From positions 8,071 to 72,070 of the forward strand of contig CAYRXT010000006.1 of NCBI GenBank assembly GCA_964428315.1: a DNA stretch of 64,000 nucleotides, written 5' to 3'. Positions 1 through 64,000 of this stretch are shown here, one piece after another. Both the position numbers and the translations under genes were made by a program. This DNA comes from an uncultured Planctomycetales bacterium (GTDB lineage: Bacteria > Omnitrophota > Gorgyraeia > Zapsychrales > CAYRXT01). The notes under the pieces are model-generated. The model was not told the DNA's origin. It did no database searches and saw only the letters and a list, made by a program, of their open reading frames with translations. Each line of letters opens with the position of its first letter. Within the stretch, counting starts at the first letter, position 1.

Positions 1-480
1 CTCGTCGTGGCCCCGCGTCACACCGAGCGAGTTGCGGACATTGTTCAAACGATCGCGGCCCATGGATTAAAGGCAAAGAAGTTTTCCCAATTGCAGGGGG
101 AAGACATCGAACCGGATGATGTTGTCGTGGTCGATACCATCGGACACCTGCGGTCCATCTACGGTCTGGCGGATATCGTCTTTGTGGGCAAGAGCCTGAA
201 GGCCGGAGGGGGGCATAACATCATCGAGCCGGCCTATTTCGCCAAGGCGATCATCGTCGGTCCGATGATGGATAATTTCCGGGATATCACGGATCTCTTT
301 TTGATCGACGATGCGGTCATCCAGGCGGGCGACGCGGATGATTTCCGCCGGCAGGTCAAAGAGCTCGTGAAGGACAGCAAAAGGCGCGAACGTTTGGGCG
401 TGAACGCGCGGAAGGTCATCGATAAGAATACGGGCGCGACAGACAAGACGTGGCGGTGCGTCCGGGAACTGCTGAATTAA
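1..480 (+). CDS. waaA: 3-deoxy-D-manno-octulosonic acid (Kdo) transferase, C-terminal part; gene continues upstream of window
   Basis: In frame with ORF 7..480. GGGHNIIEPA motif and C-terminal region typical of KdtA/WaaA (GT30). lpxK follows immediately. Confidence 0.8.
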   Translation, partial: LVVAPRHTERVADIVQTIAAHGLKAKKFSQLQGEDIEPDDVVVVDTIGHLRSIYGLADIVFVGKSLKAGGGHNIIEPAYFAKAIIVGPMMDNFRDITDLFLIDDAVIQAGDADDFRRQVKELVKDSKRRERLGVNARKVIDKNTGATDKTWRCVRELLN

Positions 481-495
481 GGTGGCGGGCGGACC

Positions 496-1587
496 GTGAG
501 AGTGCGCGTAAAACAATTTTTGCATGCCATAGCGACGGACAGGAACGGCTCTTTCTGGGCCGCGCCCATCAGGGGCCTTTTATGGCTGGCGTCGTTCGTC
601 TATTGCGCCGGTCAGAAGATGATCCTGTTGGTCTATCAAAGCGGAGTAGTAAAACCCCTGAAACTTCCTCTGCCCGTTATCAGCGTGGGGAACATTACTC
701 TGGGCGGCGTGGGAAAGACCCCGCTGGTCATGCGGCTCGCCGGTCATCTCAGGGATCAGGGCAGGCGACCGGTCATCCTTGTGCGCGGCTACATGGCTTC
801 CCGTGGGAGCGCCTCGTCCGACGAGGTTCTTTTGATGGAAAAGAAACTGCCCGGCGTACCGGTCAGGGCCGGACGCGACCGGGTTCGGTCCGCCCTGGAC
901 GCTTTACGGAAAAGGGAAGGCGACGTTTTTCTCCTGGATGACGGATTCCAGCATTGGCCGCTGGCCCGGGATCTGGATATTGTGGCCGTCGATTGCCGGC
1001 AGGAATTCGGCAACGGCCATCTTTTGCCCCGGGGGATCCTCCGCGAACCGGTGAACGCGCTGAAAAGGGCGGACCTTTTTGTCCTGACCAAGGCCGATGT
1101 CCCGACGGAACGTCGGGCCATGGTCAGGAGGCGGCTGGCCGCGGTCAATCCCCGCGCCCCCGTGATCACCAGTTATCACAAGGCCGCGGGTTTGAAATCC
1201 CTCGGGGAGAAGGATCCGCTGTCCTTGGATTCAATTAAAGGACGGCGCGTGTTCGCTTTCTGCAGTATCGGAGACCCGGACTCTTTCCGCCGCATGATCC
1301 TCGGTCTTGGAGGGGAGATCGCCGTCCTTCATGATTTTATCGACCATCACGTGTATAATGCGCGGGATGTCGAAATGCTTATATCCCGGGCCGAATACGC
1401 CCGATCGGATCTCTTGATGACAACGGAGAAAGACGAGGTGAAACTCACCGGTTTCGCAAAGGAGCTGAGACGCCGGATACCGGCCGTTGTCCTGCAGGTC
1501 GATATCGAGATCGAAGAAGGCGAAGAGGTCCTCAATGAGACCCTGGACGCTGTAATGAAAAAAAAGGACCCGGCGGACACGCAATGA
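496..1587 (+). CDS. lpxK: Tetraacyldisaccharide 4'-kinase
   Basis: 363 aa. P-loop GNITLGGVGKTP characteristic of LpxK. Sits between waaA and the lpxL-like gene. Confidence 0.9.
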   Translation: MRVRVKQFLHAIATDRNGSFWAAPIRGLLWLASFVYCAGQKMILLVYQSGVVKPLKLPLPVISVGNITLGGVGKTPLVMRLAGHLRDQGRRPVILVRGYMASRGSASSDEVLLMEKKLPGVPVRAGRDRVRSALDALRKREGDVFLLDDGFQHWPLARDLDIVAVDCRQEFGNGHLLPRGILREPVNALKRADLFVLTKADVPTERRAMVRRRLAAVNPRAPVITSYHKAAGLKSLGEKDPLSLDSIKGRRVFAFCSIGDPDSFRRMILGLGGEIAVLHDFIDHHVYNARDVEMLISRAEYARSDLLMTTEKDEVKLTGFAKELRRRIPAVVLQVDIEIEEGEEVLNETLDAVMKKKDPADTQ

Positions 1588-1641
1588 AAGCGCAGAATAT
1601 CCGCAGGAAAACCGGATAATTTATGCAAACATCGTTTTTCC

Positions 1642-3621
1642 ATGAATGAGAAGAGGACAGAAAAAGAAAGCCTGTATTACTGGCTTGTGAGGATCTTCGC
1701 AGCCTTTATCCGCGCCATGCCTCTCGGGATGGCCTTGTGGACGGGCCGCCGCGTCGGGTCAGCCGGGTATTACCTTGATAAAAAACACCGCGCCCTGGCG
1801 TATTCCAACCTCAAGGTGGCCTTTGCCCGGGAAAAAAAGCCAGCAGAAATCCGCAGAATCGTTAAAAGACTGTTCAAAAGTTACGGGCAGAACATGATCG
1901 AGCTTCTGCGCCTGCCGCTGATCACGCCGGAAAAAGTGCGAGAGCACGTCCGGATCGAAGGCGAAGAACATCTCCAGGCCGCCTTGGACGAACGCAAAGG
2001 CGTGATCATGCTGGCCATGCATTTCGGGAGCTGGGAGCTCGCGAGTTTTTCCTGTTCGACCCTGGGGGCGGTTTACAAAGTGATGGTCAAACCTCAGACC
2101 CGGTATTCGCGCCTGGACGAATTGCTCAATTCCTACCGGGAGGCCGGGGGGTCGGTTGTGCTGGAGCGGGGCATGGGCACCCGCGAGGTCATCAAGAGCC
2201 TGAAGAACAACGAGATTATCGGAATGGTCGTGGACCAGGGCGGAAAGGACGGGATGCTCGTCGACTTTTTCGGCCGGCAGGCCTCGCTTTCGGTCGGGGC
2301 CGTCCGCATGGGGCTGAAACTTGAGACGCCGATCTGTTTTTCGATCATTATCCGCGAGGGACGCCGTCATCGCCTGGTCATCCATCCGCCCTTTCATCTG
2401 GTGAAGACGGGCGACGCGGAAAGCGACGTCCGGTGCAATCTGCAGAGCGTGGTGCGGATAATGGAAGATTATATCCGGCGGTATCCATGGGAATACATGT
2501 GGTTTTACAAGATCTGGAAATACTCCAAAGAGGCGAATATCGTCGTTCTGGACGACGGGAGGAAAGGGCATCTCAACCAGGCCCTGTGCATGTCCCAAAA
2601 GATCGAGGAGGCCCTGCGCGAAAGAGGGATTAACAGTTGTACCATGACAGAGGAAGTGGTTTTCAAGAACAGGTTTTCGTCCCTGATGATCACTCTGATC
2701 AGCTTTCTTTCTCACCCCAGTTTTTGCCAGGGACGTCTGCGTCTGCTGAAATGGTTTCTTAAAAGGGAATGCTTTCTTCGTCTGGTGAAGGTGAAGGCCG
2801 ATTATGTCATTTCATGCGGGTCGACCGCGGCCGGCGTCAACTTCCTTCTGTCGCGCGATCATGCCGCCAAGAGCGTGTCCATTCTCCGGCCCGGCATACT
2901 CGGGCTCCGGCGCTTTGACGCCGTTGTCCTGCCCGTGCATGAAAAGGTTGCCGCTCGCCGGTCTGCGAAAACACGTATTGTCCGCACCCACGGGGCCCCG
3001 AACTTGGTCACGAAAGACGCGATGTCCCGCGCCGCGGACGGACTCAAGGACCGCTTCGAAAACCTTCGGTTTGGGCGTACCACAAAGATCGGGATATTGA
3101 TCGGCGGAGACACAAAGAAAAAGGCCATTATGAACTCCAAAATCCGCCTGTTGCTCAGGCAGATCAAAGAGGTGTCGGAACGGGTGGACGCGGATATCCT
3201 GCTCACCACTTCGCGGCGGACGCCGGCTCCACTCGAGGCCTTCGTTAAAAGGGAGTTCAAAGGATTTTCCCGCTGTCAGCTGATGATTATCCCGTCGGAG
3301 GACGATGTCCCCCATGCCGTGAACGGCATATTGGGATTGGCCGATATCCTGGTTGTGACCGGTGACAGCATTTCGATGGTCTCGGAGGCGGCCTCATCCG
3401 GCAGGAATACGATCGTACTCCCCTTGGAGGACAGATCCCCGGGCTCCGCGTCCCGTCGGCACGCGGTCTTTTTAGAACATCTGAGCCGGCAGGGTTATAT
3501 CCTGCTCGGCGAGGAAAAGCATCTGTTGACGAACATTATCGAGATGGTGAAGAAGAAAATCCGCACCAAACAACTCGATGATAATGCCGTTCTCCTGGAT
3601 GCCGCAAGACACATTATCTGA
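1642..3621 (+). CDS. Fusion protein: N-terminal Kdo2-lipid A late acyltransferase (LpxL/LpxM/HtrB family), C-terminal ELM1/DUF1022 (GT-B-like) domain
   Basis: 659 aa. The N-terminal ~300 aa align to LpxL, including the C-terminal PWEYMWFYKIWK signature and the MHFGSWELA region. Residues ~300-659 begin IVVLDDGRKGHLNQAL, typical of the ELM1/DUF1022 family. Confidence 0.75.
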   Translation: MNEKRTEKESLYYWLVRIFAAFIRAMPLGMALWTGRRVGSAGYYLDKKHRALAYSNLKVAFAREKKPAEIRRIVKRLFKSYGQNMIELLRLPLITPEKVREHVRIEGEEHLQAALDERKGVIMLAMHFGSWELASFSCSTLGAVYKVMVKPQTRYSRLDELLNSYREAGGSVVLERGMGTREVIKSLKNNEIIGMVVDQGGKDGMLVDFFGRQASLSVGAVRMGLKLETPICFSIIIREGRRHRLVIHPPFHLVKTGDAESDVRCNLQSVVRIMEDYIRRYPWEYMWFYKIWKYSKEANIVVLDDGRKGHLNQALCMSQKIEEALRERGINSCTMTEEVVFKNRFSSLMITLISFLSHPSFCQGRLRLLKWFLKRECFLRLVKVKADYVISCGSTAAGVNFLLSRDHAAKSVSILRPGILGLRRFDAVVLPVHEKVAARRSAKTRIVRTHGAPNLVTKDAMSRAADGLKDRFENLRFGRTTKIGILIGGDTKKKAIMNSKIRLLLRQIKEVSERVDADILLTTSRRTPAPLEAFVKREFKGFSRCQLMIIPSEDDVPHAVNGILGLADILVVTGDSISMVSEAASSGRNTIVLPLEDRSPGSASRRHAVFLEHLSRQGYILLGEEKHLLTNIIEMVKKKIRTKQLDDNAVLLDAARHII

Positions 3622-3642
3622 CAACAGGGAATTCTTCCGTTC

Positions 3643-5736
3643 ATGAACATTCTTCAGATATTACCGGAACTGAACGTCGGCGGTGTGGAGACCGGGACTC
3701 TCGACTTTGCCCGCTACCTGGTCCAAAACGGCCACCGGGCCGTTGTTGTCTCTCACGGCGGCGTCCTGCTGAAGGAACTGCAGTCCATGGGAGTCCAACA
3801 TTACACCCTGCCCGTGCACAAAAAATCTCTCTGGACGATCCTGCGGTGCATCCGTGAATTTGAGGATATCCTTCGAGCCGAGAAAGTCGATGTCGTTCAT
3901 GCCCGCTCCCGTATCCCGGCGTGGATCGCCTTCTTCGCCTGCCGGAGGACGAAAACGGCCTTTGTCACCACGTGTCACGGTTATTACGGGAATCATATCC
4001 TTTCCCGCGTCATGGGCTGGTCCAAACTGGTGATCGTGCCCAGCGGGGTGATAGGGAGGCACATGATCGAAGACTTCGGCGTCCTGCCGGAAAATATCCG
4101 CCGGATTCCTCGCAGTGTCGACCTGTCAAAATTTGACGGCTTGGCGAAGACCAAGCTCAAGAATGAGTGCGTCGTGACGATGATCGGACGCATCACGCCG
4201 CTCAAGGGGCATAAATATTTCTTGAAGGCCATGGCCAGGGTAATCCGTTCCATCCCGTATTTGAAGATATGGATCGTCGGGGACTCCCTGCGCGGGAAGG
4301 AATCGTACAGACGGGAACTCGAACTTTTGGTCAAGCGTCTGGGTTTGGGCGACTATGTCGAGTTCCTGGGAAGCAGGCAGGATATCCCCGAGATACTCGG
4401 CAGGACCAACGTCCTGGTCCTTTCCACGGTAACGGAGGAGGCCTTCGGGCGGGTGATCCTTGAGGCCCAGGCGTCCGGCGTCCCCGTGGTTGCGACAAAA
4501 GTCGGCGGAGTGGTGGAAATTATCGAAGACGGACGCACCGGTCTATTGGTCCTTCCCAGAGACCCGGAGGCCATGGCCCGGTCCGTCATCCGCCTGCTTA
4601 AAGACGAAAAGCTGGCGGCCTCGTTGACATCCCGGGCCCGCGAAAAACTTCAGCGGGAATTCACCCTCGAGCGGATGGCGGAAAGGACGCTGTCGGTTTA
4701 CGAGGAGCTTCTGGGGCTTATGAGCATACTGGTTATCAAGATCAGCTCTCTGGGTGACGTGATCCTGGCCACACCGTCTCTTAAGGCCTTGAAGGAAAAA
4801 TTTCCCCGGGCGAAGATCTATTGTGTCGTCGGCAAGGACTCGCGCGCTGTCCTCCAGCGTTGTCCTTACCTGGACGATCTTATCGTATTCGATCCGAAAG
4901 AAAAGGATAAGGGATGGGGCGGGCTTCTGAAATTTTCGCGCAAGCTCCGTAAATACAAATTTGATCTGGTCGTGGATTTCCAGAACAACAGGACCAGCCA
5001 CTGGATGTCTTTTTTGGTGTTCCCCGTTGACAGCTACGGGTACGACAACGGGAAATGGGGATTCCTCCTTAGCCAAAGAATCAAGGATGACCAGAGAAAC
5101 CTCCCGCCGGTGGCGCACCAGTTCCGTATCCTGCATGGCCTGGGTATACCCTACAGGCCGGACTGCCGGCTGGAATTCTGGCTGAACGCGCAAGACGAAA
5201 AAAGGACGCAGGCGTTGATGGAATCCGAGTGGGTCGCCAAAAACCAGAAAGTTATCGGCATCAATCTTTCCGCGTCTAAAGAGTGGATCACTAAAAATTG
5301 GCCTCTCAAATATATGGCCGAGCTTTGCGATCAGCTCGCCCAAAAAGGCCTGCGTGTCATCCTGACGGGAATGGAAAAAGACAGGGACACGGCGCATGAG
5401 CTGTCCATGATGACGAAGGCCAAACCCGCCTCCTTCGTAGGGAAGACCGACGTCCTTGAGCTGGCTGTCCTGATCAGGCGCTGTGCCGTTTACGTGACGC
5501 CGGATTCGGCCCCTCTGCATATCGCCGCGGCCGTCAAGACGCCTTTTGTCGCCCTGTTCGGCCCCACCGATGCCCGCCGCCACATGCCGCCGGCCGGGCG
5601 TTGCACCGTCCTTCAAAAGGACCTTAAATGCTCCCCCTGCTACAGCACCTACTGCAAAGTGGCCACGCATGCCTGCATGCGGGAGATCACGCCCTCCCAG
5701 GTGCTCCACGAGATCGAGAAGCTTATGACGTCGTAA
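3643..5736 (+). CDS. Bifunctional glycosyltransferase: N-terminal GT4 (family-1 glycosyltransferase) fused to C-terminal GT9 (LPS heptosyltransferase-like)
   Basis: 697 aa. The N-terminal half has a GT4 fold (EAQASGVPVVAT motif). The C-terminal half starts MSILVIKISSLGDVILATPSLKALKEKFP and ends with the GPTD/CSPC region typical of ADP-heptose:LPS heptosyltransferases. Confidence 0.75.
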   Translation: MNILQILPELNVGGVETGTLDFARYLVQNGHRAVVVSHGGVLLKELQSMGVQHYTLPVHKKSLWTILRCIREFEDILRAEKVDVVHARSRIPAWIAFFACRRTKTAFVTTCHGYYGNHILSRVMGWSKLVIVPSGVIGRHMIEDFGVLPENIRRIPRSVDLSKFDGLAKTKLKNECVVTMIGRITPLKGHKYFLKAMARVIRSIPYLKIWIVGDSLRGKESYRRELELLVKRLGLGDYVEFLGSRQDIPEILGRTNVLVLSTVTEEAFGRVILEAQASGVPVVATKVGGVVEIIEDGRTGLLVLPRDPEAMARSVIRLLKDEKLAASLTSRAREKLQREFTLERMAERTLSVYEELLGLMSILVIKISSLGDVILATPSLKALKEKFPRAKIYCVVGKDSRAVLQRCPYLDDLIVFDPKEKDKGWGGLLKFSRKLRKYKFDLVVDFQNNRTSHWMSFLVFPVDSYGYDNGKWGFLLSQRIKDDQRNLPPVAHQFRILHGLGIPYRPDCRLEFWLNAQDEKRTQALMESEWVAKNQKVIGINLSASKEWITKNWPLKYMAELCDQLAQKGLRVILTGMEKDRDTAHELSMMTKAKPASFVGKTDVLELAVLIRRCAVYVTPDSAPLHIAAAVKTPFVALFGPTDARRHMPPAGRCTVLQKDLKCSPCYSTYCKVATHACMREITPSQVLHEIEKLMTS

Positions 5737-5776
5737 TTAGAATTTCCCGTTTCTATCCGATAAGAAAATCGTTATA

Positions 5777-6880
5777 ATGAAACCCATGAAGATCCTTATC
5801 CTGACCACCCATTTGAATGCAGGCGGTATTGCCACCTATGTCACGAGTCTGGCACGGGGATTGACCCATGAAGACCAGGGCGTGTTTGTGGCCAGCAGCG
5901 GCGGCAGCAAGGAGCAGGCCCTCGAGGCTATGCAGGTTGAGCACATCCCCCTAGACATCCGCACCAAGTGCGAGGTCAGCGCCAAGGTCTACCGCGCCTT
6001 GCGTCCGGTCGTTAACTGCTTGCGGGAAAATCATATACAGGTCATTCATGCTCAAACCCGGGTAACGCAGGTCGTCGCCCAACTGGCAAGCCAGATCACC
6101 GGCGTGCCCTGTGTGACGACGTGCCACGGTTTTTTCAAGAAAAGACTGGTCCGCAGACTTATGCCATGCTGGGGGCATGCGGTCATTGCTATTTCTCAGG
6201 CCGTGGCGGACCATCTTCATAAAGATTTTGGCGTTGAAGAGAAAAGAATCCACCTTGTCCATAGCGGCGTGGATGTGGCGGACTATCCTGATCTCAGCGA
6301 AGACATTAAGATGGTGGAAAAAAGAAAATTAAGTTTGAAGACCGGCCCTGTCATCGGGATTATCGCACGGCTTTCGGATGTCAAAGGCCACCGTTATCTG
6401 ATCGAGGCCATGCCCCGGATTATTCAGGACTACGGCGACGCCAGTCTCCTTATCGCTGGACAGGGCAGGCTCGAAGAGGAATTGCGGGCAATCGTGAGAC
6501 GGATGCACCTGGAGAATCATATTGTGTTCCATCCCTTTTTCAGTTCCAACGCCGATGTCCTGCCTTTGCTGGATGTTTTTGTCATGCCTTCCCTGCAGGA
6601 GGGACTGGGGTTGTCCGTGATGGAGGCCCAGGCCGCCGGTTTGCCTGTGGTGGCGTCGTGTGTGGGCGGGCTTCCGACTTTGGTTGAAGAAGGAAAGACG
6701 GGATTGCTGGTTCCGCCCGGATCTCCCGAACGGATAGCGCAAGCGGTGCTGGAGATCCTGCGAGACCGGGAAAAGGCCAGAGAAATGGGCCGGACCGCAC
6801 GAGAGTTTATTAAAAACAATTTTTCTATGCAACAAATGGCAAGGGAAACCCTGGAAGTTTACCGGAAGGTTGCCGGATGA
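5777..6880 (+). CDS. Glycosyltransferase family 4 (LPS core glycosyltransferase)
   Basis: 367 aa. GT4 motifs (EGLGLSVMEAQAAGLPVVAS). Lies within the LPS core cluster. Confidence 0.8.
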   Translation: MKPMKILILTTHLNAGGIATYVTSLARGLTHEDQGVFVASSGGSKEQALEAMQVEHIPLDIRTKCEVSAKVYRALRPVVNCLRENHIQVIHAQTRVTQVVAQLASQITGVPCVTTCHGFFKKRLVRRLMPCWGHAVIAISQAVADHLHKDFGVEEKRIHLVHSGVDVADYPDLSEDIKMVEKRKLSLKTGPVIGIIARLSDVKGHRYLIEAMPRIIQDYGDASLLIAGQGRLEEELRAIVRRMHLENHIVFHPFFSSNADVLPLLDVFVMPSLQEGLGLSVMEAQAAGLPVVASCVGGLPTLVEEGKTGLLVPPGSPERIAQAVLEILRDREKAREMGRTAREFIKNNFSMQQMARETLEVYRKVAG

Positions 6881-6919
6881 TTAGGAATAAGGGATAAGGG
6901 ATTGGGTCACTAAACCAGC

Positions 6920-7945
6920 ATGACAATGTCCAAGAAGATTCTCGTCTTTAACATCAACTGGCTGGGGGACGCGGTTTTTTCTCTCCCCGTTTTCCGGGCG
7001 CTGAAAGAACATTTTCCCGATTCCACAATAACGTGCGCTGGGCCGCCCCGGATCCGGGACATCATGGAAGGTTCCGCCTTTCTGGATGCCTTCATCCCTT
7101 TCGATGAAAGGAAGGAGGATCGCGGCCTTTTGCGTAAGATCCGTTTTATCCGAATATTAAACCGGCACAGATTTGACAGCGTTTATTTATTGCACGGATC
7201 CCTGACGCGGGCCCTGATCACAGCCCTGGCAGGTATTCCCCGGCGCGTGGGATACGCCACCAAAGGCCGGGGCTTTCTGCTGACACAGCGGATCGAACTG
7301 CCCGCGGATGGATGGCACCGCGCGGATTATTATCTTAAAGTGGTCGAAGACAGCGGGGTACGGGTCATGACGCGCGCGTATTCCCTGGATGCCGGCGAGC
7401 AGGCCATGGTATCCGTCCGCCGGCTTCTTCAAACAAAGGGCATAGACAACGAAGAGAGACTCATCGTTATCAATACCGGCGGCAACTGGCATCTCAAGCG
7501 TTGGCCCTCAGCAAATTTTTCTGAACTGATTGACCGGCTCGTTGAAGAATTCAAAGTCAAGATTGTCATCCCTGGAGGGGAAAAAGACAGAGAGCACGTC
7601 GAGAGGATTGCGGGCGCCTGCCGCAGCAAGCCGGTGAATTGTTGCGGAGAGACGGACCTGAAACAGTTGACGGCGCTTATGCGGAGGGCCTCTTGCGTTG
7701 TCTCTGCCGATACGGGACCTTTGCATCTGGCCTCTGGCGCAGGGACGCCCGTGGTGGCCCTTTTCGGCCCCACGCATCCGGCCGTCACAGGGCCCCGGGG
7801 GACGGGGCCGGCGCGTATCATCCAGAAACAGGTGGGCTGCAACTTTTCCCCCTGTTACAACCTCGGCTGCCCGGATAACGTGTGTATGAAAATGATCGGA
7901 GTTGACGATGTCTGCCAGGCCGTCCGCGATATCATCAGTCAGTAA
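6920..7945 (+). CDS. Glycosyltransferase family 9 (ADP-heptose:LPS heptosyltransferase, WaaF/WaaC-like)
   Basis: 341 aa. N-terminal ILVFNINWLGDAVFSLP and C-terminal GPLHLASGAGTPVVALFGPT...CSPC motifs of GT9. Confidence 0.8.
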   Translation: MTMSKKILVFNINWLGDAVFSLPVFRALKEHFPDSTITCAGPPRIRDIMEGSAFLDAFIPFDERKEDRGLLRKIRFIRILNRHRFDSVYLLHGSLTRALITALAGIPRRVGYATKGRGFLLTQRIELPADGWHRADYYLKVVEDSGVRVMTRAYSLDAGEQAMVSVRRLLQTKGIDNEERLIVINTGGNWHLKRWPSANFSELIDRLVEEFKVKIVIPGGEKDREHVERIAGACRSKPVNCCGETDLKQLTALMRRASCVVSADTGPLHLASGAGTPVVALFGPTHPAVTGPRGTGPARIIQKQVGCNFSPCYNLGCPDNVCMKMIGVDDVCQAVRDIISQ

Positions 7946-8906
7946 GATCCTGATTATCAGTTTGAGCAACATCGGGGACGTGATCCTGACCTTTCCCGTG
8001 ATAGATGTTTTGCGGGAGGATTTACCCGGCGCGTTATTGGACGTGGTCGTTGGGCCCAAGCCCGTCGCCTTGTTTAAGGACAATCTCCACATCCACAAGG
8101 TTATTGTCTTTAACAAACATCAGCCTTTAAGGGAGAAGGCGCGCTGGTTATGGCGCCTGAAACAGGAGCGGTACGATATGGTCGTGGATCTGCGCAACAC
8201 CGCCATCCCGTTTTTTCTCGGTGCCCGTCGAAAGACACCGCTTCGCTGGACAGGGCGCGGACGCAGGCACCGCAAGCACGAGCATCTGGACCGTTTGCGA
8301 AGGGTCCATGATTTTTGTTGCGAGCCGGAGACGAATTATGCGTTATCCTTTGATCCACGCGAAGAGCGGTATGTTTCGGAGATGATCGATGAACACATCG
8401 GACGACAGCGGTTCGTTGCGGTGGGACCGGGAGCGGCCGATCATGCCAAACGCTGGGCGTCTGCCGGGTTCGCCCGGGTTTGCGATGTGCTCCGGCAAGA
8501 GTACGGCCTGGGCATAGTTTTCGTCGGTGACGCTTCGGATTCGGCCTTTATCGGAGAGATCCGTGAGGCGATGAACAGTCCAGCTGCTGATTGTTCGGGA
8601 AAGACATCCCTGACACAGCTGGCCTGTCTGATCCGCCGGGCCTCTTTGGTCTTGAGTAACGACAGCGCGATAATGCACATGGCCAGTTATTTGGATGTGC
8701 CGGTCGCCGCCTTGTTCGGACCGACCCCGGCCGCACTTTACGGGCCGTGGGGCTCCCAGTCGTGTGTCATTAAAAAAACGGATGAATGTCCTGCCTGTCG
8801 GGAAAAGAGCGGGGGACAAAGACATACCTGCATGGACGCTATTCAACCTGATGATGTACTGACCGCTTTAAAGATCAACTTTCCGCAGATACTGAGCGAG
8901 TCATGA
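7902..8906 (+). CDS. Glycosyltransferase family 9 (heptosyltransferase paralogue)
   Basis: 334 aa. ILIISLSNIGDVILTFP N-terminus and MHMASYLDVPVAALFGPT C-terminal motif. The 5' end overlaps the upstream GT9 gene by ~40 nt in another frame, so the true start may be Met3 at 7908. Confidence 0.75.
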   Translation: MTMSARPSAISSVSKILIISLSNIGDVILTFPVIDVLREDLPGALLDVVVGPKPVALFKDNLHIHKVIVFNKHQPLREKARWLWRLKQERYDMVVDLRNTAIPFFLGARRKTPLRWTGRGRRHRKHEHLDRLRRVHDFCCEPETNYALSFDPREERYVSEMIDEHIGRQRFVAVGPGAADHAKRWASAGFARVCDVLRQEYGLGIVFVGDASDSAFIGEIREAMNSPAADCSGKTSLTQLACLIRRASLVLSNDSAIMHMASYLDVPVAALFGPTPAALYGPWGSQSCVIKKTDECPACREKSGGQRHTCMDAIQPDDVLTALKINFPQILSES

Positions 8907-9961
8907 ACAAGACCATGAAGATCCTGGCTGTCCGGACGGACCGCATGGGGGATGTCCTTCTCACCACGCCGGCATTCGCCGCTTTGCGCCGCGCCTTTCC
9001 CCGGGCCGAAATCAGCGTCCTGGTGAATCCTTCCACGCGGGAGATCGTCGACGGGAATCCGCACATCGATGACATCATCATCGACGATAAACATGGCCGT
9101 CACAGGGGGGCGCTGGGTTTCTGGCGTCTGGTTCTTCAACTGCGGCGCCGGCGGTTTGACGTCGCGGTTATCTTTCACACAAAAAAACGGACGAATGTTT
9201 TGTGTTTCTTGGCCGGTATTCCCCGGCGGGTCGGTTATAGAAACAACAAATGCGGATTTTTGCTGACTGAACCTTTGAAAGACAGAAGACCTGAGGGGCG
9301 ACAGCACGAAGCGGAATACTGTCTAGATGTCGTGCGGACGTTGGGCGTGCGATCCGATGCGCTGGACATGCATTTCCCGTTAAAGGAGGAGGCCGAGCTT
9401 TGGGCCGACCGTTTCCTGAACGATAACGGGATCGCGTCCGATGTGGCGCTGGTGGCGGTTCATCCCGGGGCAAGCTGTGTGTCGAAACGCTGGCCTCCGG
9501 AAAGGTTCGCGGGTCTGATCAACCGGCTGCACACCCGGTATCGGGTCCGCAGTGTTTTAGTGGGCGCCGCGGCTCATGAAAATCTGGTCAGGGTCCTGAA
9601 GGAGCGCGTGGACGTTCCCCTTCTTGATTTGACCGGAATAACGTCTCTCGCCCAGCTGGCGAGCTTATTGAAACGCTGCCGGCTGCTGGTTTCCAATGAT
9701 TCCGGGCCGGTCCATCTGGCTACGGCCGTTTCCACGCCGGTCATTTCAATATTCGGAAGAAACCAGGCCGGCTTGAGCCCTGTGCGCTGGCGGCCCTTAG
9801 GCCCGCGGGACCGGTTTGTCCATAAGGAGGTAGGTTGTGAAGTCTGTTTGGCGCATAATTGCGCGATCGATTTCAAATGCCTGAAAGAGATCCCGGAAGA
9901 TGAAATCATGGCCGCCGTTGTTGAGTTGCTGGACGAACAAAAAATAACGGGCAAGCTGTAA
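8903..9961 (+). CDS. Glycosyltransferase family 9 (heptosyltransferase paralogue, WaaC-like)
   Basis: 352 aa. MKILAVRTDRMGDVLLTTPAF N-terminus and GPVHLATAVSTPVISIFG C-terminal motif. Confidence 0.8.
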   Translation: MNKTMKILAVRTDRMGDVLLTTPAFAALRRAFPRAEISVLVNPSTREIVDGNPHIDDIIIDDKHGRHRGALGFWRLVLQLRRRRFDVAVIFHTKKRTNVLCFLAGIPRRVGYRNNKCGFLLTEPLKDRRPEGRQHEAEYCLDVVRTLGVRSDALDMHFPLKEEAELWADRFLNDNGIASDVALVAVHPGASCVSKRWPPERFAGLINRLHTRYRVRSVLVGAAAHENLVRVLKERVDVPLLDLTGITSLAQLASLLKRCRLLVSNDSGPVHLATAVSTPVISIFGRNQAGLSPVRWRPLGPRDRFVHKEVGCEVCLAHNCAIDFKCLKEIPEDEIMAAVVELLDEQKITGKL

Positions 9962-10020
9962 CTCCATTTCATTGAATGATTTATAAAATGAAGGACGATT
10001 CGCGGTGCTCATAGAATAAG

Positions 10021-10049
10021 TTGACGCTCATTCTAAACTATGTTAGAAT
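10021..10049 (+). promoter_or_regulatory. Sigma70-type promoter upstream of the hldA-kds-lpt operon (TTGACG-17nt-TAGAAT)
   Basis: Lies in the 120-bp AT-rich intergenic island 9962-10082. -35 TTGACG at 10021-10026, 17-nt spacer, -10 TAGAAT at 10044-10049, about 35 nt upstream of the ATG at 10083. Confidence 0.5.
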
Positions 10050-10082
10050 CAATTTTCATTTCCCATTGAGTAATAACCATTT

Positions 10083-11135
10083 TTGAAAAATACGTTCAGG
10101 ATGAATGTGGATCATCTTAAATCGGTAATCGCAAAATTCAAGTCCAAGCGTCTCTTAGTTGTCGGTGATATCATCCTTGACCAGTACATCTATGGGACGG
10201 TCAACCGCATTTCGCCGGAAGCGCCGGTTCCCGTTATCCTTCAAAAAGGACGTCCCGTTTACGTGCCGGGCGGTTCGGCCAATGTGGCCAATAATCTGAG
10301 CAGTCTGGGGGCCAAAGCGGTACTGGTCGGCTTTATCGGGATGGACGCGGAGGCCAAAAGCTTGAACAGGGAACTTAAGAAAAGGAAGATCGGCGTTTCG
10401 GGCATTTTTGTCGACCGGAAAAGGCCGACATCTCTCAAGACACGGATTATCGCTCAGCATCAGCAGGTTGTCCGTCTGGACAGGGAGCTGAGCCTGCGTT
10501 CGCAGGATCCTGCCATGCTCCAGCGTCTGAGGAAGTTTCTGAAAAGCAATATTAAAAAGTTTGATGCCGTTATCATTTCCGACTACGGCAAAGGCCTGAT
10601 TACGCCGGAAGTCATTTCGACTGTGCGTGAGGCGGCCGCCAAGCGGAAGATTATTGTCACCGTTGATCCCAAGGTGGAACATTTTGCATATTATACGGGA
10701 ATGACGGCCATTACTCCTAATAAGAAGGAAACGGAAAATGCCGTCCGGAATATCCGGGTCACCAGAAATGTGGGGAGGACGTTTCCCGTCAACATGGACC
10801 GGCTGGACAGCGATGCCGATATTGACAGGGCCGGAGCGGCCCTGAGGAAATATTTGAAGCTGGAATCTCTCCTGATCACGCTCGGCGAACAGGGGATGAG
10901 GCTTTTTGAGAAGGGGAAGAAGACCGTTCATATCAATACGCGCGCCCGGGAAGTCTATGACGTCACGGGTGCAGGAGATACCGTCATCGCTGTATTTACG
11001 CTGAGCCTGGCCTCCGGCGCCTCGATGCATGAGGCCGCCGATCTGGCCAACGTGGCCGCGGGCATCGTGGTCGGGAAGATGGGAGCGGTCAGCGTTTCTC
11101 AGCGAGAGTTGAAGATCAACCTCCCGAAAGAATAG
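10083..11135 (+). CDS. hldA: D-glycero-beta-D-manno-heptose 7-phosphate kinase (kinase-only HldE domain I, pfkB family)
   Basis: 350 aa. Ribokinase/pfkB fold with LVVGDIILDQY and DVTGAGDTV motifs. It lacks the C-terminal adenylyltransferase domain of bifunctional HldE. Confidence 0.85.
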   Translation: MKNTFRMNVDHLKSVIAKFKSKRLLVVGDIILDQYIYGTVNRISPEAPVPVILQKGRPVYVPGGSANVANNLSSLGAKAVLVGFIGMDAEAKSLNRELKKRKIGVSGIFVDRKRPTSLKTRIIAQHQQVVRLDRELSLRSQDPAMLQRLRKFLKSNIKKFDAVIISDYGKGLITPEVISTVREAAAKRKIIVTVDPKVEHFAYYTGMTAITPNKKETENAVRNIRVTRNVGRTFPVNMDRLDSDADIDRAGAALRKYLKLESLLITLGEQGMRLFEKGKKTVHINTRAREVYDVTGAGDTVIAVFTLSLASGASMHEAADLANVAAGIVVGKMGAVSVSQRELKINLPKE

Positions 11136-11142
11136 ATCGTCC

Positions 11143-11895
11143 ATGAAGGTTATAGGAGTCATCCCTGCCAGATTTGCCTCCTCCCGTTTTGAAGGCAAGG
11201 TCTTGGCCGATCTGAACGGCAAGCCGCTGCTTCAGCATGTCTGGGAACGGGCCTGCCGGTGTTCCATGCTGGATTCCGTGGTGGTCGCCTGTGACGATGA
11301 ACGGGTACTGCGGCGGGCCGAGGGTTTCGGCGCCCACGCGGTCATGACGTCCGGCGATCATGCCTCGGGGACGGACCGCATCGCCGAGGTCATGAGGGAG
11401 CGGAGGGAAGAATGGGTTGTCAATATCCAGGGAGATGAACCGTTATTGGATCCGCAGACCGTTGACGCGCTTGTAGAGGAGATGAAAGAGGACCGCCTGA
11501 GTGAAGTGGGGACGGTGATCACGAAGATCAAAGACAAGGAGGCCGTCCGTAATCCCAATGTCGTCAAAGTCGTCGTCGACAAGGATCGCTTCGCGCTGTA
11601 TTTTTCCCGCGCCCCCATTCCGTATTACCGGGAACAGGAAAAGGGAGAAGCGCCTGAATACTATAAGCATCTGGGGCTTTACGCGTACACGCGGGATTTT
11701 ATCCTGAGGTTCCGTGATATGCCCCGGTCGCGCTTGGAGGCAGCGGAAAAGTTGGAACAACTGCGCATATTGGAGGCGGGCTACAGGATTAAGACCGTCG
11801 TCACCGACAAGGACAGCATCGGGGTGGACACCGAGGACGATTTGAGACGGGTAGCCGAACGGCTCAAGAGGGGGCAGGGGACATGCAGAAGATAA
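11143..11895 (+). CDS. kdsB: 3-deoxy-manno-octulosonate cytidylyltransferase (CMP-Kdo synthetase)
   Basis: 250 aa. IPARFASSRFEGK N-terminus and NIQGDEPL motif. Confidence 0.9.
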   Translation: MKVIGVIPARFASSRFEGKVLADLNGKPLLQHVWERACRCSMLDSVVVACDDERVLRRAEGFGAHAVMTSGDHASGTDRIAEVMRERREEWVVNIQGDEPLLDPQTVDALVEEMKEDRLSEVGTVITKIKDKEAVRNPNVVKVVVDKDRFALYFSRAPIPYYREQEKGEAPEYYKHLGLYAYTRDFILRFRDMPRSRLEAAEKLEQLRILEAGYRIKTVVTDKDSIGVDTEDDLRRVAERLKRGQGTCRR

Positions 11896-12731
11896 TCCGT
11901 ATTGGGAAGATACGATGCGGCAACGAACTTCCGTTTGTCCTCATCGCCGGTCCTTGCGTCATCGAATCCCGGGATATGGTGATGAAGACCGCCGCCGCCA
12001 TTAAGAAGGTCGCGGAGCGGGTGGGCGTTCCTTTCATCTTTAAGGCGAGCTACGACAAGGCCAACCGCAGTTCCATTGCCTCGTTTCGGGGCATAGGCAA
12101 AGAAGAAGGATTATCCGTGTTAGCGGAGGTGAAAGAAACATTGGATGTCGCGGTCTTGAGCGACGTCCACTCGCCGGAAGAGGCTCCGCGGGCCGCCCGT
12201 GTCCTGGATGTGCTTCAGATTCCGGCCTTTTTGTGCCGACAGACGGATCTGCTTCTCGCCGCGGCCGGAGCCGGCAAGACGGTTAACGTCAAAAAAGGAC
12301 AGTTTCTCGCTCCGTGGGATGTCAAAGAGATCATAAAGAAGATCAGGTCGCAGGGGAATGACAAGATCATGCTGACCGAACGGGGGACGAGTTTCGGTTA
12401 TAATAATCTGGTGACGGACTTCCGGTCGCTTGAGATCATGCGGGAAGAGGGTTTCCCGGTTGTCTTTGACGCTTCCCACAGCGTCCAGCAACCCGGCGGA
12501 TTGGGCACGGCTTCCGGCGGACAGAGCGAATTCATCCCATTGCTTTCACGGTGTGCCGTGGCCGCGGGATGCGGCGCGGTCTTTTTAGAGGTGCATCCAA
12601 GCCCGGCCAGGGCTTTATCGGACGGACCGAATATGCTTCCTTTGACCAAGCTCGAAGCATTGCTCCGGGAGTTGAAGTCGCTGGACAATATTGTTAAAAA
12701 GAAGAAAAGGACAAGGGGCCGGAGGTTATGA
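11883..12731 (+). CDS. kdsA: 2-dehydro-3-deoxyphosphooctonate aldolase (Kdo-8-P synthase)
   Basis: 282 aa. FVLIAGPCVIES start, FKASYDKANRSS, and KdsA-typical length. Confidence 0.9.
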   Translation: MQKIIRIGKIRCGNELPFVLIAGPCVIESRDMVMKTAAAIKKVAERVGVPFIFKASYDKANRSSIASFRGIGKEEGLSVLAEVKETLDVAVLSDVHSPEEAPRAARVLDVLQIPAFLCRQTDLLLAAAGAGKTVNVKKGQFLAPWDVKEIIKKIRSQGNDKIMLTERGTSFGYNNLVTDFRSLEIMREEGFPVVFDASHSVQQPGGLGTASGGQSEFIPLLSRCAVAAGCGAVFLEVHPSPARALSDGPNMLPLTKLEALLRELKSLDNIVKKKKRTRGRRL

Positions 12732-13687
12732 CGCTCAAGAAAGCCAAAGAGGTCCTGGATATCGAGGCCCGGGCTATCCGGGAGGCGGCCCGACGGCTGG
12801 ATAACCAATTTCTCAGGTCCGTCGATCTTATCCACAAATGCCAGGGTCGGGTGATCGTCACGGGGATGGGAAAAACAGGTATCATCGGCCGGAAGATCGC
12901 CGCCACTTTTTCTTCAACGGGGACCCCCAGTATCTGGATGCACAGTGCCGAGGCCGTGCACGGGGACCTGGGGCAGGTGCGGCGCGAAGACGTTGTGGTT
13001 GTCATCTCCAACAGCGGAGAGACCGAAGAAACCAAACGGCTTGTTCCGTTAATCAAAAAGATCGGGTCGAAGATCATCGCCATGACCGGAAACCTGAAAT
13101 CCAATCTGGCCAAATACAGCCATGTTGTCCTGGACATTTCCGTCAAAAAGGAGGGATGCCCCCTGGGGCTGGCGCCCATGTCTTCGACGACGGTGACCCT
13201 GGCCCTCGGAGACGCTTTGGCCGCCTGCCTGATCGAACGCAAGGGGTTCCGCAAAGAGGATTTTGCCTTCTTTCATCCCGCCGGCGCCCTGGGACGCCGT
13301 CTCCTGCTAAAAGTGGAGGATATCATGCGCGCCGGGAGCGCCTTCCCCAAGGTGGCGGAAAAGGCCAGGATCAAGGAGGTCCTCATAGCCATTACGAACA
13401 AACGCTGCGGTTCGGCCTGCGTGGTGGATGCCCGCGGTCGTTTGACGGGTATATTTACCGACGGGGATCTAAGACGGCATTTGGAGACGGACGCGCATCT
13501 TCCCCAAAGGCGCGTCAAGGAGGTTATGACACGGAACCCGACGAGCATCCAGAAGGACCGGCTCGCCGCGGAGGCGTATCGTCTCCTCCAGGACAGAAAA
13601 ATCGACGAGATACCCGTCGTGGATAAGAACAAGAAGGTCGTCGGTCTCCTGGATATCCAGGATCTGTTGCGAAGCGGGGTGATGTGA
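12728..13687 (+). CDS. kdsD: Arabinose-5-phosphate isomerase (SIS domain + tandem CBS)
   Basis: 319 aa. SIS motif VTGMGKTGIIGRKIAATFSSTGTPS followed by a CBS pair. Sits between kdsA and kdsC. Confidence 0.85.
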   Translation: MTLKKAKEVLDIEARAIREAARRLDNQFLRSVDLIHKCQGRVIVTGMGKTGIIGRKIAATFSSTGTPSIWMHSAEAVHGDLGQVRREDVVVVISNSGETEETKRLVPLIKKIGSKIIAMTGNLKSNLAKYSHVVLDISVKKEGCPLGLAPMSSTTVTLALGDALAACLIERKGFRKEDFAFFHPAGALGRRLLLKVEDIMRAGSAFPKVAEKARIKEVLIAITNKRCGSACVVDARGRLTGIFTDGDLRRHLETDAHLPQRRVKEVMTRNPTSIQKDRLAAEAYRLLQDRKIDEIPVVDKNKKVVGLLDIQDLLRSGVM

Positions 13688-13691
13688 ACCT

Positions 13692-14213
13692 ATGGCAAAG
13701 GCGCTGAACAAGATCAAAGACGTGAAACTGCTCCTGATGGATGTCGACGGCGTCTTGACCGACGGAAAAATCATTTATGATTCGCAGGGAAACGAGACCA
13801 AGGTCTTCGATGTGAAGGACGGTTTTGCCATCGTCTTGTTCGAGAAGATGGGGTACAAGACCGGGATCCTCACGGCGCGCGGGTCCCGGGTCGTCAGGAT
13901 TCGGGCCAAAGATCTGGCGATCCACAGGGTGTATCTTAATGCCTCTCCGAAGATCGATGTCTTTCCGAAAATCTTGAAGGACTTTAAGCTGTCCGCCGAG
14001 GCCGTCTGCTATATCGGCGATGACCTGCCGGACTATCAGGTTATGAAGGCCGCGGGGTTTTCCGTTGCCGTGAACAATGCCGTTCCGGAGATCAAGGCGG
14101 TCGCCGATTATGTCACCCAAAATGCCGGCGGCCATGGCGCGGTCCGCGAGGTGATCCACTTGATACTCAAATCGCAGGGACGATGGGATCAGGCTGTCTC
14201 GGGGTTAACATAA
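13692..14213 (+). CDS. kdsC: Kdo-8-phosphate phosphatase (HAD superfamily)
   Basis: 173 aa. HAD motif LLLMDVDGVLTDG and GDDLPD motif. Confidence 0.85.
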   Translation: MAKALNKIKDVKLLLMDVDGVLTDGKIIYDSQGNETKVFDVKDGFAIVLFEKMGYKTGILTARGSRVVRIRAKDLAIHRVYLNASPKIDVFPKILKDFKLSAEAVCYIGDDLPDYQVMKAAGFSVAVNNAVPEIKAVADYVTQNAGGHGAVREVIHLILKSQGRWDQAVSGLT

Positions 14214-14214
14214 G

Positions 14215-15042
14215 ATGAAAAAGGCAAGTTTACTATTTTTTTGCGCGCTCTTGATGACGGCGGCAGCCTATGCCCAGGACCCCGGACAGGGGCCGGAAAC
14301 GCCCCAGCAGTTCGAGGGCTTTGACCTCTCGGGATACGACGAGTCCGGCGCCAAGTCATGGGATGTGCAGGGCGATACGGCCGACGTTTTCGGCGAGGAC
14401 ATCAGCCTTACGAACATTAATGCCCAGTCATACGGTAAGGACCCCATGAACCTTACGGCCGAAAGGGGAAAGGTCAACAAGGCGACCGGGAACATGCACG
14501 TAGAGCAGGATGTCGTCATCACCACGGATTCGGGGATGGAGCTCAAGACCGATTCCCTGGACTGGCAGAGAAACGACGATCTGGTCTCGACGGATGACCC
14601 CGTCCAGCTGAACCGGGAGGGGATGGAGGCCACCGGTAAAGGGGCCCGGGCGCGTCCGGGGCTCAACGAGGCCCGGATCAACGAGGACGTCACCGTTACG
14701 ATGGACACCAGGAACGAAGACGGATCAAAACGAAAGATCGTCATCACCTGCGACGGCCCTCTGGAGATTGATTATCAGAACCAAAAGGCTGTCTTCAACA
14801 CAAATGTCGTGGCCAGGGAAACGGACCGGGAGCTCCATGCTGACAAGATGGAGGTCTTTTTTAATACCGAGACCAGCCAGATCACCGAGATGATATGCAC
14901 AGGTCATGTGGTCATTGTCCAAGGAAAGAACAAGACTGTCTCCGACAAGGCGGTCTATTCCGCCGTTGAACAGAAACTCACGCTTTCGGGCCGGCCGAAA
15001 CTCATCCTGCTGACAGAAGAAGGCGAAGGCTCGCCTTTCTAA
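14215..15042 (+). CDS. OstA-family periplasmic LPS-transport protein; apparent LptC-like + LptA-like tandem domains in one polypeptide with a cleavable signal peptide
   Basis: 275 aa. Signal peptide MKKASLLFFCALLMTAAAYA. The first half resembles LptC (DSLDWQRNDDLVSTDDPVQL). The second half resembles LptA (ADKMEVFF...TGHVVIVQG...SGRPKL). It is the only ORF between kdsC and lptB. Confidence 0.65.
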   Translation: MKKASLLFFCALLMTAAAYAQDPGQGPETPQQFEGFDLSGYDESGAKSWDVQGDTADVFGEDISLTNINAQSYGKDPMNLTAERGKVNKATGNMHVEQDVVITTDSGMELKTDSLDWQRNDDLVSTDDPVQLNREGMEATGKGARARPGLNEARINEDVTVTMDTRNEDGSKRKIVITCDGPLEIDYQNQKAVFNTNVVARETDRELHADKMEVFFNTETSQITEMICTGHVVIVQGKNKTVSDKAVYSAVEQKLTLSGRPKLILLTEEGEGSPF

Positions 15043-15054
15043 ACGGATAGAGGC

Positions 15055-15777
15055 ATGAAACTTCTCGAGACAAGAAATCTGACCAAGAGCTACGGAGGAC
15101 GCAAGGTCGTCAACGAACTCAACATCACCATCCAGCGTTCGGAGATCGTCGGCCTCCTCGGCCCGAACGGGGCAGGCAAGACCACAACCTTTTATATGGC
15201 TGTCGGGATTATCAACCCGGACAGAGGACAGATCTATTTTGATCAGGAGGATATTACCCGCAGGCCGATCCATGTGCGATGCCGTCTGGGCATGGGTTAT
15301 CTCGCCCAGGAACCTTCGATTTTCCGGAAATTGACCGTCGAACAGAATATTATGGCCATTCTGGAAACCCTGGACATCAGCCCCCGCGAACGGAAAAAAA
15401 GGCTCAACGCCCTTCTGGAGGAATTGAAGATCGCTCACCTGGCGAAGTCCAAGGCCTTTACGCTTTCCGGCGGGGAACGCCGGCGGCTGGAGATCACGCG
15501 GGCCCTGGTGACGCGCCCGTCGTTTCTCCTTCTAGATGAACCCTTTTCGGGAATCGATCCTATTGTTGTGGCCGAGGCGCAGGAAATCATCCAGGATTTG
15601 AAAGACAAGGGCTTGGGGATCCTCTTGACGGACCACAATGTCCGCGAGACGCTGTCCATTACCGACCGCGCCTATTTGATTGCCGATGGCAGGGTCTTGG
15701 TCTCTGGTTCCGCGGATGACCTTATTAGCGACCCGGAAGTTCGCAAGATCTATCTCGGCGACAAATTCACCATGTGA
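15055..15777 (+). CDS. lptB: LPS export ABC transporter ATP-binding protein
   Basis: 240 aa. Walker A GPNGAGKTTTF, ABC signature LSGGERRRLEI, and the canonical position after the lptC/A gene. Confidence 0.9.
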   Translation: MKLLETRNLTKSYGGRKVVNELNITIQRSEIVGLLGPNGAGKTTTFYMAVGIINPDRGQIYFDQEDITRRPIHVRCRLGMGYLAQEPSIFRKLTVEQNIMAILETLDISPRERKKRLNALLEELKIAHLAKSKAFTLSGGERRRLEITRALVTRPSFLLLDEPFSGIDPIVVAEAQEIIQDLKDKGLGILLTDHNVRETLSITDRAYLIADGRVLVSGSADDLISDPEVRKIYLGDKFTM

Positions 15778-15794
15778 AGGCCGAAGGCTGTGAA

Positions 15795-15835
15795 CGGTAA
15801 AGGCGGATAAGGGCCTTTACCGCGTTATGTTTTTG
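15795..15835 (+). terminator. Candidate intrinsic terminator after lptB
   Basis: 10-bp stem CGGTAAAGGC / GCCTTTACCG with an 8-nt loop, followed after a 7-nt gap by TTTTT. The gap weakens the call. Confidence 0.35.
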
Positions 15836-15939
15836 TAGTACTATATATTTTTTTGACAGGATAACAGATGTTGAAAAACCATTCGTTTAATCCCGCTTGG
15901 TTGCCGCGCGCGCCCTGAGCAGGAAGGTCAGGTTGAACA

Positions 15940-16833
15940 ATGAACATGGATATCAAAAAGATTGATGCGACCCGCCGGGAGATGAAATTTGAGGTGCCCC
16001 CGGAACAGGTCAAAAAGAAACTGGATGATGTATATAAGGACATTGCCAAGGAGGCCAGGATTAAAGGGTTCCGTCCCGGCAAGGCCCCGCGCCATGTCCT
16101 GGAGCAGAAGTACAATCAGGTGGCCCAGGAGGAGATGGTCAAACAGATTATCCCGGAGGCCTATCAAAAGGCCCTCACACAAGAGGACCTTTCCCCCATT
16201 GATCTGCCCGATATCGACGATGTGGCCTATAAGGACGGGACGGTGCGGTTTACCGCCAGGTTCGACGTCCGGCCCGACGTCAAGATCAAAAACTATAAAG
16301 GCATCAAAGTGAAACGCAAAAAGGCGGGGGTGCCTGACGAGGAGCTTGACAAGACGCTGGACTACATCAAAAAAGGGCAGGGCAAGTCGAAGGAGATCGC
16401 CATCGACGACAATTTTGCAAAGGGATTAGGTTATCCCAGCCTGGAGGAGTTTAAGAATTCTCTCAGGAAACAGCTTGAGATTGACAAGGACCGCCAGGCC
16501 AAAATGGATGTCGAGAATCAGATCGTAGAACATCTGCTTAAGAATGCGAATCTGGCGGTGCCGAAATCCGCTGTTCAGAAACAGATGGAGCGCCGTATCG
16601 AGGAACAAAAAAAACATCTGCGCTCTCACGGTTTGAAAGATGAGGATATCGAAAAGCGGCTCCATGAGGGCCGCAAGGACATGCAGAAAACCGCCGAAAG
16701 GGATCTGCAGCTTTATTTTATTCTGGAAAAGATCGCCCAGGAAGAGAACATTCAACTGGATGACAAGGGAAACTTTTATCATAAGGTGCTGGAATTTCTA
16801 TTAAAAGAAGCGAACTGGGAGGAGGCGAAATAA
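15940..16833 (+). CDS. tig: Trigger factor lacking the PPIase (FKBP) domain (N-terminal ribosome-binding domain + C-terminal chaperone domain only)
   Basis: 297 aa. TF signature GFRPGKAP near the N-terminus, and the canonical tig-clpP position. Aligning from memory to E. coli TF, the ~100-aa FKBP segment is missing. Confidence 0.8.
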
Positions 16834-17441
16834 TGGACCCACACATGCAGGCGTTGGTGCCCATCGTCATCGAAAAAAGCGGCCACGGAGAGCGGGCGTA
16901 TGATATTTTCTCCCGGCTTTTGAAAGACAGGATCGTCTTTATCGGGACGCCGATCACCGATACGGTCGCCAACCTGATCATCGCGCAGATGCTTTTTTTG
17001 CAGTCGGAGGACTCGTCCAAGGATATCAACCTGTACATCAACTCGCCCGGCGGATCCGTAACGGCGGGGCTGGCTATTTATGACACCATGCAGTTCGTCA
17101 AACCCGACGTGTGTACCTACTGTATCGGTCAGGCCGCCAGTATGGGGGCCGTTTTGTTGACCGCCGGGACCAAGGGAAAAAGATACGCCCTGCCGTTTTC
17201 CCGGGTTATGGTGCACCAGCCCTGGGGCGGGACGACCGGTTCGGCGAGCGATATATCGATCCAGGCGAAGGAAATCCTGCGGATCAAAGACGACCTCAAC
17301 CGTATCCTCTCCAAGCATACAGGACAGGATTTCGAAAAGATACAGGGCGATACGGATCGTGATTTCTTTATGAAGGCCGGAGAGGCGAAAGAGTACGGTC
17401 TTATAGACGAGGTGATCGAGAGCGTCAAGAAGATCAAATGA
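16833..17441 (+). CDS. clpP: ATP-dependent Clp protease proteolytic subunit
   Basis: 202 aa. Catalytic Ser motif GQAASMGA and His in MVHQP. Highly typical ClpP. Confidence 0.95.
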
Positions 17442-17484
17442 GGATAGAAGAGAAATAGAAGAGTATAGCAAAGGAAGGACTCCC

Positions 17485-18624
17485 ATGAAGAGAAATCTGA
17501 TACTTACGCCCGGTCCTACACAGGTGCCCCCCCAGGTGTGCGGGGTCCTCGGTGAGCCGATTATCCATCATCGCACACCCCAGTTTCAGGCCGTGCTCAA
17601 GGAGGCCACGGAGAATCTCAAAGAGGTTTTTAAGACGAAGAATGATGTCCTGATTCTCACATCCTCCGGTACCGGGGCTATGGAGGCCGCGGTGGCCAAT
17701 CTTCTTTCGGCCGGGGATAAGGCCCTGACCGTCGAGGGGGGCAAGTTTGGTGAGCGCTGGAGCGAGCTTTGCCGGGCCTACAAAGCGCAACCGACAGTCA
17801 TCAAGGTGGAGTGGGGCAAGTCCGTTGAGCCGGCAAAGATCGAAGAGGAGCTGAAGAAGAATCCGGACATACGCGCCGTATTCGTCACGCTTTGCGAAAC
17901 GTCCACCGGAGTCATCACGGACGTGGAGGCCGTCGGACGGATTGTCGGCAAGACCGATGCCGTCCTTGTCGTGGACGCGATCAGCGCTTTGGGGGCGACG
18001 GAGATGAAAACGGATGAGTGGGGAATTGATGTCGCGGTGGGCGGATCGCAAAAAGGCCTCATGCTGCCGCCCGGCTTGAGCTTTATCGCTGTCAGCCCGA
18101 AGGCCTTGGCCCTTGCGGAACAATCGACGTCTCCGCGGTATTATTTCGACTTGATGAAGGCAAAAAAATCGGCGGAAAAGTCGGATACGCCTTTCACGCC
18201 GGCCTTGGGGATTATCCGCGCGCTTAACGAGAGTTTGCGCTTGATCAAAGAAGAAGGCATTGACAACCTGATTGCCCGCCATGCGAAGTTGACCATGGCC
18301 ACGCGTGCCGCCGCGCAGGCGCTGGGTTTGGAGCTCTTGACCTCGGAGACAGACTCCGGCGGAGTCGTGACATCGATCATGGTCCCGGAGGGCGTGGACG
18401 GGACGAAGATAGTGAAAAGGATGCGGGATGTCTACGGCGTTACGGTAGCCGGCGGTCAGGCCCAGTTAAAGGGAAAGATCATCCGCATCGCCCATATGGG
18501 CATGCTGGATGAATTCGATATACTGACCGGTATTGCCTGTCTCGAAAAGGCCCTGAAGGAGACGGGCTATCCTGTTCAGCTGGGTGCGGGCCTTTCGGCG
18601 GCCCAGAAAGTGTTTAACAGTTAA
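17485..18624 (+). CDS. Class-V (AGXT-family) aminotransferase, probable phosphoserine/serine-pyruvate aminotransferase
   Basis: 379 aa. Class-V fold with PLP-Lys motif in GGSQKGLMLPPGLS. Adjacent to serA, which suggests a role in serine biosynthesis. Confidence 0.8.
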   Translation: MKRNLILTPGPTQVPPQVCGVLGEPIIHHRTPQFQAVLKEATENLKEVFKTKNDVLILTSSGTGAMEAAVANLLSAGDKALTVEGGKFGERWSELCRAYKAQPTVIKVEWGKSVEPAKIEEELKKNPDIRAVFVTLCETSTGVITDVEAVGRIVGKTDAVLVVDAISALGATEMKTDEWGIDVAVGGSQKGLMLPPGLSFIAVSPKALALAEQSTSPRYYFDLMKAKKSAEKSDTPFTPALGIIRALNESLRLIKEEGIDNLIARHAKLTMATRAAAQALGLELLTSETDSGGVVTSIMVPEGVDGTKIVKRMRDVYGVTVAGGQAQLKGKIIRIAHMGMLDEFDILTGIACLEKALKETGYPVQLGAGLSAAQKVFNS

Positions 18625-18637
18625 GAAGGGACCTGCA

Positions 18638-20224
18638 ATGAAAATCCTTATCAGTGACAAATTGGCCGAAGAAGGCATTCGCATACTCCGGGAAGTTGAT
18701 TCCTTTCAGGTCGACAGCAAGCCCGGCCTTGCGCCTGAACAATTGAAATCCGTCATCAAAGATTATGACGCCCTCATTATTCGAAGCGGAACCAAGGTCA
18801 CTGCCGATGTTATCGAGGCGGCTGGCAAGCTCAAGTATATCGGCCGGGCCGGTGTGGGAGTGGATAACGTCGATCTCAAGGCCGCGACGAAGAAAGGGAT
18901 CGTGGTGATCAACACGCCGGGCGGCAATACAACAGCCACGGCCGAACATACTATGAGCCTGATTCTGGCCCTTTCGAGGAACATCCCGCAGGCATTCAAT
19001 TCATTGCGCGCCGGCAAATGGGAACGCTCGAAATTTACCGGCGTGGAACTTCACGGAAAGGTCTTGGGGATTATCGGCCTGGGCAGGATCGGTTCAACCG
19101 TGGCGCGCATGGCGAAGGGATTCGGCATGAACATTATTGCCTCCGATCCCTTTATCTCCGTTGAGATCGCTGGAAAAATGGGAATCGAGATGGTTGAACT
19201 GGACCGGTTGTTCAAGCAGGCCGATTATATCAGCGTCCATGTGCCGAAGAGCACGGAGACGAGCAGCCTGATTTCGGACAAGGAGTTCCAGAAGATGAAA
19301 AAAGGCGTGCGCCTCGTCAATTGCGCACGCGGGGGCATCGTCGATGAAGAGGCGCTTGTCAGGGCCATCGAGAAGGGTGTTGTGGCGGGCTGCGCCATGG
19401 ATGTCTACGCCAAGGAGCCCCCGCCGCCGGAGTCGCCCATTCTTAAACTGGATAATTGCATCACCACGCCGCATCTGGGCGCCGCCACTTCCGAGGCCCA
19501 GGTCAATGTGGCCATAGAGGTCGCGCAGACGGTTCGCAACGCCCTCTTGGGTAAGGGCGTGATCAACGCTGTCAATTTCCCGTCTCTGGATGCGGAGTCG
19601 TACAAGGTCCTGGAACCGTACATCGATCTCAACGAACGGATGGGGAAGTTTGCCGGTCAGCTCATCAACGGAGGCATCAAAAGTGTCAAAGTCACCTACA
19701 GCGGCGATATGACCGCACACAAGGTGGCCCCTATGACGATGTCGTTGATCTACGGTTTGCTGGTCCCGATTCTGGGGAGAGAGGCCGTCAATCCAGTGAA
19801 CTCCGTCGATCTGGCCAAGGAACGGGGCATCAAGATACAAGAGGTCACCTCGAATGAAGAAGTGGAATTCGTCAATCTCGTTGATGTCCAGATCGAGACC
19901 GATAAGGAAGAATTTTCTCTCTGGGGGACTCTCTCGGGAAACAGCCAGCCGAGGATCGTCAAGATCAACAAGGTCTATGTCGAGGCCAAGCCCGAAGGGC
20001 ACATGCTGTATATCAACAACAATGACCGCCGAGGCATCGTCGGCGCCGTGGGCACCATACTCGCTGAAGGGGACATCAATATCGGCGGGATCACCTTTGG
20101 ACGTGAATTCCAGGGGAGCCTCGTCATCTGCGTGGTGAACATCGACAGCGCGGTTCCAAAGGAGATCATTGAACGATTAGAAAAGGTCCACGACATTCTT
20201 CTTGTCAAGCCGGTTTATGTGTGA
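18638..20224 (+). CDS. serA: D-3-phosphoglycerate dehydrogenase (with C-terminal ACT domain)
   Basis: 528 aa from Met at 18638 (the track ORF begins upstream at 18584). NAD-binding GIIGLGRIGS. The C-terminal ASB/ACT domains give the long SerA form. Confidence 0.9.
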   Translation: MKILISDKLAEEGIRILREVDSFQVDSKPGLAPEQLKSVIKDYDALIIRSGTKVTADVIEAAGKLKYIGRAGVGVDNVDLKAATKKGIVVINTPGGNTTATAEHTMSLILALSRNIPQAFNSLRAGKWERSKFTGVELHGKVLGIIGLGRIGSTVARMAKGFGMNIIASDPFISVEIAGKMGIEMVELDRLFKQADYISVHVPKSTETSSLISDKEFQKMKKGVRLVNCARGGIVDEEALVRAIEKGVVAGCAMDVYAKEPPPPESPILKLDNCITTPHLGAATSEAQVNVAIEVAQTVRNALLGKGVINAVNFPSLDAESYKVLEPYIDLNERMGKFAGQLINGGIKSVKVTYSGDMTAHKVAPMTMSLIYGLLVPILGREAVNPVNSVDLAKERGIKIQEVTSNEEVEFVNLVDVQIETDKEEFSLWGTLSGNSQPRIVKINKVYVEAKPEGHMLYINNNDRRGIVGAVGTILAEGDINIGGITFGREFQGSLVICVVNIDSAVPKEIIERLEKVHDILLVKPVYV

Positions 20225-20271
20225 ACCTCGTGAAGCCATGTGTGGGGGAAGAAGACTGAGACGGCCGAACG

Positions 20272-22294
<2,023 letters not shown>

Positions 22295-22354
22295 TGCGCG
22301 TGTAACCTCTTTAATGTTATCTTCTTAGAAAGATATCCCAACCCCATTATTTCC

Positions 22355-22383
22355 TTGACTTTGATTTCTCTATATGGTAATTT
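22355..22383 (+). promoter_or_regulatory. Candidate sigma70 promoter (TTGACT-17nt-TAATTT) for the ompA-like gene
   Basis: In the AT-rich spacer after purA. A strong RBS AAGGAGG lies 8 nt before the ATG at 22409. Confidence 0.35.
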
Positions 22384-22408
22384 GGCTTACTGAACAAAGG
22401 AGGATTCC

Positions 22409-23032
22409 ATGCCGAATATCCGAAAGTATCCAGTTGCCGCCCTGATCGCCATTCTTATGGCGTTGTCTTTATCCAGCTGTACATTCATTTTTCAAAAAGG
22501 CAGACGTTCCGATGCCGAGAAGATCACACACCTGAAAAGCCGTTTGTCTGAACTTGAAAACGCTAAAGCCGAACTGGAAGACCGGCTCCGCCAGGAAATC
22601 GACGATAAACAGGTCAAGGTCGAGATGTTGGAAAGGGGCCTTGTCATCACTTTCGTGGCAGAGGTTTTATTCGATTCCGGCAAGGCCAAGCTCAGACCCG
22701 AGGCCCTCTCCACTCTGGATAAAGTGGCCGAGGTTCTCAAGACCACGGTCAGAGATTTGAACGTAGGGATCGAAGGGCATACCGATAATGTGCCGATCAA
22801 ACATTCCGGCTGGAAATCCAACTGGGAATTATCATCGCACCGGGCCTTAAGCGTGCTTCATTATCTTATTGAAAGTGAGGATATTGAAGCGGATCGCCTA
22901 TCTGCCACAGGTTACGGAGAATTCAGACCCGTTGCCGGAAATGAAACCGCCCAGGGAAGGCAGAAAAACCGCCGTGTGGAAATCGTAATACTGCCGAACG
23001 TTCAAAAAGAAGAAGGCGTGAACCTCAAATAA
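22409..23032 (+). CDS. OmpA-family lipoprotein (lipobox, coiled coil, OmpA_C peptidoglycan-binding domain)
   Basis: 207 aa. Lipobox LSLSSC. The OmpA_C core is VLFDSGKAKLRPEA...GHTDNVP...NRRVEI. Confidence 0.75.
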   Translation: MPNIRKYPVAALIAILMALSLSSCTFIFQKGRRSDAEKITHLKSRLSELENAKAELEDRLRQEIDDKQVKVEMLERGLVITFVAEVLFDSGKAKLRPEALSTLDKVAEVLKTTVRDLNVGIEGHTDNVPIKHSGWKSNWELSSHRALSVLHYLIESEDIEADRLSATGYGEFRPVAGNETAQGRQKNRRVEIVILPNVQKEEGVNLK

Positions 23033-23054
23033 TCTTTAACAAAGGAAGATAAAG

Positions 23055-23432
23055 TTGAAAACGCGCTTACCGATCTTATGGATTGTTGTTGTGGCAGCAT
23101 GTATTTCCATTATAGTAATTCTCAACAAGGCCCTCGTAAAGACCCGGGATCAGTTGGATAGTGAGCGGCACAAACGGTTTGTCGCCGAAGAGCAATTAGA
23201 GAGGTCCAAGACCCAGATGAACAAACTGGGGGCCTCTTTGCGGCAGACTGAGAAACGGCTGGAGGATATCCAGGAGAATCTGCAAAAAGAGAAGTCCGCC
23301 TTTCAGAAGCTTAAGAGTGAATTTAACCATGTCGTTGAAGTGAAGCAGGAGCTGGAGAACAACATGCAGAAGGCTCTGACTCCCGCACAGGATTCAGACT
23401 CCGTCGAAGAGAAATCCGGGCATAGCAATTAG
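23055..23432 (+). CDS. Small membrane-anchored coiled-coil protein (FtsB/DivIC-like architecture), hypothetical
   Basis: 125 aa with a TTG start after RBS AAAGGAAG. One N-terminal TM helix followed by ~90 aa of heptad-rich sequence. Confidence 0.5.
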   Translation: MKTRLPILWIVVVAACISIIVILNKALVKTRDQLDSERHKRFVAEEQLERSKTQMNKLGASLRQTEKRLEDIQENLQKEKSAFQKLKSEFNHVVEVKQELENNMQKALTPAQDSDSVEEKSGHSN

Positions 23433-23484
23433 CCTTCAGGACCATGATGCGTTGAAGAGTGTTAAACAGGGGCAGATCGCACAG

Positions 23485-23514
23485 ATGGGGGATGATAATC
23501 CCCCATTTTGTTTG
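23485..23514 (+). terminator. Intrinsic terminator
   Basis: Stem ATGGGGGA / TCCCCCAT with loop TGATAA, followed by TTTTGTTTG. Confidence 0.55.
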
Positions 23515-23547
23515 CAGGATCAATGACCTTAAGAAAAGAGGTGAGCT

Positions 23548-24675
23548 ATGGCGCAAAAGAAAAAGGGCTCAGAAAAGAAGACACCGGTTAAGCGTGTAAA
23601 AACGTTCAATGCGGAGAGGTCTAAGGCTTCCGGAAAAAAACAGAAAAGGGTCGCGAAGAAAAAGGCCCCTACGCTTGCGAAGACAAGTCGAAAAAGATCT
23701 GCGAAAGTATCCGGTCAGAAAAAGCCGGAGAGACCTCCGGCATCAGTTCAGCCGGTAGAAAAAATGCATGTCCGATCGCCGGGAGAGACGGTATTGATCG
23801 GAGAGACCCAACCGCGGGAAACGCAGACCCGTTGGCAGGATCTTCCCCAACGGTACGGAGAGGATAAAATCGTTCTCCATATGCGTGATCCATGGTGGTT
23901 GTACACCTATTGGGAGCTTCAAACAGAAACAGTCGAATATATCCAAAGGGAGTTCACGGGACTGTTTGAGGGGGCGAGACGGATCCTGAGGGTTTACAAC
24001 ATAACCGGTGTCTCTCATTTTGACGGAGATAACGCCAACGAATACTATGACATCGATATCGGGGACGAAGCCCTGAATTGGTATATCGAGGTCCCGGATG
24101 CCGGAAACAGCTGGTGCATCGACCTGGGATTTATTCTTAATGACGGAACTTTTCTTTGTGTGGTCCGTTCTAACATCGTTCATATGCCGTCTGCGGCGCC
24201 CAGCCCCGTTCTTGACGAAGAGTGGATGATTCCCGACGAGCTGTTTCAGCGGCTTTTTGGCCGGGAAGGATATCAGCAGTCCATGACATCGTTGGGCGGA
24301 CGCCAATTCGCCTCACAGGTTTTTCCTTGGGCCCTCAGCAGTTTTCCGATAAGCAGTTTTGTGAATGTCAGCAGCTGGGGTGTAAGCAGTTTCAGTCTTC
24401 CCGGCAGTTTCTCCATGCCGGGTTCGTTCAACGTCGGCAGTTGGTCGATGGGAAGCTGGGGTGTGAGCAGTTTGAGTCAATTGAAGCCGTTCAAGGGATC
24501 GATGGCCAGGGTAACGAATCTATCCAGGGCACAGGCGAAACGACCTCACAAAAACAAGACCCGTTCGGTCATAATGCCTGAAAAAAAGAGGCCCCCCCTG
24601 CGCATGAACGTGAGCAAACTGGATAAATCCCAAAGGATCAGATCCCGCGGGAAAAGGACTGTGAAAATAAAATAA
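23548..24675 (+). CDS. DUF4912-domain protein with Lys-rich N-terminus and Ser/Trp/Phe-rich C-terminal low-complexity region
   Basis: 375 aa. The central region (RDPWWLYTYWEL...NWYIEVPDAG) matches my recollection of DUF4912, a family typically encoded next to GH57 genes. A GH57 gene follows here. Confidence 0.6.
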   Translation: MAQKKKGSEKKTPVKRVKTFNAERSKASGKKQKRVAKKKAPTLAKTSRKRSAKVSGQKKPERPPASVQPVEKMHVRSPGETVLIGETQPRETQTRWQDLPQRYGEDKIVLHMRDPWWLYTYWELQTETVEYIQREFTGLFEGARRILRVYNITGVSHFDGDNANEYYDIDIGDEALNWYIEVPDAGNSWCIDLGFILNDGTFLCVVRSNIVHMPSAAPSPVLDEEWMIPDELFQRLFGREGYQQSMTSLGGRQFASQVFPWALSSFPISSFVNVSSWGVSSFSLPGSFSMPGSFNVGSWSMGSWGVSSLSQLKPFKGSMARVTNLSRAQAKRPHKNKTRSVIMPEKKRPPLRMNVSKLDKSQRIRSRGKRTVKIK

Positions 24676-24742
24676 ACCATGCGTGTCCAGATTAGGAATG
24701 CACTGTCGAGGAGAACTCGTCTTAGAGACATAAAACCCGAAG

Positions 24743-24866
24743 TCATTGCGAGCGACTACAGGTTTTCTCTTCTTAGGAGCGAAGCAATCTCTACCGTCGA
24801 CAAGAGATTGCTTCGCCCCCTTGGGGGGGCTTCGTTCCCCGCTTTTGGCGGGGTCCTCGCAATGAC
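24743..24866. repeat. Dense nested inverted-repeat element (possible REP/MITE-like unit or structured RNA leader of the GH57 gene)
   Basis: An 11-bp outer inverted repeat, GTCATTGCGAG at 24743-24753 and CTCGCAATGAC at 24856-24866, encloses three parts. The first is a perfect 14-bp hairpin, GCGAAGCAATCTCT (24779-24792) and AGAGATTGCTTCGC (24803-24816), whose loop contains GTCGAC. The second is CCCCCTTGGGGG. The third is the CCCCGC-TTTTG-GCGGGG hairpin (24837-24853). Confidence 0.5.
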
Positions 24867-24899
24867 GGCTAATTTGGACAGCAATGAAAATAAAGATAA

Positions 24900-26483
24900 A
24901 TGGAAAAAGGGTACTTAAGCTTAATTCTTCACGGGCATCTGCCGTATATCCGGCATCCCGAACATGAACACTTTTTGGAAGAGATATGGTTTTATGAAGG
25001 CATCTCCGAAACATATGTGCCTTTGATCCTGGTCTTTGAAAAGCTCATCCAGGACGGCGTTGATTTCCGTCTGACCATGACGTTAAGTCCCACGTTGATT
25101 TCCATGTTCTGTGACCCCCTCCTTCAGGGGCGGTACCTGAGACATGTGGATAATCTTATTGAACTTTCCGAGAAGGAGATCCACCGGACAAGAAATGATT
25201 CCGCCTTCAACGCCCTTGCCTATATGTACCGGGAGCATTTTATCCTTTCGAGGGATGTCTTTTTGCGCTATGGCAGGAATCTGACGAATGCCTTTCGGGC
25301 TTTCCAGGACGCGGGAAAGCTTGAGATCATCACATGCGGTGCCACGCACGGATTTTTCCCCTTGATGAATGTATCCCGAGAGTCCGTTCGGGCACAGGTC
25401 GCGGTGGCCGTTGACCATTACAAACGGCATTTTGGCCGTGCTCCTCTGGGCATCTGGCTGCCGGAATGCGGTTACCTTCCCGGCCATGACGAGATCCTCA
25501 AACAAAACGGCATCAAATATTTTATCAGTGATGTGCACGGCGTATTGCACGCCACGCCCCGGCCGAAATACGGCAACATGGCTCCCATCTATTGTCAATC
25601 CGGCGTGGCCTGTTTTGCGCGTGACGTGGAATCGTCCAAGCAGGTCTGGTCTTCCATTGAAGGGTATCCCGGTGATTATAACTACAGGGATTTTTACCGG
25701 GATATCGGCTTTGACCTGGATTATGATTACATCAAACCGTATATTCATCCCGACGGAGTGCGCATCCACACGGGGATAAAATATCACCGCATCACCGGGG
25801 AGACGCAGGACAAACAGCCTTACGTCAGGCAGTGGGCCCTGGACAGGGCGGCCGAACATGCGGGTAATTTCATGTTTAACCGCCATCGTCAGGTGGAATA
25901 TCTCTATGAGGCCCTTAAGCGCAAGCCGATCCTGGTCTCGCCTTACGATGCGGAATTATTCGGACACTGGTGGTTTGAGGGGCCTCAATGGCTGGAGTTC
26001 CTGATCCGGAAATTGCATTTCGACCAGGACATGATCAGAATGGTATCGCCTTACGACTACTTGAAGGACAATCCCCGCCAGCAGGTGGCCACGCCTTCCA
26101 TGTCGAGTTGGGGTTATAAGGGATACTGCGAGGTTTGGTTGATGGGACGCAACGACTGGATATACCGCCATCTCAACAAGGCCTCCGAACGGATGACAGA
26201 ACTGGCCCGCCGCTTCAATTCGAACTCGATTAGTGAGCTGAAACGCCGCGCCTTGAATCAGGCCTTACGGGAACTCCTTTTAGCCCAGAGTTCGGACTGG
26301 GCGTTTATTATTGCGAATGACACCCATGTCGAATACGCCGTGCGGAGGACAAAAAAACATCTTCTCCAATTCAACCAGCTTTATGAAGATGTATTATCAG
26401 ACAGGATTGATTCCCGTTGGCTGGATGAAGTGGAGAGCAAAGACAATATTTTTTCTGATATTGATTTTCGGGTACACCAATGA
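24900..26483 (+). CDS. Glycoside hydrolase family 57 enzyme (1,4-alpha-glucan branching enzyme type)
   Basis: 527 aa. The N-terminus LILHGHLPYIRHPE and the overall GH57 catalytic-domain organisation fit. Confidence 0.85.
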   Translation: MEKGYLSLILHGHLPYIRHPEHEHFLEEIWFYEGISETYVPLILVFEKLIQDGVDFRLTMTLSPTLISMFCDPLLQGRYLRHVDNLIELSEKEIHRTRNDSAFNALAYMYREHFILSRDVFLRYGRNLTNAFRAFQDAGKLEIITCGATHGFFPLMNVSRESVRAQVAVAVDHYKRHFGRAPLGIWLPECGYLPGHDEILKQNGIKYFISDVHGVLHATPRPKYGNMAPIYCQSGVACFARDVESSKQVWSSIEGYPGDYNYRDFYRDIGFDLDYDYIKPYIHPDGVRIHTGIKYHRITGETQDKQPYVRQWALDRAAEHAGNFMFNRHRQVEYLYEALKRKPILVSPYDAELFGHWWFEGPQWLEFLIRKLHFDQDMIRMVSPYDYLKDNPRQQVATPSMSSWGYKGYCEVWLMGRNDWIYRHLNKASERMTELARRFNSNSISELKRRALNQALRELLLAQSSDWAFIIANDTHVEYAVRRTKKHLLQFNQLYEDVLSDRIDSRWLDEVESKDNIFSDIDFRVHQ

Positions 26484-27205
26484 TCGATAACAACGGCTTA
26501 CCGGAGCATATAGCCATCATCATGGACGGTAACGGACGGTGGGCCAGACAGAGAAATCTATTGCGCACCCAGGGTCATCTCGAAGGCGTGAAACGCGTTG
26601 AAGAGATTACCCGGGTGGCGGCCCGTCTGGGGATAAAGATCCTGACGCTCTTTGCCTTTTCCACAGAGAACTGGCAGCGGCCGAAGGACGAAGTCAACAT
26701 GCTTATGCGCACGTTCATCCAGGTCCTGAATAACAAAATCAAAGAATTGCGTAATGCCAATATCCGGTTTCACTGGATCGGGCGGCGGGACCATATCCCC
26801 CGCGAGGTCTGGCAATGCATCGAGGAGGCCGTCAGGCTCACCGGTGAGAATACCGGATTGACACTGAATCTGGCTCTCAATTACGGGGGCCGGACCGAAA
26901 TCGTTGACGCGGCGAGACGGCTGGCGCAAAAAGTGCGAAACGAGGAACTGTCTTGCGAGGATATCTCCGAGGATGTTTTTGGCAAGCAGCTTTACACGGC
27001 CGCTTTCCCCGACCCCGATCTCCTGATACGGACCTCGGGAGAGAAGAGGATCAGCAACTTCTTGTTGTGGCAGCTGTCTTATTCGGAACTGTATTTTACG
27101 GAGAAGTTCTGGCCCGAATTTAACGAAGAAGAATTTGTCAAGGCCCTCAACGATTTCAAGCAACGGGAGAGACGATACGGCACGGTAGGACAGCCGAATC
27201 ATTGA
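26480..27205 (+). CDS. uppS: Undecaprenyl diphosphate synthase (cis-prenyltransferase)
   Basis: 241 aa. HIAIIMDGNGRWA and ENWQRP motifs. Confidence 0.9.
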   Translation: MIDNNGLPEHIAIIMDGNGRWARQRNLLRTQGHLEGVKRVEEITRVAARLGIKILTLFAFSTENWQRPKDEVNMLMRTFIQVLNNKIKELRNANIRFHWIGRRDHIPREVWQCIEEAVRLTGENTGLTLNLALNYGGRTEIVDAARRLAQKVRNEELSCEDISEDVFGKQLYTAAFPDPDLLIRTSGEKRISNFLLWQLSYSELYFTEKFWPEFNEEEFVKALNDFKQRERRYGTVGQPNH

Positions 27206-27206
27206 T

Positions 27207-28034
27207 ATGTCGAAGAACCGTATTATCAGCGCGCTTTTCATGATTGTGTTGGCGGCCGTCGCGGTCGTCAACAGCTGGGTCTTTATATTGGTGATGGTGG
27301 CACTGACCATAGGGGGGCTATACGAGTTCTTTTACATGATCAAGAAGAAGGGTATCCCCATTTACAGCTATGTGGGGATATTTATCGGAGTGATGATCCC
27401 CTTGTCGATTTTTACCGAGTTCGAATTGACGAAAAATTGGGAACTGCTGTTCATCGTCCTCGGCTTTCTTATTATCCTTCTTATGCAGTTCGCCCGAAAA
27501 GACAACCGGAACGCCGTGGTGGGGGTTTCGACGACGCTTTTCGGAATTCTCTATGTGGCTTGGTTTTTCAGTTTTCTGGTCAAGATTCGCCTTCTGCTTC
27601 CGGATGTGTCCGGAGCGAATCTGCTGGCCTTCATACTTCTGGTGACAAAGTCCGGAGATATCGGCGCTCTTTTTATCGGGAGACAGTGGGGGAGACACCC
27701 CCTGTTGCCGAGCATCAGTCCCCTTAAGACGGTTGAGGGATATGTCGGGAGCTTGAGCTTCAGTGTGATCGTGGCTGTGCTGGCCCGGCCTTTACTGCCG
27801 GGTGTCCTGCATTTTTCCTGGATCCACGTCGCGCTTATGGGCGCTTTTTTCGGAGGGATGGGGCAGGTCGGGGATTTGTCGGAGTCCTTGATTAAACGGG
27901 ACTGTAACGTGAAAGATTCCGGCAGATTGCTTCCGGGCATGGGGGGCGTCCTGGATGTCATCGACAGCCTGCTCTTTTCGGCTCCGACATTTTATCTGTA
28001 TATGAATGCGGCATTGAGTGCGGTCAGGCCATGA
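27207..28034 (+). CDS. cdsA: Phosphatidate cytidylyltransferase (CDP-diglyceride synthase)
   Basis: 275 aa polytopic membrane protein. CdsA signature SLIKRDCNVKDSGRLLPGMGGVLD. Confidence 0.9.
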   Translation: MSKNRIISALFMIVLAAVAVVNSWVFILVMVALTIGGLYEFFYMIKKKGIPIYSYVGIFIGVMIPLSIFTEFELTKNWELLFIVLGFLIILLMQFARKDNRNAVVGVSTTLFGILYVAWFFSFLVKIRLLLPDVSGANLLAFILLVTKSGDIGALFIGRQWGRHPLLPSISPLKTVEGYVGSLSFSVIVAVLARPLLPGVLHFSWIHVALMGAFFGGMGQVGDLSESLIKRDCNVKDSGRLLPGMGGVLDVIDSLLFSAPTFYLYMNAALSAVRP

Positions 28035-29185
28035 TAAAAAGAATTGCCGTGTTGGGTTCGACAGGAACCATTGGAGACAACACGCTCAGAATTGCCGAAC
28101 GTTTCCCGAAAAGATTCAGAGTCGTAGCGTTATCGGCGTTCAATAATGTCAGAAAGCTGGAGCATCAAATCCGCAGATTCGCTCCGCGGCACATTGCGGT
28201 CAAGGCTTCGTTCATTGAGAGATTGAAAGCGGAAAGACCTTCGGTTCGGCGGCCCAGGATTTGGGATGCCGAGACATCCACCGAACGCCTTGCCGCACTG
28301 CCGGAGGTCGATACCGTGATCATCGGTATCCGGGGCGCGGCGGCCTTAAGGCCGTTTTTAAGCGCTGTGAAAAGCGGTAAGACCGTTGCGCCGGCCAACA
28401 AGGAGGCCTTGGTGATGGCCGGGCAGGTCATCATGCGCGAGGCGAAAAGGCATAAAGCGATTATTGTCCCGGTGGACAGCGAGCAGAGCGCCGTTTTCCA
28501 GTGCCTGCAGGGCCAGCGCAGAGCGGACCTGAGAAAGATTATCTTAACGGCTTCGGGCGGCGCGCTGTTTCATGTGAACAAAAGGCAGTTCGGGCGATTG
28601 ACCAAACAGCAGGTCCTGTCTCATCCTCGCTGGCGCATGGGGGAGAAGATCACCGTGGATTCCGCTACCATGATGAACAAAGGCCTTGAGGTGATCGAGG
28701 CGAGCTGGCTGTTTGACGTGCCTGTCGAGCAGATTGATATCGTCATCCATCCCGAGGCGATCATCCACTCCATGGTCGAATTCAAGGACGGGTGCGTTCT
28801 TGCACAGATGGGTGTTACGGACATGCGGTTACCTATCCAGTATGCCATGACCTATCCGCAGCGCTGGGAGACAGGTTTACCGCCACTGGATTTCGCGCAG
28901 CTCGGACGATTCACGTTTTTGAAACCGGATCAGAAAAAGTTTCCGGCTCTGGGATTATGCTTCTGGGTCGCAAAACGAAGAGGCACTTACCCGAGCGTCT
29001 TGAACGCGGCCAATGAAGTGGCCGTGGAGGCGTTTTTGAAAGACAAAATCAAATTCTCGTCAATTATTGCTATTGTTGAAAAGGTTATAGAAAGGCACCG
29101 GAATAAAAAAGAACCGGATCTGTCTGACCTTTGTCAGGCGGATCAGTGGGGTCGGAGAGAGGCCCGCCGGTTGATAGGATCATAA
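28031..29185 (+). CDS. dxr: 1-deoxy-D-xylulose 5-phosphate reductoisomerase
   Basis: 384 aa. N-terminus LGSTGSIG and the canonical uppS-cdsA-dxr-rseP order. Confidence 0.95.
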   Translation: MIKRIAVLGSTGTIGDNTLRIAERFPKRFRVVALSAFNNVRKLEHQIRRFAPRHIAVKASFIERLKAERPSVRRPRIWDAETSTERLAALPEVDTVIIGIRGAAALRPFLSAVKSGKTVAPANKEALVMAGQVIMREAKRHKAIIVPVDSEQSAVFQCLQGQRRADLRKIILTASGGALFHVNKRQFGRLTKQQVLSHPRWRMGEKITVDSATMMNKGLEVIEASWLFDVPVEQIDIVIHPEAIIHSMVEFKDGCVLAQMGVTDMRLPIQYAMTYPQRWETGLPPLDFAQLGRFTFLKPDQKKFPALGLCFWVAKRRGTYPSVLNAANEVAVEAFLKDKIKFSSIIAIVEKVIERHRNKKEPDLSDLCQADQWGRREARRLIGS

Positions 29186-29186
29186 C

Positions 29187-30275
29187 ATGTATATTCTCGT
29201 TTTCCTTCTGGTACTCAGCATCCTGATTCTTGTCCATGAATACGGCCATTATAAAATGGCTAAGGCCCTTGGTGTCAGGGTTGAGAGATTTTCTCTGGGG
29301 TTCGGACCCAAGCTGGTGTCCCGCGTCCGCGGGGAGACGGAATTCGCCGTAGGTGTGATCCCCTTGGGGGGCTATGTCAAAATGGCGGGAGAAGACAAGA
29401 GCCAGTGCACGGGGGCCAGGAATGAATTTTATTCACGTCCTCCCGGTCATCGGGGTCTTATCATCCTGATGGGCCCCCTGGTGAATTATCTGCTTGGTTT
29501 TTTCTGTTTCTGGCTTGTATTTTCGGTAGGCTATCCCGCCCTGGCTCCGAAGGTCGGGGACGTTATCGAGGGTTATCCGGCCCAGGATGCTGATATGCGA
29601 CCCGGCGACATTATCCTGACAATCGGAGGACAGGCGGTCACGAACTGGGAAGATATCCAGAAATATGTCACCGAATCAAAGACGCAGGTCGTACAGCTCA
29701 CCATTCAGCGCGGCGACAGGATTCTTTCAAAAGAAATTATACCCGCCGTTGACCGGCTGGAAAACATTTTCGGTCAGAAGGAAGAAGTGCGTATTATCGG
29801 AATTCAGCCGGAAAAAGAGATTAGGCTTCTGAAATATTCTCCGGGAACGGCTTTTTTCAAGTCCGGAGAGAGGATAGGAGAAATCACCTATTTGACATAT
29901 AAGGCGCTCTGGCGGATGGCCACCGGCGCCATGTCGGCCCGAAAAGCGGTGACCGGACCGATCGGGATCTTTTATATCATCAAAGACGCGACGGATCTGG
30001 GTTTTTCCTACGTGGTGTATGTTTTGGCTATTATCAGTGTCAGCCTGGCCATCTTCAATCTTCTCCCTCTGCCGATTCTGGATGGAGGCCACCTGTTGTT
30101 TTTGCTGATAGAAAAAATGCGCGGTCAACCGGTATCCGACAAGGTCGATGATATCGTTAACCGCGTCGGTTTCGCGTTGATTATCTTCATCGCCCTTTTC
30201 GTTTTTTACACCGATTTTATGCGTTACGGCTTATTTGATAAGATCCTGGAGTATTGGCAGAAGATGGGATCGTGA
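29187..30275 (+). CDS. rseP: RIP zinc metalloprotease (site-2 protease)
   Basis: 362 aa. HEYGHY zinc motif at the N-terminus, a single PDZ-like region and LDGG motif. Confidence 0.9.
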   Translation: MYILVFLLVLSILILVHEYGHYKMAKALGVRVERFSLGFGPKLVSRVRGETEFAVGVIPLGGYVKMAGEDKSQCTGARNEFYSRPPGHRGLIILMGPLVNYLLGFFCFWLVFSVGYPALAPKVGDVIEGYPAQDADMRPGDIILTIGGQAVTNWEDIQKYVTESKTQVVQLTIQRGDRILSKEIIPAVDRLENIFGQKEEVRIIGIQPEKEIRLLKYSPGTAFFKSGERIGEITYLTYKALWRMATGAMSARKAVTGPIGIFYIIKDATDLGFSYVVYVLAIISVSLAIFNLLPLPILDGGHLLFLLIEKMRGQPVSDKVDDIVNRVGFALIIFIALFVFYTDFMRYGLFDKILEYWQKMGS

Positions 30276-30296
30276 TCGTGAAAAAGGAGACACGCC

Positions 30297-31559
30297 ATGC
30301 TTGAAGAAGCCAAATCAAAAATTCAGCGGTATCTTATCCAGCATACGGATTTCATGAAGGTGAAAGACTCTTTGAGCGAAGAGCAGCTCAGAGAAACCAT
30401 TAAAAAGGCCATTGTGATTGTCACGCAAAAAGAAGAGATCGAACTGAGTGACATCCAAAAAGAGATGATCGTCCGGTCTCTCGTGGATTCAATCGTCACC
30501 ATGGGGCCGATCCGCCAGCTGATGGCCGATCCGGAGATTTCCGAGGTGATGATCAACGGGGCCGGGACGGTGTACATACAACGTCACGGCCAGATTGAAC
30601 TGAGCGGCGTTAAGTTTGACGATAACCATCAGCTCCTTAATATGGTGCAACGCATGCTCCTGTCTGCCGGAAGCGGACGGAGAGTCGACGAGTCTTCGCC
30701 TTATGTGGACTTTTCGCTGGCCGACGGCTCCCGTGTCAACGTGATCGTTTCACCGGTTTCTCTGGTCGGACCGGTTGTGACGATACGTAAATTCTCACCC
30801 GCGATTAACAAGGTCGAGGATCTCCTGGATAGGGGGATGCTGAACGAGGATATGGCCGAGTTCCTTATAGCCTCCATCAAGGCCAAACTGAACATCGTTT
30901 TTTGCGGGGCTACGGGAACGGGCAAGACCACGACATTGAATGTGCTCTCGCGGCATATTCCCAATGAAGAACGTATTGTGACGATCGAGGACACGGCGGA
31001 ATTGCGTCTTCTGCAGGACCATGTCGTCCCCCTTCAGGCCAAAGGGGCCAATATCGAGGGCAAGGGGTCGATCTCAATAAGAGACCTTTTTGTCAATTCA
31101 CTGCGTATGCGCCCCGACCGGATTATCATCGGAGAGGTGCGCAGCGATGAGTGTCTGGACCTGATCCAGGCCATCAGCAGCGGGCATACCGGATCTCTGG
31201 CCATCATCCATGCCGATTCCCCGACGGATTGTTTTAACCGCATGGTCACCATGATCATGATGTCCGGCGTGCGTTTGAGCGTCGAGGAGATCCGCAAGCA
31301 GATCGCACGCGCGATCGACCTCATAGTCCATACGGAGCTGTTCATAGACGGTTCGAGGAAGATCACGTATATAACGGACGTGCGCCATGCCGGGGAAATG
31401 GAGGATATCGATCTCGAGGACATCTATTATTATCGGCAGGACAAGGTGGAAGAAAATGGACAGGTTATCGGCGAATGGGTCAAAAACAGAAAACGGCCGT
31501 CGTTCTTCCATAAATTCATAAAGAGAAACGTTAAGCTTCCCGAAGGATGTTTTGATTAA
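30297..31559 (+). CDS. cpaF: CpaF/TadA-family type II/IV secretion (Flp pilus assembly) ATPase, orphan
   Basis: 420 aa. Walker A GATGTGKTT. The Asp/His boxes and IIIGEVR motif are typical of CpaF/TadA. No other tad/cpa genes are in the window. Confidence 0.85.
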   Translation: MLEEAKSKIQRYLIQHTDFMKVKDSLSEEQLRETIKKAIVIVTQKEEIELSDIQKEMIVRSLVDSIVTMGPIRQLMADPEISEVMINGAGTVYIQRHGQIELSGVKFDDNHQLLNMVQRMLLSAGSGRRVDESSPYVDFSLADGSRVNVIVSPVSLVGPVVTIRKFSPAINKVEDLLDRGMLNEDMAEFLIASIKAKLNIVFCGATGTGKTTTLNVLSRHIPNEERIVTIEDTAELRLLQDHVVPLQAKGANIEGKGSISIRDLFVNSLRMRPDRIIIGEVRSDECLDLIQAISSGHTGSLAIIHADSPTDCFNRMVTMIMMSGVRLSVEEIRKQIARAIDLIVHTELFIDGSRKITYITDVRHAGEMEDIDLEDIYYYRQDKVEENGQVIGEWVKNRKRPSFFHKFIKRNVKLPEGCFD

Positions 31560-31570
31560 AGGATAAAGAA

Positions 31571-32842
31571 ATGCGCTGGACGAATTACTTCATCCCGACA
31601 AGCAGGGAAATCCCCGTCGGCACCGAAGCCGCAAGCCATCAGTTGTTGTTGCGCGCGGGCCTGGTGAACATGTTGACGGCCGGTGTCTATTCTTATCTGC
31701 CCCTGGGGTTACGGGTCCTGAACAGGATCGAGACGATCATCTGCGAGGAGATGGACGCCGCCGGAGCCCACAAACTGTTTTTGCCCTGTCTGCAACCGAT
31801 CGAACTTTGGCAGAAGACCGGCCGCGACGAAATCCTGAAGGATGTCATGATTCGTTTTGAAGACAGACGCAAACGGCAGCTCTGCCTGGGGCCCACTCAT
31901 GAAGAGGTCATTACCCAGATCGTCAAAGAATACACGCAATCCTATCGCCAGCTGCCGGTAGTCCTTTATCAGATCCAGACGAAGTTTCGCGATGAGGCGA
32001 GGCCGCGTTTCGGGATCGTGCGCGCCTGCGAATTCATCATGAAGGATGCCTACAGTTTTGACCGGGACAGGGAGGGCCTGCAGAACAACTATCGAAAAAT
32101 GTTTGAGGCGTATAATCGGATTTTCAAAAGGTGCGGTCTTAAGCCGGCCGTTATCGAGGCGGATTCCGGGGCCATGGGAGGGGATGTCTCCCATGAGTAT
32201 CTCGTCCCCGCCGCAATCGGAGAAGACGAGATAATGCTTTGCGGGGACTGCGGGTCGGCTTCGGCCGTCTGTGAGGAGCAGGCCAAGCCGGAGGCGTGCC
32301 CGCAGTGTCAGGGATCATCGTTGCTTAAACAGGTTGCCATCGAGATTGGCCATATTTTTCAGTTGGGAACAAAATACAGCGCGGCCCAGGGCGCGATGTT
32401 TCTGGATGAGGACGGCAGGCGGAAGCCGATTATCATGGGTTGCTATGGCATCGGAGTTTCCCGCCTTATCGCGGCGATCATAGAGACCAACCATGACGAG
32501 AACGGCATCATATGGCCGGACGAGGTCGCGCCCTTCGATATTGCACTCATCCCCCTGCAGACACAGGAGGAGGACATTAGGATTTTGGCGGAGACGTATT
32601 ACGATGAGTTAAAAAAGGAAGGATACAAGGTGCTCCTTGACGACCGGGCGGAAAGCGCGGGGGTCAAACTTAATGACGCGGATTTGATAGGTCTTCCGCG
32701 GCGGATTGTCATCGGACGCAAGAAACTCAAAGAGGATAAAGTCGAAATCAAGGACCGCGGGACCGGCGAGGTTAGGGATATCGGCAAGGACATGGTTGTC
32801 GCCGAACTGAAAAGACGGAACAGCCATCATGAAAATGGATAA
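31571..32842 (+). CDS. proS: Prolyl-tRNA synthetase, short form lacking the INS editing domain
   Basis: 423 aa. Class II motif 2/3 region FRDEARPRFGIVRACEFIMKDAYSF and a C-terminal anticodon-binding domain. Contains a Cys4 insertion CGDCGS...CPQC. Confidence 0.85.
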   Translation: MRWTNYFIPTSREIPVGTEAASHQLLLRAGLVNMLTAGVYSYLPLGLRVLNRIETIICEEMDAAGAHKLFLPCLQPIELWQKTGRDEILKDVMIRFEDRRKRQLCLGPTHEEVITQIVKEYTQSYRQLPVVLYQIQTKFRDEARPRFGIVRACEFIMKDAYSFDRDREGLQNNYRKMFEAYNRIFKRCGLKPAVIEADSGAMGGDVSHEYLVPAAIGEDEIMLCGDCGSASAVCEEQAKPEACPQCQGSSLLKQVAIEIGHIFQLGTKYSAAQGAMFLDEDGRRKPIIMGCYGIGVSRLIAAIIETNHDENGIIWPDEVAPFDIALIPLQTQEEDIRILAETYYDELKKEGYKVLLDDRAESAGVKLNDADLIGLPRRIVIGRKKLKEDKVEIKDRGTGEVRDIGKDMVVAELKRRNSHHENG

Positions 32843-33296
32843 GGACCAGTTGGTAGAGGCTATCGAAAAGCTGACCCTGCCGGTTCTCGAGTCCGGCGGC
32901 CATGAGCTGGTCGATCTTCAAATCCGGGGAGGGAAGGGCAAAACCGTCATTGATATCTTGGTTGACAAAAAAGAGGGCCGTATCCGTCTCGATGAATGCG
33001 CCAGGATCAACCGCGCCGTAACAGCGGGCATCGAAACCGGAAACCTCATCGCTCATTCCTACGTCGTAAACGTCTCTTCGCCGGGACTGGACAGGCCGCT
33101 CAAATCGCCGAGGGACTTTCAAAGAAGCGTCGGACAGAAGATGAAGATTGTTTTATCGGAGCCTGTTGAAGGGAAAAATGAATATGCCGGGGCCCTGGAG
33201 GATATCCAGAACGAAACGCTGATCTTGAAGGCCAGTAATGGCACAATCCGCATACCGCTGGGCGTCGTGAAGACCGGCAAGAGAGACATATTTTAA
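32829..33296 (+). CDS. rimP: Ribosome maturation factor RimP
   Basis: 155 aa. The canonical rimP-nusA-infB arrangement and the SSPGLDRPL motif. Confidence 0.85.
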   Translation: MKMDKDQLVEAIEKLTLPVLESGGHELVDLQIRGGKGKTVIDILVDKKEGRIRLDECARINRAVTAGIETGNLIAHSYVVNVSSPGLDRPLKSPRDFQRSVGQKMKIVLSEPVEGKNEYAGALEDIQNETLILKASNGTIRIPLGVVKTGKRDIF

Positions 33297-33335
33297 AAAC
33301 GACAGCAGCACGTAAGAAAACCAAGGAAGGCGGCA

Positions 33336-34517
33336 ATGAGCAGTGAATTAATGATGATACTGGAACAGCTGGAGCGCGATAAAGGAATTAACAAGGAGAT
33401 CCTGATCGAGGCAGTCGAGACCGCCGTGGCTTCGGCGGCCCGCAAGGTGTGGACCGTCGACAAAAACCAGGAGGTTACGGCGCAGTTCGACCGCAAGACA
33501 GGAAAGATTACGGCCTTTGCCGACGGCGAGGAGATCAAGTCCAAAGATTTCGGGCGAATCGCCGCCCAGACCGCCAAGCAGGTGGTGATCCAGAAAATTC
33601 GCGAGGCCGAGAAAGACGTTGTCTACAACGAATATGAGGCCCGTATCGGGGAGATCATATCCGGGGGCGTATACCGTTTTGAGAAGGGGACCATCGTCGT
33701 CGATCTGGGGAAGACCGAAGCCTACGTGCCGAGAAGAGAACAGTCGTCCAAGGATGATTTTCGCCAGGGCGACAGAATCCGCGCCTACGTTTTGGAAGTG
33801 CGTCGGGATGTCAAGGGGCCGCAGATTATCCTTTCCCGTGGTCATCCCAATTTTGTGAAACGCCTTTTTGAGCTGGAAGTCCCGGAAATCTATGAGGGCA
33901 TCGTCGAGATTAAGTCGATTGCCCGTGACGCGGGTGAGCGGACAAAGATCGCGGTTTATTCAAAGGATGAGAAGGTGGATTGTGTTGGCGCCTGTGTCGG
34001 CATGCGGGGTTCCCGGGTGAAAGGCATTGTTTCGGAATTGCAGGGCGAAAAGATTGACATCGTACGCTACTCTTCGGACATCCGCGAATTCATCCAGTCG
34101 GCCCTGTCCCCCGCGCAATTGACACAGATCGTCCTGCATAAAGAGGTCAAGAAGGCGGAGGTCATCGTCGCCGAGGACCAGCTGTCTCTGTCTATCGGAA
34201 AGCACGGACAGAATGTTCGCCTTGCCTCGAAACTGGTGGGCTGGGATCTGGACCTCTTTTCGGTTCCTCAGTATCAGGAGAAACAACAGCAGGGGGGAAG
34301 GGCGGAAGAGGAGGTTGAACAGGAGGAAATCGAGGTCTCCCTGCGTGATTTGAGCGGCATCGGCGAGAAATTGATCGGGCTTCTTGTCGAGGCCGGCTAT
34401 GACAGTCTGGAAAGGATTGCCGAGGCGACACCGGAAGAATTATCGAAGATCAAAGGCCTGGGTAAAGTCAAGGCCGAGCGCATGGTCACCGAGGCGCGGG
34501 AAATGATCAAAGGTTAA
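33336..34517 (+). CDS. nusA: Transcription termination/antitermination factor NusA (S1 + KH domains, short form)
   Basis: 393 aa. N-terminal NusA domain, S1 and tandem KH domains. Precedes infB. Confidence 0.9.
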   Translation: MSSELMMILEQLERDKGINKEILIEAVETAVASAARKVWTVDKNQEVTAQFDRKTGKITAFADGEEIKSKDFGRIAAQTAKQVVIQKIREAEKDVVYNEYEARIGEIISGGVYRFEKGTIVVDLGKTEAYVPRREQSSKDDFRQGDRIRAYVLEVRRDVKGPQIILSRGHPNFVKRLFELEVPEIYEGIVEIKSIARDAGERTKIAVYSKDEKVDCVGACVGMRGSRVKGIVSELQGEKIDIVRYSSDIREFIQSALSPAQLTQIVLHKEVKKAEVIVAEDQLSLSIGKHGQNVRLASKLVGWDLDLFSVPQYQEKQQQGGRAEEEVEQEEIEVSLRDLSGIGEKLIGLLVEAGYDSLERIAEATPEELSKIKGLGKVKAERMVTEAREMIKG

Positions 34518-34547
34518 AAGCACTGAACAAAGGATACACGGTCGATT

Positions 34548-36971
34548 ATGAAAGTTGCGGAACTAGCCGAACAATTAGGACTGGATGCCCAGGATATCCT
34601 GGATAAATTGAAATCCCTCAGGCTTAAGGCCAAAGGGCCCAACCAGGAACTGAACACGGTTGTGGAAACTGTCTTGAAAAACGAGTTTGAAGGAGCCGTA
34701 AAGGAGAAGAAAGAACAGAAGAAGGCGTCGAAAAAGGAAGAGCAGCCTTCTGCTCAGGAGGAAGAGGGCGCGCCTGCTGCAGAGGACAAGACGGTTAAAA
34801 AGTCCGTCAAAAAGACGACCAAAAAGAAAGTTGCCGAAAAACCGAAGACCGCGGTCAAAAAGCCGGCGGAGAAAAAAACCGTCAAAAAAACCGTTAAAAA
34901 GACAACGGCGAAAAAGACAGAAGATAAACCCAAAAAAAAGAAGTCTGCCGAAGAGAAGAAAAAAGCGCCTCTCAAACTGAAGACCACGATTATCAGGCGG
35001 CCGAAGACAAAGACGCCGCAACAGCGTGCCGGAAAGGAGGCCGCTTCGCCGGTGCCGGAAGAACAGAAAGACAAAGAACCTCAAAAGACAGACAAACTCG
35101 CTGCTGTGCCCCGTCCTCAGCCGACCAAGGCCGGGACGCCTCCCGAGGCGGAAAAAAGATATCCTCCGGCTAAGGCCGAGACACTTCCCGTTGAAAAGGC
35201 CGCAGCGGAAACGCGCGGGGAATTGGAGGTCCGCGTCCCGATTGCCGTCAAGGATCTTGCGGTTAAACTGCAGGAGAAGCCGAGTGTCATACTCAAAAAA
35301 TTGATGCAGATGGGGCTTATGGCCCACATTAACCAGAATCTGTCCGAGGAGATTGTCTCCCGTATTCTTAAAGAATTCGGTTATTCCTTGGCGAAAGTCA
35401 AAACACAGGAAGAAAGCATTATCGAGCAGCATGACCTCCAGCGGGAGGACGCGTCTCAGCTGAAAACACGGGCTCCCGTGGTCACCTTTATGGGGCACGT
35501 CGACCACGGTAAAACCACGTTGCTTGATCAGATACGGAAAAGTAAAATCGTAGATCAGGAGCACGGAGGCATTACCCAGCATATGGGGGCCTATTCCGTT
35601 AAAGTGGCCAAAGGCTCGATCTCCTTTCTGGACACGCCTGGACACGAGGCGTTTACCGCGATGCGGGCCCGTGGCGCGCATATCACGGATCTGGTGGTTT
35701 TGGTCATAGCGGCCGACGAGGGCGTCATGCCTCAGACTGACGAGGCGATTGATCACGCGCGCGCGGCGAAAGTCCCGATTGTGGTGGCCTTGAACAAGAT
35801 CGATAAAGCCAGCGCCGATCCCGACCTTGTAAAAAAGCAGTTAATGGAGAGGGGATTGGTCCCGGAGGATTGGGGAGGGAAAACGATCGTATCTCCTGTG
35901 TCGGCTGTTTCGGGTGAAGGCGTAGACCATCTCCTTGAGATGATTCTTCTGGAAGCTGAACTGTTGGAGCTTAGGGCCAATCCCGGTAAGAAGGCGTCGG
36001 GTATAGTTGTGGAGGCCCAGCTGACGCATGGCCGGGGCCCTGTCGCCACTATCCTTATCCAGAACGGCACCCTGCAGGAAGGCGACGCTCTTATCGTCGG
36101 ACCCTGTTATGCCAAGGTGAAGGCCATGTTCAATGACCGGCAGAAACCGGTCAAGGAAGCGGGGCCCTCGTCAGCCGTCGAAATCCTCGGCCTTTCCGGC
36201 GTTCCTGAAGCCGGCGAAATATTTTATGTCGTTGAGGATGAAAAGACGGCACGGGACGTAGCCGGAAAGCGTGAACAGAAGGCCAAGGATGTGAAACTGC
36301 AGACATCACAGAAAATCACCCTGGAAGATGTTTATTCCCAGATCCAGGAAGGAAGGATAAAAGAACTGAACATTATCCTTAAGGCCGATGTCCAGGGATC
36401 GGTGGGGGCCTTGCAGGATTCTTTATTGAAGTTATCGACTGACGAAGTCAAGCTGAACTTCATTCATACGGGTGTGGGGGTCGTGAATGCCTCGGATGTC
36501 ATCCTGGCCGGGGCCTCCAACGCTGTCATCATCGCCTTTAATGTGGGCTTGGGACCGCGGGCCAAAGAGGAGCTGGAAAAGATTCAGATCGATGTCCGCG
36601 AGTACCGGATCATCTATGACGCCATCAACGATATGAAGAAGGCCCTCGAAGGAATGCTGGAACCGCGGAAGAAAAAAATATTCACGGGACGCGCCGAAGT
36701 CCGGGATGTGTTCAAATTAAGCAAGGCGGGAAGCGTCGCCGGGTGTTTTGTCACAAAGGGAAAGTTGGCGCGCCGCGCCAATATCGATGTGCTGCGTAAT
36801 GGCGAGTCCGTGCATTCGGGTCGCATATCAACGCTGAAACGCTTCAAGGATGATGTGCGGGAAGTCTCGGAGGGTTATGAATGCGGTATTACAGTTGAAG
36901 GATTCAACGATTATCAGGTGGGGGATATCTTTGAGGCTTACGAGATTGAGACAATTGCCAGAACGCTTTAA
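34548..36971 (+). CDS. infB: Translation initiation factor IF-2
   Basis: 807 aa. G-domain motifs [24 protein letters not shown] and NKID. Confidence 0.95.
34700..34990 (+). repeat. Low-complexity Lys/Ala/Thr-rich coding repeats in the IF-2 N-terminal linker
   Basis: Reiterated AAAAAG/AAAAAGAC-type units encode [15 protein letters not shown]... tracts. Confidence 0.5.
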
Positions 36972-36991
36972 CGGAGGAAGAACGGTTTTTC

Positions 36992-37972
36992 ATGAAAAAA
37001 AAGATTTTTAGCGGAATGCGTCCAACGGGTAAATTGCACCTGGGTCATCTTGTCGGGGCGCTTCACAACTGGGTTCGTCTGCAGGAGGAATACGACTGTA
37101 TTTTCGGCCTTGTCGACTGGCATGCCCTGATGGGGGAATACGAACAGAGCGAGAGTATCCGGAGGAATATGATCGACAACGCCATCGACTGGATCGCCTG
37201 CGGGATCGATCCTGAACGCTCGACGATTGCCGTGCAGTCCCAGGTGCCGGAGCATCTTGAGCTTTTTATGATTTTTTCGTGCCTGACACCGCTGGGCTGG
37301 CTGGAGAGAAACCCGACCTACAAGGAACAGATGAGGGAGATTACGACCCGGGACCTGCACACCTACGGTTTTCTGGGATATCCGGTCCTCCAGGCCGCGG
37401 ACATCATGCTTTACAAGGCCGAGGCGGTTCCCATCGGGGAGGACCAGCTTCCGCATATCGAATTAACGCGGGAGATCGCCAGGCGTTTCAATCATATTTT
37501 CCGCACGAAATATTTTTCTGACTGCGAGGCCATCCTGACGCCGGTTCCCCGGTTATTGGGACTGGACAACCGGAAGATGAGCAAGAGTTACCAGAACACG
37601 ATTAATCTTTCTGACGATGCCCGGACTGTGACCGAAAAGGTCCGCACAATGTTCACCGATCCTGCCCGCATCAAACTAAGCGATCCCGGCCATCCGGACG
37701 TTTGCAACGTCTACAGCTATTATAAAGTTTTTGCGCCCCAAAAGGCGGAGGATGTCTGGAATTGGTGCGCCGGGGCCCGAAAAGGCTGCACCGAATGCAA
37801 GACGATACTCGCGGACCATATTAACTCAACGCTGGAACCGATCCGGGCCAGACGGCGGGAGATTGAGAAACGGCCGGGTCGCATTGAGGAGATCATCCGG
37901 GAAGGAACGGCAAAGGCGCGCGGGATAGCGCAAAAGACCATGGGGGAAATCAGGTCAATCATTTTCGGGTAG
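36992..37972 (+). CDS. trpS: Tryptophanyl-tRNA synthetase
   Basis: 326 aa. HIGH-type motif TGKLHLGH and KMSKS. Confidence 0.95.
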   Translation: MKKKIFSGMRPTGKLHLGHLVGALHNWVRLQEEYDCIFGLVDWHALMGEYEQSESIRRNMIDNAIDWIACGIDPERSTIAVQSQVPEHLELFMIFSCLTPLGWLERNPTYKEQMREITTRDLHTYGFLGYPVLQAADIMLYKAEAVPIGEDQLPHIELTREIARRFNHIFRTKYFSDCEAILTPVPRLLGLDNRKMSKSYQNTINLSDDARTVTEKVRTMFTDPARIKLSDPGHPDVCNVYSYYKVFAPQKAEDVWNWCAGARKGCTECKTILADHINSTLEPIRARRREIEKRPGRIEEIIREGTAKARGIAQKTMGEIRSIIFG

Positions 37973-37976
37973 AATC

Positions 37977-38792
37977 ATGTACAAGATCAAACTGGATATA
38001 TTCGAAGGGCCGCTGGACCTCCTGCTCTATCTGATTAAGAAGAACGAACTGGATATCTGTGATATATCCATCACCCAGGTGACCGAACAGTATCTTCAGT
38101 ATGTGGAGATGATGAAGCTTCTCGATTTGGAAATGGTCGGGGAATTTCTCGTCATGGCGGCTACTCTCATGCAGATCAAGTCCCGGATGTTGCTGCCCCC
38201 GGATCCTTCGCAGGAAGAGACCGAAGAGGCCGATCCACGTGAGGAGCTTGTCCGCCGCTTGCAGGAATATAAGAAGTTCAAAGAGGTAGCCGAAGACCTG
38301 AGAACGAAAGAGACGAGACGCAAGGATCTCTTCACGAGACGGATCGACGAAGAAAAGACCAAAGAACTGAAGCAGGAAAGCACAGAAGTCTATTTTGAGG
38401 CCAGCCTCTTTGACTTGATATCTGCCCTTTCACAGGTTCTGAAAAACATCCCCAAAGAGGTCTTTTATGAAGTGGTCAAAGACGAGCACACGGTTGATAA
38501 GAAGATCCACGACCTCCTTCATTTGCTGCTGGATCATCCCAGGGTCATGCTTTTGGATCTCTTCAAGCGCTGTGAAAGCAAGATTGAAGCCATCGTGACA
38601 TTTATGGCGATACTCGAACTGATCCGCCTGCGGGAGATCGTCGCGCTCCAGCACCGGCAGTTCGACAATATTGAGATCATCCGTAACAAGGAGAACATCC
38701 TTCCCAAGGAGGCCGCCGTATCACCTCAGGAGCAGGGCGAAGAAGACGCCGGGATGGGCGCTGGCGGTCCGGGGGAAGGGGACGCGGAATAA
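37977..38792 (+). CDS. scpA: Segregation and condensation protein A (kleisin)
   Basis: 271 aa. IKLDIFEGPLDLLLYLIKKNELDI N-terminus typical of ScpA. Confidence 0.85.
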   Translation: MYKIKLDIFEGPLDLLLYLIKKNELDICDISITQVTEQYLQYVEMMKLLDLEMVGEFLVMAATLMQIKSRMLLPPDPSQEETEEADPREELVRRLQEYKKFKEVAEDLRTKETRRKDLFTRRIDEEKTKELKQESTEVYFEASLFDLISALSQVLKNIPKEVFYEVVKDEHTVDKKIHDLLHLLLDHPRVMLLDLFKRCESKIEAIVTFMAILELIRLREIVALQHRQFDNIEIIRNKENILPKEAAVSPQEQGEEDAGMGAGGPGEGDAE

Positions 38793-38826
38793 CAGGTCAT
38801 CGGATCCCGAGGGTAACAACCGTCAG

Positions 38827-39870
38827 ATGGGCAAAGAAACACGAAAACTTGTTCTAGGCCAGGAGACCGAGGAGGATATCGTTGTCGGTCTGTCCTTAAG
38901 GCCGGTCCGTCTTGAGAATTTTATCGGTCAGCCCGATCTTGTCGAAGGCTTGAGGGTTTCCCTGGAGGCGGCACGTCAACGCCAGGAACCGGTGGAGCAT
39001 ATGTTGTTTTCCGGACCGCCGGGGTTGGGGAAGACAACCTTGGCCTACATTGTCTCGCACGAGATGCAGACGCGTATCACGGTCACATCCGGCCCGGCCA
39101 TCGAGCGCGCCGGCGACCTGATCGGGATCCTGACAAACCTGGAACGCGGCGATATCCTGTTTATTGACGAGATCCACCGCCTGTCGAAAACTGTTGAAGA
39201 ATTCCTTTATCCGGCGATGGAGAATTTTCAGATCGATTTCGTGGTCGATAAGGGCCCCTATGCGAAGACCATTAAGTTCAATCTCAAGCCTTTTACCTTG
39301 ATCGGGGCGACCACGCGCAGCGGCCTTTTGGCCTCGCCCCTGCGCGACCGTTTCGGCATTTTTCATCATCTCGATTTCTATAGCCCCGAGGAACTAGCCA
39401 AGATTGTCCGCAATTCGGCGGATAAATTAAGCCTCGTCATTGACCAGGAAGCGGGTCTTGAGATCGCCCGCCGGGCGAGGGGCACTCCGCGCATCGCCAA
39501 CCGGCTTTTGCGCCGGGTCCGGGATTATGTGCAGGTCAAAACCGATCACGATTATATGGATTTGGAGACGGTCTATAAGGCCATGAAGATATTGGGAATC
39601 GATGAGGCCGGTCTTGACGAGACAGACAGGAAACTCATGCATGTCATTCACGAACATTATCGGGGAGGGCCCGTCGGTGTGGAAACCCTGGCGGCGACCC
39701 TCAACGAAGAGATTGATACGATCGTTGACGTGGTGGAGCCGTATTTGCTTAAAAGCGGATTTATCCGGCGGACGCCGCGCGGCCGGGAATTGACCGGGAC
39801 CGCTTACAAACATCTCAAGATGCCTATTCCCCAAAGTCATACGAATCAAAAGGAATTATTCAATTCCTGA
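38827..39870 (+). CDS. ruvB: Holliday junction branch-migration helicase RuvB
   Basis: 347 aa from Met at 38827 (the track ORF starts upstream at 38671, overlapping scpA). Walker A GPPGLGKTTLA, sensor motifs and a C-terminal winged helix. Confidence 0.9.
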   Translation: MGKETRKLVLGQETEEDIVVGLSLRPVRLENFIGQPDLVEGLRVSLEAARQRQEPVEHMLFSGPPGLGKTTLAYIVSHEMQTRITVTSGPAIERAGDLIGILTNLERGDILFIDEIHRLSKTVEEFLYPAMENFQIDFVVDKGPYAKTIKFNLKPFTLIGATTRSGLLASPLRDRFGIFHHLDFYSPEELAKIVRNSADKLSLVIDQEAGLEIARRARGTPRIANRLLRRVRDYVQVKTDHDYMDLETVYKAMKILGIDEAGLDETDRKLMHVIHEHYRGGPVGVETLAATLNEEIDTIVDVVEPYLLKSGFIRRTPRGRELTGTAYKHLKMPIPQSHTNQKELFNS

Positions 39871-39922
39871 ACACACGTTGTGTCCCAGGACAAATCCCGG
39901 AATCTTTCTGAGGGAATAAGCC

Positions 39923-40138
39923 GTGGGTGAGACGGGCAAGTTGCTTATTGTGATTGGATGTGTTCTGATTGTCTCGGGCGCCTTGTTTCTTATGGCAGGC
40001 AAAATTCCCGGCCTGGGCAGACTGCCCGGTGATATCACGATCAAAAAAGAGAACTTCACGTTTTATTTTCCTTTGACCACATGTATTCTCTTAAGTTTGG
40101 CGTTGACCCTGATTTTTTTCCTGATCAACCGGCGTTAA
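39923..40138 (+). CDS. DUF2905-family small membrane protein
   Basis: 71 aa with two TM segments flanking the GRLPGDI motif. Confidence 0.6.
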   Translation: MGETGKLLIVIGCVLIVSGALFLMAGKIPGLGRLPGDITIKKENFTFYFPLTTCILLSLALTLIFFLINRR

Positions 40139-40155
40139 ACCTATTGGGAATCTGA

Positions 40156-41308
40156 ATGATGATTCGATGGCGATTCCTTCTGATGCTGTGCGGGATTTTC
40201 TTGTGGGGCTGTTCCGCCTCCCAGGCGATGAGCCGGATCCCCATGGTCCGTTCCTCTTATCCGGTTAAGGTGGCCATCATTCAAGGCGCCGCATCTTTCG
40301 AGCTGACCATCCGGGGAAATTTCGACATCTACACGTCGGACAAAAAACGGCTGTATTCGGGAAGACGGCTGAGAAAGGCCAGGGTTACCCCGGGTGTTTC
40401 GGGCATCAAGATAGAAGATTTGGATTTCCACGAAGATAAGATAAAGATTATGCCCGAACGCGTCGCCTCACTTTATGTCAATAACCGGCGGTTTCGCGGC
40501 AGTCTGGATGTCATCCGGAAATCCAGCGAGTCTCTTTTAGCGGTCAATACAGTGGACCTCGAAGATTATATCTGCGGTGTGCTTTATCACGAGGTCTCTC
40601 CGCGTTGGCCCATGGAATCCCTCAAGGCCCAGGCCGTAGCCGCCCGGACCTACGCGTTGTATCGCGCATCCAAGAACAAGAAGCGGCCCTACGACCTGAC
40701 CAATGACATTTACTCTCAGGTCTATGGCGGACGGACTTCGGAGAAATACCGGACCAATCTGGCCGTAGAGGCGACGGCTGGTATGGTGCTGGCCTACGAC
40801 GGGGAACTTTTCCCGAGTTATTTTCATGCCGATAGCGGCGGGCATACGGAAGACGTCAGTGAATTATGGGATGAGGATTGGCCGCCTTTGCAGGGCGTGC
40901 GGGACCCGTTTTCCCGGCAGTCTCCGCATTATAATTGGAAGAGGAATTTTCGTTCCAAGGATATTCAGGACAAGCTGAATGAGGCCGGCTACGACATCTG
41001 GCTGATCGAATCCATCGAGGTCACTGAAAGAAATCCGAGCGGGCGCATTCGAAGATTAAAAATCACCGACCGCAAGGGCAAGTCCGTGGAAATCAGCGGG
41101 AAGGACTTCCGTCATTTGGTCGGTCCCAATATTGTCCGAAGCAACAAATACGACGTGCTGATGCAGGGATATTATTTCGATCTAATCGGTCAGGGCTGGG
41201 GGCACGGCGTGGGCATGAGCCAGTGGGGCGCGAATTTTATGGCCCGCGACAGGAAATCTTTCCGGGAGATTCTGCGTTTTTATTATCCCGGCACCAGGAT
41301 CGTCCATT

Positions 41309-41328
<20 letters not shown>
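40156..41328 (+). CDS. SpoIID/LytB-domain protein (lytic transglycosylase/amidase-enhancer family), secreted
   Basis: 390 aa. N-terminal signal/lipoprotein-like sequence (LWGCSAS), then a SpoIID domain containing the LKAQAVAARTYALY motif. Confidence 0.75.
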
Positions 41329-43475
<2,147 letters not shown>

Positions 43476-43476
<1 letters not shown>

Positions 43477-44177
43477 TGACTTTCGATATTATTACTATTT
43501 TCCCCGATATGTTTGGCCCCGTTATGAATGAGTCCATTATGAAAAGGGGACAGGACAAGGGGAAGATAACGATACGGATACATGACCTGCGTCGTTACAC
43601 GAAAGACAAACACCGGAAAGTGGACGACCGCCCCTTCGGCGGCGGGCCGGGGATGGTCATGATGGCCCAGCCGATCTATGACGCGGTCAGGAAGATCAGG
43701 GGCCGGCGCAAGGCTAAAGCGATCTTGATGACGCCCGCCGGACGAAGGCTTGACCAGAAGATGGTCAAGGAACTGGCTCGGGAAAAGAATTTGATCATTT
43801 TATGCGGACATTATGAAGGGATCGATGAAAGGGTCCGGGAACTGGTTGCCGATGAGAGCGTCTCTATCGGTGATTACGTGTTGACGGGCGGAGAGATTGC
43901 GGCCATGGTGCTTCTCGATTCTGTGGCGAGGCTTGTTCCCGGCGTGGTCGGAAAGGCCTCTTCCCTGACACAGGAGAGTTTTGAAGGGGACCTGTTGGAG
44001 TATCCGCATTACACCCGCCCAGCAAATTTTCTTGGAAAGAAAGCCCCAAATGTGTTATTATCGGGGAATCATAAAGAGATTGAAAAGTGGCGCAAGGCGG
44101 TAGCCGTGAAACGGACCAGATCGCTGAGGCCGGATCTCATCAAAAGGAAAGGCCGAAACAGAAATAATTCGTTGTGA
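43476..44177 (+). CDS. trmD: tRNA (guanine37-N1)-methyltransferase
   Basis: 233 aa. SPOUT fold with FGGGPGMVM and GHYEGIDERV motifs. Confidence 0.9.
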
Positions 44178-44545
44178 GGAGGTTTAAGATGTCTAACGTG
44201 CAGGCGACACTGAAGATGATCGAAAAAAATCATATGAGGGAAGATCTTCCTGATTTTCATGTCGGCGATACGGTCAAGATGAAAGTCAAGGTGCAGGAAG
44301 CGGACAAAATGAGACTGCATCCTTTTGAAGGCATCGTCATTCGCAAGACCGGCAGAGGCCAACGAGGCACCTTCACGGTCAGGAAGATCTCTTATGGGGA
44401 GGGGGTCGAAAGGGTATTCCCTCTGCATTCACCGGTTATTGAGAGCCTCGAGGTCGTGAGTCAGGGCATCATCAAAAGAGCCCGTCTTTACTATTTACGC
44501 GGCCGTCAAGGTAAAAAGGCTCGAGTCCGCAAAAAGATCACCTGA
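44174..44545 (+). CDS. rplS: 50S ribosomal protein L19
   Basis: 123 aa (start may be Met6 at 44189). trmD-rplS adjacency and the FHVGDTV motif. Confidence 0.9.
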   Translation: MRRFKMSNVQATLKMIEKNHMREDLPDFHVGDTVKMKVKVQEADKMRLHPFEGIVIRKTGRGQRGTFTVRKISYGEGVERVFPLHSPVIESLEVVSQGIIKRARLYYLRGRQGKKARVRKKIT

Positions 44546-44652
44546 CGCACCGGCCTCACGAACATCTCCAAGAGGGCATTGAATCGGCCCACGGGATCGA
44601 AGCCTCCTCTATATAATTATCCCAAATCTAGCGGGCCAGCCGAACAGGGCGT

Positions 44653-45303
44653 ATGCTCTATCACGAAAGAAAGGCAAGACAAGAAGGATTTATTTTGCTT
44701 GTGGGGGTGGATGAATCCGGCCGTGGCCCCCTGGCCGGTCCCGTCGTTTCAGCAGCTGTTTGCCTCAGGCGCAAGACCTTCCGGAACAGGATCAACGATT
44801 CAAAACGCTTGTCGGCCCTGCAGCGGGAAAAGGCCTTTTACGAAATTCACAATAAGGCCTATGTGGGGCTGGGCATCATCAACGAGAGCGTGATCGACGC
44901 GGTCAATATATCCCGGGCCACGTTCTTATCCATGGAACGGGCGGTTGCGCATTGCCTTACAAAGATAGCCGCCGCTCAGGGCAGAACAAAACTTTCTAAC
45001 CGGACAGTATGCCTGTTGGTCGACGGGCTTTATTTTCAAAGCAGTCTGCCTTATGCCTGCCGGACACTCGTGAACGGCGACAGCAGATCTTTGTCGATCG
45101 CCTGCGCGTCCATCGTCGCTAAGGTGACTCGCGACCGCATTTTGGACATGTATGACAAGGTCTTTCCCCAGTACGGATTCGGACGGCACAAGGGCTACGC
45201 GACACGAAGTCATCGCCTGGCATGTCAACGCTTCGGTCCTTCGATGATCCATCGTGCGACATTCCGCTCTTCCGGGATGCCGGAAGCGAAAACAGAACTT
45301 TAA
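44653..45303 (+). CDS. rnhB: Ribonuclease HII
   Basis: 216 aa. GVDESGRGPLAGPVV active-site motif. Confidence 0.85.
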   Translation: MLYHERKARQEGFILLVGVDESGRGPLAGPVVSAAVCLRRKTFRNRINDSKRLSALQREKAFYEIHNKAYVGLGIINESVIDAVNISRATFLSMERAVAHCLTKIAAAQGRTKLSNRTVCLLVDGLYFQSSLPYACRTLVNGDSRSLSIACASIVAKVTRDRILDMYDKVFPQYGFGRHKGYATRSHRLACQRFGPSMIHRATFRSSGMPEAKTEL

Positions 45304-45373
45304 CAGTTCATCGTTTCACGATAAAGAACTTGAGACAGCGGGCGGGCGGATTGCATTCGGAAGGAAATCCCGC

Positions 45374-45754
45374 ATGAAGGATTTTAAGAAGTTCGGGGCG
45401 GAAGGAGAAGGCGAGGCATCGGCCTTCCTGCAGAGACACGGCTACCGTATTCTTGAGACAAATTTCCGCACGAAGACCAGTGAAGTGGACATCATCGCCC
45501 GGCAGGGCGAGGTCTACTGTTTTGTTGAAGTCAAATCCCGGCGGTCGGCGAGATTCGGTTCGGCCCTGGAAACCGTCAAGACATCGAAACAAAGACAGAT
45601 CGCGAGGGCGGCCCTGCAGTACATACAGCGCCACAAGCTGTTCAAACAGCCGGTACGCTTTGACGTTGTTATTGTGACCCGGGATCCCGCGGGCCATAGC
45701 CGGCTGGAACTCATCCCCGACGCGTTTGAGACGGACATCCGCTATGCCTATTGA
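45374..45754 (+). CDS. yraN: YraN-family (UPF0102) endonuclease
   Basis: 126 aa from Met at 45374. GE(x)AA...LE...FVEVK...D pattern. The canonical rnhB-yraN pairing supports the call. Confidence 0.75.
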   Translation: MKDFKKFGAEGEGEASAFLQRHGYRILETNFRTKTSEVDIIARQGEVYCFVEVKSRRSARFGSALETVKTSKQRQIARAALQYIQRHKLFKQPVRFDVVIVTRDPAGHSRLELIPDAFETDIRYAY

Positions 45755-45829
45755 AATTTCTCGAATAAGGCTTGAGAGGGAAATCCCTTTGCTATATCAT
45801 TGATTTGGATGTAAGCCTTTCGTTCACCC

Positions 45830-46315
45830 ATGAAGAATCTTGAAACTTTCTCGCTCCAACGCTATGTTGACGCCTTGTCTTCGCGGCAGCCTGTCCCCGG
45901 AGGGGGATCCGCAGCCGCCTTGGTCGGTGCCCTGGGTGCGGGACTGATTGTCATGGCGGCGGAATATTCCCTCAGAAAAGGCAAGTCGAGATCCGTCGAG
46001 AAACGCATCAGAGACATTCTAAAAGAAGCACTGCGCCTGCGCCGGCGCCTCATGAAGCTTGTGGATCTTGACGCCCGCGCCTATATGAATTTTGTGAAGA
46101 CAAGAAAGGCTGCGCTGAAGAAAAGACAGGCGGCGCAGAAAAAAGCGCGTGATATTCCCCTGGAAACATGCTGTCTGTGTTATGAAGCTATCGCCCTGAC
46201 ACCGGATTTGATCAAGCTCGGCAATACAAACCTTATCAGCGATGTAGAGGTGGCTGTGGAATTTTTGTGGGCGGCGTACAATGCGGCCATGATCAACGTG
46301 AGGGTCAACACATGA
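45830..46315 (+). CDS. Cyclodeaminase/cyclohydrolase-family protein (FTCD C-terminal-like; methenyl-THF cyclohydrolase-like)
   Basis: 161 aa. Helical domain beginning GGGSAAALVGALGAGL, characteristic of the FTCD_C family. Immediately upstream of folD. Confidence 0.7.
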   Translation: MKNLETFSLQRYVDALSSRQPVPGGGSAAALVGALGAGLIVMAAEYSLRKGKSRSVEKRIRDILKEALRLRRRLMKLVDLDARAYMNFVKTRKAALKKRQAAQKKARDIPLETCCLCYEAIALTPDLIKLGNTNLISDVEVAVEFLWAAYNAAMINVRVNT

Positions 46316-47187
46316 GCGCTCAACTGCTAGACGGGAGGGAACTGGCCGAAGAGATTCGGGATCAGCTTAAAGCGCAGGCCGAGAGGCTGTTCCAGGAATA
46401 CCGCCAGAGGCCGAGGGTCGTCAACATCAAGACAGGAGAGGACCTCGGGGCCACCGCCTATGCGAATTCGCAGAGGCGGGCCGCCGAAAGCATTGGTATT
46501 GATTATTGTCTGGAGACACAGCCGGAGGGTATCCGCCAGGAGGACCTAATCGCGCGCATCCACGAATTGAATAGGGACAAGGATATCCATGGGATCATGC
46601 TGCACAAACCCCTGCCGCCGCATCTGGATTATTCCCGGATTGCCAACCATGTCCATACGGCCAAAGATTTAGAGGGGATAAACGTGTCCAACATCGGGCG
46701 CATGATTCTGGGAAAAAGCAATCTTATACCGTGCACGCCCGCTGCGGTTATGGCCCATATTCATTCAACGGGTGAGAAGATTTACGGAAAAGAGACGGTT
46801 ATCGTCGGCCATAGTGAAATCGTCGGCAAACCCCTGAGCATGCTTCTGTTGAGGGAGCTGGCCACGGTGACGGTCTGTCATGTCGCGACCTATGAAGCCG
46901 GATATTTGATCGACCATATCCGCCGGGCCGATATCTTGGTCGTCGCTGTCGGCAAAGCCGGGCTGGTGAAAGGCGAATGGATCAAGTCGGGTTCGACCGT
47001 TATCGACGTGGGCATCAATCAAATCGGCGGCAAATTTCTCGGCGATGTGGAATTCCATGAGGCCCGGGACAGGGCCTCTTATATCACGCCCGTTCCCGGC
47101 GGCGTGGGACCGGTTACGGTGGTGATGTTGATGAAAAACGCCCTGGAGGCGTTCAAGTTGCAGATGGGGCAGGCGGGGGAAGAATGA
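46312..47187 (+). CDS. folD: Bifunctional methylene-THF dehydrogenase / methenyl-THF cyclohydrolase
   Basis: 291 aa from Met at 46312. YxxSxxK-type region, the IGRMILGKSNLIPCTPAAV motif, and GGVGPVT near the C-terminus. Confidence 0.9.
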   Translation: MSAQLLDGRELAEEIRDQLKAQAERLFQEYRQRPRVVNIKTGEDLGATAYANSQRRAAESIGIDYCLETQPEGIRQEDLIARIHELNRDKDIHGIMLHKPLPPHLDYSRIANHVHTAKDLEGINVSNIGRMILGKSNLIPCTPAAVMAHIHSTGEKIYGKETVIVGHSEIVGKPLSMLLLRELATVTVCHVATYEAGYLIDHIRRADILVVAVGKAGLVKGEWIKSGSTVIDVGINQIGGKFLGDVEFHEARDRASYITPVPGGVGPVTVVMLMKNALEAFKLQMGQAGEE

Positions 47188-48506
47188 AGAGGATACTGAT
47201 CGCCGGGAATTCGCCGGCGGCGGCGAGTTTTATCGAAGAACTCCGGCAGAGGGATCAGGACAGCGAGGTGACCCTCTTTTCTATGGAGGACCGGCTTCCG
47301 TGCCAGCGGCATCTCTTTGGCGATTTTCTCGCTCAGAATGTGACGGAAGACGAGCTGATGTGCCGCGACAATGAATTTTACGCGCGCCATCAGGTGAACG
47401 TGATTACGGGGAAAAAAGCAGTACGCTTCGATTTCAAGAAGAACCGGCTGGTCGGGGAGAACAGGGAGTATTTCGGTTACGATATCCTGGTTATCGTTGA
47501 TGCCCCGAGTTTTCGTTTTCCCGATATCCGCGGCACGAATAAGGACGGCGTGTTCAATTTCCGCCGCTGGCATGATATCAGAAGGATAGCCGGCCAGGCA
47601 CCGCTGATCGATACGGCGAGCGTTCAATCAGCCGGGCTGTCCGGATTAAAAGCCGCCTATGGCTTGCGTAAACGAGACAAGGAAGTCTTCCTCGTCGTGC
47701 CGGGACCGACGATATTGACGCATCTCATCGATGCGCAGTGTGCCCGGGTGATCGAGGGATATCTGGAAGGGCGGGGGATACAGATTATCCGTCAGAATTC
47801 GTTAAATCAGATTATGGGCGATGGTGACGTTAAAGCCATCCGGCTGGCCTCGGGAAAGGTCATGGCATCCCAGATGGTGCTTTTCACGGACATCCTTCCC
47901 GATTTGCGGGTTTTTTCGGACACCCCGCTGGAGCTTTCGCAGGGTATTGTTGTCAACGAGGATTGCCGAAGTCACATCGACAACGTGTACGCCCTGGACT
48001 GGGTTTGTCAAAAACACTTTCCCAAAGCGGTGGACGATTATGAATTATCTGCTTTATGGCTTGATCCGGCGGGAAGGAGACTGGCCGGATTTCTGAGCGG
48101 CCAGGATGAGAAAGAGGCTGGTTGTCTTCGCGACCTTCCCTTGACGTTGTTTGATATGAAAATCCGGATTATGGGAGATGTCATGCTGGCTAAGGCCGAT
48201 GTGTTCGAAAACGGAGACAGGCGGGCCTTATGCAAACTTTATTTCAGCGCGGGGTGTCTCCGCGGCGCCGTTCTCATCAACTGCGCGTTTTGTCCCGACC
48301 CCCTCAAAGAGATGATTGAAAGAGGCCGAACAACAATGGCTGAAGCGCGGACCTTTATTGAACGGACCGCGGGTGGGGACCTTTGTTCAAATGCGGCCTC
48401 TGCTGTGCTTGGGCTGGAGAGGACAGATATTTATCCCGTTAGTGGTGGGTGGGAAACGGCGTTTTCGAGAGATGACGGCATGCCGAGCGGGGACGACATG
48501 ACATGA
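47184..48506 (+). CDS. Pyridine nucleotide-disulfide oxidoreductase-like protein with degenerate FAD/NAD(P)-binding glycine motifs
   Basis: 440 aa. A Rossmann-like start, ILIAGNSPAAA, stands in place of the GxGxxG motif. A second dinucleotide-fold region reads GLSGLKAAYGL. The architecture resembles NADH oxidase / nitrite reductase large subunit proteins. Confidence 0.45.
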   Translation: MKRILIAGNSPAAASFIEELRQRDQDSEVTLFSMEDRLPCQRHLFGDFLAQNVTEDELMCRDNEFYARHQVNVITGKKAVRFDFKKNRLVGENREYFGYDILVIVDAPSFRFPDIRGTNKDGVFNFRRWHDIRRIAGQAPLIDTASVQSAGLSGLKAAYGLRKRDKEVFLVVPGPTILTHLIDAQCARVIEGYLEGRGIQIIRQNSLNQIMGDGDVKAIRLASGKVMASQMVLFTDILPDLRVFSDTPLELSQGIVVNEDCRSHIDNVYALDWVCQKHFPKAVDDYELSALWLDPAGRRLAGFLSGQDEKEAGCLRDLPLTLFDMKIRIMGDVMLAKADVFENGDRRALCKLYFSAGCLRGAVLINCAFCPDPLKEMIERGRTTMAEARTFIERTAGGDLCSNAASAVLGLERTDIYPVSGGWETAFSRDDGMPSGDDMT

Positions 48507-48606
48507 AGGGGGCAATAATTGCGCAATGCAACAAGGGAAGGCCAGAGATGAGATTTTTCTTGCAATATATTATCCTATATACTATTCTAGGCATGGGAAG
48601 GAATCA

Positions 48607-49443
48607 GTGAAAACCGTTAGATTCTTCTGTACACTTCTAATCTTCATTTTCTCGTTTAATACCTTTCAAAGCTCCGTTAATGCCGGTCAAATAGAAAAAG
48701 CCGCACAGGACTATCGTCAACAGGCCTATGAAGAGCAGGAAAAGGGTAATCTGAACGAGGCGTTGGCGCTTTATACGAAAGCGGAATCTCTAGGTGCAGG
48801 CGGTGCCGACTTTTTTAACGATGTAGGCGTCGTTTACGAGCAGCTGGGGATGACAGAAAAGGCCGAGACCAGTTATCTTAAGGCCATTCAAGAAGATAAA
48901 GGCTTCCTCCCGGCATATACCAATCTGGGTTATCTTTATAAAAATGAAGGAGACTTCGCGCGCGCCGCGGAGTTTTTTAAACAGCGGGCGGAATGGGGAT
49001 CGCCGGGTGATGCCTGGACCGTTCGGTCCCAGGAGGAACTGGATGCGCTTTCCGAAAAAGTCCCTTCCCTGCGGGCCTATCTGTTGAGGCGCAAAGCCGC
49101 CGATCTGACCCGGGAAGTGAATCAGAAAAAACAGGAAGAATTTTACCGCAAGGTCGCTCTGGCCAAGAAACATTTCACTATGGCCCAGGAATACGAAAAG
49201 AAAGAGAGATTCAGCCGGGCGATCGACGAATACACGCGAGCCCTCTCCTTGATGCCGGAAAACCCGAAACTCATCCAGGCGCGGAAGAAGGCCGAATTGG
49301 AATGGACGAAACGTAAGGTCAAACAACATACCGAATACGCCTTACGCTGGTTAGAATTGGGGGATACCTTGTCAGCCAAACTGGAATTCCGTAAAATACT
49401 CTCCATTATTCCCGACGAACCGATCTTTCTGTCTGAACAATAA
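48607..49443 (+). CDS. Secreted tetratricopeptide-repeat (TPR) protein
   Basis: A GTG start at 48607 gives a signal-peptide-like N-terminus (VKTVRFFCTLLIFIFSFNTFQSSVNAG) after RBS GGAAGGA. Several TPR units follow (ALALYTKAESLG..., AYTNLGYLYKNEGDFARAAEFF). The track ORF begins at 48526. Confidence 0.65.
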   Translation: MKTVRFFCTLLIFIFSFNTFQSSVNAGQIEKAAQDYRQQAYEEQEKGNLNEALALYTKAESLGAGGADFFNDVGVVYEQLGMTEKAETSYLKAIQEDKGFLPAYTNLGYLYKNEGDFARAAEFFKQRAEWGSPGDAWTVRSQEELDALSEKVPSLRAYLLRRKAADLTREVNQKKQEEFYRKVALAKKHFTMAQEYEKKERFSRAIDEYTRALSLMPENPKLIQARKKAELEWTKRKVKQHTEYALRWLELGDTLSAKLEFRKILSIIPDEPIFLSEQ

Positions 49444-49484
49444 TCAAACCTTTCACATAGACATAGCCTTGACGATGAAAACCG

Positions 49485-52049
49485 ATGCCTGCTGCCACAT
49501 TATTTCTAATTGACGCGCATGCCCTCTGTTATCGTTCTTATTTTGCCATTCGTCATTTGTCGACAAGTTACGGACAGGCCACGAATGCCGTGTATGGCTT
49601 TGTGAGCACGCTGAGAAAGATCCTGCGTGATTGTCAGCCCGATTATGCGGCGGCGTGTTTCGATGTGGGCAAAAAAACCTTCCGGCAGGAACGCTACGGG
49701 GACTACAAGCTCCACCGCCCCCCGATGCCCGACGATCTTTCCAGCCAGATCCCTTTGATCAAGCATGTGATCGCGGCCTACAGGATCCCGGTTTTCGAAC
49801 TGGAAGGATTTGAGGCGGACGATATCATCGCCACGATCGCCGGGAAGGTCGATAAGAAGAGACTCAAGGTGATGATCGTCAGCGGAGACAAAGATATGAT
49901 TCAGCTGGTTGACACCAACATAAAGATCCTTCATCCCGGAAAAGATCTGGTGGTGGACGGGGCCGCGGTCAAGACGCAATACGGGTTCCCTCCCGAGAGG
50001 ATCGTTGATTTTATCGCCCTTTCGGGTGACAAGACGGATAACATACCCGGCGTTAACGGTATTGGAGACGTTACGGCCAAGAAGCTTATCAAACAGTACG
50101 GGCGGCTTGAGGATGTCCTCAACAAGATCGACGAGGTCACGCCTATCAAGCTGCGCGAAAAACTGAGGGATCAAAAGGAACAGGCGCTCTTTTCCCGTGA
50201 GTTGGCCGCGCTGGATCGTAATGTTCCCATTCAGTTTGATCTGGATCAGATGAAGGTTCGTGAACCCGACAAGAAACGTCTGTTCGCCCTGTTTCAAAAA
50301 CTGGAATTTCATAAGCTCCTCGAAGCGATAGAGGACGACCGCCCTGCGATTGAAGAAGGCAAATCCGTTGCGGTCGCCGATGCCTCCGGGATAGACGATT
50401 TTGTGGAATCCGCCCGGAAGAATAAGGTCTTCGCCTTCTGGCTCGATCATGCCGATGATAAGGAGGCCTTGTTTGAGGATATCTGGCTGGCCACTTTGCC
50501 TAAAGGAGTATGGCGTCTGAATATGTCAGAGAAAGAGCCCCTGAGGGAGGTGTTTTCCGACAAGGACATCCTCAAGGTCTGCCATGGCGCAAAAGAGGCG
50601 ATGAACTATTTTGAGCAGCACGGGTTGCCTATGAGCCGGGAACTTTTTGACGTAGGGATCGCGGGGTATCTTATCAGCCCTTCTCAGGGGCGATACGATA
50701 TCGACACCCTAACGTGGACCTTCCTGAAAAGGCGTATGCCCTCGGGCGGCGGGACGCGGCAGGTGCGGTCTCTCATAGAATTATACGGGGTGCTTCGCAA
50801 AGAACTGGAAGCCCGGGCCCTTTGGCAGCTCTTCGAGGATATTGAAATGCCGCTGGCACGCGTCCTTTGCCGCATAGAGTCCGAAGGCGTTCGGATAGAC
50901 AGAAAACTCTTGAAGACGCTGTCCGGCGAATGTCAGACGAAGATCGGAAAACTTGAAAAGGAGCTGTACAGGTTGTCCGGAGGGGAGTTCAATCTGAATT
51001 CGCCCAAACAGTTGAGCCGGGTACTGTTTGATAAACTCAAACTGCCTGCCCTTAAAAAGACAAAAACCGGTTTTTCCACGGATGAAGGCGTTTTGCTCAA
51101 GCTGTCCGAAAAACATAAAGTCCCCAAGCTTATCCTAGAATACCGGCAGCTGGCCAAGCTGAAATCAACCTATATTGACGCCTTGCCCAGGCTTGCCGAT
51201 CCCGAAACGGACAGGATCCATACGACGTTTCTCCAGACCGGAACGGAGACCGGACGGCTGAGTTCCAAGAACCCCAATCTGCAGAATATCCCCGTCCGCA
51301 CCGAACTGGGTAGGCAGATACGGCGGGCCTTTATCGCTTCAACGCGCAGACATTTGATCCTCTCGGCGGATTATTCACAGATCGAACTGAGGATCCTGGC
51401 TCACCTCTCGGACGATCCCGACATGAAAAGGGCATTCAAGCGCGATGAAGATATTCACGCCTACACGGCGTCTTTGATCTTTGATGTGAAGGAAGGGGAT
51501 GTGACGGCTCAGATGCGCAATACGGCCAAGCGGGTGAATTTCGGCATCATTTACGGGATGAGCGCCTTCGGACTGGCCAAGGACCTGAATATATCCACGG
51601 TTGAGGCCCAGGCCTTCATCGACAAGTATTTTTTGCGTTACCCGCGCGTCAAAAAATTCATGGACGAGCAGATCCGTCAGGCTGAACAATCGGGTTATGT
51701 CCTTACCCTCTTGAACCGCCGGCGGTATATCCCTGAAATTCATAACACCAACATGGCGGTGCGCCAGTTTGCCCAGAGGCAGGCCATTAACACCCCTGTG
51801 CAGGGCTCGGCGGCCGACCTGATCAAATTGGCGATGATCGACATTCAGGGAGAGCTTGAATCCCGGGGCCTCCAGACACGAATGATCATAACGGTTCACG
51901 ATGAACTTGTTTTTGATGTCCCGGAGGAAGAGAGAACTGCGGTCATCGCTCTGGTCCGTCATCATATGGAAACGCCTCTCCCGTTATCGGTTCCTGTTAA
52001 GGTTTCGATCAAGGCAGGGGACAATTGGCTGGAAATCGAAACAGTATAG
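49485..52049 (+). CDS. polA: DNA polymerase I
   Basis: 854 aa. 5'-3' exonuclease N-terminus, then a family-A polymerase domain with motifs DYSQIELR and QVHDELV. Confidence 0.95.
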   Translation: MPAATLFLIDAHALCYRSYFAIRHLSTSYGQATNAVYGFVSTLRKILRDCQPDYAAACFDVGKKTFRQERYGDYKLHRPPMPDDLSSQIPLIKHVIAAYRIPVFELEGFEADDIIATIAGKVDKKRLKVMIVSGDKDMIQLVDTNIKILHPGKDLVVDGAAVKTQYGFPPERIVDFIALSGDKTDNIPGVNGIGDVTAKKLIKQYGRLEDVLNKIDEVTPIKLREKLRDQKEQALFSRELAALDRNVPIQFDLDQMKVREPDKKRLFALFQKLEFHKLLEAIEDDRPAIEEGKSVAVADASGIDDFVESARKNKVFAFWLDHADDKEALFEDIWLATLPKGVWRLNMSEKEPLREVFSDKDILKVCHGAKEAMNYFEQHGLPMSRELFDVGIAGYLISPSQGRYDIDTLTWTFLKRRMPSGGGTRQVRSLIELYGVLRKELEARALWQLFEDIEMPLARVLCRIESEGVRIDRKLLKTLSGECQTKIGKLEKELYRLSGGEFNLNSPKQLSRVLFDKLKLPALKKTKTGFSTDEGVLLKLSEKHKVPKLILEYRQLAKLKSTYIDALPRLADPETDRIHTTFLQTGTETGRLSSKNPNLQNIPVRTELGRQIRRAFIASTRRHLILSADYSQIELRILAHLSDDPDMKRAFKRDEDIHAYTASLIFDVKEGDVTAQMRNTAKRVNFGIIYGMSAFGLAKDLNISTVEAQAFIDKYFLRYPRVKKFMDEQIRQAEQSGYVLTLLNRRRYIPEIHNTNMAVRQFAQRQAINTPVQGSAADLIKLAMIDIQGELESRGLQTRMIITVHDELVFDVPEEERTAVIALVRHHMETPLPLSVPVKVSIKAGDNWLEIETV

Positions 52050-52053
52050 CATC

Positions 52054-52656
52054 ATGATGGTCGTCGGCATAACCGGAGGATTCGGGACCGGCAAGACGAC
52101 CGTGGCCCGTATGTTGTCCCGGCGGGGTGCCCGGTTGATCGAGGCTGATAAAATCGCCCATGCGCTTTTACGGCCGGGGAGCGGATGTTACCGGAAAGTC
52201 CTGGAGGCCTTTGGGCGGGACATTTTAAAAGAGAAGGCCATCGACCGAAGCGCACTGGCCCGGAAGGTATTCACTGATGCGAGGGCGTTGAAACGCCTGA
52301 CGGATATCATCCATCCCCGCGTGATTTCCGAGATCAAGCGAGAGATCGGAAATTATAAAAGGTCGGGGCACAGTGGAATCGCGGTCATTGATGCGCCGCT
52401 TCTTTTCGAAACAGGTTTAGATAGAGTCGCGGACACCGTTGTTGTCGTACGGGCCGACCGGCAGGCGCAGATCGACCGTCTGAAAAAGCGGCAGCGTATC
52501 AGCCGAGAGGAAATATTGAGGCGGGTGCGGCAACAAATGACTGTGCGCGAAAAGTTAAGACGGGCCGATGTCATCATCGACAATCGGGGCACCAAAAATC
52601 AAACGGAAAAACAAGTGAAGGCCTTATGGGAAAGACTTCAGAGAAGACTGTCATGA
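52054..52656 (+). CDS. coaE: Dephospho-CoA kinase
   Basis: 200 aa from Met at 52054 (the track ORF starts inside polA). P-loop [12 protein letters not shown], and the canonical polA-coaE position. Confidence 0.85.
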
Positions 52657-52682
52657 AAGACAATCAAAGGGGGAAAAAAACC

Positions 52683-53957
52683 ATGTCAAAGACGATTGGT
52701 CAAGTGGACATCAGTAAACTCAAAGACATGAAGATGGCCGAATTGACGAAGTTGGCCAAGGAAATGAATATCAACGGGATCAGCGGCATGAAAAAACAGG
52801 ATCTCATTTTCAAGATCCTGCAGGGTCAGGCCGAAAAAGAAGGGCTCATGTTCGGGGCCGGGACTTTGGAAATCCTGCAGGAAGGTTTTGGATTTCTGAG
52901 AAGCGCCAATTACAATTATCTTCCCTGTCCCGACGATATTTATGTCTCCCCTTCACAGATACGTAAGTTCAATTTAAAGACGGGAGACCATGTCAGCGGC
53001 CAGATCCGTCCGCCCAAGGAGGGTGAGAAATACTTTGCCCTTTTGAAGGTCGAGGCGGTGAATTTCGAGAATCCCGAGGCCGCTAAGGATAAAATTCTTT
53101 TCGACAATTTGACGCCTCTTTATCCTTACGAGCGTTTGGTCCTTGAGACAAAGCCCCAGGAATTGTCGATGCGGGTTATGGACCTTTTGACCCCATTGGG
53201 AAAAGGACAGAGGGGGCTCATTGTCGCTCAACCCTACAGCGGGAAGACCGTTTTGCTTCAGAAAACGGCCAATTCGATCACCAACAATTATCCGGAGGTT
53301 TATTTGATCATCCTGCTCATTGACGAGCGTCCCGAGGAGGTCACGGACATGCAGCGCAATGTCAACGCGGAGGTGATCTCTTCGACCTTCGACGAACCCG
53401 CCGAGCGGCATGTCCAGATCGCCGAGATCGTGCTCGAGAAGGCCAAGCGTCTGGTCGAACACAAGAGGGACGTGGTGATTCTCCTGGACAGCATCACGCG
53501 CCTGGCGCGAGCCTATAACACGGTGGTGCCTCACAGCGGAAAGATCCTGTCCGGCGGTGTGGACTCCAATGCCTTGCATAAACCCAAGCGGTTTTTTGGG
53601 GCGGCCCGCGCGCTGGAAGAAGGCGGCAGCCTGACGATCATCGCTACCGCCCTGGTGGAGACTGGCAGCCGCATGGACGAGGTCATCTTTGAAGAATTCA
53701 AAGGAACGGGAAATATGGAGATCCAGCTGGACAGGTCTCTGTTTCAGCGCCGCATTTATCCGGCCATCGACATCAAGCGTTCCAACACCCGGCGGGAGGA
53801 ACTGCTGGTGGAAGAAGAGGAATTACAGCGCGTATGGCTGCTGCGCAAGGTCCTCAATGACCTCAATTCGGCTGAAGCGGTGGAGCTCTTGATTGACAAG
53901 ATGAGGAACTTTAAAACGAACAAGGAATTTTTGGAGAACATGAATAAAATAAGTTAA
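52683..53957 (+). CDS. rho: Transcription termination factor Rho
   Basis: ~424 aa. N-terminal domain, CSD-like RNA-binding region (GFGFLR), Walker A and the RecA-like core. Confidence 0.9.
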
Positions 53958-53980
53958 AGATGAGCTAAAAGGAGGACACC

Positions 53981-54190
53981 ATGAAATCCGGTATTCATCC
54001 CAAATACGAGGAGACCACCATCACCTGCTCTTGCGGTGAGGTCATTCACACGCGTTCAACGAAAAAAAACATGCGCGTGGAAATCTGTTCGCAATGCCAT
54101 CCTTTTTTTACTGGCGACAAAAAATTTGTCGACACGGCAGGCCGGATCGACCGGTTTGAAAAGCGCTACGGGAAGAAGAAAGCCAAATGA
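53981..54190 (+). CDS. rpmE: 50S ribosomal protein L31
   Basis: 69 aa. MKxGIHPxY start and a Cys4 zinc-ribbon (CSCG...CSQCHPFF). Confidence 0.9.
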
Positions 54191-54208
54191 TCCCCCCGGG
54201 CAGGCCTT

Positions 54209-55273
54209 ATGTCTATGCACGATAAATTGGCCAAAGCGCAACAACGCTACGATGACATCGAAAAGCAGCTCGCCGATCCTGAGATAGCCTCGAATCACGC
54301 GTGTTATCAAAAACTAGCCAAAGAGCATTCTGATCTGACGCCCTTGATCGCGGCTTACCGGGAATTCCAGGGGGTTGTCCGGCAGTTGAACGACTTGTCT
54401 CTTCTCCTTAAGGAAAAGCACGAAGAGGAGCTTGAGAAGATGGCGAAGACCGAGATAGAGGCCCTCGAAGAGAAAAGGGCCGAGATCGAAAAGCGGCTGG
54501 AAGACTTCCTTAATCCGGTCAGGCAGGAAAAAGACCGCAACGTGATCATTGAAATCCGTGCGGGTACGGGAGGCGCGGAGGCGGGGCTGTTTGCCGCCGA
54601 CCTTTTCCGTATGTACGCAAAATATGCTGACGCTAAAGGCTGGAATGTCGAGTCTATCAGTTCTCATGAATCGGAAGCGGGGGGGCTTAAGGAGGCGATT
54701 TTCAGCATTAGCGGAAAAGGGGCTTCGAAAAGATTGAAATGGGAAAGCGGCGTCCACCGTGTTCAGCGCGTACCCACGACCGAGGCCTCGGGACGTATCC
54801 ATACCTCGGCCGCGACGGTCGCGGTCTTGTTTGAGCCCGAAGAAGTCGAGCTTCAGATTGATCCCAAGGATCTTAAAATAGACGTCTTCCGTTCATCCGG
54901 TCCGGGCGGCCAGAGCGTCAACACGACGGATTCCGCGGTCCGGATTACTCACATCCCGACGGGGACGGTCGTGGTATGTCAGGATGAACGCTCCCAGATG
55001 AAAAACAAGGCCAAGGCCATGAGGGTTTTGCGGGCAAGGCTTTTGGACAACATGAAAAAAGAGAACCTCAACAGGACGACTCAGGAGAGAAAGGCACAGG
55101 TGGGAACCGGAGACCGCAGCGAAAAGATCCGGACCTACAATTTTCCCGACCGGCGGGTGACCGACCACCGGATCGGATTTACCACCCACCGGCTGGAAAA
55201 CATCCTTAACGGTGAACTGGACGAAATAACGGAAGCCTTGATGAAGGCCGCCCAGGAGTCTCTGGAGAAATGA
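54209..55273 (+). CDS. prfA: Peptide chain release factor 1
   Basis: 354 aa. GGQ motif within [22 protein letters not shown], the PxT-type decoding region, and prfA-prmC adjacency. Confidence 0.95.
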
Positions 55274-56085
55274 CAGAGCAAGAAAGCATGTTAACCCATC
55301 TCTTGGGCTGCCGGCGCATCGATCTGTATGTAGATGCGCCCGTCTTGAACCGGAATCAGCGCGGCATTCTTGAAATGATGCGAATGCGCCGTTCAAGCGG
55401 CGAGCCCCTGCAGTATATTCTAGGCGAAGCGGAATTTTACGGCTTGCCTTTTTTTGTCGATTCCCGTGTCCTTATACCGCGTCCCGAGACCGAGGTCCTG
55501 GCCGAGTGCGCTATCAACGAGGCTCGTCTGTTTAACGAAGAAGGCCAAGTGAAGATCTTGGATATCGGGACAGGTTGCGGCAACCTGGCCATCTCTTTGG
55601 CCGGCGCCCTCCCCGGCGCAGACTTGACTGCCCTGGACATTTGCCCGGAGGCCCTGAAGGTGGCGAAAGAGAATGCAGCCCGGCACGGGCTTGAAAGCCG
55701 GGTCCGTTTTATTCAGGGCGATCTTTGGCGTGCTTTTGAGGAAAGCGGGTTCGAGGAGTCGTTCGATCTGGTGGTTTCCAATCCGCCCTATATTCCCAGA
55801 AGTCAATGGGCCGATTTGCCCGAGGAAGTTAAGAAGGAACCCCGGGTTGCCCTGGACGGGGGGGGCGATGGAATGGATATTTTTCGGAGGATTATCGCCG
55901 GGCTGGACAAATTTTTAGCAAGGCGGGGACGGTTGATCCTTGAGGTGGGAGATGCACAGGCACGGCCGGTTAAAGAGATGTTAAGGCAGAAAAACGGATC
56001 CTGGGCCGTGAAGATCCTGAACGACCTTACGGGAAGACAGAGAGTCATTATGGCGGGGTGCGCGAATGGACACATTGATTATTGA
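55270..56085 (+). CDS. prmC: Release factor glutamine N5-methyltransferase
   Basis: 271 aa. SAM-binding LDIGTGCG and NPPY motif (VVSNPPYIP). Confidence 0.85.
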
Positions 56086-57328
56086 AGGCGGACATAGACT
56101 GTCCGGTATAGTGGAGGCCAGCGGGGCTAAAAACGCGGCCCTGCCGATTATTGCGGCCAGCCTGTTAACCGAAGGCACATGTGTTATCCGAAACGTTCCT
56201 CAACTGCGTGATACCGCGACGATGCTGAAATTGATGCGTTCGTTGGGCAAGAGGGTGGAGGTGAACGGCAATACGGTTACCTTGTCTTCGGACGGGCCCC
56301 TGAAGGATTTTGCCGATTATGAGCTCGTGGCGACGATGCGGGGTTCTTTCTGTGTGCTCGGACCTCTGCTGGCCAAATTGAAAACGGCCCGCGTTTCCCT
56401 GCCGGGCGGTTGCGTTATTGGCGTGAGACCCGTCGATCTTCATCTTAAAGGACTCAAGGCCCTGAAGGCCAAGATTGAGATAGAAAACGGCTACGTCATT
56501 GCCAGGGCTTCCCGTCTGCAGGGCGCGCACATTTATCTGGGCGGGGTATTCGGACCTTCGGTCCTGGCTACGGCCAATGTCTTGATGGCCGCGACTCTAG
56601 CCCGGGGCGAGACGATTATCGAACCCGCCGCCTGCGAACCCGAGATCGAAGATCTTGCGCATTGTCTGGTGGCCATGGGCGCAAAAATCAAAGGCATCGG
56701 TTCACCCAAACTTGTCGTTAAAGGCGTGAAGACTCTTCTGGGGTTTGATTATACAATTATACCAGACAGGATCGAGGCGGGGACCTATATGTTGATGGCG
56801 GCCGCGACGCGCAGCCGCATCACAGTAAAGAACGCCTGGCACAGACATCTTCTTGCAGTCGTGGACAAATTGGAAGAGACCGGAGTGCGCGTTATCCAGG
56901 AAGAGGACGGACTGCGTGTCGAGCCGCGTTCCGTGCCCCGGCCGGCCAGTGTGACGACATTTCCCTACCCGGGTTTTCCGACAGACCTTCAAGCCCAGTT
57001 CATGGCCTATATGGCGCTCACTCCCGGGATCAGCGTGATCACCGATAAAGTGTATCCTGACCGTTTTATCCATATTGCCGAAATCAACAGGATGGGAGCG
57101 GATGTCCGCCGGGAAGGGATGAGCGCGATTATTAAAGGTGTCAAGGTTTTACACGGTGCACGGGTCATGGCCTCGGACTTAAGGGCGTCGGCAGCTTTGA
57201 TTGTCTCGGGACTCGCGGCACAGGGAAAGACCGAGATACAGCGTATTTATCACCTTGACCGGGGCTACGAAGCCCTGGATCAAAAACTCGCCGGGCTGGG
57301 GGCCAGGATCTCCAGAGAAGAGGAATAA
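56066..57328 (+). CDS. murA: UDP-N-acetylglucosamine 1-carboxyvinyltransferase
   Basis: 420 aa. EPSP-synthase fold with MurA N-terminus IEGGxxLSGxVxxSGAKNAALP and a catalytic Cys region. Confidence 0.95.
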   Translation: MDTLIIEGGHRLSGIVEASGAKNAALPIIAASLLTEGTCVIRNVPQLRDTATMLKLMRSLGKRVEVNGNTVTLSSDGPLKDFADYELVATMRGSFCVLGPLLAKLKTARVSLPGGCVIGVRPVDLHLKGLKALKAKIEIENGYVIARASRLQGAHIYLGGVFGPSVLATANVLMAATLARGETIIEPAACEPEIEDLAHCLVAMGAKIKGIGSPKLVVKGVKTLLGFDYTIIPDRIEAGTYMLMAAATRSRITVKNAWHRHLLAVVDKLEETGVRVIQEEDGLRVEPRSVPRPASVTTFPYPGFPTDLQAQFMAYMALTPGISVITDKVYPDRFIHIAEINRMGADVRREGMSAIIKGVKVLHGARVMASDLRASAALIVSGLAAQGKTEIQRIYHLDRGYEALDQKLAGLGARISREEE

Positions 57329-57335
57329 CAAAACA

Positions 57336-57902
57336 ATGATACTGGTTATCGACAACTACGACTCCTTCACGTACAATCTGGTTCAGTATTTGGGGGAATT
57401 GGGGCAGAAAATGGTCATCTACCGTAATGATCAGATTACCCTTTCGCAGATCGATGAAATCAAGCCCTCGAAGATTGTCATATCACCTGGCCCAGGCCGT
57501 CCGGAGGACGCCGGCATCTCGGTTGATCTCATCCGTTCTTTTGCCGGGAAAGTCCCAATCCTGGGAGTTTGTCTGGGGCATCAATGCATGGGCTACGCCT
57601 ACGGCGGCAAGATTGTCAGGGCCAAGTACTTGATGCACGGCAAGACATCGCGGATATTCCATCGAGGGGATTCCCTTTTTGAAAAGATCGAAAATCCCTT
57701 TGAGGCGACGCGCTATCATTCTCTGGTGATTGAACCGAGCAGTCTGCCGGCCTGTTTTGCTGTTACGGCCTGGACGAAAGACAAGGAGATCATGGGCATA
57801 CAGCACAAGTCTTTGGCATTATGGGGCGTGCAATTCCATCCTGAGTCGATCCTTACGGCATCGGGCAAAGATATCCTGAAAAATTTTCTTCAGCTGAAAT
57901 GA
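57336..57902 (+). CDS. trpG: Anthranilate synthase component II / aminodeoxychorismate synthase glutamine amidotransferase
   Basis: 188 aa from Met at 57336. Class-I GATase triad region GVCLGHQ and HPES. Begins the trpGDCF block. Confidence 0.8.
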   Translation: MILVIDNYDSFTYNLVQYLGELGQKMVIYRNDQITLSQIDEIKPSKIVISPGPGRPEDAGISVDLIRSFAGKVPILGVCLGHQCMGYAYGGKIVRAKYLMHGKTSRIFHRGDSLFEKIENPFEATRYHSLVIEPSSLPACFAVTAWTKDKEIMGIQHKSLALWGVQFHPESILTASGKDILKNFLQLK

Positions 57903-58909
57903 AGACGATCATAGCGAAATTGCATGAAGGAAGAGATCTCCTGGGCGAAGAGATGCACTCCGTCATGCGGTCGATCATGTCAGGCAATGCCCGGGCCAAA
58001 GATGTCGAGTCTTTTCTTTTGGCTTTAAGGGCGAAAGGACCGACTGTACAGGAGATTACGGCGGCGGCCCAGATCATGCGGCAGTTCGTCATCCGGGTCG
58101 AGACCGTACAGGACCCCGTTATGGACACCTGCGGGACGGGCGGAGACAAATCAGGGACCTTCAACATATCAACAGCCGTGGCCTTGGTTGTGGCCGGTAG
58201 CGGGGTCGCGGTGGCAAAGCACGGGAACCGATCTGTCTCCAGCCGCTGCGGAAGCGCGGACGTGCTGGAGGCCCTGGGTGTCAATATCGACCTGGACGCA
58301 GAACATTTAGGGCGGTGCCTGGATAAAGTAGGGATTGCCTTTTTATTTGCGCAGAAACTGCATCCGGCCATGAAGCATGTCGCGCCGATACGCAAGAAAC
58401 TCGGCGTAGAGACGATTTTTAACATTCTCGGACCGTTGACCAATCCCGCGTCGGCAACGCACCAGATGATGGGCGTCTATGACGTGAAGTGGATCCGGCC
58501 CCTTGCCGACGTCCTGAGGAATCTTGGATCCAAGCGGGCGGTTGTGGTCCACGGCCTGGATGGCCTTGATGAGATTACGACGACCGCCGTGACACAGGTC
58601 AGCGAATTCGACGGGTCGCGCGTCATTGACTATGAGATCGAGCCGGAGCATTTCGGTTTGAGGCGGGTATCTATCGAGGATATCAAAGGGGGCACGCCGG
58701 AAGAAAATGCAGCGATGGTGGAAGACCTGCTTAAGGGCGCGACCGGCTCCCGGCGGGACATCGTGGTCCTCAATGCCGCTTACGCCTTATACGCCGCAGA
58801 GAATGTCGACTCGCCCGAAGAAGGGGTAGAAAAAGTGAGCCGGGCGATCGATGGAGGATCGGCCGCACGGAAACTCGACGAGCTGAAACGGTTTACCCAT
58901 GACGGATAA
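57899..58909 (+). CDS. trpD: Anthranilate phosphoribosyltransferase
   Basis: 336 aa. CGTGGDxxxTFNIST and KHGNRSVSS motifs. Confidence 0.9.
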   Translation: MKTIIAKLHEGRDLLGEEMHSVMRSIMSGNARAKDVESFLLALRAKGPTVQEITAAAQIMRQFVIRVETVQDPVMDTCGTGGDKSGTFNISTAVALVVAGSGVAVAKHGNRSVSSRCGSADVLEALGVNIDLDAEHLGRCLDKVGIAFLFAQKLHPAMKHVAPIRKKLGVETIFNILGPLTNPASATHQMMGVYDVKWIRPLADVLRNLGSKRAVVVHGLDGLDEITTTAVTQVSEFDGSRVIDYEIEPEHFGLRRVSIEDIKGGTPEENAAMVEDLLKGATGSRRDIVVLNAAYALYAAENVDSPEEGVEKVSRAIDGGSAARKLDELKRFTHDG

Positions 58910-59696
58910 TAATTTTCTGGACCAAATCATCGAGCACAAGAAAGATTCCCTGGAACGCAAGTCGGCGTTTTACGCTTCTCTCAAAAAAAAGACACGGGGA
59001 CAAAAACTGACCCGGTATCACATTTTTAAGCAAAGCATATCGAGACCCGGGGGGATCAATTTGATCGCCGAGTTTAAAAAAGCCTCACCCTCCCGGGGGC
59101 TGATCCGGGCGAGTTGCGATGTCCTCTCTGTGGCCAGGGTTTATGTGAACAACGGCGCGGCGGCGGTCTCTGTCCTTACCGAGGAGAAATACTTTGCGGG
59201 CAAGATCAGTTATCTGCGGCAGGTCAGCGAGCATTTTGATGTCCCGGCCTTGATGAAGGATTTTATAATAGACGAGGTCCAGATCTATGAGGGTTTTGTC
59301 AACGGTGCCAGCGGAATCCTTTTAATCGTCGCCCTGCTGGATGACGCCCGGCTGGAGCAGCTTTTGGAGGCGGCCCGGAATCTTGATATGGATTGTCTCG
59401 TCGAGGTCCACAATGAAGAAGAGCTTGAACGCGCCCTTAGATCGCAGGCGGAGATTATCGGGATCAACAACCGGGACCTGCGTTCGTTCAAAGTGGACCT
59501 GGACGTTTCCCGGCGGTTGATCCCTCTGATACCGAAGGACAAGGTGATCGTGGTGGAAAGCGGCATCAGGACGCACGATGACATTAAGCGTTTTGAAGCG
59601 GCGGGCGCTCATGCGGTCCTTGTCGGTGAATCCTTTATGGATGCGCCTGACATCGATGCAAAAATGAAGGAAATGATGCGGGGTCATGCTTCATGA
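58899..59696 (+). CDS. trpC: Indole-3-glycerol phosphate synthase
   Basis: 265 aa. LIAEFKKASPSRG and INNRDL motifs. Confidence 0.9.
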   Translation: MTDNNFLDQIIEHKKDSLERKSAFYASLKKKTRGQKLTRYHIFKQSISRPGGINLIAEFKKASPSRGLIRASCDVLSVARVYVNNGAAAVSVLTEEKYFAGKISYLRQVSEHFDVPALMKDFIIDEVQIYEGFVNGASGILLIVALLDDARLEQLLEAARNLDMDCLVEVHNEEELERALRSQAEIIGINNRDLRSFKVDLDVSRRLIPLIPKDKVIVVESGIRTHDDIKRFEAAGAHAVLVGESFMDAPDIDAKMKEMMRGHAS

Positions 59697-60334
59697 TAAG
59701 AATCAAGATATGCGGGATAACCAAGAGTTCCGATGCCTTTGAAGCGGTGCGTCTGGGGGCCTGGGCGCTGGGATTCAATTTTTATCGCAAGAGCCCGCGG
59801 TACATTAACCCCTTGGAGGCAAAGAAGATCATTGTCCGGCTTCCGCCTTTCGTTACACCGGTTGGGCTTTTTGTCAACACTCCGGCGGAAATTATCCGCC
59901 GCCGGGCCGCCTTTTGCGGCATTAACACGGTTCAACTCCACGGGGATGAGCCGGCGTCGCAGTGCCGATCGCTTAAACCGTTGAAAGTGATCAAGGCATT
60001 CCGCTTGCGTAAGGGATTCGATTTCGCTTCGCTGGAACGTTACGATGTCTCGGCCTTTCTTTTTGACACACTTAATACCGGAGGCCTTTACGGCGGCAGT
60101 GGAGAAGTCTTTGACTGGAACATTCTGAAAAGGGCCGGGAGCGTCGGACGACCGGTCATTCTGGCCGGGGGGATCCACAGCGGGAACCTTCGGCAGGCCT
60201 ATGAGTTACTGAGGCCCTATGCCGTCGATGTCTGCAGCGGAATCGAAACAAGGCCAGGTAAAAAGGACCCGAAACGCATGAACACGCTGTTTCGTATAGC
60301 CAGGGAGGCCGGGATTGGGAAGAGTCATCTTTGA
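59693..60334 (+). CDS. trpF: Phosphoribosylanthranilate isomerase
   Basis: 213 aa. IKICGIT N-terminus and (beta/alpha)8 PRAI family features. Confidence 0.85.
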   Translation: MIRIKICGITKSSDAFEAVRLGAWALGFNFYRKSPRYINPLEAKKIIVRLPPFVTPVGLFVNTPAEIIRRRAAFCGINTVQLHGDEPASQCRSLKPLKVIKAFRLRKGFDFASLERYDVSAFLFDTLNTGGLYGGSGEVFDWNILKRAGSVGRPVILAGGIHSGNLRQAYELLRPYAVDVCSGIETRPGKKDPKRMNTLFRIAREAGIGKSHL

Positions 60335-60986
60335 TATCGAGACAGTAGGTCAGGATTTCGAACTGCTGGATGACGCCTCCAAGGAGTATTTTTTGAAATT
60401 TGCCGATACACCCGAAAAGGCGGAGGAGGCCAAGAACAGCCTGAGCTTTTATCCCTTGACCGCGCAGGTGGTCGCCATAGGCATGCTCGAAGTGGAATCC
60501 TCCCGCGGGGCGGTCTATTTTCAGAATAATAACGGTTCTCCGGAGAAATTCACGGAAGACGGGATAGTTTATATGTCAGGGTCAGAAAAAGATATATTGA
60601 GTCAGTTTTGGAAAAAACTCGCCCAGTTCGACAAATTTATCACCTTCAATGGACGACTATTCGATTGTCCCTTTGTCATGATTCGTTCGGCCGTCAACGG
60701 TATCCGTTCCAGCCGGAATATCATGCCCTATCGTTACTCTCACGATCAGCATGTGGATCTCGCCGATCAGTTGTCTTTTTACGACGCCATGCGCCGTAAA
60801 TTCAGCCTGCATATGTGGTGCCGGGCCTTCGGGATCGCCAGCCCAAAAGAGGAGGGAATGACGGGGCTCCAGGTCAAGGATTACTACCACAATGGACGTT
60901 ATCAGGACATCGCCCGGTATTGTTTTCGCGATATCCGTTCCACGAAAGAGCTTTTCTTGTATTGGGACAAATACCTGCGGTTTTAG
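60315..60986 (+). CDS. Predicted DEDD-type 3'-5' exonuclease (RNase H-like fold, PolB-exonuclease-related)
   Basis: 223 aa. ExoI-like motif VIFDIETVG at the N-terminus, ITFNGxxFDxPF (ExoII-like), and YxxxD in HDQHVDLAD. Overlaps the trpF stop by 20 nt. Confidence 0.6.
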   Translation: MGRVIFDIETVGQDFELLDDASKEYFLKFADTPEKAEEAKNSLSFYPLTAQVVAIGMLEVESSRGAVYFQNNNGSPEKFTEDGIVYMSGSEKDILSQFWKKLAQFDKFITFNGRLFDCPFVMIRSAVNGIRSSRNIMPYRYSHDQHVDLADQLSFYDAMRRKFSLHMWCRAFGIASPKEEGMTGLQVKDYYHNGRYQDIARYCFRDIRSTKELFLYWDKYLRF

Positions 60987-61058
60987 ATTGTTGGACAATC
61001 GTAAGTATTTTAATGTCAAATGGTTTTATTCGATTAGAAAAAATATGCGGTTCCTTGG

Positions 61059-61087
61059 TTGTCCTTCATGTAGGAATATGTTATAGT
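61059..61087 (+). promoter_or_regulatory. Sigma70-type promoter (TTGTCC-17nt-TATAGT) for the candidate sRNA
   Basis: Lies in the AT-rich island 60990-61095. -35 at 61059-61064, -10 at 61082-61087. The predicted TSS at ~61094 coincides with the first base of the RNA terminal helix. Confidence 0.55.
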
Positions 61088-61093
61088 TGTACT

Positions 61094-61312
61094 AGCCGAT
61101 AAAGGTAAACCCGGAGAAATCCGGGGACACAAAACCACAGGCCTACGTTACTTGTAGCCGGGAAGGTCCGAGGCAACAGAGGGCGGACAATTCGTTACCG
61201 AATAGGTATGGCGAATAGTGATAAGGTGGCTGGGTTGCCGAAGAGCTGTCGGGGGCTAACATCCCCATCTTTATCGGCTCTTTTTTTTGCCCTGAAGAAG
61301 GGCTTTTTTTTT
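61094..61312 (+). ncRNA. Candidate structured small RNA of unassigned family (~190-220 nt)
   Basis: A 10-bp terminal helix, GCCGATAAAG (61095-61104) with CTTTATCGGC (61269-61278), closes a multi-stem domain. The domain contains a GNRA hairpin, CCCGGA-GAAA-TCCGGG (61110-61125). It also contains the GGGGG-CTAACAT-CCCC hairpin (61251-61266). Other local stems include ATTCG-TTAC-CGAAT and GGCAAC...GTTGCC. The RNA is followed by a U8 tract and then a second hairpin plus U9. The region has no convincing ORF and an upstream promoter. Confidence 0.5.
61289..61312 (+). terminator. Intrinsic terminator (GCCCT-GAAGA-AGGGC + T9)
   Basis: GC-rich 5-bp stem at 61289-61303 followed by a run of nine T (61304-61312). 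Preceded by a T8 run directly after the sRNA terminal helix. Confidence 0.6.
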
Positions 61313-61549
61313 GTGATGCCTCCCTGAAGGCACGTTCAAAGGACCAGATCCCGTTTGCCTTGCGCGCAGGTTTTACCCCGCCAACATAAAGCCACATCCG
61401 TAAGGGTTTGGATGGATGGCTTTCTGCCGGCGTCTGTGGCACACGCAGGGGTGGGCCGGTTTCCGCACCCGTCCGGACTCCGCGGAACGGAGAAGAACAA
61501 GAAACCACGTCCGTCAGGGCGTGGATCTTCACTTTTGGTCAAAAAAAAA

Positions 61550-61578
61550 TTCATTTCCCTCCTAAAATGGGTTATAAT
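61550..61578 (+). promoter_or_regulatory. Candidate promoter with perfect -10 TATAAT, upstream A9 tract (UP-like) and weak -35 (TTCATT)
   Basis: TATAAT at 61573-61578 and an A-tract at 61541-61549. RBS AAGGAAG lies 4 nt before the ATG at 61622. Confidence 0.4.
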
Positions 61579-61621
61579 ACACACTTCCAACCGCTGGGAA
61601 ACCCGCAGATAAGGAAGATGT

Positions 61622-61924
61622 ATGTCGGATACTCTGGTACGCATATTTTCGAGTGTGGACCTTCAGGAAGTGAAGGAGCATCTTCTTGTTTACGGCACCC
61701 TGGCGGCCAGCTGTGCACAATGCAACGAGATGGGCCTGAAGCTTGACATGGATAAGTGTCCCAAATGCCAGACCGAATTCCGGTATATCACGTTCCGCAA
61801 TCATAAAGAACATATGCCCAAAATACTGAAGCTATACACCGCCCGCCCGGGCATCAAGATTATCGACTACGAGGACTACAAGAAGCTAACCGGAAAACGT
61901 AAGGCCGAGGAGTTGTTCGAATGA
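61622..61924 (+). CDS. Small Cys4 zinc-ribbon protein, hypothetical
   Basis: 100 aa. CAQC-x11-CPKC motif and a good RBS. Its stop overlaps the start of the downstream M20 peptidase (ATGA). Confidence 0.5.
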   Translation: MSDTLVRIFSSVDLQEVKEHLLVYGTLAASCAQCNEMGLKLDMDKCPKCQTEFRYITFRNHKEHMPKILKLYTARPGIKIIDYEDYKKLTGKRKAEELFE

Positions 61925-63063
61925 TCAGGGAAAAACGGCTGGTCAAAACGCTTCGGGACCTCATCCGGATCAATTCGGAAAATCCACCGGGCCGGGAGAA
62001 AAAGATTGCCGATTTTCTAGGAAAAGAATTTGCCGCTTTAGGACTGGGCGTCCGCGCCTACTCATTCGCAAAAAACAGGCCCAATATTGTCGCCACGTTC
62101 AGGGGCAAAGGCAAAAGACAGACCGCCTCTGCGGAGGCGCTTTTGTTGACGCCCCATTATGATACGGTGCCTGCCGGCAAGGGGTGGAGCGTCGATCCCT
62201 TCGGCGGCCGCATAATGAACGGCAAGATTTTTGGACGGGGGGCCACTGACGATAAATGCAATGTCGCGGCTTCCCTGGAGGTTGTCCGCTCGTTGGTGGA
62301 GGACGGTTTTCGCCCCGACAAGGATCTTATCGTCGCAGCAACCTCAGACGAGGAGACGGGCAGCCGATTCGGCATCATCCCGCTTCTGGAGAAAAAGATG
62401 GTCCGGCCGAAATGGGCTCTGATCCTTGACGCCAACGAGTGTGACGCCATCATCGCGCAGAAGGGATTGATTCACGGCCGGATCCGGATTTTCGGGAAGA
62501 AGGCGCACGGTGCCTACAACTGGCGGGGGGTTAACGCCATCGAGGCCGCCGCCCGGATCATCGCGAAGTTGAAAAGGCACCGCTTCCCGCACCGCAAACA
62601 CCGGCTTCTGCACGCGCCGACAATGAACATCGGCGTCATCCACGGCGGTGACAAGACGAATATCGTGGCCGATTTCTGCGAGTTCCATTTCGATACCCGT
62701 TACCTGCCCGGGACAGATCCCCGGGATGTCCTGAAAGACATCAAAAGGATTGTCCGCCGGGAGATTCGGACGTTTGAGATTGAGACCGACGATATCCAGT
62801 ATCCGTATGAAATACGCAGGGACCATCCTCTGGTCCGTTTGTATACGAAGAGTGCCAAGACCGAAGGGCAGAAGGCCCTTTTGAAGGGCAGTGAGGGCGC
62901 CACGGTCATAAGCTTTTTCAAGAAGATGAACATACCGGCCATCGCGACGGGATACGGGACGCATAATACAGCGCACATTACCGACGAGTTCGCGAAGGTT
63001 GATATCCTGGTAAAAGGCGCGCGGGTGCTGGAAGCCTTCGTGAAGGGCTATAACGGTTTATGA
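61921..63063 (+). CDS. M20-family metallopeptidase (ArgE/DapE-like deacylase)
   Basis: 380 aa. Metal-binding motifs HYDTVP, GRGATDDK and SDEETG, and a dimerisation domain. Confidence 0.8.
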   Translation: MIREKRLVKTLRDLIRINSENPPGREKKIADFLGKEFAALGLGVRAYSFAKNRPNIVATFRGKGKRQTASAEALLLTPHYDTVPAGKGWSVDPFGGRIMNGKIFGRGATDDKCNVAASLEVVRSLVEDGFRPDKDLIVAATSDEETGSRFGIIPLLEKKMVRPKWALILDANECDAIIAQKGLIHGRIRIFGKKAHGAYNWRGVNAIEAAARIIAKLKRHRFPHRKHRLLHAPTMNIGVIHGGDKTNIVADFCEFHFDTRYLPGTDPRDVLKDIKRIVRREIRTFEIETDDIQYPYEIRRDHPLVRLYTKSAKTEGQKALLKGSEGATVISFFKKMNIPAIATGYGTHNTAHITDEFAKVDILVKGARVLEAFVKGYNGL

Positions 63064-63181
63064 GACCGATGGGACATGGCATCATTTCGGCTACCGCTTT
63101 CTCGTTTTTACTGACCCGTTTTGATGTCCCGCTCAAGCTTTTTTTTAAGAACGTATTCATGCGGGGCTATTTGCACAAGCG

Positions 63182-63964
63182 ATGAAAAAACTCCTTCTTT
63201 CCATTTTCGTTGGGTGTGTTCTCCTGGCCGGCGGCGCGGTACTGTTGTTGGGCATGAAAGGGAAGAAGGGGTATGACGTCCCGGCGGCGGGAGGGGTGGT
63301 CTCCCCTGGAACACAATTCGACTTCCCCAGGGAAACCGTAGTCTATGACATCAAATCCCTTCTCGGGTTGAAGGTCGGCGAGGCGCGGTTAAGCTTTGAG
63401 GGGGCGACAACGCTCGAGGACAGGCACGTGATCCTGGTCACCTTTGTATCACGTGCTGTCAATGTCTACGACGAGGAAAAGATTTATGCCGATCCCGAGA
63501 CCCTCTATCCGGTCCGTGTCGAGCGCGATCTGGACATCTGGGGCAAGAAGGAAAAGATCACGGAATACTATGACCAGGACAAAGGAACGGTGCGCATCGT
63601 TAAGCGCGCCGGGGAAAGGGCGGAAGAACAGGTCCTGGAAGGCCGGGCGCCGGTGGACAACATCTACTGCTTTATCTACCGCTACAGAAAAGAAGGCGCA
63701 TTCACTGTCGGCGAATCGTTTAGGATGAATCTGCCGACCAAGGAAGTGACCGTCGAACTTAAGAAAGAAACATTGCTGGCGGCCGCAGGCAAGGAATGGG
63801 AATCGTATTACATGGAGACTGTACCGAGCGAGTACCGTCTCTGGTTCGCCAGGGGCGAGAAAAAGATTCCCCTGCGCATCGACGGGTCATCGGGGCTGAA
63901 AAAGGTCTCCATGGTGATGCAGGAGTATCAAACGCCCCCGGAAGAGAAAGACGGAACACAGTGA
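63182..63964 (+). CDS. DUF3108-family protein with N-terminal signal/anchor
   Basis: 260 aa. Hydrophobic N-terminus, then a beta-rich domain with the YxxxxLxGxxVGEARLSF-type start that I associate with DUF3108. Confidence 0.55.
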   Translation: MKKLLLSIFVGCVLLAGGAVLLLGMKGKKGYDVPAAGGVVSPGTQFDFPRETVVYDIKSLLGLKVGEARLSFEGATTLEDRHVILVTFVSRAVNVYDEEKIYADPETLYPVRVERDLDIWGKKEKITEYYDQDKGTVRIVKRAGERAEEQVLEGRAPVDNIYCFIYRYRKEGAFTVGESFRMNLPTKEVTVELKKETLLAAAGKEWESYYMETVPSEYRLWFARGEKKIPLRIDGSSGLKKVSMVMQEYQTPPEEKDGTQ

Positions 63965-64000
63965 TGCTCGATAAAAAAGGACATTTTGGCGAATTCGGCG

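Follow-up and report, generated by a model that had tools for sequence, protein, structure and literature searches.

A predicted class-I c-di-GMP riboswitch unit with its own promoter and two terminators in an Omnitrophota-like bacterium, probably a kinetic ON switch

The DNA analysed here, referred to as the window, is a stretch of 64,000 nucleotides. Between an exonuclease gene, whose stop codon lies at 60986, and the genes p100, M20 and DUF3108 it carries a compact unit of promoter, structured RNA and two terminators (Table 1). The section directly behind the exonuclease gene, 60987-61093, is an AT-rich island with a GC content of 0.31 as compared to 0.49-0.55 in the flanking genes. The promoter scan scored the promoter of the RNA with 9 of 12 consensus matches and a TG extended -10 element at 61079-61080. 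Its spacing predicts a transcript start at about A61094, i.e. at the base of the terminal helix. The fold z-score of the RNA was -3.16 and none of 200 shuffled sequences folded as well. The sole ORF within the unit has 39 aa (61208-61327), is not preceded by a Shine-Dalgarno sequence and spans the variable P3 extension, where the RNA is least conserved; on these grounds a coding unit was ruled out. At 40 related loci the promoter, both strands of the closing helix and the terminators were found again, and by eye the pattern cTTGaaa-N17-TGnTATAnT was seen in 38 of these 40 class members, ending 6-7 nt 5' of the first paired base. The first-pass annotation had described a complete promoter-to-terminator unit of a structured non-coding RNA, and this anatomy stood: the AT-rich island, the near-consensus sigma-70 promoter with its predicted start at the terminal helix, the GAAA hairpin and the GGGGG/CCCC hairpin were all found, and the interval holds no ORF with a ribosome binding site.

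Table 1. Coordinates of the RNA unit and of the genes behind it (positions of the window).
Feature	Position	Strand	Details
Sigma-70-type promoter	61059..61087	+	-35 TTGTCC 61059-61064, 17-nt spacer, -10 TATAGT 61082-61087
Predicted c-di-GMP-I (GEMM-I) aptamer	61095..61243	+	Rfam 60.9 bits, E 6.6e-12, model positions 1-80 of 80
P1	C61097-G61240, G61098-C61239	+	
P2	61105-61130	+	GAAA loop 61116-61119
GAAA hairpin (P2)	61110-61125	+	CCCGGA-GAAA-TCCGGG
P3	61133-61143 and 61225-61236	+	
Ligand-contact equivalents	G61104, A61131, C61238		G20 (model position 10), presumably A47 (position 37), C92 (position 75); CM alignment
Tetraloop-receptor-like halves	61142-61147 and 61222-61226	+	CCUACG, UAAGG
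Lineage-specific branched P3 extension	61144..61224	+	81 nt
Linker	61241..61267	+	AAGAGCUG 61241-61248; small hairpin GGGGGCUAACAUCCCC (GGGGG/CCCC) 61251-61266
Closing strand	61268-61279	+	U-CUUUAUCGGC-U, complementary to 61094-61105
U-tract	61279-61288	+	TCTTTTTTTT / UCUUUUUUUU; U8, directly after closing strand
T2 intrinsic terminator, aptamer-independent	61289..61312	+	GCCCUGAAGAAGGGC + U9
T2 hairpin	61289-61303	+	GCCCTGAAGAAGGGC, T9 61304-61312; terminator scan
Downstream -10 element	61573..61578	+	TATAAT; weak -35 TTCATT 61550-61555; under promoter-scan threshold
Shine-Dalgarno sequence and start codon	ATG 61622	+	AAGGAAG, then ATG
p100	61622-61924	+	100-aa CxxC...CPxC zinc-ribbon-like protein
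M20	61921-63063	+	ArgE/DapE-family deacylase
DUF3108	63182-63964	+	

The same annotation had left the RNA in an unrecognised family and had noted echoes of RNase P P4, SRP and cobalamin elements. This part fell with the Rfam scan. As judged from its sequence, the segment 61095-61243 is the aptamer of a class-I c-di-GMP riboswitch (GEMM-I, clan CL00126) of an Omnitrophota-like bacterium; the match is confident and covers the entire model. Between 60950 and 61650 no ribozyme, RNase P, SRP or cobalamin model matched even at E<=10, and the other entries at this cutoff were at chance level (ncS025, E 7.1; DnaX, E 5.7). What had suggested a novel stable sRNA or ribozyme-like RNA of no known family was the layout from promoter to terminators together with the branched fold. 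A GNRA hairpin and a multi-branch fold of this kind are standard in the riboswitch class, where they correspond to the P2 tetraloop, the P3 receptor and the three-way junction, and the window as well as all relatives gave full-length, significant matches to a curated riboswitch family. These matches refute the novel-family reading, which we give practically no chance.

The family reported for the window was RF03167, the rare c-di-GMP-I-GGC variant, for which an altered ligand specificity would have to be considered. The overall scaffold is indeed close to the RF03167 consensus, and the score of 60.9 bits is barely over the gathering score of 59. Yet, the label arises from competition among related Rfam families, the table for the window displaying only the best-scoring family of the clan and thus no score for RF01051. 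All 13 syntenic Omnitrophota RNAs were called RF01051 with 36-66 bits (threshold 35), and for L001 RF03167 was reported in E-value mode at 53.3 bits, i.e. under threshold, while RF01051 reached 60.9. Furthermore, the GGC consensus has a G at model position 37 between P2 and P3, which we take to be the equivalent of A47 and the G that defines the variant; the window has A61131 at this position and the match line is blank. The key nucleotide and the inter-family competition rule out the GGC variant, and we consider membership in this family very improbable.

In the alignment to the covariance model the ligand-contacting positions are canonical with the equivalents of G20, A47 and C92 all present, A61131 being taken as the counterpart of A47 in the Vc2 structure. 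G20 and C92 take part in ligand contact, and a G20A change leads to c-GAMP or dual specificity (PMC6140456). A c-GAMP riboswitch (GEMM-Ib), which needs an A at the G20 position, was rejected on account of G61104. One class member (L132) sits immediately 5' of a gene for a PilZ-domain protein.

In the alignment of 40 sequences P2 and P3 covary: 15 pairs were changed on both sides with 98.1% of the cells paired, none of 500 shuffled alignments scored as high and shifted registers came nowhere near. Listed by helix, both-side changes affected 4 of 5 pairs in P2 and 10 of 15 in P3, and RNAalifold recovered both helices. P1 with its two pairs is invariant and therefore carries no covariation information. 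Most relatives have the canonical 11-nt tetraloop receptor CCUAAG/UAUGG, and the P2 GAAA tetraloop presumably docks into the P3 receptor. Past the receptor, P3 is extended by a three-way junction consisting of P3a (UUAC/GUGA), P3b (GCC/GGC) and the hairpins GUCCG...CGGAC and UACC-GAAUA-GGUA, with a purine-rich GGGAAGG in the junction. In the Rfam alignment this extension appears as about 75 nt inserted into the loop of P3. Approximately ten relatives folded independently (MFE) gave the same architecture; in the window the homology-guided fold of the extension has -14.0 kcal/mol versus -20.2 kcal/mol for the MFE fold and thus is not that of lowest energy. Because P3 is short in other members (L073, L092, L097, L111) the extension is regarded as peripheral. 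The linker that follows the aptamer starts with AAGAGCUG, which prolongs the 3' side of P1 and could alternatively pair with the closing strand locally. Across members the start of the linker co-varies by eye with the terminator tail (AAGAG-CUCUU, GUGAG-CUCGC).

The 5' end of the RNA has a second partner. GCCGATAAAG (61095-61104) can pair without a mismatch with CTTTATCGGC (61269-61278), which lies 174 nt downstream, as had been proposed for the 10-bp closing helix, and A61094-U61279 and G61105.U61268 extend it to 12 pairs. All of the first 12 nt of the RNA lie within this helix; they comprise the 5' strand of P1, J1/2 and G61104 with its predicted ligand contact. The closing helix was chosen in the MFE structure as well as by RNAalifold. 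The closing strand is present in 40/40 members, with 96.9% of the cells paired and every change pair-preserving. The metagenome search pattern had the 5' strand fixed, and true compensatory changes were confined to the outermost pair. L188, which was found via its protein and not by the DNA pattern, has an A to G change in the 5' strand that yields a G.U pair with an unchanged closing strand. The helix-closed fold was 12.3 kcal/mol more stable than the fold compatible with the aptamer; thus capture of the ligand is plausible only during transcription.

Together with the 5' strand, 61268-61288 would constitute a ligand-sensitive intrinsic terminator, T1, that competes with ligand binding. The stem of 12 pairs (duplex approximately -17 kcal/mol) abuts UCUUUUUUUU; the standard terminator scan did not call T1 because its 'loop' is the structured aptamer of 162 nt. 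A U-rich tail (at least 6 U in 9 nt) follows the closing strand in 29 of 40 members. In the other 11 the tail is U-poor and the closing helix is fully kept, so the helix must have a role beyond termination. When the 5' strand was blocked in MFE folding, a local hairpin still reached the U-tract in about half of the members (19-21/39). Thus T1 may be partly ligand-independent.

The tandem terminators of the first-pass annotation, a T8 tract and a GC hairpin with T9, are real and kept in relatives. A second hairpin with U-run like that of T2 was found in about 31 of 39 class members, and wherever the T1 tail is weak T2 is present. Inspection of aptamer and linker for an upstream antiterminator revealed no convincing complement to the 5' arm of T2. 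The spacer 61313-61540 was considered as a remnant of the YkgJ-like gene of relatives and as a structured RNA; both were dismissed, the former as neither tblastn nor blastn gave similarity, the latter with a fold z-score of only -1.33. Between T2 and the first ORF a strict TGnTATAAT occurs in 22/40 loci, a 31-fold enrichment, and the riboswitch-less p100 operons of L186 and L187 are driven from the same predicted promoter. In relatives the mRNAs from the downstream promoter are leaderless, and translation of read-through transcripts may thus be poor.

The p100-M20-DUF3108 operon (61622..63964) is the candidate for the regulated target. In 11/11 genome loci with this cluster the RNA lies upstream and is co-directional, three Omnitrophota loci that lack the cluster also lack the RNA, and in L009 RNA and p100 have moved together, away from the exonuclease gene. 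At about 14 metagenome loci the RNA is followed by GH1, and some T1-only members have a gene directly behind them, e.g. L132, L011 and L014. The first downstream gene is co-directional in 35/35 loci. In 38/39 loci the upstream genes share this strand too, so co-directionality discriminates only weakly for an action in cis. On the first-pass view that the RNA is not a leader the evidence is divided: T2 and the separate promoter speak for it, synteny and co-direction with the operon (11/11) against it. For p100 no Pfam or NCBIfam family above threshold and no relative in the PDB was found; a word-based search returned only 5 homologues. In a survey of the window for enzymes of c-di-GMP metabolism the lone motif match was a GH57 branching enzyme, a false positive, which for a stretch of only 64 kb is uninformative.

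We favor the view that the locus is a complete unit of a class-I c-di-GMP riboswitch and probably a kinetic ON switch at T1 that allows conditional read-through into the p100-M20-DUF3108 operon. Without c-di-GMP the long-range helix, or the local alternative with the linker AAGAGCUG, would form and give the intrinsic terminator T1. If c-di-GMP were captured during transcription of the 25-nt linker, the bound ligand would keep the 5' strand together with the linker start locked into P1 and the pocket, so that the closing strand would stay unpaired and RNA polymerase would pass T1. Competition between ligand and terminator is suggested by the closing helix itself, which includes the G20 equivalent and so should overlap the pocket. 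Read-through would then meet the conserved, ligand-independent T2, which would lower output, and transcripts past T2 would enter an operon that is predicted to have its own promoter as well. Simple attenuation does not readily account for T2 and an autonomous promoter downstream.

The main rival is a stand-alone c-di-GMP-binding RNA like merRNA, which would always end at T1 or T2, never feed the operon and serve as a reservoir or buffer, or as a ligand-gated RNA acting in trans. In its favor, the RNA has its own near-consensus promoter with a start at the base of a helix joining its 5' and 3' ends, at least one strong terminator is always present with T2 wherever the T1 tail is weak, the closing helix is kept where T1 cannot terminate, and in 22/40 loci an autonomous promoter comes next, which also drives riboswitch-less p100 operons. 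Precedents are merRNA (PMC3627812) and Vc2 acting on an sRNA (bioRxiv 10.1101/617340). On the other hand, the RNA is tightly linked to the genes behind it, i.e. the p100 cluster and GH1, its orientation is always that of its neighbours, and some members have neither T2 nor a separate promoter before the gene (L132 with PilZ). The energetic preference for the closed form would make the released RNA a very poor post-transcriptional binder, and a search of the 400 nt next downstream showed no enrichment of complementary targets (mean z of -0.19). The duplexes there were no better than with shuffled targets, so pairing of the released closing strand with a leader or ribosome binding site in cis was rejected also; the best cis site in the window was the ribosome binding site of p100 (z -0.68). 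On balance a stand-alone RNA is possible at a rather low probability. Rather doubtful is the more specific proposal of a self-contained family of c-di-GMP-gated sRNA genes, not leaders, in Omnitrophota-like bacteria. Here co-transcriptional capture of the ligand would choose between a T1-terminated 'closed' RNA with paired ends and a T2-terminated, ligand-bound 'open' RNA. The latter could act in trans by exposing the invariant CCUUUAUCGGC beside a U-rich stretch and the terminator hairpin. For instance, it might target the 5' strand of further GEMM-I riboswitches of the same lineage, which is identical; L077 and L114 carry GCCGAUAAAGG and lack the closing strand. Alternatively, such an sRNA could be a c-di-GMP reservoir like merRNA. 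In a related reading conditional read-through may repress the adjacent leaderless promoter by transcriptional interference.

We consider it improbable that the platform is ligand-insensitive or of the OFF type and that the unit mainly insulates the downstream promoter from trp-exonuclease transcription. In the insensitive version both 5' arms, the 5' strand and the linker, would give a hairpin at the U-tract and T1 would terminate regardless; in the OFF version ligand binding would favor a compact local hairpin and increase termination. The aptamer-compatible fold of the window still makes AAGAGCUG/CGGCUCUU beside U6, linker and tail co-vary as described above, and local pairing that reaches the tail is kept in about half of the members. 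From the stop codon of the exonuclease gene to T2 the terminator scan called no terminator on the + strand apart from a weak hairpin in the linker, and Bc1 is locked OFF in vivo (PMC11218506). Against this, the linker start (from A61241-G61243 on) continues the 3' strand of P1 so that the bound aptamer should hold it. The pocket is conserved and covarying in 40 members, which points to selection for ligand sensing with an output, and the helix that occludes G20 is the only universally conserved element of the platform. Taken together, conditional read-through at T1 is our preferred reading.

Taken as a class-I c-di-GMP riboswitch, the RNA is nothing out of the ordinary and would be labelled by any Rfam scan. 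It indicates that Omnitrophota-like bacteria may well sense c-di-GMP and outlines a candidate c-di-GMP regulon for an uncultured group, with the p100-M20-DUF3108 operon, GH1 beta-glucosidases, YkgJ-like proteins and PilZ. Its layout is unusual. At 40 loci the 5' end pairs with a strand that would occlude the pocket, with a constitutive second terminator and then an autonomous promoter, often leaderless, behind it. Simple attenuation does not explain this conserved layout; reports on Bc1 in Bacillus describe the same puzzle, and merRNA in Bdellovibrio poses a related one. A collection of natural variants that either have or lack the T1 tail, T2 and the downstream promoter would make the role of a 'terminated' riboswitch testable.

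With c-di-GMP-I riboswitches (RF01051), exemplified by Vc2 of Vibrio cholerae, the RNA shares the three-helix junction, the GAAA tetraloop of P2, the P3 receptor, the equivalents of G20, A47 and C92, a covariance-model score over threshold and, in one member, the link to PilZ. It differs in that P1 is cut to 2-4 pairs and P3 carries an 81-nt extension with a three-way junction. In its expression platform the very 5' end, G20 included, is paired to a strand some 170 nt further down, and besides a promoter of its own the unit has two terminators and, behind these, another promoter. In the pbuE/ydhL adenine riboswitch the 5' arm of the terminator also lies within the aptamer and co-transcriptional capture of the ligand prevents termination. 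The adenine riboswitch shares the 3' half of its aptamer with a terminator that is a local hairpin, whereas here the 5' terminus is shared and the putative terminator encloses the whole aptamer.

merRNA of Bdellovibrio bacteriovorus is a massively expressed RNA of 445 nt without a conserved downstream ORF (PMC3627812). Here a conserved co-directional operon lies behind the RNA, which sets it apart from the merRNA type; the likeness is that a GEMM-I aptamer forms part of an RNA which is transcribed on its own and terminated, and for merRNA the proposed role is binding of c-di-GMP itself and not control of an ORF downstream. A parallel in layout is Bc1 of Bacillus thuringiensis (B. cereus group), where a c-di-GMP-I riboswitch combines a T1 that responds to the ligand with a T2 that is constitutive (PMC11218506). 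Bc1 belongs to another phylum and has another sequence, its T1 is a local hairpin and not a helix closing the whole aptamer, and it has no separate promoter past T2, the T2 region interacting with the ribosome binding site instead. Yet, in both units two Rho-independent terminators, spaced by a few tens of nt, come after a GEMM-I aptamer; the first overlaps or competes with the aptamer and the second is ligand-independent. In the case of the window this arrangement is predicted from the sequence, with T1 as a putative terminator.

A cmscan of the whole window gave a single above-threshold match, in which 61095-61243 of the forward strand aligned with RF03167, a family of the c-di-GMP-I clan (60.9 bits, E 6.6e-12). 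The match was full-length, about 75 nt of the P3 loop being counted as inserted. The RNA thus belongs to a clan that Rfam recognises, contrary to the first-pass annotation, which had left it without a family and had proposed this search. The partial resemblances to RNase P, SRP and cobalamin elements noted there were not borne out, as none of these matched in a permissive Rfam scan of 60950-61650, where the other entries were at chance level.

The variant label "GGC" attached to RF03167 was rejected as an artefact. Both models of the clan fit, and the one with the smaller E-value was kept in the table, because Rfam competition among related families retains the smaller E-value and not the higher bit score. 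In the close relative L001, RF03167 reached 53.3 bits in E-value mode, under its threshold of 59, while gathering mode returned RF01051 with 60.9 bits. One RNA (window 61095-61243; L001 4904-5054) is labelled c-di-GMP-I-GGC or c-di-GMP-I depending on the mode, and for variant-family labels near threshold the defining nucleotides should be checked. The window carries A61131 at the place (model position 37) for which the GGC consensus calls for G. G61104 occupies the position of G20 and C61238 that of C92 (Vc2 numbering), so the pocket is canonical for c-di-GMP: G20 reads G-alpha, C92 pairs with G-beta, and c-GAMP binding is conferred by G20A (PMC6140456). On these sequence grounds the RNA is very probably a GEMM-I c-di-GMP riboswitch, an identity that we regard as secure. 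The kind is already known and routine annotation detects it; our literature search found no description of the riboswitches of this lineage or of a layout with closing helix, second terminator and promoter.

All elements listed in the first-pass annotation were seen on reading 60700-61700, among them the predicted tandem terminators T1 (closing strand with U-tract) and T2 (hairpin with T9). An AT-rich gap (GC 0.31) lies 3' of the exonuclease gene. The near-consensus sigma70 promoter proposed earlier was recovered by a promoter scan as the single sigma-70-like site in 60500-62200. GCCGATAAAG (61095-61104) and CTTTATCGGC (61269-61278) are perfect reverse complements, and the MFE fold of the 223-nt RNA uses this long-range closing helix (-81.3 kcal/mol, z = -3.16; 0 of 200 shuffles equally good).

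Features of the riboswitch unit and the gene preceding it
Feature	Position	Description
PolB-like 3'-5' exonuclease gene	60315-60986	Pfam DNA_pol_B_exo2
Promoter	61059-61087	TTGTCC, 17 nt, TATAGT, TG extended -10
GAAA hairpin	61110-61125	
GGGGG/CCCC hairpin	61251-61266	
U-tract	61279-88	just 3' of closing strand
Second hairpin + T9	61289-61303 (hairpin)	3' of U-tract

In the window trpD, trpC, trpF and the exonuclease gene precede the RNA, and p100 (100 aa, CxxC...CPxC), an M20 ArgE/DapE-family deacylase gene and DUF3108 follow it; Logan SRR7048225_15616 is the source contig. An exonuclease protein search of species-representative genomes yielded 63 loci, the closest of which, with 55-71% identity, come from Candidatus Omnitrophota MAGs; a few of these were deposited under the names Planctomycetales/Planctomycetia. 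The full-length RNA was found in 12 of the 63 by blastn and nhmmer, and Rfam called c-di-GMP-I in 13; it was absent from loci without the p100 cluster (L012, L020, L026) and from all Nitrospirota and other loci of this set. The conserved order is exo-RNA-(YkgJ-like or M48)-p100-M20-(147-aa membrane protein)-DUF3108. In L009 the RNA lies 110 nt from p100 but 1.9 kb from the exonuclease gene. A metagenome scan with a 17-mer of the 5' strand, together with a covariance model (R1) built from 17 sequences, enlarged the class to 40, and homologues of p100 led to two further members (L188, L189).

Two observations concern the neighbourhood. In the Omnitrophota MAG locus L003 a divergent GEMM-I aptamer (4851-4979; RF01051, 38 bits) lies 3' of the exonuclease gene; a conventional terminator overlaps its 3' strand (GCUGCC/GGCAGC + U-tract), and downstream of it the p100 operon is replaced by a gene for an S8 subtilase-domain protein of 1194 aa. 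ORFs after DUF3108 in L004 (4699-6686) and L005 (6976-8217) have, as judged by eye, a TrpB-like N-terminus (…KGHFGEFGG…VPETLM…), and L004 has a further ORF, possibly TrpA. If so, the exonuclease-riboswitch-p100-M20-DUF3108 block would divide the trp operon in two (trpD-C-F ... trpB-A).

RNAalifold on 17 sequences returned the closing helix, P2 and P3. In the 40-sequence alignment, which was fitted to the model and whose metagenome members were chosen with a fixed 5' strand, 98.1% of cells were paired, 15 of 32 pairs had changes on both sides, and all five measures exceeded 500/500 shuffles and the shifted-register controls. Covariation fell in P2 and P3. The closing helix was 96.9% paired; its changes were one-sided and G.U-preserving, save for the outermost pair with 7 double changes. 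L188, which no DNA pattern had selected, has GCCGAUAAGGG as its 5' strand, and the base that differs forms a G.U with an unaltered closing strand. The P3 tetraloop receptor is of the 11-nt type (CCUACG/UAAGG in the window versus CCUAAG/UAUGG in most members). Beyond it the p100-type members have in common a three-way junction whose joiner is purine-rich (GGGAAGG or CAAAAGG), as independent MFE folds of about 10 members showed; for the window, folding this junction by homology gives a feasible structure of -14.0 kcal/mol, which is not the MFE one (-20.2). Elsewhere in the class P3 is short and plain, or P2 has added hairpins in its internal loop, so such elements are peripheral. Among members with extra insertions (L010 4778-5093, L145 495-751, L082 1562-1791, L115 2243-2420), some carry 50-70-nt hairpins, either within the P2 internal loop or ahead of it, and others large insertions in the T2 loop; the scaffold accommodates many peripheral additions. 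Two other metagenome GEMM-I riboswitches with an identical 5' strand, GCCGAUAAAGGUAAAC (L077 302-417, L114 3896-4026), are short type-2 aptamers with ordinary local terminators and no closing strand. Thus the 5' sequence is a lineage feature of the aptamer and the closing strand an added platform element.

The same promoter was seen by eye in 38 of 40 members, its -10 element ending 6-7 nt 5' of the first paired base, which implies that the closing helix has the RNA start at its base. For the closing strand there are two candidate 5' partners: the first 12 nt of the transcript, including the P1 5' strand, J1/2 and the G20 equivalent, and a local one, the linker start (AAGAGCUG with CGGCUCUU in the window), which tail variants follow (AAGAG with CUCUU, GUGAG with CUCGC). 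P1 continues on its 3' side into the linker start; with ligand bound, the aptamer would therefore pair both candidate arms with each other and free the closing strand, giving an ON switch. This inferred logic would be standard, except that the terminator encloses the aptamer. The computed stability of the helix-closed fold exceeds that of an aptamer-compatible fold by 12.3 kcal/mol, so ligand capture is plausible only during transcription. An MFE test with the 5' strand blocked was split, a hairpin still abutting the U-tract in 19-21 of 39 members.

A U-rich T1 tail is present in 29 of 40 members and T2, an independent second hairpin with a U-run, in about 31 of 39, including every member with a weak T1 tail. 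In 22 of the 40 loci a strict TGnTATAAT occurs no more than 250 nt downstream (2.25 per kb versus 0.073 per kb background, a 31-fold enrichment). Its usual place is after T2 and ahead of the first ORF, frequently only 6-11 nt 5' of the ATG, which implies leaderless mRNAs. Genes starting 6-11 nt past this motif without a Shine-Dalgarno (SD) sequence were seen in L004 (~3525-3536), L008 (~5069-5089), L009 (~6872-6891), L186 (2485-2505), L187 (1198-1216) and L188 (2167-2185); unlike in these relatives, p100 of the window has an AAGGAAG SD in a leader of ~40 nt. Leaderless mRNAs may be widespread in the lineage. The p100 operons of L186 and L187 are riboswitch-less and have the same TGCTATAAT-N8-ATG arrangement, which argues that the downstream promoter is autonomous and the riboswitch unit a modular addition. 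At the riboswitch position of these p100-M20-DUF3108 operons (L186 2330-2500, L187 1041-1213) stands the terminator of the upstream gene, followed, just before the leaderless promoter, by a short conserved stretch (TATATAGCGAAGAGGGAYTRAAAATCGCTGAAA..., small hairpin, T-run) that may itself have a regulatory role as a further small element.

Downstream of T2 the window has a GC-rich spacer, TATAAT (61573-78), the SD and p100. The spacer (61313-61540; 226 nt, GC 0.59 versus 0.31-0.38 in flanking intergenic DNA) is flanked by T9G (61304-61313) and CA9 (61540-61549). Within it a hairpin motif, CCACRTCCGTMAGGG, occurs twice in similar form (61392-61406, 61505-61519). Its fold z-score is only -1.33; it has a counterpart in no related locus and no similarity to the YkgJ-like gene at that position in relatives.

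The genes downstream of the class include GH1 beta-glucosidase (~14 loci), p100 operons, YkgJ-like CxxCxxCC proteins, M48 peptidase, PilZ, a cNMP-binding/AAA_31 protein and RsmE. The RNA and the first downstream gene are co-directional in 35/35 loci, as are the upstream genes in 38/39. L132 (before a PilZ gene), L011 and L014 have T1 only with the gene directly behind, the classical attenuator layout. We favor the view that the output is conditional T1 read-through, probably damped by T2, into an operon that would also have a basal promoter. The strongest alternative is that the RNA stands alone, a role that has been proposed for merRNA of Bdellovibrio (PMC3627812). Obligatory termination, the autonomy of the downstream promoter and conservation of the helix even where T1 cannot terminate would all suit such an RNA, but its tight linkage to particular downstream genes argues against it, and no cis target was found for a released closing strand. 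We consider it unlikely that the unit represents a family of small-RNA genes gated by c-di-GMP, or that the riboswitch controls interference with a leaderless promoter. For conditional read-through, a constitutive T2 would cut the level and not the fold change, provided that terminators multiply. The Bc1 riboswitch of Bacillus thuringiensis, with a ligand-sensitive T1 and a constitutive T2, is a direct precedent; in that study no net in vivo response was observed (PMC11218506).
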